Shown: piece by piece, positions 1 through 64,000 of the stretch
Layout: every line of letters begins with the position of its first letter
How positions within the stretch are numbered: position 1 is the stretch's first letter
DNA from: Octopus vulgaris
Lineage: Eukaryota
NCBI GenBank assembly: GCA_951406725.2
Contig: OX597830.1
Span: 46,066,001 to 46,130,000 of the forward strand
Length of the DNA: 64,000 bases
Direction: 5' to 3'
Translations under genes and position numbers: made by a program
The notes under the pieces: model-generated
Database searches by the model: none
The model's input: only the letters and a program-made list of their open reading frames with translations
Told to the model about the DNA's origin: nothing

Positions 1-45
<45 letters not shown>

Positions 46-659
46 ATGCATGCATGTATGTATGTGTGTGTGTTGGAAAACAGTATGTGATTCACTTGAT
101 AGTTACAGGTTTCACATATAAGATATGTTTTCTAGTAATCCTTCAAGAGATTGTACAGATATGTGCGAAAGATGTTATATTGGTAAAGGTCCGTGTGAAA
201 TCTGTTCTAAATGGCTAAGACCGGTCGCATAGATCGATTTTTTTCTACTTCTTCAGATTGTAGGGATACTATTATTGTGATACTGTGATCTAAGGGCAAA
301 TAACTCAGTCTAAGCTTATCATCGTCGAAGAAAATTCCTCAGCAAGGCTGCCTAGAGGTGGCTGGAGCTGGTTGGAGCTGGCTGGAGCTGGTTGGAACTG
401 GTTGGAGCTGGCTGGAACTGGCTAAAGGTGACTTTTATGAATTGTGTTCTTCGAGAAGCGGAAAACTTTCAAAATGTTTCAAGAACCTTTGCCTGTGGTT
501 GCTATCGTACAATCGTCCCGATCTTTAAAAAAGTGAAACTGGTCAAGTTAATAAATATCTTTAAAAGACCTCTGCATTTTCAGATCCTCTTCCCTATATA
601 TTTTCACTCGTGCGGTACCTTCCGATTTTACTTTGTTTTACACACACACACACACACAC

Positions 660-870
660 ACGTGGTCTGATCAATAAGTATCCGGACTGTTGCTGTAGCA
701 ACGAAGCTAAAGCATGCGGAGTGAAGCTGCCTGGCACAGATTGACCTTGAACTCTGCTGTGCATGCACACTAATTTTTAAAATTCTAGCTCACTTCCTCT
801 ATTTACAGCAGTGCTTGAAAGGAAGGTGTGTAGCGTGTGATCGTCGCATTGATCATGACAGAAAAAGTTG
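660..870 (+). mobile_element. Mariner-like element end
   Basis: CGTGGTCTGATCAATAAGTATCCGGACT resembles mariner TIRs; no partner TIR seen. Confidence 0.4.
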
Positions 871-1019
871 AGCAAAAAGCTCTTTACTAGGAATAACCTA
901 AAAATTAGTTTTAGTTTCACCCCAAACTTTAAAAGCATAATTACACACAATGCAATGCAACACAACACAAAGCCAGCTGTTCCTTAGAATTAATTATTGT
1001 GAATATCAGTGCCCCAAAA

Positions 1020-1790
1020 TAATGAATCACTACCGAAAAAGAGAACTGAAGCAATCATTGCTGAATTTCCAGTTTGATTTATCTAATAATGCTAAGCAGA
1101 AGAGAATTGCTAACGAAGTTTCGCAGCTCAAGGGAGGCCTTGCAAAGTCTTTGACACCCTCATTGGATGATCTAGGACAGGCTGACTGCCAATCAGTGCA
1201 GCCAGTTCTAGCAAAGTTTGATCTAAAAATTTATGGAAATCAAACACGTGATTTCTCGTCAAGCTGTATACTAGTCGTCCATGGTTAGAGCATTCTCTTT
1301 CAAAGAAACCATTCTTTTGTTTTGCTTGTCGGCACTTTAATACTTTTGCTCAAGCTGATACTTGTTTTACTAAAAATGGATATTCTAATTGGCATCTTGC
1401 AAAAGAAAAAAAAAAGAAAAAGTTTAAATAAGCACGCAAACTCTGCATCCCGCCAACAATATCCACAATATCTGTCTTCAATGTTGCAAAATGATCAGTT
1501 GAGCAAAATCCGTTATTATATCAGTTCCATTGTTGATATTGTTTATTTTCTTTGTTCAAGCAAATTACCTTTTCGAGGAAACGAAAATGAAGCTTTTCAG
1601 AAGATGACATGCAGCCATGCGGTCTTTTTATGAAATTATTCCAGTACACGTTAGAGAAAGACTTTGTAAAAAAAATGCGACCTACACCTCAGCAGCAATG
1701 CAAAACGAAATCATCGAATTGTTGAGAAGACACACTGTCAGCCTCGTGGTCGATGAAATAAAATGTTCCAATGTTCCTTCCTTTGCGTAT
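1020..1790 (+). pseudogene. Decayed hAT-family (ZMYM1/TTF zinc finger, DUF4371-type) transposase
   Basis: Frameshifted pieces: LDDLG...QPVL, WLEHSLSKKPFFCFACRHF...GYSNW, FLCSSKLPFRG, KNATYTSAAMQNEIIELL. Confidence 0.75.
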
Positions 1791-1799
1791 ATATATATA

Positions 1800-1900
1800 C
1801 AGGGGTTGGACAAAATAATGGAAACACCTTAAAATTTCAAACAAATTTATTTTAATATGCGGTATCTGTTGATTCTTTAATTTATTTTTTAACATTAACT
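1800..1900 (+). mobile_element. Tc1/mariner-type terminal inverted repeat fragment
   Basis: TA|CAGGGGTTGGACAAAATAATGGAAACACCT after a TA run; it truncates the hAT relic. Confidence 0.5.
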
Positions 1901-2187
1901 TATTAAATCCTCTAAGATTTAGTTGTAACTCTTATTCCTAAATAATTTAACATTCAGCAGGTTTCTCCATTCACGACTACCTACACACCCATACCCCCAG
2001 AGCTAAAAATATTTCTACAGCCACTGACCTTCGCCATAAAACGGACAAACACTTGCGACTAGATTTCCTCCCCAACCCCTACAAACTAGAAGAATAGCAC
2101 TGGCCCTTACTATTCTCTTTCAATCCCTTTCATCTTACTCTATTTTGTTTTGTAAGTCATATACGTTATTATTATTGGAAACATTCA

Positions 2188-2243
2188 GTCTTACAACTGT
2201 TTCTGGGATATCCCAAAGTATGGGATATTCCGTCATCAGAGAC
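2188..2243 (-). ncRNA. Minimal type-I hammerhead ribozyme motif
   Basis: Minus strand reads GUCU CUGAUGA C-GGAAUAUCCCA-UACUU-UGGGAUAUCCC-A GAAA CAGUUG UA AGAC. The core is complete, stems I-III form, and the cleavage triplet is GUA. Confidence 0.7.
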
Positions 2244-4416
2244 AACGGGGATAGGATCGCAAATCTAAACCCATTAAATTCACTAACTATACGGGGGGAA
2301 TCCAGATTTAATCAAAGGTGATTTATTAATACAAACTCAATATCGGTAATTGTTCACTGATTTCAAATGAGCCAAAGCCATCAAAATCGTTCATAAAGCT
2401 ATCCTAAACTAAAACTTTCGTAAATGGCATCACTCAGCAAAGTTGACTTACTTCCCTTTGCTACTCTTATGAGTTATCTCCCCTTTAATATTTTATTTAC
2501 TTTTTTTCTAACCTCCGTAAACTGAACAATTACCTTCAAAATCCACTAAAAAAAAATCATACTTTTTCACATTTGCTTTTCACTCAAAACCTTCCTGATT
2601 ACCTCCTTCGTAATCCCGAAAAACATTCTGACCATTGGTCCAGCCGTTTCACCGTGAAGAGGCAACAGACAGACAGACATAACACCCATTATAGTAAGAT
2701 ATATATATACCTGTGTGTGTGTATGGGGGGGGTCTCTTTCAGCAGTTCAGAAAAAATTAAGCAGAACTGTGAGTAAACTGTTCATATTTATGTTTTTTTT
2801 TCCAATAAAAGGCGAATGGCAGAATTAGAGGAGTACCTCGTGGTATTTAGTTGTGTATCTTCAAAGTTGAAATCCCATCAAGAGTGATAATATGCTTGAA
2901 GTTGATTGATTAAAATTCTTTATAGGCAACCAATAATTATATTTGCAGCAATGTCATTGATTTTTTGATGCAGACAGCAGGCCATAAATTAAGGTGGTGG
3001 GCAATGAGAGCAGGCACCAGTCGTGCCTTTCGGAAGAACAGCAGTATAACTAAGATTGAAGATTTGTGTGGAACTAAGAACTAAAACTTAAGACTAGTAT
3101 TATTAAGAACTAAGGATTGATATCAGCTTTTTGCAGATTATTTTCTCTACAACACATAAAGAAATACAGATTCTGATTCTGAATTTGCACTAATTTATAA
3201 TTAGTAGCATGCTGCTAATTAAAAACTATCTAATAACGAAACAAAGAAATATTCCATTGACTTACAGTAGGAGGCTTGAAAGAGAAGTAAATTAATTGTT
3301 AGTTAATTGTCTCAGAAATTTAATTCTGATGATTTGATGTACCACAAGAGAACTCGACATGAGAAAATGTTACTCTATTCTCATAAGAGGTTCAAATCCT
3401 GCAAGACATGACCCTATAGACGGCATGAAGGGATTCATATTTAATCAACAGAACTCTATTTTATTAACAGCACAACGTTTTGTCAGTGAACAGGTCGGGG
3501 TCTCAAAGTGACGAAAATATTTTGACAAATTAAATTTAAATGTTGAAGTGAATCTAACGGTTTTCATGTGCTTCTTAAATGGCTCATAAACACCTTCCAT
3601 GCTGCAATTGTTTTTGTTCCAGCACACGATCTCAGATCAGGTCACTTGCTATGCAAGTACATCTCCGTAATATATTTTATTAATTAGTCATAAACCAAGC
3701 ACAAGCACCAATGTTCCTGGAACAACATCTTCACATCACATAAATGCATACTAATACACTGAACATGACCATTGTCCAGATTCTCTTGAACCAATCTTTT
3801 GGAGTTGTCTATCTGTTTCACTCCTTCACTAAACAGTTATTCACTTTCCTTGTGGTGATAAATACAGTCCTGAGGATTAGGTCCGTTTCCTGGGCCATTT
3901 GTAGGTTCCACCGTTGCCGAGTTACGATGTCTGTGAATATTGTATCAGATTGGTGCCACCATTCGATTATTGGTGCTGTGCTCTTCCCTATTTATCTGAA
4001 TGAAATAATAACAGAAAACAACTTCCACTTTAGACTGAATTGAATAGAAACTAATAAATAATATTTTGTCCACAAAATAAATTATTAAAATATAAATAAT
4101 GAACAAAATAAGACTGGGCCATTAAGGGAACTTCGAATGAATCACTTAGTCTTTGATTGGGAACAACCAAACAATAAACATGTTTGGCTCAAAATAATAA
4201 ACTTAGTTTCAGATTTAAGTAAACAATACAAACTCTTAAATTAAATCTATATTCTGATGAATATCCTGAAATGCTTTTAATTTACTTCTTTAAGTTTCTA
4301 GAGATTTTCCCTTTTGTGTGTGTGTGTGTAACATTAAATTTGTAAAATACAGATCAAGAGAATAGATGTTATTAAAAAACAAATTAGAAAATTACTCTTT
4401 TTAAATCCCACAACAA

Positions 4417-4868
4417 GAGATATTCAGCAACAGTACTTTGGAGTAAAAATTGTTTGCCAACATAACATGGCAGACCTGGTTTAGGACGAATGTTGCTGTA
4501 ATTTAGCCCCAGGAGACATCGTCTCCAGTTGGCTATACATGATCTATGTCCTTATATTTTTGAAGAAACGGAATCTAGCACCCCCACTCAGCTCGAAACA
4601 ATATCTGTCTATCGCTATTTCCAGGTTATTTCCCTTCATCAACACAGAATAATTGTTTGGCTGGAGGTGGCACTGCTAAATTCCCATTCAGAATATATAG
4701 TTTTCAAAGTGACAACTAGTCACTGATCTATAAATTAGAAAATTACTATTTTTAAATCTCACAGATCGTGTCGTATAGCCAGATGGAGACCATGTTTCCT
4801 GGGGCTAAATTACAGCAACATTAGTCCTAAACCAGGACTGCCATGTTATGTTGGCAAACAATCTTTAC
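4417..4868 (-). mobile_element. Inverted-repeat element with degenerate hammerhead (PLE-like)
   Basis: ~105-bp inverted arms at 4443-4548 and 4761-4868; hammerhead-like motif at 4605-4647. Confidence 0.55.
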
Positions 4869-5039
4869 AACAAATAAACAAATGTTTGAAAGTCTGAGGA
4901 GAAATATCATTATTGACAATACAGTTGCACATTTAAGTACTTTCATTATAAAAGGATTGTTTCAAACGGAATTGTCAGCATTTCAATAGTTTATACTTGA
5001 AACATGGAGGCTAACGGAAAGGAAATTGAGTGAAGCTTT

Positions 5040-5146
5040 TATGTGTTGGAGAGAGAGAGAGGATGTAATCTGTGAGAGGGGAGACAGTGCACATAGGTAT
5101 GAGGAAGAGTATGAGATGGAGAGTGTGTGTATGTGAGAAAGAGAGA

Positions 5147-5178
<32 letters not shown>

Positions 5179-5315
5179 AAGTATGTGAGGAAGAGGGAAT
5201 GTGTGTATGTGAGAGAGAATGTGTTTGTGTGAGAGAGAAAGAGAGACTGTGTGTATGTGTGAGAGAGGATGTGTGTGTATGTGTGAGAAAGAGAGAATGT
5301 GTGTGTATGTGTGTT
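5040..5315. repeat. Compound (GA)n/(GT)n low-complexity tract
   Basis: Direct reading. Confidence 0.85.
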
Positions 5316-7739
5316 TCCATTTTTACTGGGGTTTTTTTTTTTAATGGTCTTGTAGTTTGTTATGCCCTTATATATTCTGTAACTTAGCAGGCTGACAAAT
5401 AGATATTAATGAAATAAGTATCAGTCTGGTGTAAGTGTTGGATTTGAACTAATGACTAAAAGTCTTGAAAGCAGTGCCCCAGCATGGCCACGCACCCAAT
5501 GATTGACACTAGTAAAAGAATGCTTTAAACTCCATATCCAGAGATGTTTGAGTATTTTGAGATTTGCATAATTTAAAAGCAAAATCTTTGCCAAATTGTT
5601 GCAATCTGATGATTTGGACTCACTTCCACCAATAATTTTTCGTTTTCAAAAACAGAAAACTTGAAATTCTTGGAGCTTCACAATATGTATTGTTGTTGTT
5701 ATTTAGTCCCAAGTTGAACCTGATGGAATGAAACCTGTAATACAATGCATTCCAGCCACAACACTACATTATCTTCTGTCTTATTATGAGATGGTAAGCT
5801 GTGGTTGAAGGAAATTTAACTGCTATTTTCAGCAGATAAAGTGATCATATGGTATTCATTGATAAAAGGAGATTCAAACAAATCGATTTTGTTATTAGAA
5901 GCCAGCTCCTACTTTTGTGTTTCTTGTTACATCACTCATCAGTCTGATTTAACATTTAGATTCAACAACAGTCGTTAATCATATGAAACTATTTGTGTCA
6001 CATGAACAATGTCTGTCTGTCGGAATTTCTTTGTACCCAGTTCCTATGAGTTTTGTTTCCTTTAAATAGAAACAAAAAAATATCAAATTGCACACATGTG
6101 TGAACGATCAGAGTTCAATTCCTAGACAACCTCAAATATTTTAGGTGCAGCCTTAGCCATGGGGTTAAGAAATTGATTTAATAACCATCTGGCATAAGGT
6201 TTGGTCCCATTGCATGGAAGTTTTTCTGCAATGTGTGTGTCTGTGTGTCTCCCTATGCTGGTATCTATGCCCTGCAACCTGAGAGTACATGAATACAGAT
6301 CACTAAGATATGTATCAGGCACAAAAATAAGTAACTGGGGTCAATATGTTAGGCTAAAAAGCCTTCAAGGTGTTGCTTCAGCATGGCCACAGCCCAACAA
6401 AGGGCAGAAAAGAGAATAGACATACAAATACAGTAATTTAAATGGACAAAACCATTTTAAACACATATAAAACTGGTTTTATATTTGGGTTGCATCAATA
6501 ATGAATCTTTTAAATATGATTTCCATCGTTAATAGAAATGGTGCACAGACTTCGATTGTTTACTCACAAGCTGAAACAGGTTGGTTCTATGTTTGAAGGT
6601 TCATCTGGAGAAATATAACCACACCACCAAACAAACAAAAAAAATAAACAGTTTGCTTGGTCTTACGCATGATTTACTATAGTTTAAATGGAAGAAGTTC
6701 CCTGGGGCCAGTGTTTGGTTCTGGTTTCAATAGAGATGGATTTGAAATAAATCTTGCTTTGGATAAGATGTTAGGTCTCTTACAAACAACTTCTGCAGTA
6801 AAACTGGCCCAAAACACAAATAATCACTGGTCCACTGTTGGACATTATCTTTTGCCTCTTTCTTCTACCATCATTACACTAGGTTCTACAAACTCAATTA
6901 TGGCTGGATCCCACATTTTGCATTCACTTCCATTCTCCTATCACAACAGATAGTGTTTCCAATCTCACAAATTTTATGTACAACATAATTTCTTTGAATT
7001 TCACTTCACAGAAACCCCCAACCCCTACGTTCTGTTGAATTCCTTCTCCACTAACAACCACCCCAACCTCACCTGGTTATATTGACCTGTCTGAGAACGT
7101 GTAAAATAGAGAAGCAACAATTCGCCTCAAATTAACAAAGAAAAAAAGGAAATAATAATAAGAACAAAAATCCATTTTTTTTTTTGTAAATTATGTAATA
7201 TTTGTCATATCCAAGTTTTAAAACTATTTTCTCAGTTACACAACAGTTTTTTTTACTAAACTAGAAAGAAAGAATGATTCTGAAAATTCTGATCTTAATG
7301 TAAATATTAAGGATATGTACTTGACAGTTGGATGCACTTCCTAATATTGGGAGAAGAAAGAAAAGTAAACCTAGGGACACAAATTGCAGGGGCTGCAGTC
7401 AAGAACTTCAGCAAATTCCTTTCTTCAATACATTATTATATCTTTTCACATTTAATCAGCAGCTAACAATTAGGAAAATGGAAAAAAATGCAATAATAAT
7501 AATAATAATAATATCTAAATGTTTACTTTGGTGTGTTTTTACACCACATCAAGTTTACCTCAAAAACTGAGAACACTTTATATTCTAAACTTGCTAAGCC
7601 ATATTTACCTGCTTTGTATGTATGTGTACACACACACACACACACTCACTCACACACACACACTCACACATGCACACACACACATACACACACACACACA
7701 CTGCCGTTCCTAAACCCTACACATCCAATGCTCAGACTC

Positions 7740-9184
7740 CTCGTCTATCTTTTCTCATTTATTGAAATAAACAATAATTTATTAATAATAAGGAAAGCCA
7801 GAAAGGCTCAACCTTCACTGCCAGAAAAATCAAACCCAAACAACAGCCAGAAAATCAGGCCAAATACTGGTGCCAGTTAGGCCAAGGGCCTTCATTAGGC
7901 TGCATTTTATGATTAGGAAGGGTAAATTTTTACAGAAAAGCCAAAAAGTAACTTTTAAAACATTAACAAAAAGAAGGGGAAAAAATAAACTCAGAAAAGT
8001 TCATGTAACATTGCTTAACACAGAAGGACCTTATTTACAGTCTTTATCACAAAAAGCAGTAAGAAATATAGTGATTAAGGGCAGTCTTGGATTAATTTCA
8101 ATGAATATATTGGACATTTTTTTGGTTTGATTTCTTTCTTTTTTTTTTGTTTTTTGCTTTTTTGTTTTCATTAGACTTGTATATTCCAATTTGTCTGTCA
8201 GTCTGTTGGCATGTTTCACAGCCAACCAAATGATTCTTCAAGTTGTTCCTCCATCCATTCCAGATCACAGTAGTCTGTTCAACTACTTTTAAGATTTATT
8301 TATCAAGAAATGCAAACATTTGGTGATAGTTTACTGATCAATCATCAATCATGCAACCATTTCACTCATCTGCAATCATTCAGTTTGGTTATTTTCAAAC
8401 GATTCATACAAGACATCATCCTCACCCATCCTCACCAAACCAAGTGTTGGAATTCAACTTGATGGCATCAATTTTTCTTCAATTTTTCCTTTTCTGCTTC
8501 ATTTTCTTTGTTCTATTCCAACAGAAGAACTCTTTTGGAACAAATTAGGAGTAAATAATATTTATAAAGTCAACCATTTTTAATGGAAAATGAACCAAAG
8601 TGAATTTTGCTATTTTGTTTTCAGGGCCAGAAGGCGAAGATGGAAGTCTGTGTTAAAAAATTTCCATACAATGTATAACAAAAGGGAGCTGTCAGTGTAT
8701 GACCGCAGCTAGTATCAATGCCATAGTTCTGAAAAGAAGGGCATTTAAAACCAATCAGCTTATTAATGTACCAACATTTCAGATTGATCTCTTGTACACT
8801 TTTTTCCTCCTTGTGTTAATATGTCTGCTCGTGTAGGGAAACAGCTATTTGTCAGGGCTTCTATATCCAACAGTCTCCACCTAAAATCATCACATTCTAC
8901 CAACGAAACAAGATGACAAAAGACTGATCTATAGTCGTTGTCCCCCAGAGATCTGTTTAGCAGTTGTGCAAAGAAGAAGAGCACAACCACAGACAAAAAT
9001 CTACTGCATCAGATGAAATGTAATGACAGCAGCAGTAGCAGCAGCAGCAGCAGCAGAAGCATCAGTCGTTGTGATTAATAACAACAGGAGGAGGAAGAAA
9101 AGGAAGAGAAAAAAGAACAGAGAGAAGAAGAGGTATTCATCCACAGGAATTAGTAGAGACAAATGTCACTCAGTTCAGCTGGTG
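7740..9184 (-). other. Probable 3' UTR of RasGAP (end uncertain)
   Basis: Transposon-free sequence after the stop, with a (CTG)n tract near 9027-9060 and a candidate AATAAA at 7758-7763 (minus). Confidence 0.45.
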
Positions 9185-9259
9185 TCACGATTCTCCCATG
9201 TAACATTTCTTGTGCGCTGTTAATCGTGCTGTGACAGCCAGCAGTTTCTTCAGTTCCGG
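9185..9259 (-). CDS. RASA1: Exon 24, terminal (PELKKLLAVTARLTAHKKCYMGES*)
   Basis: ttcag| acceptor; LKKLLA motif; TGA at 9187-9185. Confidence 0.93.
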   Translation of the reverse strand, partial: PELKKLLAVTARLTAHKKCYMGES

Positions 9260-10235
9260 CTGAAAGGTAAAAATTAATTGAATGTTAATTAATACTCAAG
9301 CCCAAAGTGGTTTTGGGGGTTTTTAAATCTCTGACATATCATAAAAATAGTTGCAATGAAATAAGACCAGAATCGACAAGAGAGCTTTTACATAATTCCC
9401 AAGTTTGCTCGATGCAACAAACTTGATTTGTTCAATGTAAAACCCAAACAACAAAACACTGCCAAACATTAGACATAACTGATGTGACTCCAACTACAAC
9501 AACAACAACATACTGAGATCAGTTCTAAGTTCAAATTGAATGTAAAAACAGAATTTGCTCAACAAACAAACTACAAATTCAGATTTAAAAGTATTACAAA
9601 CATTAATAATTTATTATTTTTTAATAAGATTCCTTCACTGTTAAAAATGTCAAAATATCTCTCAACACCTTCCTACCAACATTTATCAAATAGCGAGCAT
9701 GGCTGTGTGGTTAGGGAGCTTGCTTCCTAGCTATATGGTTTCGGGTTCAGTCTCACTGCATGGCACTTTGGGTAGGTGTCTTCCACTATAGCCCCGAGCC
9801 GACCGGAGCTTTGTGATTGAATTCGGTAGGTGGAAGTTACTGCCGTGTGTGTATGTGTGCGTATAGCTGCTCAGTGCCTCTCCGAAAGAGAGAGAGGGAA
9901 ACCAATGTTTAGGACAAACACCTTGAATACTCACAACATTTAATTGAATATCACAATTTTTGCCCCTGGTTACAAATACTTGCCATAATTCACTTCCAAC
10001 CATCCATCCAACAGTTCTCACCCTTTCCGTCTGCTATCACCAACATCACTTCAACATCCCTCACTTTATATCACTCCATACCCCACCTTCATCCAATGTT
10101 GGTATTAGGTTTTAATCTGATTTATTTCTTAGTTGTTGTTGTTGTTTTTACAGTGTTAAAAGGAATAAATAAAGAGCAGAGATAATGAAATAACGTTTAA
10201 TAAAATAAAATATGTGGAGTTTTTTTTTTATTTAC

Positions 10236-10358
10236 CTTTGTTTCTGAAGCCAGTTTGATCTCTGCTACGTGACTAGCACAAAGTGTGTGTATCGTTGCCA
10301 TATCACGAGCAAGATCTCCTGGTGTTTCTTGGTTTGTTTTTGGACATTCTGGAACATT
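10236..10358 (-). CDS. RASA1: Exon 23 (NVPECPKTNQETPGDLARDMATIHTLCASH...ETK)
   Basis: acag| acceptor, |gtaaat donor. Confidence 0.93.
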
Positions 10359-10519
10359 CTGTAATAAAATCATTTATAGGAATCTATCGATTAGATAATT
10401 GATTGTTAAAAATGGCATCAATATAACCAAATGTAGAATATTTCAATGGTTGGTTGTTTATAAGAGATTATGGTCAAAGCTAAGAATGCAAAATAAAATT
10501 TGAAATCTCAATGTACTCA

Positions 10520-11036
10520 GTGAAGCAACAGTGACTATTAATAGAAGAGTGTTTGTTCTCTCCAAATTCTGTCATCTCAAACAGGGTATGGACACATTGA
10601 TACTTCGACGTCTGGCAGCTGACTTGGCAGACACCCATAAAATTATCAACCATCATACAAACAATAACTCTCAGCACCTTTTCAAACTCCACCCATCTAA
10701 CACCCGTGGACATATTTACAAAGTCAGAAAACAGCACAGCTCCCATGACTTCAGGGAACATTTTTTCACGCTGAGAGTTGCTGAAGCATGGAACAAACTG
10801 CTGGCATCAGTTGTTAGTTGTCGGAGCACTGCATCCTTCAAAACTTCCATACTTTCTGAGATTCGCCAACACTACACCTGATTTTCTCCCCTCCATACAC
10901 ACACAGGCATGTATCTGACTCATACATTGTTCGCTTTTCAGACACTTTTACATTACTGCATGTACTTTATATGCACTTTCTGACAAGTTGTGGTGCACCT
11001 GAGCACTGTATACAATAATTTCATTATTATTATTAT
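10520..11036 (+). mobile_element. CR1/L2-type LINE 3' end
   Basis: ORF ending TRGH...FFTLRVAEAWNKL, then a 3' UTR and (ATT)n tail; an antisense copy lies at 31070-31305. Confidence 0.75.
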
Positions 11037-11333
11037 TTTTAATCAAATCAATTCAATTAAAGTGTAAGAAAATGATGACAGCAGCAGCAGCAGTCATCGT
11101 CATCGATTACTTTTGTATGTTTGCATAGGGTTCGATGGAGACTTCCCACCAATGCAAGCATCACAAAGCATTTGTTATAGTCCTTTGTGAGATTCAACCT
11201 CTTCACATTGGCCCTTGCCACGTCTTCCCCTAAAACAGGTTCTTCCTTTCATTTCAATTATTCAACACTGCTCTACCCATCGCTCATCCTCCATAACTAT
11301 TACATGTTCCCAGCAGTTTAGTCTACTCTCTTG

Positions 11334-11660
11334 TGAAGGTACATGGCTCAGTGGTTAGAGCATCAGGCTCACAATCATGAGGTAGTGAGTTCAATTTCCA
11401 GACCAGGCTGTGTGATGAGTTCTTGAACAAGACCCTTTATTTCCCATCACTCCAGTTCACTCATCTGTAGAAATGAGTTGCGACATCACTGGTGCCACGC
11501 TGTATTGGCCCCTTTGCCTTTCTCTTGGATAACATTGGCCACATGGGTGACTGCTGGTCCTTCATAAACAGCCTTGCCCAGGACTTGTACCTCGGAGGGT
11601 AACTTTCTAGGTGCAATCCCATGCTCATTCATGTCCAAAGGGGGTCTTTAACCCTTTACT
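11334..11660 (+). mobile_element. tRNA-derived SINE, family C, inserted into an RTE fragment
   Basis: TGGCTCAGTGG...GAGTTCAATT head. Relatives at 17998-18310, 22398-22700 and 52265-52580 (-). Confidence 0.65.
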
Positions 11661-11875
11661 TTAGTCTCCTCTCCTGTACACTATTGCTCATTCCTCTTAT
11701 ATCCACGTTTTAGCTAAGATTATTTCTGCACAGTCGTTCATGCCTCCTAAGATTACACATCCAGGGGATTGAACTCCCTTCATTACTTTCCAGTCTTACA
11801 ACGTCATTCATCTTCACATAAGTTGAGCAAATCCCTAAATTTCATTATATGCCATCATTATTACAGATGGTATTT

Positions 11876-12110
11876 TAAGGTGGCGAGCTGGCAGAAACGT
11901 TAGCATGCCGGGCGAAATGCTTAGCGGTATTTCGTCTGCGTTACGTTGAGAGTTCAAATTCCGCCAAGGTCGACTTTGCCTTTCATCCTTTCGGGGTCGA
12001 TAAATTAAGTACCAGTTACGCACTGGGGTCGATGTAATCGACTTAATACCTATGTCTGTCCTTGTTTGTCCCCTCTGTGTTTAGCCCCTTGTGGGTAATA
12101 AAGAAATAGG
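11876..12110 (+). mobile_element. tRNA-derived SINE, family B (Deu/Nin-like central domain)
   Basis: GACTTTGCCTTTCATCCTTTCGGGGTCGATAAA. A near-identical copy lies at 41942-42177 (+) and an antisense copy at 36545-36765. Confidence 0.75.
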
Positions 12111-12368
12111 TATTTTAAAGTAGTTGGCATAAAACCCATGCCAAAGCAAACAGTAGAGCTTGGTGCAGTCCTCTGGCTTGCCAGTTCCTGCTAAGCCATG
12201 GAAGACATGCATTAAATGATAATGATGATGATGGAATTATAATAATTACACCATGACCACAAATCTATCATGATTAAACAGTAACCATGTAATACAGACT
12301 TCAATGAAGACTTCCTTATTAAGACATCGTACAGAAAATAATAGTTTGAGTTTTAACTTGCAACTCAC

Positions 12369-12446
12369 CGATAAAGTATCCAAAAAAGTTATCATCCGTT
12401 CTTTGTTCATTTTAATAAATGGATTCACTACCTTCATATAAGGTTC
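12369..12446 (-). CDS. RASA1: Exon 22 (EPYMKVVNPFIKMNKERMITFLDTLS)
   Basis: ccag| acceptor, |gtgagt donor. Confidence 0.96.
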
Positions 12447-12663
12447 CTGGAAGAACAGCAAACGACATTTATTGAATTTCCAATATATACTCATGGAATG
12501 GAATGCAAAAAGCATCATGTACGTCTGACATAAATATCACTAATTCCTGTTACGTTACTATTTCACAAGTAATAATAACTTCAGAAATAAAGTTTTACAT
12601 ATTTTTGAATGGATACAAAAAAAAGGGGGGGGGGAAGTATTAATAAACTCATTTCAAACTTAC

Positions 12664-12752
12664 CTTAGCACCGAATTCAACTAAATTTGCTAAGTTCTGT
12701 AATGATTTGGCAACAAGCTTCAATGAACGGATTGCCATTTCAGTTGGTGTTT
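12664..12752 (-). CDS. RASA1: Exon 21, GAP (TPTEMAIRSLKLVAKSLQNLANLVEFGAK)
   Basis: acag| acceptor, |gtaagt donor; AKxLQNLAN motif. Confidence 0.96.
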
Positions 12753-13329
12753 CTGTAAAAGAAATTATTGAAAACATTTAACGTCCTCCAAATGTTGACT
12801 GATTGTAGTGATGAGGATTTGTCAGAAACGCTCATTAAGGTGAATAACAACAGCAATATTTCTAATCTTGTTTCTCAGTTACTATAATTGTTTTTTGTGT
12901 CTGTTCTCTCCTAAGATGTTCCTGCTTTTGTAACACTAGACAGAGTTTGGACATTGCAGAAGAATTACTGCTGCCAATCTTGTTTATGCTGAATGGTGAC
13001 TTATACAGATGAACTTCAAGAATATTTAATGGAGATTAGAAAAAATTCCTTTCACCAAAGTAAATTTTAAGGTTTTTGCCTCAAAGACAAATATAATTAT
13101 TTAAGTTATTTAAGTAATTATATCAGAAATGTTAAGACCTGATCAATTCTGCTGGACATAGGAAAGGAGTGGGAAGCAATTCCATTCGTTGCACCAAATG
13201 TAAGCTACGGACACGGAAGAGATGCAGTGAAATCACAGGTAGATTAAAAAATGAGGTCACCCTTTGTGTGAGGCAGGTGTGCAGAAACAATAAGCACTAA
13301 GAGCACATGAGACTTGATACTCTCTCAAA

Positions 13330-13790
13330 TGTCCAGTGGACAGTTTCTGTTATCTAGGTAAGTGAATTAGCAACGGGGGTCGATGCTCTGAAAGTATTGT
13401 TTCTAGAATACAAATAGGATGGAGACAGTTCAGGGAGCTACTGCTTCAGTTGACAAGAGAGAAATGAAGGGAATATATTCTGCTGGATGTGCAGAGTCAA
13501 TGTGCATGAATAACAAAGTGCAAATGCATTGAGAGAAAAGTTGGGCATAAGAGAAATCAAATGCAGCATGCAAGTGAGAAGACTACATTGGTTTGGAGAT
13601 GTGATGCGTATGAATGAGGACAGCAGTATAAAGAAGTGCTGGTCACTGAAAGTGGATGGTACCTGTGGAAGAGGGAGACCCAGGAAGACATGGGATGAAG
13701 TGGTGAGGACTGATCTCGGAATGTTGGGACTCACAGAGGAAACGACACTGGACTGAAATGTCTGGTGACATGAGCTTCTGGAGAAGACCC
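13330..13790 (+). mobile_element. RTE-clade LINE ORF C-terminal fragment
   Basis: RRLHWFGDVMRM...GRGRPRKTW motif. Confidence 0.75.
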
Positions 13791-14338
13791 GCCATGTCAG
13801 TGAACCAGAATTCTAGAAGTACTGTGTCCCACAATAAAACTTCCACACACCCTACCCCAACAAACCAAACTACATCCACCCACTTCTCTTCTCTTCCTCA
13901 CATTTCCTCTTCACACACTATGATTATCTCCCACTGCCCAATCCTGTCCTCACCACCCTGCTCACTGCATCGCTGCTGCTTCCCCCCCACCCACCCTCTA
14001 TATACCCAGATTCTCTCCAGTCACTGCATTTCCTCACTCCCAACTCACTACTCCTTGGCAATACCCTGCCAGCACCTGTCACAATTCTCCCTCTTCCTTA
14101 CTCTACAATCTCATCTGCACCCTGATCCCCATTCGTTGCAAGTATAACCCTGGCACTTGCCACTATCCCTCTGCTGCTCTTGCTGTCTCCTACTTTCCCT
14201 TTCCCTTGCTCACCCCTCAGGCTAAGTAATCATAAACCTGTTTCTGCCCTCATTCTTGATCCCTCTCTTGCCAGCTTTCCATCCTTGTCCTGTACCATGT
14301 ATCTCTTTCACAGCAGCACACTTCTTCTTAACTCCCAT

Positions 14339-14374
<36 letters not shown>

Positions 14375-14825
14375 GGTAACTGTTTCTGCCTCTCTGTTAC
14401 ACTCTAATCTTTCCTCAGCTGACACAAGATCACCTCCGCCAATACCCCCTCCCCTTTCAAAGACTCTTTGCCTTGCAATATCATTTGGTGACCCTGCCAG
14501 TCCAGGTGCCACTTAAAAAGCACACAGGCTACATTGTAAAATGGTTGGCATTTGGAAGGGCATCTAGCTGTAAAAATGATGCCAAAACTGACTTCGCCTG
14601 AGTGAGTGCCAGGTAAAAAGCACTATGTCGATTCTACAAAGTGGTTGGTGTTAGGAAGGGCATCCAGCCGTAAAAAATATGCCAAAACACTCAGAAGCAT
14701 GGCGCAGACTCCTGCCTGGCCAGCTCCTGTCGAACTGTCTAACCCATACCAGAATGGAAGGAGGACATTAAACGATGATGATGATGTTGATGATGATAAT
14801 TATGAGAAAATAAAATATAACCAAC

Positions 14826-14893
14826 CTGATATTAAATTGAAAGACTTTGGATTTAGAATTGCTGGACACAATAACCGCAAAAAAATGAATCCA
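14826..14893 (-). CDS. RASA1: Exon 20, GAP signature (GFIFLRLLCPAILNPKSFNLIS)
   Basis: ttcag| acceptor, |gttggt donor; FLR...PAILNP motif. Confidence 0.96.
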
Positions 14894-16859
14894 CTGAAAA
14901 TAAGAAAAAGTAAAAACAGTTTTGATGAAAAATAATGAAAGCTTCATAACAGAGAATAAAATTCAGAAAAGCATCAGGTTAAAGTTTCAATTATCATCCT
15001 AATTGAGTCAATTTAGGATCAACAGAAAGAAGCCCATATTAATCTAGAGAGGAATGACACAGAATACAATTGAGATTTCAATGGGACATGAAACTTAAAA
15101 TTTCTCATGAAACAACTACAAATTAACTCTATTTTTACTTTGTTGATGCAAAAGGTCAACATGGTTCCACACAAAAGGCTTTGATTGTGTAAAATGTTTG
15201 TGAAGGGTGTTTCTTTTTTTCTTTTAACATGTATAAGGGTGCTAAAATAGGTAATGTCAGGATCAACTGTGGGCAATCCTAGTTCTTGGGGAAGGAATTC
15301 AAAACTGGATATGCAAGGCAGTTTTTGTGAACCAATAACCTAAATCTTTAAAAAGTTGTCAAAAAATGCAAATAATTTGACCTTGGTCAAAATGTATTCA
15401 GTAAAAACTGACAAGACTAAAATACCTGAAGGCAGCTTGAGTTAGAAAAAGCCATAAAGAGTAAAGGGTAGAAATTGTCTGTTATGTGAAGGGAGGTGGG
15501 GGATCAAAAAGGGCCAATTGCAAAAGTTCTTTAGAAATGATCTTTGGAAGAGCACAATCCAGCAATAAACTGAAGCCATAAACTGTTTGTTAAAAAGAAG
15601 GTTTAGTATCTGTGAAATCCAACCCATGCCAGCATGGAAAAACAGATGTTGAATGATGATGATGATATTAAATATCCAGAAAATGGTTATTACTGCCAGC
15701 ATGGGATGCTGGCTACACTGCAGTTTTCTCAGTCTTGACGCTTATGCAGTAGACATTCACATAAGCAATATGGTAGGTTGAAAAACTTCAATCAAGATTT
15801 TCCATGCAATTAGTAGACAAAATTAGTAAGAAAATTTATAATCATTAAAAAAAAAAAAGCATTGAAAATAACTCCATTAAAATGAAAATAGTTTTGGAGA
15901 ATATGGAAAATGGAAGTACGAGATTGAAGCTAGTCTTTGAAGCTGACCAGTGAAAGCAATGGCCATCCATGATTTGGTCTTAATGGATCCCCTAAGGCAT
16001 ATTTCATTCAGTCTGAAAGACTAAGTGTGCTGAATAGTATACATTCAGGTGTGGCTGTGTAGGTAAGAAGAGTTGCTTTCCGACCACATGGTTTTGGGTT
16101 CAGTCCCACTGCATGGCACCTTAAGTCTTCTCCTGAAGCCCTGAGACAAACAAAGGCACGTGAGTAGATTTGGTAGATGGAAACTGAAAGAAGCCCATTG
16201 TGTGGGAAAGTCTCTATGACTGGTGTTACCTTTTGTCAATAAAGCTAACAGTTGTGAAAAGCACTTCATTATGTTTGTCTGAAATGTTTCTAGAGCTTAT
16301 CAGAAACTCTTCTAATAACCCAAACCTAAGTTGGTGATTCTGGAAATGTCAGGATATACCTGTTCTCTTAGCTGATAACCATATTCTTGAAGATACAGAC
16401 ATTTAGATTCTGAACCTGATAATGTCATTTTATTTTGGGGAGGTGGAGAATTTCTTGTTCTTAGAAGCCTTCAAGACAGGAATAACTCAGGAAAGGAATT
16501 TATTTTCCAAATATGTTAGCAATGGTTTGTGGAAAAATTTCCAAGTGGTCTAAGTTTCTTTGCGATAAAGGAGAAGAAGCGGGAAGACCTGATATCAGGA
16601 TATCAGGTTTTACTTCTTCTACACAATTAATTAACTTAATTAACTTTGTGAACAATCTGCTATTACTATTTGTTGTTGTTGGGGGATGGGGGGCACACAC
16701 CAACACTAGTTAACTCCAGCCATACCATTCCTGCCATGACTGATGGAGCAAGGGTAAATAAGAAAATGTAATTTTCCTGATGTACAATAAGCCACGAACC
16801 CAGAAATAAAACCAATCCTTGTGGTTCTAAGGAGCTGACACTCAAAAGAAGATACTGTA

Positions 16860-17265
16860 GGCGCAGGAGTGGCTGTATGGTAAGTAGCTTGCTTACCAAC
16901 CACATGGTTCCGGGTTCAGTCCCACTGCATGGCATCTTGGGCAAGTGTCTTCTGCTATAGCCTTGGGCCAACCAATGCCTTGTGAGTGGATTTGGTAGAC
17001 GGAAACTCAAAGAAGCCTGTCGGATATATGTATATATATGTATGTGTGTGTATGTTTGTGTGTCTGTGTTTGTCCCCCTAGCATTGCTTGACAACCGATG
17101 CTGGTGTGTTTATGTCCTCGTCACTTAGTGGTTCGGCAAAAAGAGACCGATGGAATAAGTACTGGGCTTACAAAGAATAAGTCCCGGGGTCGAGTTGCTC
17201 GATTAAAGGTGGTGCTCCAGCATGGCCGCAGTCAAATGACTGAAACAAGTAAAAGAGTAAAAGAG
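16860..17265 (+). mobile_element. tRNA-derived SINE, family A (near full length)
   Basis: TGGCTGT(A/G)TGG...GGTTCAGTCCC head. Copies at 9693-9860, 16046-16203, 42466-42838 and 63836-64000. Confidence 0.75.
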
Positions 17266-17312
17266 TTCATTAACGACTGAATAATTAACAAGAATTATCG
17301 TTTTGTGCTTAC

Positions 17313-17399
17313 CTAACAACTCGTGTACGTACACTTTCATCATCGGGCCACTTGTTTTTGGCACTTCTCTGTAAACAATAGCATATGTGGCGTAACATT
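17313..17399 (-). CDS. RASA1: Exon 19, GAP (MLRHICYCLQRSAKNKWPDDESVRTRVV)
   Basis: atag| acceptor, |gtaagc donor. Confidence 0.95.
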
Positions 17400-19119
17400 C
17401 TATAAGAGAAAGAGAGAACGTTCAATCACATCTTGCACAATAAAGAGCAACACTTTTCTTGTTTTAAAGAAAAGCAAATATCAAATCATTACAGTCATGT
17501 AAAAACTATTTTAAATACCTATTTCTATTTAGTAATGTTACTAAGTTGAAGCAATAAGGCAACAACAACTATACAATGATAGTCGATTTATTCACTGACC
17601 AATATTCTTTTGGTTTCATAAAAATGGGTGGTGGACAAAAGTTGAAATAATCAACAAGAAAACTTTAGGAATTCAAACAAGCTACAGATTAAAACATTTA
17701 AAAAAACTTAAAATACTATTTTTATAATGAATATACAAAAAACATTTTTTTTAAAAACCTAGCAATTTTTGGTTCCAAACATGGTTCAGTTTAAAACTAT
17801 TGCTAACATGATCCATGGATGCTTTTAATCCATTTTGTTGCAAGAATTTAGAACAAATCTCCAATCTCAGAATCCTTCTATTGATGGGCCTCCACCCCTC
17901 CTACTGCAATAACTCATTATCTCCTCCTCCTCCTCCTCTCAGTACCCCTACTAATGTCATTGGTGCTGTCCTTCCACTGATTAATATTATTCCTTACAAA
18001 GATGCATGGCTCAGAGGTTAGGGTATTTGGCTTGCAATCAGGAGTTTGATTCCCAGCAGCTCATTGTGGCCTTGAGCAAGACACTTCATTTCATATTTGT
18101 CCAGTCAGCTGGCAAAAATGAGTCATACCAGTAATACAAAGGAGGGCCAGCCTTGTCACACTCTATTTCACACTGAATCTCCCTGAGAACTACATTAAGG
18201 CTATGCATGTCTGTGGAGTACTCAGCCACTTGCATGTTAATTTCACAAGTTGACTGTTCCATTGGTCAACTAGAACACTTGTTGCAACTGACCAAATGGC
18301 AGTGACAACAGTCACTTATTTTCAATGAAATAAAGGTTCTTCTGATCAGGTTACAGTGATTAGGGAGTTTGTGCTTTGCAACCATGGGTCCCGCATCCAA
18401 TCCCACATGGGCCAGGGATTTTCATCATCAAATCAGATTGACTAAAGCCTGGTAAGGGAATTCTGGACGACAAAATGGATGAAAGACTGTGGTGTGTGTA
18501 TGCATGTCCATGTGTGTGTGTGTGTGTGTGTGTGTATACCTATCGCTGATGTACTGCAGGGAAAGTACACAGTGACAAGAAAAATGTCAAACTATAGCTT
18601 TCAAACAAAAATACCTTGTGGTATTTAATCTGTCCAAGCTGCACAGATACTCCCTTGCCACACTCACCATTGCAAATGCAGTGAGCTAAGGACTGACCTA
18701 TTGGGAAATCTAAAGCCGTAGTGCTGCTGTTCATAAACACACAAAACAAAACAAAAGTAAACTTTCAATCCATCTTTTCAGAAGCCATATTGGGTTATTT
18801 AATAATCACAACAATAAAAAAATAAAATAAAAATAACACCACAAAAACGAACAAAATTAATTCGTTCAAATAAAACTGTATGTTATTAAAACATTTTAAT
18901 AATAATAATAATCCTTTCTACTACATGACAGTAATTTTGTAGGAGGGGCTAAGCTGATTAGATCGGCCCCCAGTGTATAACTGGTACTTATTTCATCAAC
19001 CCTGAAAGGATGAAAGGCAAAGTCAACCTCAATGGCATTCAAACTCAAAATGTAAAGATGGATGAAATGTTGCTTAGCATTCTGTTTAGCTTTTGCTAAC
19101 AATTCCAGCAGCTCACCAC

Positions 19120-19155
<36 letters not shown>

Positions 19156-19407
19156 GTTATTGTTATTATTGCCTTTGCACAGCTTCTAACACTGGAGATG
19201 AACAACAGTGTCAGCTGTTCACTACCAGTGAACTAAGGTAACAACTCTTATTTTTCGAGCACCTTCTGGAGTATTCAAGCAGTTCCAAGCTGTGCTGTTC
19301 TCTCCAAGTGCTCTACCCTTATTGCAGCCCCTATTTGTTCCACATACTTCTCGAGACTTTTGCTCACTGTTCCCAGGACTCCGATAACTAGTGGTACTAC
19401 TGCTACC

Positions 19408-19444
<37 letters not shown>

Positions 19445-20347
19445 GTTATCATCATATTAATAATAATAATAAAACTAATGATGACAAGAATTTCTCATAT
19501 ATATGCATGAGACTTCAAATTTCATGAAAGGGACATGAGAAAAGGAAATGCTGTGATCATCTTTTCTTCAGGGTATTAGTTATAGAGAGGAACTGGTTTC
19601 AAACCAGACTGTGAATTAGGTTCCTCAAAAGTCTACTGCCATAGCACAGTGACCACCACAATGAAAATCATGTGTGGATAGTATTACAATCCTAACAACG
19701 AAATTAATAATCGCTTAGACAGGGACAAGAGCAAAGATTGGACAATAGGGAAAGAATTTGGATTAAACCTGAACACATGATTTATTTTATTTTATTAACC
19801 TCAGTTTGTTGAACTACTAAGTCAACCCACACTCAGTAATCAGAGGGGCAGAGCCAGATATTACTTTACAGCATTCAGGTTGTTAATCTATTTGTGACAC
19901 TCAACCACAATAATACAACAACAACAACAATAACAATTTTTTTTTTTTTTTTTAGTGGAAGACATAGTCTAGTGTGGTTAATCTAGCACAATCTATAATA
20001 CTTGCACATATTTTTATCAACCCCAAATGAATGGAAGCAAGACCAACCTTGGTAGGATTTGAACACAGAATGTAAAGGGACGTAGCTAAATACTGCAAAG
20101 TATTTCGTACGTGGCTCTACTGTTTCTGTCAAAGCACCACCCTAGCTTTATTATTATTTTTTTCTCTTTTGAAATAATTTTGAAGCCATCAATGTCATTT
20201 GGGTTCCTCTAGTCATTATGTAAAAATGGTCATAAGGATAACAATTAAAACACAGATGGAATCTAAAACAAGTTATAACAGAGATTATTTTCTCAAAATG
20301 ACCACCCCTCCTCCTTCCCACAGGAAAACAATACTAGAAATCCTTAC

Positions 20348-20463
20348 AGTGGACAGTATTCAGTGGAGTTGAAAATATCATCAACAGCCCCATTAAGTAA
20401 GATCAGGAAGTGTTCCACATTGCCTTCTAGCTCTGCACAGTTCTCCATTCGAGCAGGGTCAAG
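20348..20463 (-). CDS. RASA1: Exon 18, GAP (LDPARMENC...DDIFNSTEYCP)
   Basis: ctag| acceptor, |gtaagg donor. Confidence 0.93.
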
Positions 20464-20772
20464 CTAGCAAGAACGACAGAAAGAAAGCCGCATTCAGAAA
20501 AACAACTTCAATAATCACCATTTGATGGAGAAAGTTCAACGATAATGGATTCACACTATTTTGTACCTTTTTTTTTTACATCAATTTCAGAGGTTTTTTT
20601 TTTTTTCAATTGACAACAAAAGAATAAACATTAAACATACAAACGTATGTGTGAATAAGTCTATCATAGTCTATATATGTAAGTACATGTGTATTATTCA
20701 TATATTAATTAGGGAATAAAAATTCTGGCGTCACAGGGATTCAAATAAAATGAATTATTCTCAATAAGGAAA

Positions 20773-21367
20773 TATATGCCATTTAGAGACAGGAGTCCCC
20801 ATGCAATTCATCAAATCCTAACAGACATCACACCACATCATAGAATTTTATTTTAATACTTACTATTACTTGGCACTGTTTATTTTATCATCACTAAATT
20901 ATACATTCTTTTCATTATTATATTACAATTTTCTTCATTCCTACATATTATTAATTTCTATGTATGTTTATAGGCATAAGTCATGTTTGAATTTAGTTTT
21001 GTAAATTTTTAATTAATTAATTAATTAATCAAATTATGGCTTGCACGGCAAGTTTCGGCAAATTTATTTGCACACATGCATATTTGTTTGTTAGTTACAT
21101 TCGTAACTGATAAAATATTAATATATAGGAATAGTTATAGAATTATAAAAAAGTTATGAAGAGTCCTCATGATTGGGGTTGCAGTTAAGACATGTTTCTG
21201 AAAGAGACTGAGTGTCTCGGGAACGTTAAACGCACCTCATGAAACAAGTGTAGAAGAGAAATTTGGAACTGAAATAGTAAATATTAAAATAAAATTCCAT
21301 GGTATTGTGTGATGTATATTAGGATTTGATGAATTGCATGGGGATTCCTATCTCTAAATGACATATA
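20773..21367. mobile_element. Element bounded by ~95-bp inverted repeats (PLE-like or MITE)
   Basis: Arms at 20773-20867 and 21273-21367 are reverse complements with scattered mismatches. Confidence 0.55.
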
Positions 21368-21369
21368 AG

Positions 21370-21372
21370 TGC

Positions 21373-21404
<32 letters not shown>

Positions 21405-21565
21405 GTATATAATATATATATAATATATATATATATATATGATATATTATAATATATAATATATATATAATATACACAAATATACATACACACACACATA
21501 TATACACACATAAATATATATATGTGTGTGTGTGTATGTATGTATATATATATATATATATATAT

Positions 21566-21624
<59 letters not shown>

Positions 21625-21675
21625 TATGGACGTTAAATGATGATGATGATGATGATATACATATACACACACACG
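21370..21675. repeat. Compound microsatellite (TA)n/(CA)n/(GATA)n/(GAT)n
   Basis: Direct reading. Confidence 0.9.
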
Positions 21676-23684
21676 TTTTGAAAAGATAGTAGGATCACTA
21701 GTTAGCCATCACTATCAAAGAAATGATTCATGAAAATAAAGCTCTGAGAATTAATTCTTTTAAGAATATTACAAGATTGAAGCAAAATACAGTTTTATGA
21801 TGTTTCAACTGTTAGAGATGGAATGGGTGGTAAGCAGTCTGCAAAAAGACAGCATAATGATTCCACTTGTCCAAGTTTAGTCCACTGAAGTTAGAGCCAT
21901 GGGTCACTGAATAATTGGAGGATTAGCACAAATTAGGGCATCCAGCCATTTAAAAAAAAAATCTGAAAGCTGCTTGATAATGTGAACATTAGAAGACAAG
22001 AATTTATTAAATAAATATTTTATTAAATAAATCTTTTGAAGGAAAGACAAAAAAAGAATATATTTAAAGAATCTGAAAACTCTGAGGGTTATTAAGAATT
22101 TTATGATGTAGAAGGGTTGCTGAGTTAGCAATGCATACTGAATGCACCAGCTTCATGGTGTTACATAGAGAGAATACAACTTCAGTGTTAATTTAATGAA
22201 AGAAATCAAGTGAGTCTTAAAACCCCCAGGGTCCACTGACACTACTTGAAGATGTCTCCTTATAAACCCCAGGGTCTACTGGCATCACTTGAAGGGGTCT
22301 CAGATAAACCAGTTCAGTGAAACGAATTTCTTTTGAAAGTTGTTCAAGACAGGATTTGAACTTTGTACAAGTTCATGGATTGTTACTTAATTATAGTGTG
22401 AAGGCATATGGCTTAGTGGTTAGGGAAATTCGGCTCACAATTGTAAGGTCATGAGTTCAATTCCTGGCAGTGCACCATGTCCTTGAGCGAGACACTTTAT
22501 TTCATGTTACTTCAGTCTACTTAGCTGACAAAAAAGAACCGTACCCATATTTCAAAGGACCGTTCTGTGTCGTGCTGAATCTCTCTAAGAACTATGTTGT
22601 GGTAGACGTGTCTGTGAAGTACTCAGCCACTTGCACATTAATTTCATGTGCAGCCTGTTCCATTGATCAGATCAGCTGGAATTCCCGTCATCATAAGCTG
22701 CAGAGTGCTAGAAACTTAATTATAGTATTGCTACATACTTTGTGCTTCCTAAGTATTTGGGGTCTAAGTAGAAAGAAAGAGCAGTTCCGGTGATGTAATA
22801 CAATCCATCACAAAGACACTGCTGGCTTTGCAGAGAGGGATGCAACAAATGGTGACCTTATAGAAGGTAAGAGAATGGTGGCCTGGGCCAGTGTGGGATC
22901 TTCCAACAATTGAGAATAGCGTTCACTGAGAAGAAATACATTATTTCCTCAGATTTGAAGTTGATGTCTCATGAAAAGACATCAGAGACCATCGAGCAAC
23001 TATAATGATACTACTTTTTAAAATATGCACAAGGCCTGGAATTTGGAGGAAGAGTACAGTAAATGAAATCAATCCTATTTCTTGATTGGCATTTATCAAC
23101 TCTGAAAGGATAAAGGACAAAGTCAACCCAAGCAGGAATTAAACTCAAAACATAAAGGAATTGGAACTAAGAACAGATGCCATACATTCTGTCTGCTCTG
23201 CCATGCAGAGCACAAAATATAAGAACTGATGTTGCTAACATGGTTAAAACAACCATGTGACCTAAACTGACTAATGGAACCCTAAATACACTCACCTGGA
23301 AGCCATTTAAATTTTTTTTTAAATTCTTTTTACTCTGACTTCAAACAGCTGGCGATTTTTTTTTACCTGTTCTATGACTGTTAAACTGTTATCAATATAT
23401 AATTCCAACTGAATGCTCCTTTCTTTCATTTGTTAATTTATATATACACACACACATACATCATACACACTCACACACAGATATATGTATATATGCACAC
23501 ATACTCACACACAGATATATATATGTATATATATATATATATATATAGTCACAATGAGGATATTTGAACCACTTACAGGGATATTTTTTATCCAAGATAC
23601 ACTGGTTTAATATATTATATTTTGAAGAGATATTTCTTCAATGAATGTATTGCATAAAATATCATAAAATATCAAACATTATTA

Positions 23685-23919
23685 TCGAGTTAGAAAACAG
23701 AGAGATTTAATGGATACAAATTAATTTATTAATTACTTAATATATTCACCTGCAATTGTTTCATTTCACAAACAAAATTAAAATTACAAAACATTATATA
23801 TTTATATATGTTTTGTAATTTTAATTTTGCTTGTGAAATGAAACACGATTGTAGGTGAATATGTTAATTAATTAATTAATTAGTTTGTATCCATTAGATC
23901 TCTTTGTTTTCTAACTTGA
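23685..23919. repeat. AT-rich fold-back palindrome, ~110-bp arms
   Basis: TCGAGTTAGAAAACA...AAAACAT and ATGTTTT...TGTTTTCTAACTTGA, centred near 23800. Confidence 0.8.
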
Positions 23920-24045
23920 AAAAAAAAAAATATATATATATATATAACAATTCAAACTTTCCAATTTAAATAACAATGGAATCTGGAATGTTAAATGACG
24001 AGAGAAGAGAGAGAGAATGTGAGAGAGAGAGAGAATATGTCTGTC

Positions 24046-24076
<31 letters not shown>

Positions 24077-27000
24077 ATATCACACAGGCATTTGAAATCT
24101 AATTTATATAAAACAAAACTTCAAGTCGGTTCTTATTCAGAGTTGGTAAGCTTTTTGATGGATGGCAGAGCAATGTAGACGTGAGCCATTGTAGCCAATC
24201 AGCTTAGAAAGGCAGTGACAATGTATAAGAACTGATTTGGCCTGGGATAATCCCTCCAGCCCTTTAAGCATGGAACTGCGGACATAAGATGATGGTGATG
24301 ATGATGATGATGATGACAAGCTACTAATCAAAGCACCGTACGACAGTTGTTCATTCATTTTCAACAATAACAGCAAGACAATTTACAGTGAGAAGCTCAT
24401 TTGAACTGAGTTGGTTAGCCATGAGGAAGAGGGGAAAGTACCGAATGTTTCCCGCTCCCCTTGTCAAGCAGTGATCGTTTATATTCACTAATCACCAACA
24501 TATGACCATAATTAGTTTCTGTGAATCCAACTGTTTATTTTGAAGTTAGACTTCTATAATAATGTTATAAATGCTATTAACATTCCGCATGCTGTAGGGG
24601 ATTATTAAATCAACCCCAGTATTTAACTGGTACTTTATTTTAACAAAGTGAGGTAGATAAAATGTCAAGTTGAAAATTAGAACAAGAAGGGGCTATAATG
24701 AAACACAGCAAAGCATTTTGTCTGATTCCTTAATGATTCTACCAATCATCTGCCTAAATGATTGCTGATCAATTGTTCTGGAACAGTCAAAAGCTCCTGC
24801 CTGGGGCAGTACAATAACTTTACACACATACACACACACATTGCTTAACGATCACCAAATGTCATAATTAATTAAAAAAGGAATAACTGATCAAAGCCAA
24901 CATCAAAATGGTTAGTATTCGTATTTTTTTCCAAAGAAAAAAAGACACAACTAAAAGCCACCTCAAAATGTTTTTAGGAAAAAAATCCTATTAAGTTTAA
25001 CAACAAAGAATATTGTCAATTGTCATTGAAAAGCAAACTGTCTTTCCTTAAAGACCCTAGAAAACAGGTAAATCAGTGGCTCTTGGAATTATTTATTTTC
25101 TTGTCCTGGAAACTTGGTCACTGAAACACTAACAGACATTATTGTCCTTCACTCATTCATCTCTCCTAATTTTCATCTGAAGTTCATCTCTCCTAATATC
25201 ACAGCTGCATTATTTGTAAAACCTCCATCCCCCCACTCCAACTCACCATAGTATTTTCTCTCACCCTATTCCTTCCTTGCAATAAGGTTTACTCCACAGC
25301 TCAATAATACCTCAGGATTCTGGCTTTTAGAGTGTTTCGGTACAATGGTAACACGAAGATATGCCGTATGAACAGAACGAACGTTTGTGGTGCTGCAACT
25401 ACGATTGCCAAATGTTTATTTCTGCTACAGCGTCATCACACATGTCCAAAAGTGTAATTTCTGTTTGGTTTTTACCGTAGCAGCATTTTGTTAGCTATTG
25501 TGTGATGACTGTTTCACTGTAGGTCTCTCCATGTCCTCAGTATATTACATGACTGCTAAGGTCTAAATACTATGTGTATAGATATCACATGACTGTTTAG
25601 GTGTGTATGTCATGGATAGATAACATGTGATGGGTATATTCTATTCTGATGTATATGTTCTGTTGGTATCAGTGATTTACATGTATTTATATGTATTGCA
25701 TTTGGTGATGTTAAAAAAATTGATGTGGAAGTTTAATGCATTCATCCTTAGTAAAGTTGTCCATTATATGTCAGTCATATTGTCATTAGCGCTGAGCTGT
25801 GCCAGGTACTGGATCCCTTATTTCTTTTAGTATAATTTGAGCAAATATTTGTTTCAGAGTGTTTGTTTGTGTTTACTGAATATGCTAAATGTTTAGAATG
25901 AAACAATGTCAGTGCTTTTACAATACTTTGTATGTACAACTTATTTGCTTTGAATGAAATGTGGACATTTGTATCTAGGTTTTAATTGTTAGAGTAATTA
26001 GTCTGGTATGGTCGTGTACTTATAGATGGATGAGGAGAGCTGTGTGAAGAAGTGCCACTCCCAAACAGTTGAAGGAATCTGGGGTAGAGGTAGACCCAGG
26101 AAGACATGGGATGAGGTGGTGAAGGATGACCTTCGTTGTTACCACTTACATACAATGTCCACAACTCGTCAGTGTGATCATCATAGCAAAGTATTTTGCT
26201 ATGACGATCACACTGACATTCCTTTCTTAGTGGTAAGACCATAGAGGGTCGACTTCTAGCATAATGGATGTCCACTTAGTGGTCATCCTCCTGTATGTGT
26301 GCAATATAACTTTTCTGATTCTTCAGATTTTTCTATATGCTAGACTACTGGTTTTAAATTGATATTAATCAAATTAATATTCAATTTTGCACCCTTCTTA
26401 TTTTAAATTTATATATATATATATATCAGTATAATGTTTTATGTCTCCTCCATATTTGTTGAAGATGTGTTTGTGTGTTTATTTTACTCAAGTGATATTG
26501 TGGCCAAGCTGTAGCTTTGTATATATATTACAGAAATGTGTTTTTTATAACAATGTTCTTTTAGGACTGTGATGCATGTCCTAGTGTTAGTTATGTTCAA
26601 AGTAAGACTACTTCCTGTGTATCCAGCATGGTTAAATGATGTTGCATCATATGATATTATTTTATATTTATCAATACCTCTGAAACACGTTCTATTCTTA
26701 GCAGCAGGTTCGTTTGCTAACAAAGACATCCAAGCAGCTCACATCCACCTGTAAATGGCTCCCAGTCTCCAAGCACACTAAAACATCATCACTCTTCAAT
26801 AGAAGACTGTTACTGGGAGAGTAATCAACCTAAGTATTATCGTTAATGTTTGTTATAATAAGGGAATGATATGTGGATTAATAGAAATTAATAAAGTTTT
26901 AGAGTTCAAAAATAGAAATGCGAATATCAGATTAATTTACATTTTGTTAAAATTCTAATCAGGTTTTAGATCCTTTGATTAGATTTAGCCAAAGCTTTTT

Positions 27001-27547
27001 AATTCTTAATAAAAGCAACAACTTAATATGGCAATGTATAGTAGAATATGAAAAAGAGTCTGCTTCCTCAATTCAGTGGCAGAAACATTTGAAAAAGCAA
27101 CAATGGTGCAGTTCTACTGAGATGTTGAAATAGTGACAATGACAAGAATGGCATCAAGTGCTGTTCTTGAGGAAGACGGTTATATTTATCCATCTCTTGT
27201 TAAACATTAAGAATTAAAGGAAAGGAATCATTGTATTTATAAGTAACCCTACATAAATTTGGCAAAATGATTCCAACAAAGAATTGAAGCTAATCACAGA
27301 CTCTGTTTTCCAAGAACTTGCACACAATGCAATAATTACCAAAAACAGTAAGAATAATTACTTAATAAGCATTAAGCATACTTCAGAAAAGAAGAAAGAA
27401 ATGACAAGATATTCATGACTTTCTCTAGAGTATTAGTAAACCATTATAAATGTCAACTGTGAAATAAAGCTTAAACTGTAGAATCAATTCACCAAAGATT
27501 TAATTATGGAAATAATAATCCTGAACATGAGGAAAACCAGTTCTTAC

Positions 27548-27690
27548 TTCACATGACTGTTTGCTTTCTATGATTGTATGGACAGCGTCTTTGGAAGCTT
27601 TTTGTACGAAGGTTGATGCAGTCATTTTCATGTACTGGTCCATCAAGGTGGTAGCTAGTGACGTAGCCCGGAACAGCGTTGACACTTCAT
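27548..27690 (-). CDS. RASA1: Exon 17, GAP arginine finger (EVSTLFRATSLATTLMDQYMK...ESKQSCE)
   Basis: acag| acceptor, |gtaaga donor; FRA catalytic arginine. Confidence 0.96.
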
Positions 27691-28908
27691 CTGTTATTGT
27701 GTGACAGAAATTTAATTAAATTCACATTATAATGAAAATTTAAAAACCTTTGCAAAATTTACAAAATATGAAATATATTCTCAATCCTACAATAAACAGA
27801 AAAAAATAGAAACTTCTTATGTTTATAGTCGTCAATTATACAGAGACAACTCTTTTCCCTCAAATGCTGATGGTGTGTAAATGGATATCATAACAACATC
27901 AACTATCAAATGCTAAAGTTTGAAAAAGTAGGGTCAAATAATTTCCCCCATTGACAAAAATATAATCCTGTAATAAAGTTTGAATCTAATTAAACTGTTT
28001 GACAGAGAAACAATTCACAAGAATAACTTTAAAATAATTTCATTTTAAATTCCACAAAGTGGAAGAATGAGCTGAGTAGGCATTTCTGTACTCTTTGACA
28101 AGAATATTAATCACCCAATGACAATAAATAGTAAATTATTGTATTTTATTTAAGGCATAATTACAATTCAGGTATGTCAAAAAGAATTCACTTAATTAGC
28201 ATCTTTTCATTTCCATTACCATTCATGAAAAATTTGAGCAGAAAGGAATAAACAGAAATTCCAAAATAAATTTTGTAAAAAGTTTTGTCATATTTATGGA
28301 TATGTTGTAAATTAGAACCCGTTACATTCTTAGACACTCCAGACAAGATTTTCCATATTGAGTCTATTGTATTTCAAAACTGTTACTAACATTAAAATAA
28401 CTTCTTGACTCAAGCTATCTAAAAATATTTATCTAATAGTTTCACAACATATACCTCTCTCATATTTAACAAAAAATCCACCGAATTTAAATAAATTCTG
28501 ATGTCACATTATTACTTCTACCGAAAATAATTGTATAGTCTTTAAAGCGTAGTCCACATAAAAAGCACCTGTGCTGGTGCCACATAGACAGCACCCATGC
28601 TGGTGCCACATATAAAAGTACCCATGCTGGGACCACATATAAAGCACCTATGTTGGTGCCATGTACAGAGCAGTGATGCTGGCGCCATGTAAAAAGCAAC
28701 CAATACACTCTGCAAAAAATGGTTGGCATCAGGAAAGGCATCCAGCCAAAGAAACCATAACAAAACAGGACAATTGGAGCCTAGAGCAGGTTTCTGGCTT
28801 ACTAGTTCCTGTTGAACCATCCAACCCATGCCAGCATAGAAAGCAGAAGAGAAATGGTGATGAAAATGACAATGATGATTAATATAATTAGCAAGAAATG
28901 TTACAAAC

Positions 28909-29065
28909 CTTCTTTTTTAATTTCCATGTTATTGAGAGCTTCTAAAAGTCTAGATTCTTGGTTCTCGTGTCGGAATACCATCAACAAAGCTTTGGCCAGA
29001 GAGATTCTTTCACTGACACATACTTGAGCTAACATAAGAACATTGTCTAAATTCGTTAATATAAG
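28909..29065 (-). CDS. RASA1: Exon 16, start of GAP domain (LILTNLDNV...LAKALLMVFRHE...EIKKE)
   Basis: ttcag| acceptor, |gtttgt donor. Confidence 0.92.
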
Positions 29066-29949
29066 CTGAAAAAGAAAAGTTTCTTCCATTGTATTTTAGT
29101 TTTTTATATATACATAAAAGACGTAAGTCCAAAACAATTCTATCTTAACCCTTTAGCATTCAGCTTATTCTGTCAAATCTAATCCTTATTTATTCACAAT
29201 GTTTTCAATTAATCGTGTATTTTACCACAGCTTCTAAATTTTGATGTTATGATTATTTCTTTTTAGAATGACATTGTAGGGTAGGTGTGAGAGGCTGGAT
29301 CAGGTCAGTTTGGGCCTGATATGACCGGTTTAAATGCTAGTGGATTAAACATGATAAAAACGGTTTGGAAAGTTTTAAAGAATAGGCAACATAAATTTCT
29401 TGCTCCATTCGAGGTGTAATATTAGGACTAATTAAGGTAGAAAGCTGGCAGAATCATTAGCAGTCCAGGAAAAATGCTTAGCAGCATTTTGTCCATCTTT
29501 CCGTTCTGAGTTCAAATGCCTTAGGTACCAGTCATGTACTGGGGTTGAGATAATCAACTTATCTCCACACCCAAAGTTGCTGGCCTTGTGTCAAAACTCG
29601 AAACCAATATCATTTTCAATTTAAGTGTGTATGAGTAAAGGAGACAAAAATAAAGGAACACGAAAGAGGAATTAGATGTAGAGAAGGATTGAGAAGACTG
29701 CCAAGGTGTCTGGGTGAGAAGAACCTGCAGAAAAGGAAAGCAGAGGAAGACGTGGGTAGAAGTGCTGAAGACTGAGTTAAAAAAACAGAAAACTGTATCT
29801 CTTAAAGGAGAAGACAAAGGATGACCACAAGAGGTGGGGGTCAGCTGTGCAGCAGAAGACTTGTTCAGTTCATACAAACACGGGAGAAAGAAAAAAAAAG
29901 GTAAACAGATGTAAAGAAATTAATAAATGCAAACATGTTGGTTTCTTAC

Positions 29950-30122
29950 CTCTTTAAGTGTTGTGTATTCTCCTGGTGGCATGATTACTTCATGGAGGTA
30001 CCGAGACTTTATCCGAAGGGAACCCATATCTCCTCGACTAGCAATATTCACAGGTTGTAAGCTATACCATTCATCAATAAACTCCCCACTTTTCAAGTCG
30101 TTCAAATCTATTGTTGTTTGTA
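29950..30122 (-). CDS. RASA1: Exon 15, end of C2 (QTTIDLNDL...DEWYSL...GSLRIKSRY...IMPPGEYTTLKE)
   Basis: ttag| acceptor, |gtaaga donor. Confidence 0.95.
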
Positions 30123-30808
30123 CTAAAGAAAAGAAAAAAAAAAAGATTTTCAAGAAGGGATTTTGTCATTTTTGCTAACAAAAATGAAAAATGAAAAAAA
30201 AAAAACTTTCACTAAAAATAATGAGAAGCATTAAAAATTAAAAATAGCGAGAAATATTAAAAATTAAAAATTCATTAAAAGTATTGTTGAACATTTACAA
30301 AAAACAAGGAATGAAAAAAGAAGAGATTTGTTGTTAATTAAAAACACATGAGAATAATTAAGATGAAGGACCAAGTCCAGATCCTTCTACCTAATTCTGT
30401 CTAATTGTGTCAGCACAAACAATGAAACAATGCATTCAATACAAGTGCCATTGCTGCAGAGTTTATTTAAAGATTAATCAATAACTGCTGCCTGAAAAGG
30501 GTGAATGCCTATAACTCTTCATAAATTCATACGGCCAACACCTTCTCACAGAGATTTGCCAAATCCTTCTTTCTAAGAACTGCTATCTGGAACCCCTTCC
30601 TTTGCTCTTCAATAACTTACGATATTTCCAAGTAAACTGCAACTGTACTAGTTAGCACAATAAATCTTTCTAAGATGTATTGCTGATGTTTGTAATTTAA
30701 TAACGCCGAGAGAGAGCAAAGAAGTTGATGTGATAATTGCATAGGTTTATCTTTAATTTGTGATGGCATGATTAAGTTATCAGGAAAAAAAAAAACATTA
30801 CTACATAC

Positions 30809-30885
30809 CCACTTCAACATCTTTTGAACGACGACCTTGATTTACAATAGATATGGTGAAACTTTCCACATCAGAAGGAATGTCA
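30809..30885 (-). CDS. RASA1: Exon 14, C2 (DIPSDVESFTISIVNQGRRSKDVEV)
   Basis: gtag| acceptor, |gtatgt donor. Confidence 0.93.
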
Positions 30886-31069
30886 CTACACAAAAGGAAA
30901 ACAAAAAAGAAAGAAAATAAGAAACAAGCAAATAGCAATGGTCTGTTTTTAAAATCCCCTAAACCCCTTTGTTGATACCCAGTCAACAGCCACACCCTGT
31001 GTCCTCCCTACCCACTCTGTGAGATTATTGTCATGCTGCTTATGTTGTGATGTTGTTTGTTTTTTTGAT

Positions 31070-31305
31070 AATGAAATTATTGTATACAGTGCTCAGGTGC
31101 ACCACAAAGTGTCAGAAAGTGCAAATAAAGTATATGCAGTAATGTAGAAATGTCTGGAAAGCGAACAATGTATGAGTCAGATACATGTTTGTGTGTGTAT
31201 GGAGGGGAGAAAATCAAGTGTAGTGTTGGCGAATCTCAGGAAGCATGGAAGTTTTGAAGGATGCAGTGCTCCGACAACTAACAACTGATGCCGGCAGTTT
31301 GTTTG
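31070..31305 (-). mobile_element. CR1/L2-type LINE 3' end, second copy
   Basis: Near reverse complement of 10790-11025. Confidence 0.7.
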
Positions 31306-32564
31306 TAAGTTTACACATAGGATGACTTAAAGTAACAAGAAGTTTGATGTCGGAACAGGGTGCTACCCGGATAACATGGAACTACATTAATCCACCAAAT
31401 CTATAGTCATTTGTACTAAAAACAAAAATCCATTAATCCATCAAGGATAAGGGAGATAACCAGTACTCAACCTTACAATTACCTTCTTTCAACCTTAACT
31501 TTTTCCACTTTTGTATGGATTGGACAAATTTTCTCTAACAGAGCATTTTTCCATTTGTTGGGGTCCTTTGCCAGCTTCTTTATTAGCTCTAACCTCTTTA
31601 GATCAATCTTCACCATTTCTTCTTCTACCGGTCCCTTTTACTTGAATTTGGTACTTTTTTTTATCTGCTAGCCTCCATATACATTACATGTCTACATTTG
31701 TTGTCTACTCTCTTGCATGCTATATTTGATTCATTTTACCCCTCTCAGCTCATTACACATCCAGTGGAGGACACCTGACATTTCTTTCTAGTCCTTGCAC
31801 ATCCTCCACATTTAGCAGCCATATTTCACGGTCAGGTAGTCTCACACATTGTGCACAAGCATGATTTAACGCTTTTCGTACAATAGTTCTCTTGAAATGA
31901 CAATCTTTATTTCAGTTACCTCTAAAAATAATGTCGAACATAAATTAACATTAAAGTTTAACAGGGAATTTTCACTTTATAATCAGAAGTGTGCCCCCAC
32001 CCCGAACCAAGAGTGGTCTCAGACAAGTTGGTATCAAATGGGATAATCTGCCCTGCACTCAGAAGAAAGAATCCCTTTATTACAAGCAGGGGTAATATCC
32101 CCTGTAACTTTTTCCACCCATCTCTTAATTAGATCACCAAGGTAACAGATGTTACCAATTACTTCAAGAAATAATTATTCATGGGTGTACTCAATACTAA
32201 CTACTCCTGCACATCTACAAGAGACAAAATAGTTCAGCTCACTTGATCCTAAATGAACAAGTTGTGTAGCCACAGATTACATTGGGTGCAAGCTATGGAA
32301 TTCCTACCTATACTTTTTCTGTATACCAAGCAGGGCCACTTCCCAGATGGCAGCACAGTCCTGTCTTCTTAACCACTAATGAAAAATTTTATCTTTGAGA
32401 AGCTTCCTATGAGGCCTCTCAATTCTGTACTTTGTTTCTCTATTTAAAACTTCTTAATCTAAAGTAGCACATTTAGAAATTAATGAATGAAAAAATTATA
32501 CAAGGTACTTTCAACAGAAAAAAAAAAAGAAAAGAAAAGAAAAACAGCAGACTAAAGAACTTAC

Positions 32565-32803
32565 TCAAGAATAAAGTCCTCACCCCAATAGGGGTTAGGA
32601 CATTTGCCGACCTGAGTGCGACACACTTGCACATTGTTTAAATACACAACACAATAGGGGTGAGGTAAATGTTTGTTGGGCAAATCTCGTCCATCAAATA
32701 TTTCAATTGATAAACTTCGTAATTCTTTCAATGCTTCTGATAAATGATTTGGTTTAGGAGTTTGAATATTTACACAATAAGGTTTCAACGATTGGATCCA
32801 GTG
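32565..32803 (-). CDS. RASA1: Exon 13, end of PH and start of C2 (HWIQSLKPYC...HPYCVVYLN...NPYWGEDFIL)
   Basis: ccag| acceptor, |gtaagt donor; C2 PYC and NPxWxExF motifs. Confidence 0.95.
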
Positions 32804-33089
32804 CTGGAAAAGCAACCAATATAAAGTGTTGAAGTTTGATAAAGAGAACGACAAAAAGCAGTTTACCAAACAGACTTTCATTTAAGTTCATAAATGGTTA
32901 CAGTATTTCTTTTAAAATGACAAGAGCAAATAAAGAGAGGGCATTAAAGCTAAAATGGTTCACAGTACACAGTTTTGATTAATCAAATGAATTTTCAGTT
33001 TTGAATGAATGAACGAGTGAGTGAGCAAAGAAATGAATGAACATACATATATACATATGCACAAATACACACACACATACATATATACA

Positions 33090-33400
33090 TCATCATCATC
33101 ATCATTTAGCGTCCGCTTTCCATGCTAGCATGGGTTGGACGGTTCAACTGGGGTCTGTGAAGCCAGAAGGCTGCATCAGGCCCAGTCTGATCTGGCAGTG
33201 TTTCTACGGTTGGATGCCCTTCCTAATGCCAACCACTCCGTGAGTGTAGTGGGTGCTTTTTACGTGCCACCCGCACAGGTTACAGACGGAGCTGGAAAAC
33301 GGCCACGGACGGATGGTGCAGATGAGGCTGGCAACGGCCACGGACGGATGGTGCAGATGAGGCTGGCAACGGCCACGATCGGATGGTGCTTTTTACGTGC
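33090..33400 (-). mobile_element. Dispersed repeat ending in (ATG)n, probably RTE 3' UTR-derived
   Basis: Copies at 14460-14800, 28550-28880, 56800-57005 and 59820-59985 (+), and 40490-40880, 43018-43210, 43570-43740, 50980-51200 and 54423-54520 (-); shared GGATGCCCTTCCTAATGCCAACCAC. Confidence 0.65.
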
Positions 33401-34037
33401 CATCATCATCCACATTTTTAATATTCAATTTTCCATGTTTGCATGGGTTGGATGGAATTCTGCTGAGGCGGATTTTCTATGGCCAGACGCTCTTCCACTC
33501 GCCAACTGTTGCCTGATTCCAAGCAAAGTAATGATTTCCCCATGGCTGCTGGACATGTTATTAGAAATGAAAGACACCACTTTCATGAATGGTAGTAACA
33601 CTTGTTTACAATTACCACATGTTGTAAAAGCAGCAAAATAGAAACATGCATATGCACGGATCCAACTTGATTTGGATGCGCTGTGGCCACAAACAGCTGG
33701 TCAGTGTTAAGCTGTGTGGATCTGACGAGATTTCAAGCAAGTATTTTGTGCTTAGGTGTCTACTGCTGATTCTGAAGCAAACTTCTCACCACACAGACGT
33801 GTGTGTGCATGTGTGTGTGTGTGCGTGTGTGTGCGTGTGTGTAAAACAGGTATGGTATTCAATATTTTATAGTCTTTAGTTCATTACAAACATATTTTTC
33901 TCCCGCTTTCTCCCAGCTAAATGATTTTTAGAAATATTTATGAAAGTTTAAGAAATAATTATGAAAAATATTTGGTTTTTGCACAAAAAATATCTATCTG
34001 ATTTATGTTTCAGAATAAGAAATATAATGGTCCTTAC

Positions 34038-34122
34038 CTGAGCCTTATCCGTACTGTCAGCACATAAATAATTTACAGACATGTGGTTGTAAGCGTTAAT
34101 TATCAACTGGAAGCAATTGGGC
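34038..34122 (-). CDS. RASA1: Exon 12, PH (PNCFQLIINAYNHMSVNYLCADSTDKAQ)
   Basis: ccag| acceptor, |gtaagg donor. Confidence 0.94.
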
Positions 34123-34284
34123 CTGGTAATTAAAGTAAAGAAATGATTATATTTTGCTCTTGTTATTCTCTTACCTATTAATTACCCACCTACTATCCTA
34201 TCAACACAGCTTCCCAACCAGAGTCTGTCTCTCTTCCATCATCGTATCTCTATTATGCGTGACCTAATTACATCCTCAATATTG

Positions 34285-34318
<34 letters not shown>

Positions 34319-35157
34319 ATCTCCCATTACTCCCTCCCAACACTACCCATCATTCTTACCATCAGCCATCTTCACTGCTCTCTAACACTTTCTTTCTCAT
34401 GTTATTTTCTCCCCTAATATTAATTCTTGACATCCTTCACTCTCTTTTCTCCAATCACACAGTTTCTGCTGTTCCTACTGAACTTCCTTACCAAAAATCG
34501 TCGCTTTCTTTCTTCTTTTACTCTCCCCTCAATCACCCACTCCCTCCCATCACTATGGCTCTCTTCCATTAAGTTCTTCTCTATCATCCCTTTTGTTTTG
34601 GCCCTCTTTCAGTACTCTTCTACTTGCCAGGGATGAGACAACCCTTTGGAACTGGTAAACAAGCAAATGAAGATCCAAAGTAAAGAGGACACTTTAGTCT
34701 TGCTGCAATGAATGCAGCCAGAGCACAAAATGGTGCCTCGTGAACACAGATAACTAGGGACCTAGGGTAGAAAGAACTGTTCAATCTTCCAGGGAACAAA
34801 GCAACCTTTCTCTTCAGTGCTGGCATCATGATAAAATGAACCCAATTCACTCTGTAAAGTAGTTGGCAAATGAACAGAGACAACGAAAAGCAGAGGGAGG
34901 ACATGATAACCTCTCTAATAATGGCATTGGCGACTGACAATAAGAAGGCCGTGTATGTAGAAAAGAGGGGAAAGGTTCCCAGTTGTAAAAACAACAATTA
35001 CTTCAACAAATAAACTTCCCATCATTTTTGAAAGATGTAAAAACTTGTATATAGCTTCTAAACCATATTAAAACATTAGTGTTTTATTTTTGAATATTTC
35101 AAAATTGCTACAGCATATTCAGCAAACAGTTTAAAGTAAAATGAAATTGTAACTCAC

Positions 35158-35231
35158 CGCCCAAAAAAACTGTCATGGACAGGATATATAGAACTGAATG
35201 CAAGGTCAATCATTCCTTTTGGCTTTGATCT
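35158..35231 (-). CDS. RASA1: Exon 11, PH (RSKPKGMIDLAFSSIYPVHDSFFGR)
   Basis: ttcag| acceptor, |gtgagt donor; KPKGxIDL motif. Confidence 0.95.
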
Positions 35232-36857
35232 CTGAAAACAGAAACAAATTATAATTTTAAAAGTTACCAAACTATTTATGGCTGCATCGCAAATTAAAAT
35301 TAAAAATAGTTCTTTGCAAAATTAAACTGAAATCTGAAACAAGTTTCTTCATTATCAAATCACTTGTAAAGTAATCACAACTGCAGCCAGTCAATTAAAT
35401 ACATTTCCTATCATACACTTTTACTCAGACACTTATTTCTAAAAATAATTTGGTCTTTTAGAGTCTTCTTTTATTTATTTTTCTAGTAATATGATTTTTT
35501 TTTTCAACTGAACAATTTCAAAACAAAAGCAACAATGAAAAAATACATCATCTACAATGGTAGGGAAACGGAAAACAAGTTACTAATGCAGAGAGTAACA
35601 AACTGGTTAGAATGCTCTTTTTGGTGTAGTTCTACTCCTTTAAAGAACATGTGCCATGCATGCAGGGCAACATCAGTAATAAATTTAGTGGTTGCAAATG
35701 AAGTCAATAGGTGTAGAACTGTTATATTTGATTCCCAGAAACCAGCCCATGCTTCATTTAAAATAAAAGTTTGTGACTATTAATAACTGGTGTTTTTCGT
35801 TATTAAGATACTTGTGGATAGGCAAAGTTGTAATGTACCGCCTTAGACTGCAAAATGGACAGAGATTTATGAAACATCTAACCACAATAGAATCATTCAG
35901 GATTCCATCCAACTATTCATTTCCACCATCCACAAGCACCTTCCCAGAAACAGCTGTCATTACATTTGGCTCAGCTTGAAGAATTTGTTTTGTGATTCTT
36001 TCTGGTGATATTTTAACCACATATCCATTGTAATGGAGCTGTGACCTGTCAATGCAGAGATATAGCAGTTCAGCCTGGAGAGACTCTTTGGTCCCCCAAG
36101 CTATGCACCCTGCCATGCAGCTGCATCTTAACCGTTTGTATGCATGATTGTACACTTTCAGGCATTACCCAACATTCATGCAGAAGAGAGGATAGGCATG
36201 GAAACCAAATTCATGATAGCAAGTTTGGCATTTTTACCAACCTCTTCCCTTCTGAGAATCGAATGCTGAAGCTGTGCCAGCATCTGCAATTCTACATCCA
36301 ATTCATCTTTCTTCTTCTCATCACTTGTGAATACAACCCCAACACACTTGAACTTTTCCATTATTTTATTTAAAAATTTGAAACATGACACATGAAAACT
36401 TCTGAAGAAATGATTATAATGCATTCAAATATCCATGCACCTACATGGACCTATGTGCAAAAGCACACATAAATATGTTTCCAGAGGCAACTAAACTGAT
36501 AACTTTTTTAAACACTAATTCTAACAATAAGGTATCATATATATTTCTTTACTGCCCACAAGGGGCTAAACATAGACAAAGACAGACAAAGGGATTGAGT
36601 CGATTATATCACCCCCAGTGCGAAACTGGTACTTTATTTATCGACCCCGAAAGGATGAAAGGCAAAGTCGACCTCGGCGGAATTTGAACTCAGAATGTAA
36701 CAACAGACGAAATACCGCTAAGCATTTCACCCGGTGCGCTAACGTGTCTGCCAGCTCGCAGCCTAAGGTATCATATACAAGACATACAGTATAAACAGTT
36801 TAATGTTATAAACAGTAAGAAGAGAATAATAAAAAAAAAAAATTCAAAATATCCTAC

Positions 36858-36940
36858 CCTTTCATTTTCAAAATAACGCAGCTGCCGTTCAGTGCCATTC
36901 AAAATAAAGTACATGTTTTTCCATTTTTTAGTCTTTTGTC
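36858..36940 (-). CDS. RASA1: Exon 10, PH (QKTKKWKNMYFILNGTERQLRYFENER)
   Basis: gtag| acceptor, |gtagga donor. Confidence 0.93.
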
Positions 36941-37107
36941 CTACAATTAAAAATAATTTTAAAACTGCTTATTTCACTTAAAAGCTCGTTTTTAATGACA
37001 TAAAATTATTTTTTTCATAATCGAATCACGAGTGAAAAACAAACCCTCTTCACAATTTTTAGAAACTTAAAGACAACAAGAACTTGATTATATTCTGCAA
37101 TACTTAC

Positions 37108-37246
37108 GTTTTTTAAGATAACCCGTGATATCAATTCTGTCCCACTGCTTCTTAAGTAAGTTAGCCCCAGTACCTCGTTTTAAAGAAGCATATAATTCCT
37201 TGGTTTTGGCAGAATCAAGGCTTGGACCACTTCCATTGAGCACATC
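37108..37246 (-). CDS. RASA1: Exon 9, linker and start of PH (DVLNGSG...KELYASLKR...GYLKK)
   Basis: gtag| acceptor, |gtaagt donor; GYL motif of PH beta1. Confidence 0.88.
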
Positions 37247-38515
37247 CTACAAAGCAGAAAATAATCTTTTACCAATTTCTGAATCATGTAAATGCCATGA
37301 AAAAAAATTTACATTTACCACAACAATAATCCTTGAATGTTACAAAACTATCATATATCTTACACTTGTTAAGAGGAGAGCAAAAAGATTGACATGCAAT
37401 TCTGTACATGTCAATATAAAACAGAATAAGGAGAGATAAGAGAGTGTGATTGGTTGTTATGCTAGTTTTTGTGGTAAGCCTAACACAACAACCTGGCCCT
37501 TTAACAGGGTTCACTCCGTTGCAAGCAGTCAAACTATATCTTAGTTCCATTCCACTGCAAATATTCAGAGGTTGAGCAATAGCAACATAAATCTCAACAG
37601 GCTGATAATAGACATTAACCTATCACCAATTTATCAGCAACTACCAACTTCCTTTGATTTCTTTTAAGTTCCAGAGATCATGCATCTCTAATTTGCAAAA
37701 AATACTGCAGACATAGATACAGAGGACTCTCCTGAAGCCTAACAACAAATCAGAACTATATCTTGTCACCATACCAATGAAATTCTTAAGTTATTTCCAA
37801 AAACAAAGAAAATAATGACATCTCCTCCAGTTCAGTAAACAGGCAAATATATGAACCAAAGAAATAAAATATTGAAATGTTCTCATTTGATTCATTGTCA
37901 CACTGTGTAGTTACAACTCACTCAGATCAAAGGTCATGACCTTCACAACTCTTTATGAAGTTATTTGAAACAGATATCTCAATAAATCAATCAATAAGTG
38001 AGTACTGAAGGGTGTGTTGGGAATATATAGCATTCATTATCTATTTGAGTCAGTTCCATAGTGTACTGTCCAATAAACTGAGCCTTTTGTAGTCTTCACA
38101 ATGGACATAAGTTTTTCATTACAGACAAACCTTCCTCAACACAAACTCATAACAGAATAGAGATATTATCCGGCAATTAAAAAGGAATTCATATATGACA
38201 GTGTCAATTATTTAATGAGCTTCTTAAGTCATTAAAATCTCAATCGTTTGTCATAGTTTCATAATATTCTCACTATCTCTAGGAGCCATAATCTAGACTG
38301 GCTGTTCAACAACATTCGGCAAAACAGTCAACATCATGATAAAACGATGGAAAATTTTTAAATAGTTTTAAATTCATTCTGTATAAAAAAAAGACTTTTT
38401 AATTTACCAAAAACATTGGTAAACAAATAGGAAAAAGAAAATTTTGAGACAGATGCTTACATGTACCAATATCTCATTTAAATGAAACACCAAAGTAAAT
38501 TTTAAGTAAACTTAC

Positions 38516-38594
38516 CTTTCTCATTACTGCTTTCTTTAATGTTTGACCTTCAACAATTTCTTCACGTGTATATCGTTGAATTATAGCATGTAGA
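38516..38594 (-). CDS. RASA1: Exon 8 (LHAIIQRYTREEIVEGQTLKKAVMRK)
   Basis: gcag| acceptor, |gtaagt donor; end of C-SH2. Confidence 0.93.
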
Positions 38595-38641
38595 CTGCAC
38601 AATTAAACAAAAAATCATATTAATAATGTGCAATATGTGTA

Positions 38642-38713
<72 letters not shown>

Positions 38714-41207
38714 CATACATACAAAGCCAGTGAACAGCAATGATGATACCGGTATGACTTTGAATCACTTTAACAATTCAAAATAATGAATTTAATTCCT
38801 CTTAATTCTACCTCAGTTCATCTAACTGTATTTATTTATCGCTTCTTTTCATAAAAAAGCCTTTATTTTTTTGATATTCAATGTGCATTTTCACATTTTT
38901 TTCTTCTTACTTTCCCCATGTATATATATATATATATACACACATACACTTAATAATATACATGCTCAAAGCTTCAGAGATATATACATTAAACATGTTT
39001 TGTGAAACTTGTTCCAAGAATCTTAGATTAATCTAAATCAGAGAATAAATAGACAAACATGCAAAAATACTATTACTGTAAGTCGTAACAATAACCAAAG
39101 ACACTGAACTAGTAGTGCAAAGGGCACATAAAAGAACAGCCAACAGTAAATACTATAACCAATTTTGGAAAGGCAGCCAATGATGTTAAACCAAAAAGCT
39201 GGCTTTGCAGAAGTGAGCTGCCAAGCATTGAAAAATGGAAAACATTTCCAAATGGAAAAGAAATGAGAAGGAGAAAGAGTCTCCTGGAGTTAGGTCAAAC
39301 GTAGAAATAACAGAACTTGAATAATTGTATTTTAATGACAACACACATGACATTTAAGTAAATTAAGGGATTATTTTGAGCCAAACCACAAAATATTGTA
39401 CTATACTTCTTCAACAAGATAAAAAGGGCTGTACTCTTCAAAAAAGTACATTTATTATACTACCTGACTCAGTCTATAGAGCTGTAAAAAAAAAAGCTTA
39501 CACACCCACTTAAAATTAAAATCAGTATCCAAAATCAAAATATGTCAGGGTATAAAATGACAAAGTAAATGAACCGTTCTCAACAGGTTCTCAAAGATAA
39601 TCCATCATAAATTTGATAAATGAAGTCATTAATTTAATTAATAGTAAAGCACAAAATATTTTGTGATAGAGGTATGATACATTATTTTTAATTAAACTTC
39701 ATTGATTTATCTTTCATTGTTTAATATGAAGAAAGAACAAAACAGAGACAGCCAAATTGTAAGCAATATACCAGATCTTGACAAGAGTCAATAATGATGG
39801 TAGAACTAAAATATGAAAATCACAACCATCCTATTTGTGAACAGCTTACAACTTTACAAATGCTTGGTTTCTAATGACCTTACATGACAATCACAGATTT
39901 ATAAGAGAGTTCAAACAGCATTTCAAATAATAAGCCCTTTCTTCAAGACAAAAAAAATACTAAACTATTGCTGAGCCCCAAATCAGTCAACTGGTTTACA
40001 CATAATTGTGCTGAAGGTGTTCTGGCAAAATGCAGCTTTAGCCAACACCAGAGCATCTACCAGGTTATTATTCTGACGGGGGAAGATGTTTTGATTCATT
40101 GTACAGCTCTTAATTTATCCCACCCTTCTAACCAGCAGTTAATCCTTTTGGTTCTCTGCCAACAAATACATCCATCAATCCTGCAGAATCCACAACCAAC
40201 TGCCACTTACAACAGAGACTAACACACTGTCTCTTCTCATTGCTTCTTCAACCATTGCAGCAACACAACGCTATTTCTTTTAGCTACAATATAAACTATA
40301 AAATCTGGAAATACAAGGATAACTGCTCCTCTCATTTTTCTTTTCAGTTAGAAACAGTTTTTATATTTCAGTTATTTTTCTCTAGAGAATATATTCTACT
40401 ATAAGTGATGTAAACAGTATTCAGAATTTATGTTCCATAATTCCTTTTCTAATAAGAGTAACTAGTAACATTTCACTCAACTGAACATATCATCATCATC
40501 GTTTAACGTCTGTTTTCCATGCTAGCATGGGTTAGACGGTTCGACCGGGGTCTAGGAAGCCAGGAGGCTGTACCAGGCTCCAGTCTGATCTGGCAGTGTT
40601 TCTACAGCTTGATGCCCTTCCTAATGCCAACCACTCTGGGTGTAGTGGGTGCTTTTTACTTGCCACCGGCACAGAGGCCAGAGGAGGTTGGCGAATGGCC
40701 ACGATCAGTTGGTGCTTTTTATGTGTCACCGACACGGACGCCAGTCAGGTAGCGCTGGCATCAGCCACGTTCAGACGGTGCTTTTTACATGTCACCAGCA
40801 CGGGTAGCATAACTACAATTTCCATTTGATTTTTTATTTTGATATTGGTGTTGACATGCTTGACTCAATAGGTCTCCTCAAGAACAGTTATATATAATAT
40901 AACAAATGAATACATCCAGCTTGCATTACTTTGATGATAGAGAGGATAGGAAGGATGTCCAGTCATACAAAAACAAAAAAAAAAGAGATAACATTGCCCA
41001 ACCACACAAATACCAAAATCACGAACGCTTCAAGCACGATGAGTTGAAACATGTGAAACCCATACCAATAAGCAAAGACTGGTATAATAAAATCAGTAAG
41101 AATCACTCAACTCCAGTTATTCTGCAGAAACCCAGCCATTCGTTTAGCTGTACAAACAAATATCTATAGACCTTAGTGCCCCTATATGTTCTATCATTTA
41201 CAAACTA

Positions 41208-41518
41208 CATTATTTACATTATTTACATTTGATGGATATTTGTCCTCATCTTGTTTGTTGTTAACACAACGTTTCAGCTGATATACCCTCCAGCCTTCAT
41301 CGGGTGTCTTGGGGAAATTTCAAACCTGCGTTCTCATTCCTAAGATATTTTTCGATACTACTACTACTGCTGCTGCTGTTGTTGTTGTTGTTCAGGTCAC
41401 TGCCTAGAATTGAACTCGAAATCTTGGGGTTAGTAGCCCGCACTCTTAACCACTATGCCATATGCCCATCAAATGTAAATAATGTACATAATTCCTCATC
41501 TCATAGATACAGAACTGT
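41208..41518 (-). mobile_element. tRNA-SINE with hammerhead-bearing Penelope-like tail and inverted 3' piece
   Basis: A/B-box tRNA head at 41395-41467, (AAC/AGC/AGT)n spacer, hammerhead-like motif at 41264-41307, inverted terminal segment at 41467-41518, 12-bp direct repeat ATTTACAAACTA on both sides. Confidence 0.75.
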
Positions 41519-41598
41519 ATTTACAAACTAGTAAAACTGCATAATTTAATATTACGTAACTAAAACAAGAATATTTATTATAAGCAAACACCTCTGAC

Positions 41599-41743
41599 CT
41601 GTCAAAATATCTACCACCAATGAAAAGTTGTCGGCCTTGTTTTTCAATTCTGAACCGAATCACAGTTTTATCATGAAGGAAAAAGAGAGAATAATCTCCT
41701 GGATAGTGTTCACTTGGACGCACAAGGAAACTACCATTTCCCG
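41599..41743 (-). CDS. RASA1: Exon 7, C-SH2 (GNGSFLVRPSEHYPGDYSLFF...GGRYFD)
   Basis: ccag| acceptor, |gtcaga donor; FLVR motif. Confidence 0.94.
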
Positions 41744-42864
41744 CTGGAAGAGAAGCAAAAACAACTTCAAAAATAAGGGGCAGAAGAAAAAACACAAAAT
41801 TATATAAGTTCATGTTATATCATCATCATAAGAATTAAATATTAATTTCTAACAATGGTACAAGGTCACAGGCTTTTTGCAAGAAAGATTACAACTGATT
41901 AAATTAACCTAGTATTTAAATGGTACTTTATTTAATTAAATAAGGTGGCAAGCTGGCAGAAACGTCAGCACGCCGGGCAAAATGCTTTGCGGTATTTCAT
42001 ACACCGCTGCGTTCTGAGTTCAAATTCTGCCAAGGTCGACTTTGCCTTTCATCCTTTCGGGGTCGATAAATTAAGTACCAGTTACGCACTGGAGTCGATG
42101 TAATCGACTTGATACGCTTGTCTGTCCTTGTTTGTTCCCTCTGTGTTTAGCCCCTTGTGGGTAGTAAAGAAATAGGTACTTTATTTAATTAATCCTGGAA
42201 AGATGAAAGACAAATTTGACTTCAACAGGATTTGAACTCAGAATATACAGGTCCACAACTGAACAACACAAGGAAATCTGCTAACCCATCACCCTCGCAT
42301 AAAAACTAAATATTAACATTGGATGTGACATAAAACAAAGAAATATTTAATTTAGTGAATTGATACACAAGTATAATTAAACTTTAACGAAACAAAAAAC
42401 ATTCAAAACGAAACAAAAAAAAACAATTTGAAGCCAAAACAAAATGACAAAATAACAATTCTAGGTACAGGCTGTGTGGTGAGAAGTTAGCCTCTCAACC
42501 ACATGGTTTCTGGTTCATTCCCACTGTGTGGCGCCTTGGACATGTGTCTTTTGCTATAGCCTCAGGCCAACCAAAGACTTGTGAGTGAATTTGGTAGACG
42601 GAAACTGAAAGAAGCCTGTTGTGTGTGTGTGCGTGTCTTTGTCCCTCACCACAGCTTGACAACCAGTGTTGGTTTGTTTATGTCCCCATAACTTAGCAAT
42701 TTAGCAAAAGAGACCAATAGAGTAAGTACCAGGCTTTAAAAAAACATTAATTCTGGAATCGATTCATTTGACTAAAAATTCTTCAAGGTGGTGCCCCAGC
42801 ATGGCCACAGACTAACGTCTGAAACAAGTTAAGAATAAACGGTAAATTAATGTTCGTGCCTTAC

Positions 42865-42940
42865 CTTGTCGGAGTTTTTCAACAGCATCTTCTTTGGAAA
42901 GGTTCTCATGAAAACACATTGAACTCAAAACATCGTCTGT
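42865..42940 (-). CDS. RASA1: Exon 6, start of C-SH2 (TDDVLSSMCFHENLSKEDAVEKLRQ)
   Basis: T7ag| acceptor, |gtaag donor; phase 0 to 1. Confidence 0.88.
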
Positions 42941-43953
42941 CTAAAAAAAGTAGAAAATTATACGAAATGTGAGATGAGAAATCAAGTGGAAGATGTGTGA
43001 AATGTTGAACTTTTCTATCATCATCATCATCATCATTTAACGTCCGTTTCCCGTGCTGGTATAGGTTGGACGGTTTGACTGGGATCTGGGAAGCCAGGAG
43101 GCTGCACCAGGCTCCAGTCTGATCTGGCAGTGTTTCTATATCTGGATGCCCTTCCTAATGCCAACCACTCCGTGAGTGTAGTGGGTGCTATTTACATGCC
43201 ACCGGCACGGTGGTGTTAAAGTCAGAATGTAGTCCTGTAGTACTTGTCTTATCCTCTCTCAACAGTTAGTGTATTGAATATTGTCATAGATTTATCACAT
43301 AATGCCTTTTTATAGGATATTACATTAGTGTAGAAAAAGAAATATCCACAAAGTGAAATAGATGAAGACATTTAAATCATCATCATCATCGTTTAACGTC
43401 CGTTTTCCATGTTGGCATGGGTTGGACGATTCGACTGGGGTCTATCTTCTTAATAGGAGTCAATTAACTTAACTAATGAAATAATGATGTAACAAAATTA
43501 GTCTTCACATCAGCATCTGTGACCAACATGAATAACCCTACAAATACATCGTATCATTTAGTATTATCAATCATCCTCTGTTTTCCATGCTGGCATGGGT
43601 TAGATGGTTTGAGAGGGACTGGCAAGGCTGGAGGGCTGCACCAGGCTCCTGTTGTCTATGGTTGAATGTCCTTCCTAATGCCAACCACTTCACAAAGTGT
43701 ATTGAGTGCTTTTCACATAGTGCCAGCATGGATGCTTTTTAATGAAAATCAACAGAGAACCTTTACATACGTTAAATAGAATAGAAATCTTTTACACAAA
43801 ACAACATTTGAATTTTTCACGGCACACAACCCACCATTAAATTGGATGTAACAGCAAATCTGAATATTCAGATATTCTTCAAGTAAATAGTCCATAATTT
43901 CAAAATTGAAATGATACCCATTTCAATGCCAGGTAGACTAAAACAAGTAGTGT

Positions 43954-44415
43954 CATTATTTACATTTGACAGATATTTGTCCTCATCTTGTTTGTTGTTA
44001 ACACAACGTTGCAGCTGATATACCCTCCGGCCTCTTCAGGTGTCTTGGGGAAATTTTGAACCTGGGTCCTCATTCCTAAGGTATTTTTCAATGTTATTAT
44101 TATTGTTGTTGTTGTTGTTGTTGTTCAGGTCACTGCCTGGAATTGAACTCGGAATCTTGGGATTAGTAGCCTGCGCTACTAACCCCAAGATTCCAAGTTC
44201 GATTCCAGGCAGTGACCTGAATGATGATGATGATGATGACAACAACAACATTGAAAAATACCTTAGGAATGAGAATCCAGGTTCGATATTTCCCCAAGAC
44301 ACCTGATGGAGGGTATATCAGCCGAAACGTTGTGTTAACAACAAACAATTTGAGGACAAATATCTGTCAAATGTAAATAATGTACATAATTCCTCATGTC
44401 TTAAATATAGAACTG
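43954..44415. mobile_element. Head-to-head fold-back insertion of the same SINE/PLE-like family
   Basis: Arms at 43954-44170 and 44175-44382, 4-nt spacer, 33-nt extra tail, 9-bp TSD AAGTAGTGT (43945-43953 and 44416-44424). Confidence 0.8.
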
Positions 44416-44907
44416 AAGTAGTGTAATTAAACGTTACTTCTGGTCAAGACACTCTTTATTGTGCTGGTGCCATAAAAAAATGTACCAGGTAGACTCTGTA
44501 AAGAGGTTAAGGTTAAGAGCACCCAGCTATAGAAACCAAATCAAATTTGAGACAATGACATCAATTTATATAAAGGAAAAAAAAATTAAGAATCTAATTT
44601 AATGAAATATTAAATGTAAATGACAATAAGAATATTTGTTTAATTTTCAACTATAAAATAATAAAAGGAAATTTGTTGGTCTCTAAAAGTATAAATGGCT
44701 TTAATTATTATTTGAAGGATAAAATCTAACAATGAAGGGAGTTAAAATTTTAACAATAATTTTCTACATGTAATCTAAAAATCAGATTTGCTTAAATTTT
44801 TTCAAATTTTTGAGTGAAAAGTTTATGAAATTTTGACTAACAAAAGCCGTTTCAAAATCTTTCTGTAGAAAATTCAATGGAATTTAAAAAACAAAAAAGA
44901 AACTTAC

Positions 44908-45022
44908 TAAGTCTTCTACTAATGGTTGGTACACTATACCACTTTCTCCTGTTTTTTCTGAAGTCACCCAATAGGTCTCGTCAAGTACATCACGAACAAT
45001 AAAAATTTCTCCTTTTTCAAAA
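44908..45022 (-). CDS. RASA1: Exon 5, SH3 (FEKGEIFIVRDVLDETYWVT...LVEDL)
   Basis: ttcag| acceptor, |gtaagt donor; in frame. Confidence 0.93.
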
Positions 45023-45452
45023 CTGAATCCATGAAAAAATTAAAAATAAAAAAGAAAACTCCAATTATTTCTTCAATGTTCAAAAACAACAGCAAATAGC
45101 AATTAAAGCTATTGGGATTTGTAAGAAATTATTAATGTAAACTAGTATGTTATATTAGAAGCTTCTTGCAACAGAATATAGTTCTCAAGACATTTCTTAT
45201 TCAATCTGACCAATTCAAAAGAGGAGTAGTCTTTCTCTCATCAGAAATTTCAGATGAAAATTCATATTCACTCTACTTTATACATACATACTATATACAT
45301 ACACATTAACGAGTGACAGTGATTTTGCTGTTTTGAAAAAGTCGCATTTGTCAGGCAACCTGAGAAAAGTCACTAAGCTAAAACTTCAAAGTTACTATCA
45401 ACCTTTTCCTTTTACATAACGATATTGAGTGATTCTTCAATTAATGCTTGAC

Positions 45453-45488
<36 letters not shown>

Positions 45489-46784
45489 GTTCATAAAATT
45501 TTACATAAAAACACACACACACACACACACACAACTGTTATATTCCATTTCCCTTTATTTCTATTTGGTAATAATTATTTTTTATAATGTCATTATTTAT
45601 CAAAGCTTTTCCTCAGACACTTACAAGCTGGGGTCATTAATATTTGTTCCACTCAATTACAGTAGTCAGTTCTTAAAGGCTGCTGTACACATGCTTTTCA
45701 ATTGACTTTTGATTAAATAACCAAGATGAGTTACTATTAACTTATAATTTTTCAAACTTTCAGTTTAGATATAGATGTAATTTTTTTTTTTTTTTTCTAT
45801 TTTCATCGATGTAAACATTAAACAGTTTTTCATCTTCTAAAAATGACGATCACAGTTTAAACAATTATTATCAGATTCACAATGACTCACCTCAGCCATT
45901 TCTGCATTTAATTTATTCTCGTTATGGGCCGAAAGTTTAACATTCATATAAATATAAAAAATATTTTCAGGTTTCCAAATGAGGTTAATTGTTTAAAAAA
46001 TAATGACAATTTCAACAGTCATATTTGTATTTTTTCTTCTTTTTTTTTTTCTTATTTTCTTGTTTCCCCTCTTACCATTTTCTTTTTCCTTGCTGATGTC
46101 TTGACATGCCATTATATATATATATATATATATGCACACACCACACACACACACATATATATAAAGAGAGATTTCCTTTCTTCAATACATTGAACATTCA
46201 TTCTCCCAACCTCACTCCTATTCTCTTATTCTAGAAATTGGTGGAATGGTAAGACAGGCAGGGCTTTCATTACATTCTACTTCCTTTCACTAATGTTTTT
46301 CTTTTCCTTTCCCTTTCTTTTTTATTGATATCTATTTCCTTTTACTGAACAACACACGCCTCGGCCTTTCCAGCTACTCAATATATGTATACAGATGTGT
46401 AGCATAGGAAGTAGATTGAGATAAAAGTAGAATTTGGAATTAATTTGAAAAAAAAAAGAAGATTTTTAACTGAAAAATAGTGACCTTAACTTCCGATGCA
46501 CCTCAACAAAATACTAAATTAACGAGAGAGTCTCTGTAGAGTTGCAAGAGAAGCTAGAAATTGCAAACACATCTACAAATCTCATCCAACTTACACAAAG
46601 GATACACTGGATAATCTAATTTTAAATTCATTATGTCTGAAATAAAGACAAGATGGTCAAGACTGGAATGGCTTTCATTATAAGCCTGCCATATCAGAGC
46701 TAATCTCAAAGTAAAGAACAATACACTGGTAGTGATGTTGGACGACTTAACATCCATTAATCTGCAACAGGAGAGAAACAAAAC

Positions 46785-46964
46785 AACCCTCATATAAGCA
46801 GTGGCACTATGCTTAACCCTCATATAAGCAGTGTCACTTTGCTTAACCCTCATATAAGCAGTGGCACTTTGCTTTACCCTCATATAAGCAGTGGCACTAT
46901 ACTTAACCCTCATATAAGCAGTGGCACTTTGCTTTACCCTCATATAAGCAGTGGCACTTTGCTT
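46785..46964. repeat. 30-bp minisatellite, 6 copies
   Basis: Unit (A/T)ACCCTCATATAAGCAGTGGCACT(A/T)TGCTT. Confidence 0.9.
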
Positions 46965-47222
46965 TCTGTCAAACTACTTTTTGGTTTGTGAAAATTGTAT
47001 TACGCTCCTTTTTTTAATGTTTTTTTTTCTTTTTCACAAGAATTAGTTTCACATAAGTAGGATAAAGTATGCCAGCAAACAGTAACTTATGTAATTCTCT
47101 GTCGACATTAATCATTTCAAAATGTTTGGTACATATTTTATATTTGCTTAAATATTCTTAGAAGCATTTAAAAGATTTCCATTTAAAGTTCCAAAGGTAA
47201 AACAAACCTGACAGGTACTTAC

Positions 47223-47293
47223 CTGAGCTCATCAGTGTCGGGCATTCCACTGAATGGGAGGATGGCAATAACTTTCCGACAATCATCTACAGG
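47223..47293 (-). CDS. RASA1: Exon 4, start of SH3 (PVDDCRKVIAILPFSGMPDTDELS)
   Basis: ccag| acceptor, |gtaagt donor; PDTDE motif. Confidence 0.95.
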
Positions 47294-47737
47294 CTGGAGA
47301 TAAAATGTGAAGGGTTTAATGAAGGCATGAATTTTTGAAATAAAGGAAATTGTCTATAAAGCTTTTATGCTAAACCAAAATTGATTCCAGGATATATTGC
47401 TGTCACAATAGAAATTCAAATATTTTTTCTAGAAATATATTTTTGACAGGATCAAGATCTTCAAATGTGTGTGTGTGTGTGTGTAGGGGGATAGAGTTTA
47501 TATATTTTATTCACATTTACATGTAGTTGACAGACAGCTAAGATATAGAAGTGGCTTGAAGGTGTGTATAGTGTATGAAGAAAGTTCCCTGAATTGGTAC
47601 TAATGGTGATAATGATAGATAAACGTAAAGTCTTGCAGTAAAAAGCTAAATGCTTTCAGGCAATCAGCTACAAAAATATTTCACTTGAGATTTCTAGATA
47701 CAAAATCAATTTTTATTTAAAAAAACAAATAACTTGC

Positions 47738-47873
47738 CTCTGGTGGTGCCACTGGTTCCTGCAGCTGTTCCCCTTTCAACAAATATGAACACCTCGTATA
47801 ATAGCCTATAAGCAGAGATAAACTGTCAAACTGGCGGCCACCAATATAATAGTCACCACATAAGTATGAGATC
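47738..47873 (-). CDS. RASA1: Exon 3, end of N-SH2 (ISYLCGDYYIGGRQFDSL...PVAPPE)
   Basis: tttag| acceptor; donor GAG|gcaagt (GC-AG intron). Confidence 0.95.
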
Positions 47874-47972
47874 CTAAAAGAAAACAAATAATTCCAAATA
47901 AATACAAAAGAAATGAGAAGCAAATAAAAATACAATTCTCTTGTTTCAATAGAAAAATAGTTTCAATCTTAC

Positions 47973-48122
47973 CGGAAATGGTTTAATCCAGTTTTGCCAA
48001 AATATGATAAGACATAAGATCCGGGCTTACTTTGGCTCTCCCGTACCAAATAAGATCCAACCAATCCAGCTTTCCGCAACCGTTCCTCTGCAGTTCGACG
48101 ATCCAAAGAGCCATGGTACCAT
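47973..48122 (-). CDS. RASA1: Exon 2, N-SH2 (WYHGSLDRRTAEERLRKAGLVGSYLVRES...HFR)
   Basis: tttag| acceptor, |gtaag donor; SH2 WYHG and YLVRES motifs. Confidence 0.96.
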
Positions 48123-48642
48123 CTAAAGAATTAAAAAGAATCACCAATAGTAATATACTTCATAACATTTCAAGTTGTAGGTTGTTGAAGATATAATAAA
48201 TATCTTCAACAACCTACAAATATAGTTAAACTGTAGGTTTTGGGGAGTTTTTTCCCCTTTTATCAACAGAATGAAATTCTAACTAAAAGAGATAACATTT
48301 ATGACATTTTTCACAAAAACAGAATTCAGCATCCAATTCCTTTCAACCTTATATTAATATGTTAGCATAATGGTAGAAGAGGCTTGAGGAAATTTGGTTA
48401 CATTCAGGTCTCTCAACTTTCACTTGGAAGCCCAGTTTTAACAAAACTTATTTCATAGTTACTTAATATCCAACTTTTCAAAAAAATTCTATCACTTTAA
48501 TATTCTTTGTTGAAAACAGAATAAACAAAGGTTAATAATTTGTCAGTTTTAGTAAATTATACGAGCAATTTCTATAGACATCACTTACTTTTACAGTTTC
48601 TCTCTGAAGAAATAAGTAAATTTTAGCTTCCTTAGATAAATA

Positions 48643-48676
<34 letters not shown>

Positions 48677-49678
48677 GCAGTGTTGCATTGCTAAAGACTA
48701 ACTTCTTTGAATATGCTTGTGCTACATTTCTAACAATAACGTCTGTTAATTCTTCTCCAAGCCTTCCTTTTAACTTTGTGGGCTAAAAACAAAGTTATTT
48801 TTGTATGCCTGAATGTGAACAAGACAGCAAGCTAGTGATGTCAACTGCCTCATTCAGACAATTTTTTAACTAAACCCTAATTAATTGATTTAACCCTTCT
48901 GTTATAATCCCAAGTTATACTCATTAGAAAATAATTAACAAAAATTACAATATCTCATTAATAACTTAGGATACTCTTAGAACCATTTTCTTTGATGTTC
49001 CCATCATCACTCATTAAAATGTGACTTTAAATTTTCTCTATATCTCTAGTTGACCTTACATACATTACAAAATGCTGATATGGAAAAAAATTATATTTTT
49101 ATACACATTTTTCATGAAATAAAGATAAAGAGTTAAAGTTTGTGTTGACCTATTTCTACTGAAATAAGCAAACTCAAATCTAATCTAATTTTTAACTACC
49201 AGCCCATATTGCATGAGGAATTTCATGCCGATGCTTAAGGAATTACGGGTCTTCACATAGTTGCTCAACCTGTTCTTAATAGCAGCCAAATTTGCATCAG
49301 AGCACTCCCTGCTATTCTATAAAAAGGAAGGACATATTAAACGATTCATCTCTGGTAAACAAAATGGCAAGATGACCACAATTGAAACAAGTGTGATCAG
49401 AAGATTGCTCAATGACAGCAGTAATTAGGAATTTAAAAACCACCAGAGTATCAATGGTAATAATAATATTTCATAGTAAGAGAAAATATCATCATCGTCA
49501 TCATCATACACAGTATGTTCAGAAATTCCTGACACTAATTTTTAACAATATCAATTTTAAATTTTTAGTCATCAAGTAAATCACCAAGCACTAATTAGGC
49601 TGTTTAGGTAATTTATCTAATAGCTCTTTTGAAAATTGTGTGTCAGTGTGTACATACATATACATAGATACATACATG

Positions 49679-49709
<31 letters not shown>

Positions 49710-51378
49710 ACATACATACGTCCATCAATAGATTGCATGTACTGTTTGCTGGTCTATTAAATTAAACATCCAGCAACACTGACGAGATGCAACTTCAACC
49801 AGTGCACTTACTATTCAGTCTATATAATATTAAATAAGTGTTTATTTTTAATTTTTTTTATCTGCTGCCGTCTGTGAATCCAGAGCAACAACTAAAACAT
49901 TATTCTTCGCCATGTTTATCCTGAAGCCATAACTGATCAAATTTCTCACTAATTTCTTTTATGAGAAATTCTCTTACACAGAACCTCTTCTTTGCCTGCC
50001 AATTTATAGCATGTGACTCAAATATATTGTCTAGATGAGCAAAAAGATAAAGTGCAATAGTTTGTATGTCTTGAAATCAAGGAACATGACACTAGTGGTC
50101 TCTCACACTGATACAAAACCAAATTGTGTATTGTTTAACATAATATGTCTTTGTACTAACTCATCAAGCACACTCTAATTCCTTCGCCTGTCCTCAATAG
50201 TCATATCTCCCACAACCCTTACCATTAGACAGTACATGCTTCTGTTTACATATCTGGAATTATACTACTGATACTGAGAGTAATTTCCTCATTACACTTC
50301 ATATAAATATAGAACAGCAGTTTTGAAGGAAACCTTTTCATTCTAGTCACACAAACATCATCACTTCTTAAGCAGCTTACACTCATTTCACCACAGAATC
50401 ATGGTATTTATATGAAGTGTTGGAACAAGTATGCTTTTTTTTTTGTTTTTGTTTTTTGGGTTTTTTTTTTTTAATCAAGCTATCTTACAAGCTTTAACCC
50501 TTTAGTGTTCAGATTACTCTGTTAAATGTAAGACTTTTTTCACTCAAATCGTTTTGAATTAATCATGCATTATCTTATAGCTTTGAAGTTTCAATGGTAT
50601 GATAGTTTATTCTTAGAATGTTAATGTAGGTTAGGTGTGAGAGGCTAAATATGGCCAGTTTGAATGTAAAAACATATAGGATATTTGGGCCGGATATGGC
50701 CGGCTTAAACACCAAAGGGTTAATTACCCAACCATGATCAGCTTAAAAATTAGGAACCAATTCAAATGAAATTATTGTGAACACAATATTACAGATAGGT
50801 TCTTGACCAAGAAATATGCATAAATTATTAGGCACAGAAATTATTCAAAGAAAAGGAAAAGCTTTAGTAAATTCTGAATTGAGGAAGAAATAATTATTAA
50901 TTGTAGAACTATTAATTATAATCTTCATCCTTACAATGCCATCAAATATTCAAGGAATTCAAGACTTTCCATATCAACCACCATCATCATCATCCTCATT
51001 ATATAACATCTTGTTTTCCATGCTGGCATGGGTTGGACAGTTTGACAAGAGCTGGCAAGCCAGAAAGCTACAGCAGGTTCACATCGTCTGTTTCCACATG
51101 GTTTCTACTGCTGGGAAGCCCTTCCTGATGCCAACCACTTTATAAAATGTACTGGGTGCTTTTTATGTGGCACCAGCACCAGTGTTTTTTATGTGGCATC
51201 TACAGTAAATAGTTAAAAGCACACAGGATTTTGGTTGTTCCTTAGTTACAGTTGTAGATGTGAATGATGGAGAGAGAGAGAGAGAGAGAGAGATCGACAA
51301 GCAAAGATGAAATTAGCTATCAAACAGAATATATATTGATAGCAAGCAATAGAAAATGAAATTGTCATGGTCCCCTTT

Positions 51379-51412
<34 letters not shown>

Positions 51413-53589
51413 CAGGTGGTCAATGAACAAAGTAGTTAAAGCATTAATTAGAATAATTTTGCAATATCTATTCTGGTCCCCTACACTCCAAGTTCAAACT
51501 CTATCAAGATCAACTTTGCCTCTCATTTATTTGGGGGTTAAAGAATAAAATGCCAGTCAAGTACTGCGGTTGATTCTCGTCTCTCTGAAAGAAAGTCATA
51601 TGCTCAGATCTGGACAAAGACTCTGTCAGAAGTTGAGAAGTCCATCATAACCCACCATACACAAACACATAAGCATATAAACACATAGGCACACACATAG
51701 ACATACACACAGAGCACTGTGAGTGTTGATTATAAGATTGAAGGCTGAGTCAGAAATTCCTCACCAGTTGAATGATGATGCTTGCCAACCATCATTACTT
51801 TCTTTTTACATTTGCCCTTCAAGGTACCACAAGCTGAAGAGTGCAGGGTACTGTATGTGATTTTGCCATGTCTCTTAATACACACACACACACACAAAAC
51901 AGACATCGTATCTGAGAGGGCCAACATTTTAAACATTTTCATTCACAGTATGCCTTTCACAATGGATACGTTCACCCAGCACAAGAACAAAGCAGATCCT
52001 GTGTGGTCCCTCAACCTGCGAGAAGTAATAGTCAAATTTCTTCAAAACCACCATACTATCTTAAAAAAGGAGAGACACATTTCAGTCTGAGATCTGCAGA
52101 CCCTTGGGGTTGGGGAAGGGTCCATAGGGGTAGTAACAGGGGTCAGAGAGCTTAATTCAAAATTTGTTGAAGAGACACCTTTGAAAACCTAGGAAAGTCT
52201 GTATATAAAAAAAGGCTTTTAGTAGCAAAAAGGTTGGAAACCACAGTTCTAGATATATATATATATACTGACACTCCGTCAGTTATGGGAGTCAGTCAAG
52301 TGTTCCATTTGACCCAATCAACAGAAGAACCTGCTCGCGAAATTAATGTGCAAATGGCTGAGCACTCCACAGACATGTAGTTGTCAGGGAGATTCAGCAT
52401 GAAACCGAATGTGACAAGGGTTAAAGTCCTTTGAAATACAGGTACTATTCACTTTTGCCAGCCAGGTGGACTAGAGCATCGGAAAAATAAAGTGTCTTGC
52501 TCAAGGACACACTTTGCCACCAAGAAAATTGAACTCATGACTGAGAGCACCCAAACCACTGAGCCATACACCTGCACCTGAGATCTACAGTGACAGAGTC
52601 ACCTCACCTAGGCTACTTTGACCCATAGCTCCAACTTTGGGCCAAACAATAAAAATTCTGTAGTAAGAACATTGCCAAAAAACAAATTTCCTGCTTATAT
52701 CAATACTTTCTCAACTCTTTCTAATCAACCATTCTCATATCCAATGAATCTCATAACAACTGATTTACAATAGTTAATCCCACACAGAACCAGATTCAAC
52801 GTCTACCTTGCATACAAAGAGAAAACTTCTCTATTGCCAACAGTGATAACATGTAACTTTTTTTTTTTCTACCCACACGGTCCTTAGCCCCTTATATAAA
52901 TACTTGCTCATACTGTTGTTAGCTTTTCTGGTGTTTCTAGTTACTTCATTCTTTTGATTTCCTGCCAGTCTAACAGAGACTTTGCTGTCTCTTTTATGAA
53001 GTCAGTTTGAAAAGATAACACAATACAGAATTTTTGCATTTTCCACTCCCACGTAAACAAAACCATTTCCCTAGTGATATTAATAATCTGGATATTGACC
53101 ATGTAATCACCAAACAACACTAGTTCTAAAGCACTTTGTGATGGCATCAAGGACCAGGATGAAAAGAAGTGAATGAGAGACAATATTAAACCAACAAGCC
53201 CACTAATGGGCTTGTTGTTATTTTCTCACAAGAATTGACATTATTTACATTTAAAATGTTACAAGTAAATAAATTCTTAATTAGTTAAGTTGGCTGGATA
53301 TCTCTCCATTCATTTTAGATAAAGAAATTCAAAGGATTGCTTTGGTATGATGGAGGAACATCAGTCATGTTCACACAAGGTGTGGGTTTCAGTTCCATGG
53401 GCAACCTTTGACTTTTCCATCCAAAGGACTTTTCTTTAACCCAGTTCAACTTTGCTGTTTGTTATAGTTTTATCTACTTGGAATTCCACTGTTAAAAATG
53501 ATTTATTTCATACCTCTCTAAGTTTCTAAATTCTTCTGACATAAACACAATATAAATACATACACACACACATATATATATAGGATATA

Positions 53590-54140
53590 TGAGAGATACG
53601 ACTGTGCTGATATGGTCATGTGGTGAGAATGGATAAGGATAGCTGTGTGAAAAAGTGCCACACCCTAGAGGTTGAGGGAACCTGTAGAAGCGGTAGACCC
53701 AGGAAGACCTGGGATGAGATGATGAAGCATGACCTTCAAACATTAGGCCTCACCGACGCAATGACTAGTGACCGAGACCTTTGGAAATATGCTGTGCTTG
53801 AGAAGACCCGGCAAGCCAAGTGAGACCATAATCTTGTGGCCTATGCCAGGGGTGTAACTAGCCCACTTATGCGTACCTTTCCTTCATTGGACACTAAACT
53901 CTGCTTGCGAAGACCTGTTGAGGCAAGTGAAATCAAAATCAAATTCGATGACTGGCATCCGTTTTAGTGGAGCACTAAGAGTACCATCTGATCATGATCG
54001 TTGCCAGAGTGGCTAACTGGCTTCTGTGCTGGTGGCACATAAAAAGCACCACTCAAGCCTGATCATTACCAGTGTCACTTTTCTGGCACATGTGCTGGTG
54101 ACACGTGAAAAAACATTTGAGCAAGGTCGTTGCCAGTGTT
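53590..54140 (+). mobile_element. RTE-clade LINE 3' end with 3' UTR
   Basis: LRWYGHVVRM-like sequence followed by GRPRKTWDE. Related fragments lie at 25990-26135, 29640-29890, 11100-11830 (-) and 31480-31860 (-). Confidence 0.75.
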
Positions 54141-54253
54141 AATCTAAACGAATACGTACGCTGAGTAAGTGCTATAATTGGTCATCCGTTAGGTTCCAAG
54201 TTCACAGCTGAGACTGGAGCTGGGGATCTGTATTAAGCTGCTGTGTTAGCAGG

Positions 54254-54422
54254 TATATATTAGAGGAAAAAGGACAACAAAAACCAAGGCAGGACGAGCC
54301 TATTACTTGGGATGTCCCAGAAACAGCTGTAAGACTTAAAATTAACCTATTTATATTATTATAAATGACTTGAGATACTTGTCCTGCCTTGGTTTTTTAA
54401 CGTCCTTTTCCTCTAATATATA
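54254..54422 (+). mobile_element. Truncated PLE-like insertion with 3' half of a hammerhead
   Basis: ~45-bp inverted arms; internal TGGGATGTCCCA GAAA CAGCTG TA AGAC matches the 2188-2243 motif. Confidence 0.55.
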
Positions 54423-57400
54423 TCATCATCATCGTTGTTTAATGTCTGCTTTCCATGCTGGCATGGGTTGGACGGTTTGACTGAGGACTGGTAAGCCAGA
54501 AGGCTGCACCAGGCTCCAACCAATGTACAATATAAGTACATTTACTTAGTGAGTCTTTCATTACTACTTCAGCAAGTTCAATTAACTCAATGTTTTAATG
54601 ATTAGGTCATAATTACACAGAAATACATTACAAGTTGTCTCATCTACTTGTTAAAATAACTAAAATAATATTATAGCAGAAGAGATAGAACTGATGATCT
54701 TTATGAAAACAAAACTTCAATTTCTGTTTTTATTTCTTTTGTAATTACACAACTTTGATACTGTGCTGTAGTATTCAATGTCAATTAAATTCATTTAAAT
54801 TTTGCAATAATACAGAGATACCATAACCTTCTTAAATAGTCTGTACTCCACTACCAAAATTAACAAATTTCTTAGATAATCAACAATGTGGTCACTATCA
54901 TAAAATTTTCAAAATAATCAAAAATAATCCAAAAGGCTATCATCCTTCCTCTGATATTAGTCCAGGTTGACTAATATTATTTTCTTTCCTCTTGTCATGT
55001 CTCTGATTAGCTGCTCACTCTTCCTAGCATTTAACATTAACTTAACTATTATTTTTAACAATTCAACCCTTCTTTATGTGTCAGCATCACAGAGGATCAA
55101 AATGGCAACAAGTTCATCGATGTTTCCTCGATATGCTAGACAGTTCCCTCACCCATCTCTGTTCTTACCTGCTTTATCATCAGATAATAAGTAGGGCAAC
55201 AGAACTTTAATGCCTCACTCCAAACAGAGCACTGCACTAATAATGGATAATCCAATAAGCTAAGCCGAATAAACTGCCTGGTTCAAGACCCCCACCTGCT
55301 TCTTGGATGTTTTTTTAGCAAAACTTCCTGCAGATTGCTCAGTTTGTGTATTGGCTGCAGTCAGTTCTGAAAGGTTTTGCCTGTCATCAACTCTGAGCTT
55401 CTTCCACTGATTAATTTATAAAAAGAATCAAACATTATCTGATCAGTTTAATTCCATCACACTCCAATGAGTCTCAAAACAGGGAATTCCAAACAGTGTT
55501 GACTCAAAATTCACTCATAACCAAAAATTACAGGTCCATTATTTTTTTTATAAAATTCAAATTTTTTTTTCCTTTTTTATCTGAAATAACCACATCCAAA
55601 TATTGTAGAATTTAATGGCCAAATTGATTAGATATCGGACTAGTAGCTCAAAGATTTTGAGTTCAAATCTACTTTAGACACTGTATTTGGTGAAAAATAA
55701 TCCACATAACCGCAATTCACTGAGCTGTCAGTAATAGCAACCAGATCATCTGAGAAGGTTATCTCTGATAGAATGAGGATCTATTTTGGAATACATCTTG
55801 AAAATGTCTGCTTAATACCACAAAATTAAAACCTACCACCAACTCTAAAGTTGGTTCAAGTTTTGTGATTCTCATGCTTGTTTTTTCTTTTGTTTTTTTT
55901 TTATAAATGTCCAAATGATGAGTCTCAACATTGAAATAATCGTGATGTATATTTTCTATTGAAGAATAAATTAATTTTTACCTAATTTGAACATATTCAT
56001 ATCACAACTATGAAATTACACAATGTCTCTAAGTTCATCTGAGTTCAAATCCACATAAATTCTCCTGTTATGTTATTTGGATAGTACATCTAATTCTTCA
56101 TACCTTGATTCAATAGGAATAGATATCCACTATTCACAGATTAATAACATCAGAATAGCATCCTACACAGAGATAGATTTATCTATCAAACACCGGAATC
56201 TGTGGGAGTGATGCTAAGCACCAGTTCTTTTGAACAGTTTCACACTAAGGAGAAATGTATATCGATAAAAGTGTAGATACATTATTGATCACAGTGCCAA
56301 CATGAAGGTGAGACAGAAAAAAATACATTGATTGAAAACTAATGTAAATCCTCATGAAACCAAGTTTTTCAATTGTCATATATAATCATAAATTTTGGTA
56401 TTATGACCTTCACCTATGATTACATTATCACCATTGTTTAAATACCTGCCTTTCCTTGTTGGTATTGGTTGATCCCCCATGAAGCAAGGTCTATGTCTTT
56501 CTTTATTCTCTTTCCTCACATTTGTAGGGTTCAACATTCGGAGGCCTAATCTTATCCCTTCCACCAAATCTATTTTGTTTTTTTACTTCATCCTCTGGAC
56601 TCTTAGGTACCTTTAGTTGAACTCACTTTGTTGCAGGCATTTGAACCAAGGCTTTGATCTGAAGATGAGTTGTGATCAATTAATAATACCCACAATACTG
56701 CTCTTATTTCCTCAGCCATCCCATATATACCAACTAAAACTGTTAATGTCCCGACAGTGAATCCCATTTGACTCCTTACTTTCCAGCTTCCACATTTAAC
56801 ACATGGTGACCTCACCAGCGCTGGTGCTATGATAAAATCACTGAGTACACTCTGTAAAGTGGTTGGCATTAAGAAGAATATTCAATCATAGAAATCATGC
56901 CAAAGCAGATGCTGGAGCTTTGTGCAGCCCTCTGGCATCTAAATTCATGTCAAACCTTCCAACCGATGCCAGCATGGAAAAAGGGATGTTAAATGATGCT
57001 GATTGCACCACTTAACTATGTTTCATGGAGTTTGCTCTTTATATGGAAAAATATCTCATTACCATCCTTTTCACAAATTAGTTACTTTACATTAATTACA
57101 ACCACTTTCAGCAAAAATTATGTCTCCTTAGAAGCAGAAGCTATCAACTTCATCAACTGAAACAGCTAAGCCGCTTATGAGTGTCCCTTACAAGTAATTA
57201 TTCAGGGTCATTTGAAGGACACGCATGCAATAACACTGTTCTTCTAAAATTTTTGCTCCACTTGTCTCATTAAGCCATAAACACGGTTAACAAATCCTAA
57301 AACCTCACCCAATCACTCCAGCCAAACAACACGACAGCTTTATGGGATTCCTTCCAATATACACATTGAGCTCCAGACTTAGCTCATGCCCTCACTGTAT

Positions 57401-60400
57401 TCCTTAATCTCTCTCTCTCCATCGATATTTATTCAATTCTAAGGAAACAAAAGACATTGTCATAACTTCTCTGCTTTTGCCAACAACTATCCTACCATCC
57501 AACATATTAAAAGGGATGTAAACAGTTGTAAGCCACTTCCTCACCTTCACGTTCACCATCACATTTCCTAGTAACTACCAGCAGGTTTTTCATAGAGCCC
57601 AACTTATCAAAATCTCAATCCCTTACATCAATGTTCTTACATTTGACAATACCAATTCCTCAGACTCTGCCTTACATGCTAATGTGTTGCTGTATACACC
57701 TAGATTCTGGATTGCATTCACTAAAAGATCAAAAGGTTTACTGACAAATTTACCCAGAAACATGCAATGACACTGGTTCACAAACATGATGTTTCTCTCG
57801 GCTACTTCGAGCTAAACACTCTCTCTGCTGAACTTCTTTCTTCTTTGGTTCACCCGATCCACTTCTATCTCCACCTCTCATCACCTCAACAATTTTTCTA
57901 CTCGTTTCTTCCCAGAGCGGCAGCCCTTAACCATTTTGTTTCTGTCTGCATTTTCGCTATAGATGTTGACCTACAGAACATTAGACAGTGACCGTTAATT
58001 GCATCGATCATATCCATCTAAGTTTCGCAAAGATCCAGGACACCCCCCTTTCTTCCTTTCATGAATTATTAAAAAAAATTTATCAGAGACCCCACTGCTT
58101 TTTTTTTTTTGTGAACCTTTTACTTTACTAAGCATTCCTTTGCTATATTTTCAAGTTTTTTTAATTCTCTTAAATTTTCAGGTTAAGAGAAAGTAAATAT
58201 ACCTTTAATCACTCACTTGACAATCCAGATTATAGGTGATAATAAAACCACTGAAAACTGCTACAAAAATCTAATGTGATGTATTAGATGCCTTTTGTAA
58301 CTTCCCTAGAATATCATTCTCTCTCTGGACTTTCTTGTCGGTTATCAGTTCATATGAGACGTTAGTGAACATTCCAGACAAGAGAACCAAACTTTTCAGA
58401 ACATCCTTGAAATAACACTTTGCTCAGTCAGAATGGTGTGGGACAGACAAAAGCACTTTTATGATCCACTGGCAACTTACCATTCATCATTTAAGATTCG
58501 TTATTCTGTCCAACATAATGGCAAGTACTTAAGGTTGTATGCGTGCTCATAGCTTTTAACCATTTCATTGTTTATACAGAAAAACACTTTAAGAAGCAAG
58601 CCAGAGAAACTTGGATATGAATTTCTTAGTTTTTTAACTGTTCTAACAATACATGACAAAAGAAACAGTGAACTGCCTTTTTTTTCACTTGAAACACTTC
58701 AAAGCATACACAACAATATGTACTTTGAGACCTTTATCACACCAGGAGCATGTGACAGGTGGTTGAAGACAAGAATCTCTCATAGCAAAGTTGGCGATCT
58801 TTGGGTTTCATCTCTCTCTCATATTTTGGGCTGAAAGTTTTCAGACAGATCTCACTACTCATCCTACTCTGAATACAAATATCAAGCTGCCACCATTAAC
58901 AACACACACAACGAAGCAGATGAGATATCACTCTTCATTTAACCATCTAGACATACCTATCACCCACAAGCAACCACAACTCACTTCAAAACTGTTCTGC
59001 TTCAAGGAATAGACCCTTTATAAGCATTCCTCAACAGGCATTGTGGTTTTTTTCAACAAGTACAAAGACACAGTCACTACACACATCACAGAGATGATTG
59101 TTTGCCTTCCTTTCTCTAGTATTGGACAATTCACAATTAAAACCCCACCAAAGTTGCTAGGCCTCACAACCTCCTGTCATCTCATTCATAACATAGCAGA
59201 AACTGTATCTCAAACACTAAGCCTTCCTTTTTGTAGCCAGAAAAAAATTGACTAACTTCACTCTCTGATCTATAGACACACTTTCTCCCCACTCAGCCAC
59301 TCTGTAGCATGGACAAATGGTTAAGAAGTTTGCTTTGCAGGTCTCTGATTTGATTCCACCATGTGGACATGTTGGACAAGAGTCTTTTATTAGTTTCGGG
59401 TCAACCCAAAACTTGAGTGAAATTAGGTAACCATAGAAACTATGTGTAAGCTCATGAGATGGCTTAAAGATGCAGCCTTGTCAAGCACACTGTGTCATGC
59501 GGATTCTGAGGGTACATGCGTCTGTGGAATAACCAACCACTTACATGAGCAGATTATGATTGAGTAAATGAATAGTCATCATGGAACCGACTGAGATCCA
59601 TTACAACAGACCGTGCTCTTCTGAACTAGCGAATGCCCCTCCATCTCCTTTGCTTCAACACCACACTGAACACTAAACCCTATCGATTTGAACAGAACCT
59701 AAAGACCTGCAAGGACCAGAGACTGTCCCTTCTAACTAAGCCTGAAGAAATACATTTTCATACTTTGAATCACCTGTAACAAGTTTCAGAGCCTATACTT
59801 AAGTAATGCATATTCATACAAACAGTGAAGCGGTTGGTGTTAGAGAGGACATCCAGTGATAGAAATCTTGTCCCATTTGACATCGCAACCCAGCACAGTT
59901 GTCTGATGAGTTGGATCTTGTTGAACCTAGCCAACCCATGCCAACATGGAATACGGGCGTTAAGCGACGACGACGATGATGCTGATATACACACACACAA
60001 AGATATACAACATATATACAAATGTACCTGTACTGATAAATACAAATATACACACACATATCTATAATACGTACTATACACACACGGGTGTGATTGCGCG
60101 CGTATGTATGTCTACGAAATAGAAAAACAAACTTCAATATAAAATATAGTTGAGATCGGCTGTCTTTTGCTGTTGTTGTTGAATAAATGTTCCATGAAGT
60201 TTTCTATTATTAAAAATTTGTAAAGAAAAAATTACATTATTTTTAAAATGCGTAGAATATCCTTAGGGATTCTGAAGCCCTCATATCAATCCACATAGAA
60301 CTGGTTGTTACCGTTACAGAAAATAAAAAGACTTGTATTTCTTCCATGAAAATGAAAGACAGTGTTAAAAGTTGTTTTAAACGCTACTAAGAATGAAATC

Positions 60401-63014
60401 AGTTAATCTCTAATCAATCACCTTGGTGGTTTAAAACTAAACTTATATAACGTAACACGATATCAGTCTTCACGATTTATTGAAAACAAAAGCATTTGAA
60501 TGACCTCTGCTTACAAATCGTATGAACATTTTGTATTTATAGGATTTCGTTAAAAAAAAAATGAGAAATGTTCCTACATTTTTAATAACCATGCGTGCAC
60601 AGGCTCTATATTGCAAGAATACCCAATATTTCTTTATTGTCAGAACTTATGGGGGAAAAAAGAAAGAAAGAAGTGAATTATGGTCAATTACACGTAGTAT
60701 TTACTCCATATTATTCAAAAAGAAAAAAAATTTACTATATTTGAAAAACAGTAAATTCCTTAACACTGAATGAAATGTGGTTGAGTAATGAAGGCACAAT
60801 TCATACATCGATTTCATTTAAAATATAAGATAAAAATTCTTTATCACCCAAAGGAATTATTGTCCATCAAAACTGCCCCTATTATTATTATCCTCACCTT
60901 AATACAGTGAGAAGGTTCTGGGAATTCTCCTACGAAATATTGTAATTGTATGATATATAAATAATAAACACTAATTTAACCGTTTTTAATTGTTTACATA
61001 CAAGTGCTCATTTATAATTCACTTAAGTAAATAATCTAAACCTAACCGTGTTGGTAATTACAGTGAAGTAAGCGCTTGTGACGAGCATAACTTTAATTAA
61101 TCGAGAGCATAGTCGTATCGAAAGGAATGAAATATTATTGCACAAGGCTAAAAACGAAAAAGCTCAACGTACAAGATGAGCAAAACATAAAAGAGAAGTT
61201 GTATGAAATGCGCAAAACCAAACACAGGGGAGTCTCTAAAGGGTCGTTCGACCTGCCAGATACAGAAACTAAATTTCTCACGTATCGTATAATTTCAGAA
61301 AATGGGCACATTGATTAATATAGCCCGGAGTATACAAATCCCGGAAAGAAATGATGAGATGGTCATGGCTAGAATGCCTTTCGTTATATATCTGATCGAT
61401 CAGAACCAAGTTGAGGGGAGGGGGGGTGAACAACCCCAAAATTGTTTCAACGCCTATACATCAACAACGAGAGAAAATAAAGCAAACAAGATCCTGTCTT
61501 CTATTAATAGTTCGGAACTAACCATTGATGGAGGGGAAATAAAGCTTAAATAATAGAAATACTTTCACGTACATTAAAACTAATATTAGCAATTTATTTA
61601 CATTGCTTTAATTTTGTCACATGGGAACTCAGTATCGCTACAGCATCAAATAAGCATTAAAAGCCTGGAGAAAGCGATCTCCTCAGCTGATTAACACGAT
61701 CCAGATATTACAAGTTGAAAGTAAACAACAATTGAAAAGAAAATGTTAAGTAAGGGATCGAAATATTTAATTGTTTCCACGAAACATGAATGATTGTTTG
61801 CTAGAAAATGGGAGAGAGTGACATCCCTCGTGACCCGCCCCTGCAACACACAACAGTTCTTCTTCTTCTTCTCTGTTCTCTTTAATGAAAAGTTAAGAAC
61901 AGGAAGTGGCGAGTGGTGGCCATGTAGGGGAAATAATCGCAACATGGCCAACAACTTGGCTGCTAAGGAATTAAGTTGATGAAAGGCAATTATTCAACAA
62001 GCTGAAACCGATTCGTTCAACTTCACAACGATTAACGGAGCGGAGAAATATACACGATATGTGTGAAGATGAACATTCGGACAACACAAAGAGTTGGTTG
62101 GCTTTTTACACGATTTCCTGCACAACAAGACACAACCAGCAAACATAAATATGATTGATTTATACAACACTAACGATGTAAGGTTATATTTCTCAAAATC
62201 TATTTCCAATGTCTTACAACAAATATAAAAATCAGGATGCGAATTGATTGGAAATACATTGTTCTGTGCATTTCCGTCCGAATGCTGTTGCAGAAAAGAT
62301 ATAAAAAGGATCCACGTGTTTTAAGCAACAGATAACAAAGTTCACTGATTGCAAGGGTAAAAACTGAAGTAATAATTATTCGAAAAAAATATTAATTAAT
62401 TGAACATCAAAATAGGAAGGAGAATGAAATTATAAAAAGACATTTGTTTCGAAATAACATCTTTAGGTGCGAGAGAAATGATAGCTTGTGACAATCTAGA
62501 AATTGTAGCAGCCGAATTAAAGGAGAAGAATATAGATTGAGATTTCATAATTATATCGAGGAGATCAGTGGAGTTATCAAGGATATCAGGGTTGGCCAAG
62601 CAACAGCATAGATAAAAGAGGCGTGAAAAGCAGACATTTAGATTTGTTTCATTAAGGAGTGACGTACATTCCGAGTTGTAGAGAGAAACATATTAAAGAA
62701 TCGGCTCCTTCCTATTTTCGCTGCTGAATTGAAGCAGCAACGGGATGGAAGTTCCGATTCGACACGACCACCCAACGGTCACACTTACAAAGCAATCAAT
62801 TACGAGAGATCGAAACACACTGTGGACCTATGTTTACCAGGAGATAAATCTAGGAGTGATCCACAGATCATTAATCGTGTAAAAAAAGTTCGGTTTACGA
62901 GCAAAGGAGGAACCAGAAAAGAATTTCAATGCAACCAACATTTGCTTCGCGACTGTTTACAAAGTTGAGCGATGACAATGTTAAGCGAGACACCGAATAA
63001 CGGATGCGACTTAC

Positions 63015-63151
63015 TCTTCTTCCGACGGCGCCGATGTAAGGGCCGTGTCCACCTGTTCTTCAGTTCTCTCGACGTCAGCAGAAAAGGGATCGAATTCGTC
63101 TTGTTGCAAGCCACAGTTGGAATTGTCGACGGTCTGTTTCAGCTCCGCCAT
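63015..63151 (-). CDS. RASA1: RasGAP exon 1 (MAELKQTVDNSNCG...TALTSAPSEE)
   Basis: ATG in agaATGG context, open for 137 nt, ends GA|gtaagt. Phase 2 fits exon 2, and LTSAP resembles the LTAPP that precedes the N-SH2 of RASA1. Confidence 0.85.
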
Positions 63152-63360
63152 TCTCCCTCATGGCACAAGTCCGCACCTACGACAAGTGGTAATTTCGATT
63201 GGCTGATTTCTCGTCCAATCACATCGCTCCAACCACTACCATCTCAGTTGTTGCTTTCTCGCACAGGTTTCATTGCATCGTTTCGAATTCTGCTTCCAGT
63301 GTTGCTGCTATCAATTACTGCAAGGCTAACGAAGAGACGAAACTAACGAGTCACGTCTAA
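63152..63360 (-). promoter_or_regulatory. Putative 5' UTR and proximal promoter
   Basis: CpG-rich relative to the rest of the window, with two opposed CCAAT boxes (ATTGG at 63198, CCAAT at 63216) just upstream of the start codon. Confidence 0.45.
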
Positions 63361-64000
63361 ATATTTTAGCCACTCAATTTTACCACTTATTTGTATCATT
63401 TTTGTAATCTGCCTGAATACTTAAAATTCCAATTGGAATGAAATGATAAATACATCAGAATCCGACTTGAAGCGTCTGCAGATTATATCTGAAGGAAATG
63501 GCAGAAAAATACCTTCAGAGATTTACCTTGATCACGTCCAACAAAAGGGTTATTAGCTTTTAGGGATTGAGTATTTAAGTTATAGGACAATATCTTTTCA
63601 CAAATTAGCACTTGTGACACACACACACACACGTATATGTGTGTGTGTCCGATATATATATATATACACACTCACACACACATACATACATGTATTGTTT
63701 CAACACACACACTTTTTAGTTAAGTACATGTTTGTTCAATTTTAAAACAAAGGATTGGCAATGACACCGAAGTTTCGACGTGCTGATGAAAGCAAGCATG
63801 CCAAAACTTCGAATCACTAACATTTCCTGGTAAATGGAGTGGCTGTGTGGTAAGTAGCTTGCTTACCAACCACATGGTTCCGGGTTCAGATCCACTGCGT
63901 GGCATCTTGGGCAAGTGTCTTCTGCTATAGCCCCGGGCCGACCAATGCCTTGTGAGTGGATTTGGTAGATGGAAACTGAAAGAAGCCTGTCGTATATATG

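What the first reader, a model, noticed from the sequence alone, without database searches (positions are those of the whole stretch)
41208..41518. tRNA-SINE fused to a hammerhead-ribozyme, Penelope-like tail
Seen (minus strand): a Pol III-type tRNA head (TGGCATAGTGG...GAGTTCAATTC), a trinucleotide spacer, then ACAC-CCGAUGA-A-GGCUG(GAGGGUAUAU)CAGCU-GAAA-CGUU-GUGU. The three copies here (41264-41307, 44001-44043, 44299-44335) each carry a different lesion, and their consensus is an intact minimal type-I hammerhead. That consensus has CUGAUGA/GAAA, stem I ACAC/GUGU and a palindromic ACGU stem III. An inverted 3' piece is appended, and a perfect 12-bp TSD flanks the unit. Known: minimal, dimer-forming hammerheads and inverted 3' copies are hallmarks of Penelope-like elements. 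Inference: this is a SINE mobilised by PLE machinery rather than by a LINE, which is unusual. This copy is sense to the RasGAP pre-mRNA, about 80 nt into intron 7.
Basis: partly seen in the sequence, partly recalled or inferred. Interest (0 to 1): 0.8.

Follow-up and report, generated by a model that had tools for sequence, protein, structure and literature searches.

The report
tRNA-headed Penelope-type ribozyme retroelement in octopus
A very abundant short jumping repeat in an octopus genome joins a predicted tRNA-type promoter to a hammerhead self-cutting RNA motif (cutting untested), and its insertions carry the two-ended signature of Penelope-like retrotransposons, whose enzyme likely copies it, a pairing I could not find described for tRNA-headed repeats.

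Summary
Real. The unit (41208-41518) is one of two insertions of a high-copy octopus repeat: tRNA-type A/B boxes, a microsatellite, a minimal type I hammerhead and a Penelope-type 3' end. Majority letters in three DNA runs restore the hammerhead core, which 0 of 20,000 shuffles match. Both insertions are head-to-head arm pairs inside 12- and 9-bp target duplications, with a 33-nt tail on one arm only: the signature called unique to Penelope-like elements (PLEs; PMC11167929). PLE-type insertion is therefore very likely (about 0.9). Open: whether copies come from a protein-less, Pol III-read mini-element (my reading, 0.55) or are truncated ends of a coding PLE with a tRNA-headed repeat (0.3). 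I found no partner protein. Some copies run on upstream of the tRNA start, probably into another unit's tail. Precedents: Schistosoma SMalpha (Pol III promoter plus hammerhead), PLE-linked retrozymes, and tRNA-headed LTR minis (Helenus). Cleavage and transcription are untested; this intronic copy has two ribozyme lesions. This scan noted the same kind of element before on other DNA of this genome (e1-8669850, e1-8663237, e1-8663524). New variant of a known kind.

The parts
41196..41207 (+). Target-site duplication, left copy (12 bp, 2 nt of it also element-like)
41208..41467 (-). Main arm of insertion 1: tRNA head, microsatellite, hammerhead, tail-less 3' end
41208..41216 (-). Extra 9-nt unit at the tail-less end, absent from the tail-bearing arm of the same insertion
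   Evidence: population loose ends 9 nt apart at 41206 and 41215
41263..41308 (-). Minimal type I hammerhead; private lesions at 41302 (U4 to C) and 41276 (C11.1 to U); predicted cut after 41268
41356..41392 (-). Trinucleotide microsatellite spacer, variable between arms
41393..41467 (-). tRNA-derived head with A box (41460-41450) and B box (41415-41407); no cloverleaf recognised
   Evidence: negative
41466..41518 (+). Inverted, 5'-truncated arm of insertion 1, joined to the tRNA start by 2-3 nt of microhomology
41485..41517 (+). 33-nt PLE-type tail
41519..41530 (+). Target-site duplication, right copy
41599..41743 (-). Host exon (SH2 domain) of the RasGAP gene; the insertion lies 80 nt into the following intron, main arm sense to the gene
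43945..43953 (+). Target-site duplication of insertion 2, left copy (9 bp)
43954..44176 (-). Tail-less arm of insertion 2, truncated inside the tRNA head; hammerhead 44044-44000 with A13 to C and no bulged A
44175..44415 (+). Tail-bearing arm of insertion 2; hammerhead 44298-44336 with a 7-nt deletion; tail 44383-44415
44416..44424 (+). Target-site duplication of insertion 2, right copy

Best explanation
This is a short, high-copy octopus retroelement made of a tRNA-type A/B-box head, a minimal hammerhead motif and a Penelope-type 3' end; it likely encodes no protein, is likely read by RNA polymerase III from tandem source copies, and is likely pasted in by the reverse transcriptase and GIY-YIG nuclease of a Penelope-like element. 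Inferred cycle: the PLE protein (a predicted dimer in the anole element) binds the RNA 3' of the hammerhead, nicks both DNA strands about 9-12 bp apart, and primes one cDNA at each nick from two internal RNA sites 33 nt apart (51 and 84 nt past the predicted cut). The two cDNAs stop at different lengths and are joined head to head through 2-3 nt of microhomology, giving an inverted pair with a tail on one end only. The tail-less start can re-copy a 9-nt unit. The hammerhead probably cuts only as a dimer or with protein help, to process multimeric transcripts, and is probably not needed for insertion. The copy at 41208-41518 carries two ribozyme lesions and is probably inert. Shown: anatomy, family majority letters, end classes, abundance. 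Inferred: promoter use, the enzyme, cleavage, order of steps.
For: (1) Both insertions have head-to-head arms, a target duplication and a 33-nt tail on one arm only. PMC8557442 lists inverted 5'-truncated copies and a 30-40 bp one-sided tail as PLE features; PMC11167929 shows in vitro that the tail is the stretch between two RT start sites, that both strands are cut and extended, and calls the signature unique to PLEs. (2) Genome-wide, contigs leave the element into unrelated flanks at fixed places: tail-less ends at 41215 (156/146/168 contigs in X1/X2/X6) and 41206 (253/290/346), tail ends at 41519-41521 (107-151 per listed row; only the best-supported 24 of 1,122 and 18 of 304 rows were shown). 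Three further same-strand joints (41237-41473, 41261-41472, 41297-41467), each seen in 3 of 3 DNA runs, fit other head-to-head pairs (15 of 141 joint rows shown). (3) The hammerhead has the PLE minimal design of PMC4209133: bulged base after A9, G10.1-C11.1, palindromic 15.2-16.2. Listed non-CpG variants in it fall at N7 (41299) and in loop II (41287). (4) A/B boxes with no run of four T on the sense strand of any arm (114 of 880 window stretches lack one). (5) 34,215-40,865 contigs laid per DNA run; summed depth about 1e5 times single-copy depth over the hammerhead and about half that over the head (order of magnitude only). (6) Of 59 library translations matching the frame across the hammerhead, none but one unrelated repeat exceeds 183 aa, 0 of 20 scanned has an RT or GIY-YIG domain, and family members diverge after the tail. 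(7) Hints of head-to-tail source copies: letters 21-30 of one loose-end consensus upstream of the tRNA start match the tail in register (8 of 10 against the tail of insertion 2; 0.0012 per site by chance) and one contig matches the tail end at 6 of 7 letters. A sister family with the same hammerhead design and an 11-codon optional tail shows tail-to-hammerhead tandems in 13 of 36 translations.
Against: No autonomous partner was found; the two O. bimaculoides PLE consensuses in the supplement of PMC8557442 do not carry the element's motifs, and the Hydra-1_Obim hammerhead is different. The sense frame across hammerhead and tail has no stop for 37 codons in this copy and stays in register with the sister family, as expected if it were the start of a PLE ORF, as in the anole element. 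Copies that run upstream of the tRNA start (95-134 contigs per run) do not fit a plain tRNA-start transcript. The tandem hint rests on noisy consensus strings (agreement 0.44-0.48) from 1 of 4 runs plus one contig. No transcript start, strand or cleavage could be seen: all runs were contigs. The U-A versus C-G pair change between the two families can be plain CpG decay. 0 of 19 family translations show a tandem hammerhead.
Confidence: 0.55

Rival explanations
1. The unit is the end repeat (pLTR) of a protein-coding Penelope/Poseidon-type element whose repeat begins with a tRNA-derived promoter; the short copies are its 5'-truncated, inverted insertions and no separate mini-element exists.
For: In the anole element the ORF starts in the hammerhead and runs through the tail. 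Here one sense frame is open across hammerhead and tail and keeps register with the sister family, one codon apart. Contigs continue upstream of the tRNA start with shared letters. A possible splice acceptor lies at the start of stem I, where the D. virilis Penelope intron ends (untested). Two earlier AI notes say this (e1-8669850, e1-8663237); they are leads, not evidence.
Against: No library protein continues from that frame into RT or GIY-YIG (weak negatives). Insertion 1 starts exactly at the tRNA start. Summed depth falls steeply at the tRNA start, much as at the true tail end (contig depth is a poor measure). The upstream letters match the element's own tail in two instances. This rival and the best explanation can both hold if a coding parent spawned a deleted mini-element.
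Confidence: 0.3
2. It is an animal non-LTR retrozyme with a captured tRNA promoter: hammerhead cleavage of tandem transcripts yields a roughly 300-nt circular RNA that a PLE enzyme copies round the circle.
For: Head-to-tail hints; tandems in the sister family (13 of 36); retrozyme models in PMC7229834 and bioRxiv 10.64898/2026.07.22.740005; the SMalpha scheme in PMC6765202.
Against: Both local insertions are less than one unit per arm and inverted, not tandem; the hammerhead is the minimal PLE type, which cleaves poorly in vitro; in the anole element cleavage is not needed for insertion.
Confidence: 0.1
3. An ordinary LINE-mobilised tRNA-SINE; the inversions come from twin priming and the hammerhead is a passenger.
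For: tRNA head, target duplications, and RTE- and CR1-like LINE remnants in the window (13514-13756, 10504-10881; identified from recall, no Pfam hit).
Against: No poly(A) or simple-repeat 3' end; two fixed ends 33 nt apart with the tail on one arm only in 2 of 2 insertions and genome-wide; both arms keep their own 3' ends, which twin priming of one RNA does not give (established knowledge).
Confidence: 0.05

Closest known systems
pLTR and minimal hammerhead of EN+ Penelope-like elements, e.g. Poseidon_Ac (PMC11167929, parts 1-2 of 4 read; PMC4209133, parts 1-2 of 4 read; PMC8557442, passages and supplement searches)
   Same: Minimal type I hammerhead with bulge, G10.1-C11.1 and palindromic loop 3; optional 30-40 nt tail; inverted 5'-truncated arm; AT-rich targets.
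   Different: A tRNA-derived A/B-box head in front of the hammerhead; no RT/GIY-YIG ORF found; about 300 nt.
Schistosoma SMalpha / Sjalpha SINE-like elements (review passages in PMC6765202 and PMC8490949; original papers not seen)
   Same: Pol III promoter followed by a type I hammerhead in a short repeat.
   Different: Those carry canonical hammerheads and are described as tandem repeats; no PLE tail or head-to-head insertion structure is mentioned in the passages read.
Animal non-LTR retrozymes (PMC7229834, passages; bioRxiv 10.64898/2026.07.22.740005, part 1 of 5 and passages)
   Same: Protein-less hammerhead repeats of about 300 nt proposed to use PLE enzymes.
   Different: Defined as tandem repeats; 'tRNA' as promoter is not part of their description (0 occurrences of 'tRNA' or 'promoter' in the preprint); here copies are dispersed inverted pairs.
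Helenus / Cassandra / Ajax (TRIMp3; PMC10886601, passages)
   Same: Small-RNA-derived Pol III promoter inside the terminal repeat of a non-autonomous retroelement that is not LINE-dependent.
   Different: Those are LTR-type with PBS and PPT; that paper does not mention Penelope (0 occurrences). This element would be the PLE counterpart.
Octopus OK, OR1 and OR2 SINEs (Ohshima and Okada 1994; not held, seen only as citations)
   Same: tRNA-derived, same genus.
   Different: OR1 and OR2 are cited as CORE-SINEs (PMC4824008, PMC4758252); here the head runs straight into a microsatellite. Sequences could not be compared, so identity with OK or with a library entry is not excluded.

Membership tests
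Minimal type I hammerhead (PLE type) | CUGANGA and GAAA cores with U-H site between stems I and II | tested here: met
   Majority letters give a perfect match; 0 of 20,000 shuffles. Each local arm has a lesion.
Minimal type I hammerhead (PLE type) | Bulged base after A9, G10.1-C11.1 pair, palindromic 15.2-16.2 | tested here: met
   against PMC4209133
Minimal type I hammerhead (PLE type) | Compensatory changes in the stems | tested here: inconclusive
   U-A in 6 of 6 family motifs versus mostly C-G-derived states in 44 sister-family motifs; both changes are CpG transitions
Minimal type I hammerhead (PLE type) | Self-cleavage as dimer or with protein | not testable with these tools
   Dimer and monomer folding energies do not discriminate (-22.3 versus -24.0 kcal/mol)
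Penelope-like element (EN+) | 30-40 nt tail on one end of the insertion | tested here: met
   33 nt in 2 of 2 insertions; both end classes genome-wide
Penelope-like element (EN+) | Inverted 5'-truncated copy at the 5' end or partial tandem | tested here: met
   2 of 2 insertions inverted; further joints
Penelope-like element (EN+) | ORF with telomerase-like RT and GIY-YIG nuclease | tested here: inconclusive
tRNA-derived SINE | A and B boxes at tRNA spacing at the 5' end, 100-700 bp | tested here: met
   41460 and 41415, 45 nt apart; no tRNA fold
tRNA-derived SINE | Pol III transcription from the head | not testable with these tools
   Only contigs available; no T4 run on the sense strand
tRNA-derived SINE | LINE-type 3' end (poly(A), simple repeat or LINE-shared tail) | tested here: not met
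   Two fixed ends 33 nt apart, no poly(A)
Non-LTR retrozyme | Tandem repeats of two or more hammerhead units | tested here: inconclusive
   Not met locally; weak head-to-tail hints; met by the sister family
Non-LTR retrozyme | Circular RNA monomers | not testable with these tools
   No raw reads were offered
Octopus OK/OR1/OR2 SINEs | Sequence identity to the published consensus; CORE domain for OR1/OR2 | not testable with these tools
   Paper and databases not held; supplement searches found nothing (one file not searched)

The most novel reading that the evidence does not exclude
A third route for small-RNA-promoter parasites: a tRNA-headed, Pol III-read mini-element of order 1e5 copies that is retrotransposed entirely by Penelope-like (telomerase-related) machinery, with two-site priming and telomerase-like re-copying of a 9-nt unit at the tail-less start. 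It would be the PLE counterpart of SINEs (LINE-driven) and Helenus/Cassandra (LTR-driven), and would mean that part of what is annotated as octopus SINE is PLE-driven.
Probability: 0.4. Interest if true: 0.72.

Novelty: new variant of a known kind. Interest (0 to 1): 0.55.

Why it matters
SINEs are taken to depend on LINEs, and non-autonomous PLE passengers in animals have been proposed but not demonstrated by insertion structure. A 300-nt element with tens of thousands of copies, each recording two priming sites, a truncation point and a target duplication, is a large natural data set for the unresolved steps of PLE integration (how inverted arms form, what the hammerhead is for) and a compact substrate for the existing in vitro PLE assay. 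It also bears on octopus annotation, where SINEs make up 11.6% of the genome and 893 of 900 recently active SINE families are unclassified (PMC13282606). For the host gene the copy is probably neutral.

Tried and rejected
Rfam at E up to 1 over the window and E up to 10 over 41240-41480: no hammerhead or tRNA hit, only microsatellite-driven miRNA matches. ARAGORN: none. Folding z-scores: not significant. Descriptor scan of the window: 2 sites at 1 mismatch (41303 and a probable chance site at 45244), 0 perfect; it misses both arms of insertion 2 because of their lesions. Pattern scans of metagenome, viral and prokaryote collections: 0 matches in 5 scans, as expected for an octopus repeat. No whole genome was held, so no copy census, consensus or flank extension was possible. 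Partner searches: hammerhead-frame peptide against longer proteins, none; representatives, 59 short spurious translations; Atlas, no usable hit; upstream part of sister-family translation P0051, 1 candidate and none at E up to 10. Hydra-1_Obim and Naiad_Obim rejected as partners on motif searches and the listed hammerhead. RNA runs X15 (a guess, 3,466 contigs) and X20 (on record as RNA, 141 contigs, head letters partly different) hold the repeat but cannot show strand, start or transcription; not used as evidence. Dimer energy test uninformative. Sorting of the 59 translations was by regular expression (36 sister, 22 family, 1 unrelated); three (P0030, P0042, P0051) were moved to the sister family by eye, giving 39 and 19. 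Positions within about 30 nt of a stretch end or of the masked microsatellite are not listed by read laying, so 41320-41350 was not polled. The idea that this copy cuts the RasGAP pre-mRNA was rejected: U4-to-C and a G-U at 10.1-11.1 in this arm, A13-to-C in the only other sense arm, and the family majority is intact at those places. Lunse et al. 2017 was not held. Supplements that could not be seen (SINEBase, one MetaSINE file, bioRxiv supplements, the O. vulgaris repeat library, Repbase/Dfam) may already list this family.

Full report
Setting. The window is octopus DNA: one exon is 100% identical over 57 aa to the Octopus bimaculoides RasGAP entry in UniRef, and that protein maps exon by exon on the minus strand. 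The finding lies 80 nt into the intron after the seventh exon seen, an SH2 exon. No whole genome was held, so family-level evidence comes from contigs of public runs and from spurious translations in protein libraries.

Observation. Confirmed with corrections. There are two insertions, not three copies. Insertion 1 (41208-41518) has a main arm on the minus strand that starts at the first base of a tRNA-like head, and a 53-nt inverted arm at its head side; a 12-bp direct repeat flanks it. Insertion 2 (43954-44415) has two arms, both cut inside the tRNA head, joined head to head through 2 nt, inside a 9-bp repeat. Of 3,000 random window pairs none shares 12 bp and 5 share 9 bp. In both insertions one arm ends 51 nt past the predicted hammerhead cut (60 nt in insertion 1, where a 9-nt unit is repeated) and the other runs 33 nt further. 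The arms are 91-93% identical to each other between microsatellite and tail-less end.

The hammerhead. Rfam, ARAGORN and folding z-scores see nothing. A descriptor (cores, stems I and II of 4 bp or more) finds 41303 with one core mismatch and one other site in 128 kb of both strands. In run X1, 96% of summed depth has U4 and 75% has C11.1; X2 and X6 agree. With those two letters the match is perfect, and 0 of 20,000 dinucleotide shuffles match; the real copy, at one mismatch with a palindromic loop 3, is matched by 0 of 3,000. The design is that of PLE minimal hammerheads: bulged base after A9, G10.1-C11.1, palindromic 15.2-16.2 (PMC4209133, parts 1-2 of 4 read). Variants listed at 10% or more are CpG changes, N7 and one loop II base. 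Covariation is not established: the U-A versus C-G difference from a sister family could be CpG decay. Cleavage is untested; such motifs cut weakly and only as dimers, or only with the PLE protein.

The family. 34,215-40,865 contigs were laid on the 411 bases in each of three DNA runs; summed depth is about 1e5 times the single-copy depth over the hammerhead and about half that over the head (the tool warns that this is no copy number). It is present in runs labelled organisms A, C and E. Contigs leave the element into unrelated flanks at 41215 and 41206 (tail-less, with one or two 9-nt units) and at 41519-41521 (tail end); only the best-supported rows were shown (24 of 1,122; 18 of 304). The doubled form outnumbers the single form in all three DNA runs. 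In insertion 1 only the tail-less arm is doubled, while both arms share a diagnostic letter, which suggests that the doubling arose during insertion (one case; inference). Library translations give a second sample: 19 belong to this family (5 reach into the tail, 9 show the repeated unit by pattern), 39 to a sister family of unshown host with the same hammerhead design and an optional 11-codon tail, in which 13 of the 36 sorted by pattern show tail-to-hammerhead tandems.

What it is. A one-sided 30-40 bp tail and an inverted 5'-truncated copy are listed PLE features (PMC8557442, passages). For the anole Poseidon element, the protein cuts and extends both strands, reverse transcription starts at two internal RNA sites, the tail is the stretch between them, and the signature is called unique to PLEs (PMC11167929, parts 1-2 of 4). 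The octopus insertions fit this in every point I could check, so I put PLE-type integration at about 0.9. A LINE partner is unlikely: there is no poly(A) or simple-repeat end.

What is open. Is the template a protein-less unit or the end repeat of a coding element? For the first: A and B boxes at tRNA spacing, one of 2 such pairs in the window, and no T4 run; insertion 1 begins at the tRNA start; no protein continues from the hammerhead frame into RT or GIY-YIG (weak negatives). For the second: that frame is open across hammerhead and tail and in register with the sister family, as in the anole element, and 95-134 contigs in each of four DNA runs continue upstream of the tRNA start with a shared leader. 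In two instances the upstream letters match the element's own tail in register, which points to head-to-tail source copies, but this rests on a noisy consensus. An earlier AI note (e1-8669850) made me test the coding-element reading; I could not confirm it. The two readings are compatible if a coding parent spawned a deleted mini-element, as e1-8663237 suggests. I give 0.55 to the mini-element, 0.3 to truncated ends only, 0.1 to a circular-RNA retrozyme and 0.05 to a LINE partner.

Comparison with what is known. Pol III promoter plus hammerhead: Schistosoma SMalpha and Sjalpha (review passages, PMC6765202; PMC8490949). PLE-linked protein-less elements: MRC1 and animal retrozymes (PMC7229834 passages; bioRxiv 10.64898/2026.07.22.740005 part 1 of 5 and passages). 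tRNA promoter inside a terminal repeat: Helenus (PMC10886601 passages). Octopus SINEs OR1 and OR2 are cited as CORE-SINEs (passages of PMC4824008 and PMC4758252); the 1994 paper, Repbase, Dfam and SINEBase were not available. The O. vulgaris repeat paper does not mention ribozymes (PMC13282606 passages and supplement search); the giant squid paper only counts 235 hammerhead hits (PMC6962438 passage). PMC4918200 and PMC3531059 were seen as passages and added nothing. Ten searches showed no paper on a tRNA-headed element with PLE insertion structure, judged from listings and the passages named; subscription papers and repeat libraries are outside these searches. A likeness of the head to tRNA-Arg is recalled, not tested.

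Verdict. Real, high-copy, PLE-integrated, tRNA-headed, with an intact hammerhead in the family majority and a damaged one in this copy. Each ingredient has a precedent; the combination was not found in print, and the scan had noted it before in this genome. New variant of a known kind; interest 0.55.

Noticed in passing
library proteins P0004, P0006-P0008, P0052 and others: A sister repeat family of unshown host with the same hammerhead design and an optional 11-codon tail forms head-to-tail tandems of about 129 nt that restart at hammerhead stem I (13 of 36 translations).
   Followed up: partly
window 41206-41217: Tail-less ends come with one or two copies of a 9-nt unit, the doubled form being commoner in three DNA runs; possibly telomerase-like re-copying at the priming site.
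   Followed up: partly
window 43954-44415: The two arms (93% identical) would form a long double-stranded hairpin of about 220 bp in the RasGAP pre-mRNA, a likely A-to-I editing substrate in an octopus.
   Followed up: no
P0022 (XP_052825882.1): An O. bimaculoides dystrobrevin beta isoform model takes its N-terminus from this element (head joined to hammerhead); exonisation or annotation artefact.
   Followed up: no
window 41308-41318 (minus): A possible splice acceptor sits at the start of hammerhead stem I, where the D. virilis Penelope intron ends; a high-depth joint at 41308 appears.
   Followed up: no
window 22403-22540 (plus): A second tRNA-headed SINE with a related head (A box 22409, B box 22455) but a different body and no hammerhead.
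   Followed up: partly
window 43029-43170, 43385-43474, 43563-43689: Three copies of another short repeat family beside (ATC)n runs.
   Followed up: no
window 10504-10881, 13514-13756, 26026-26244, 53611-53823: Open frames that look like LINE 3' remnants (CR1-like and RTE-like, from recall; no Pfam hit for the two scanned).
   Followed up: no
window 45244 (minus): A second one-mismatch hammerhead descriptor hit (GAAT in place of GAAA, no palindrome); probably chance.
   Followed up: no
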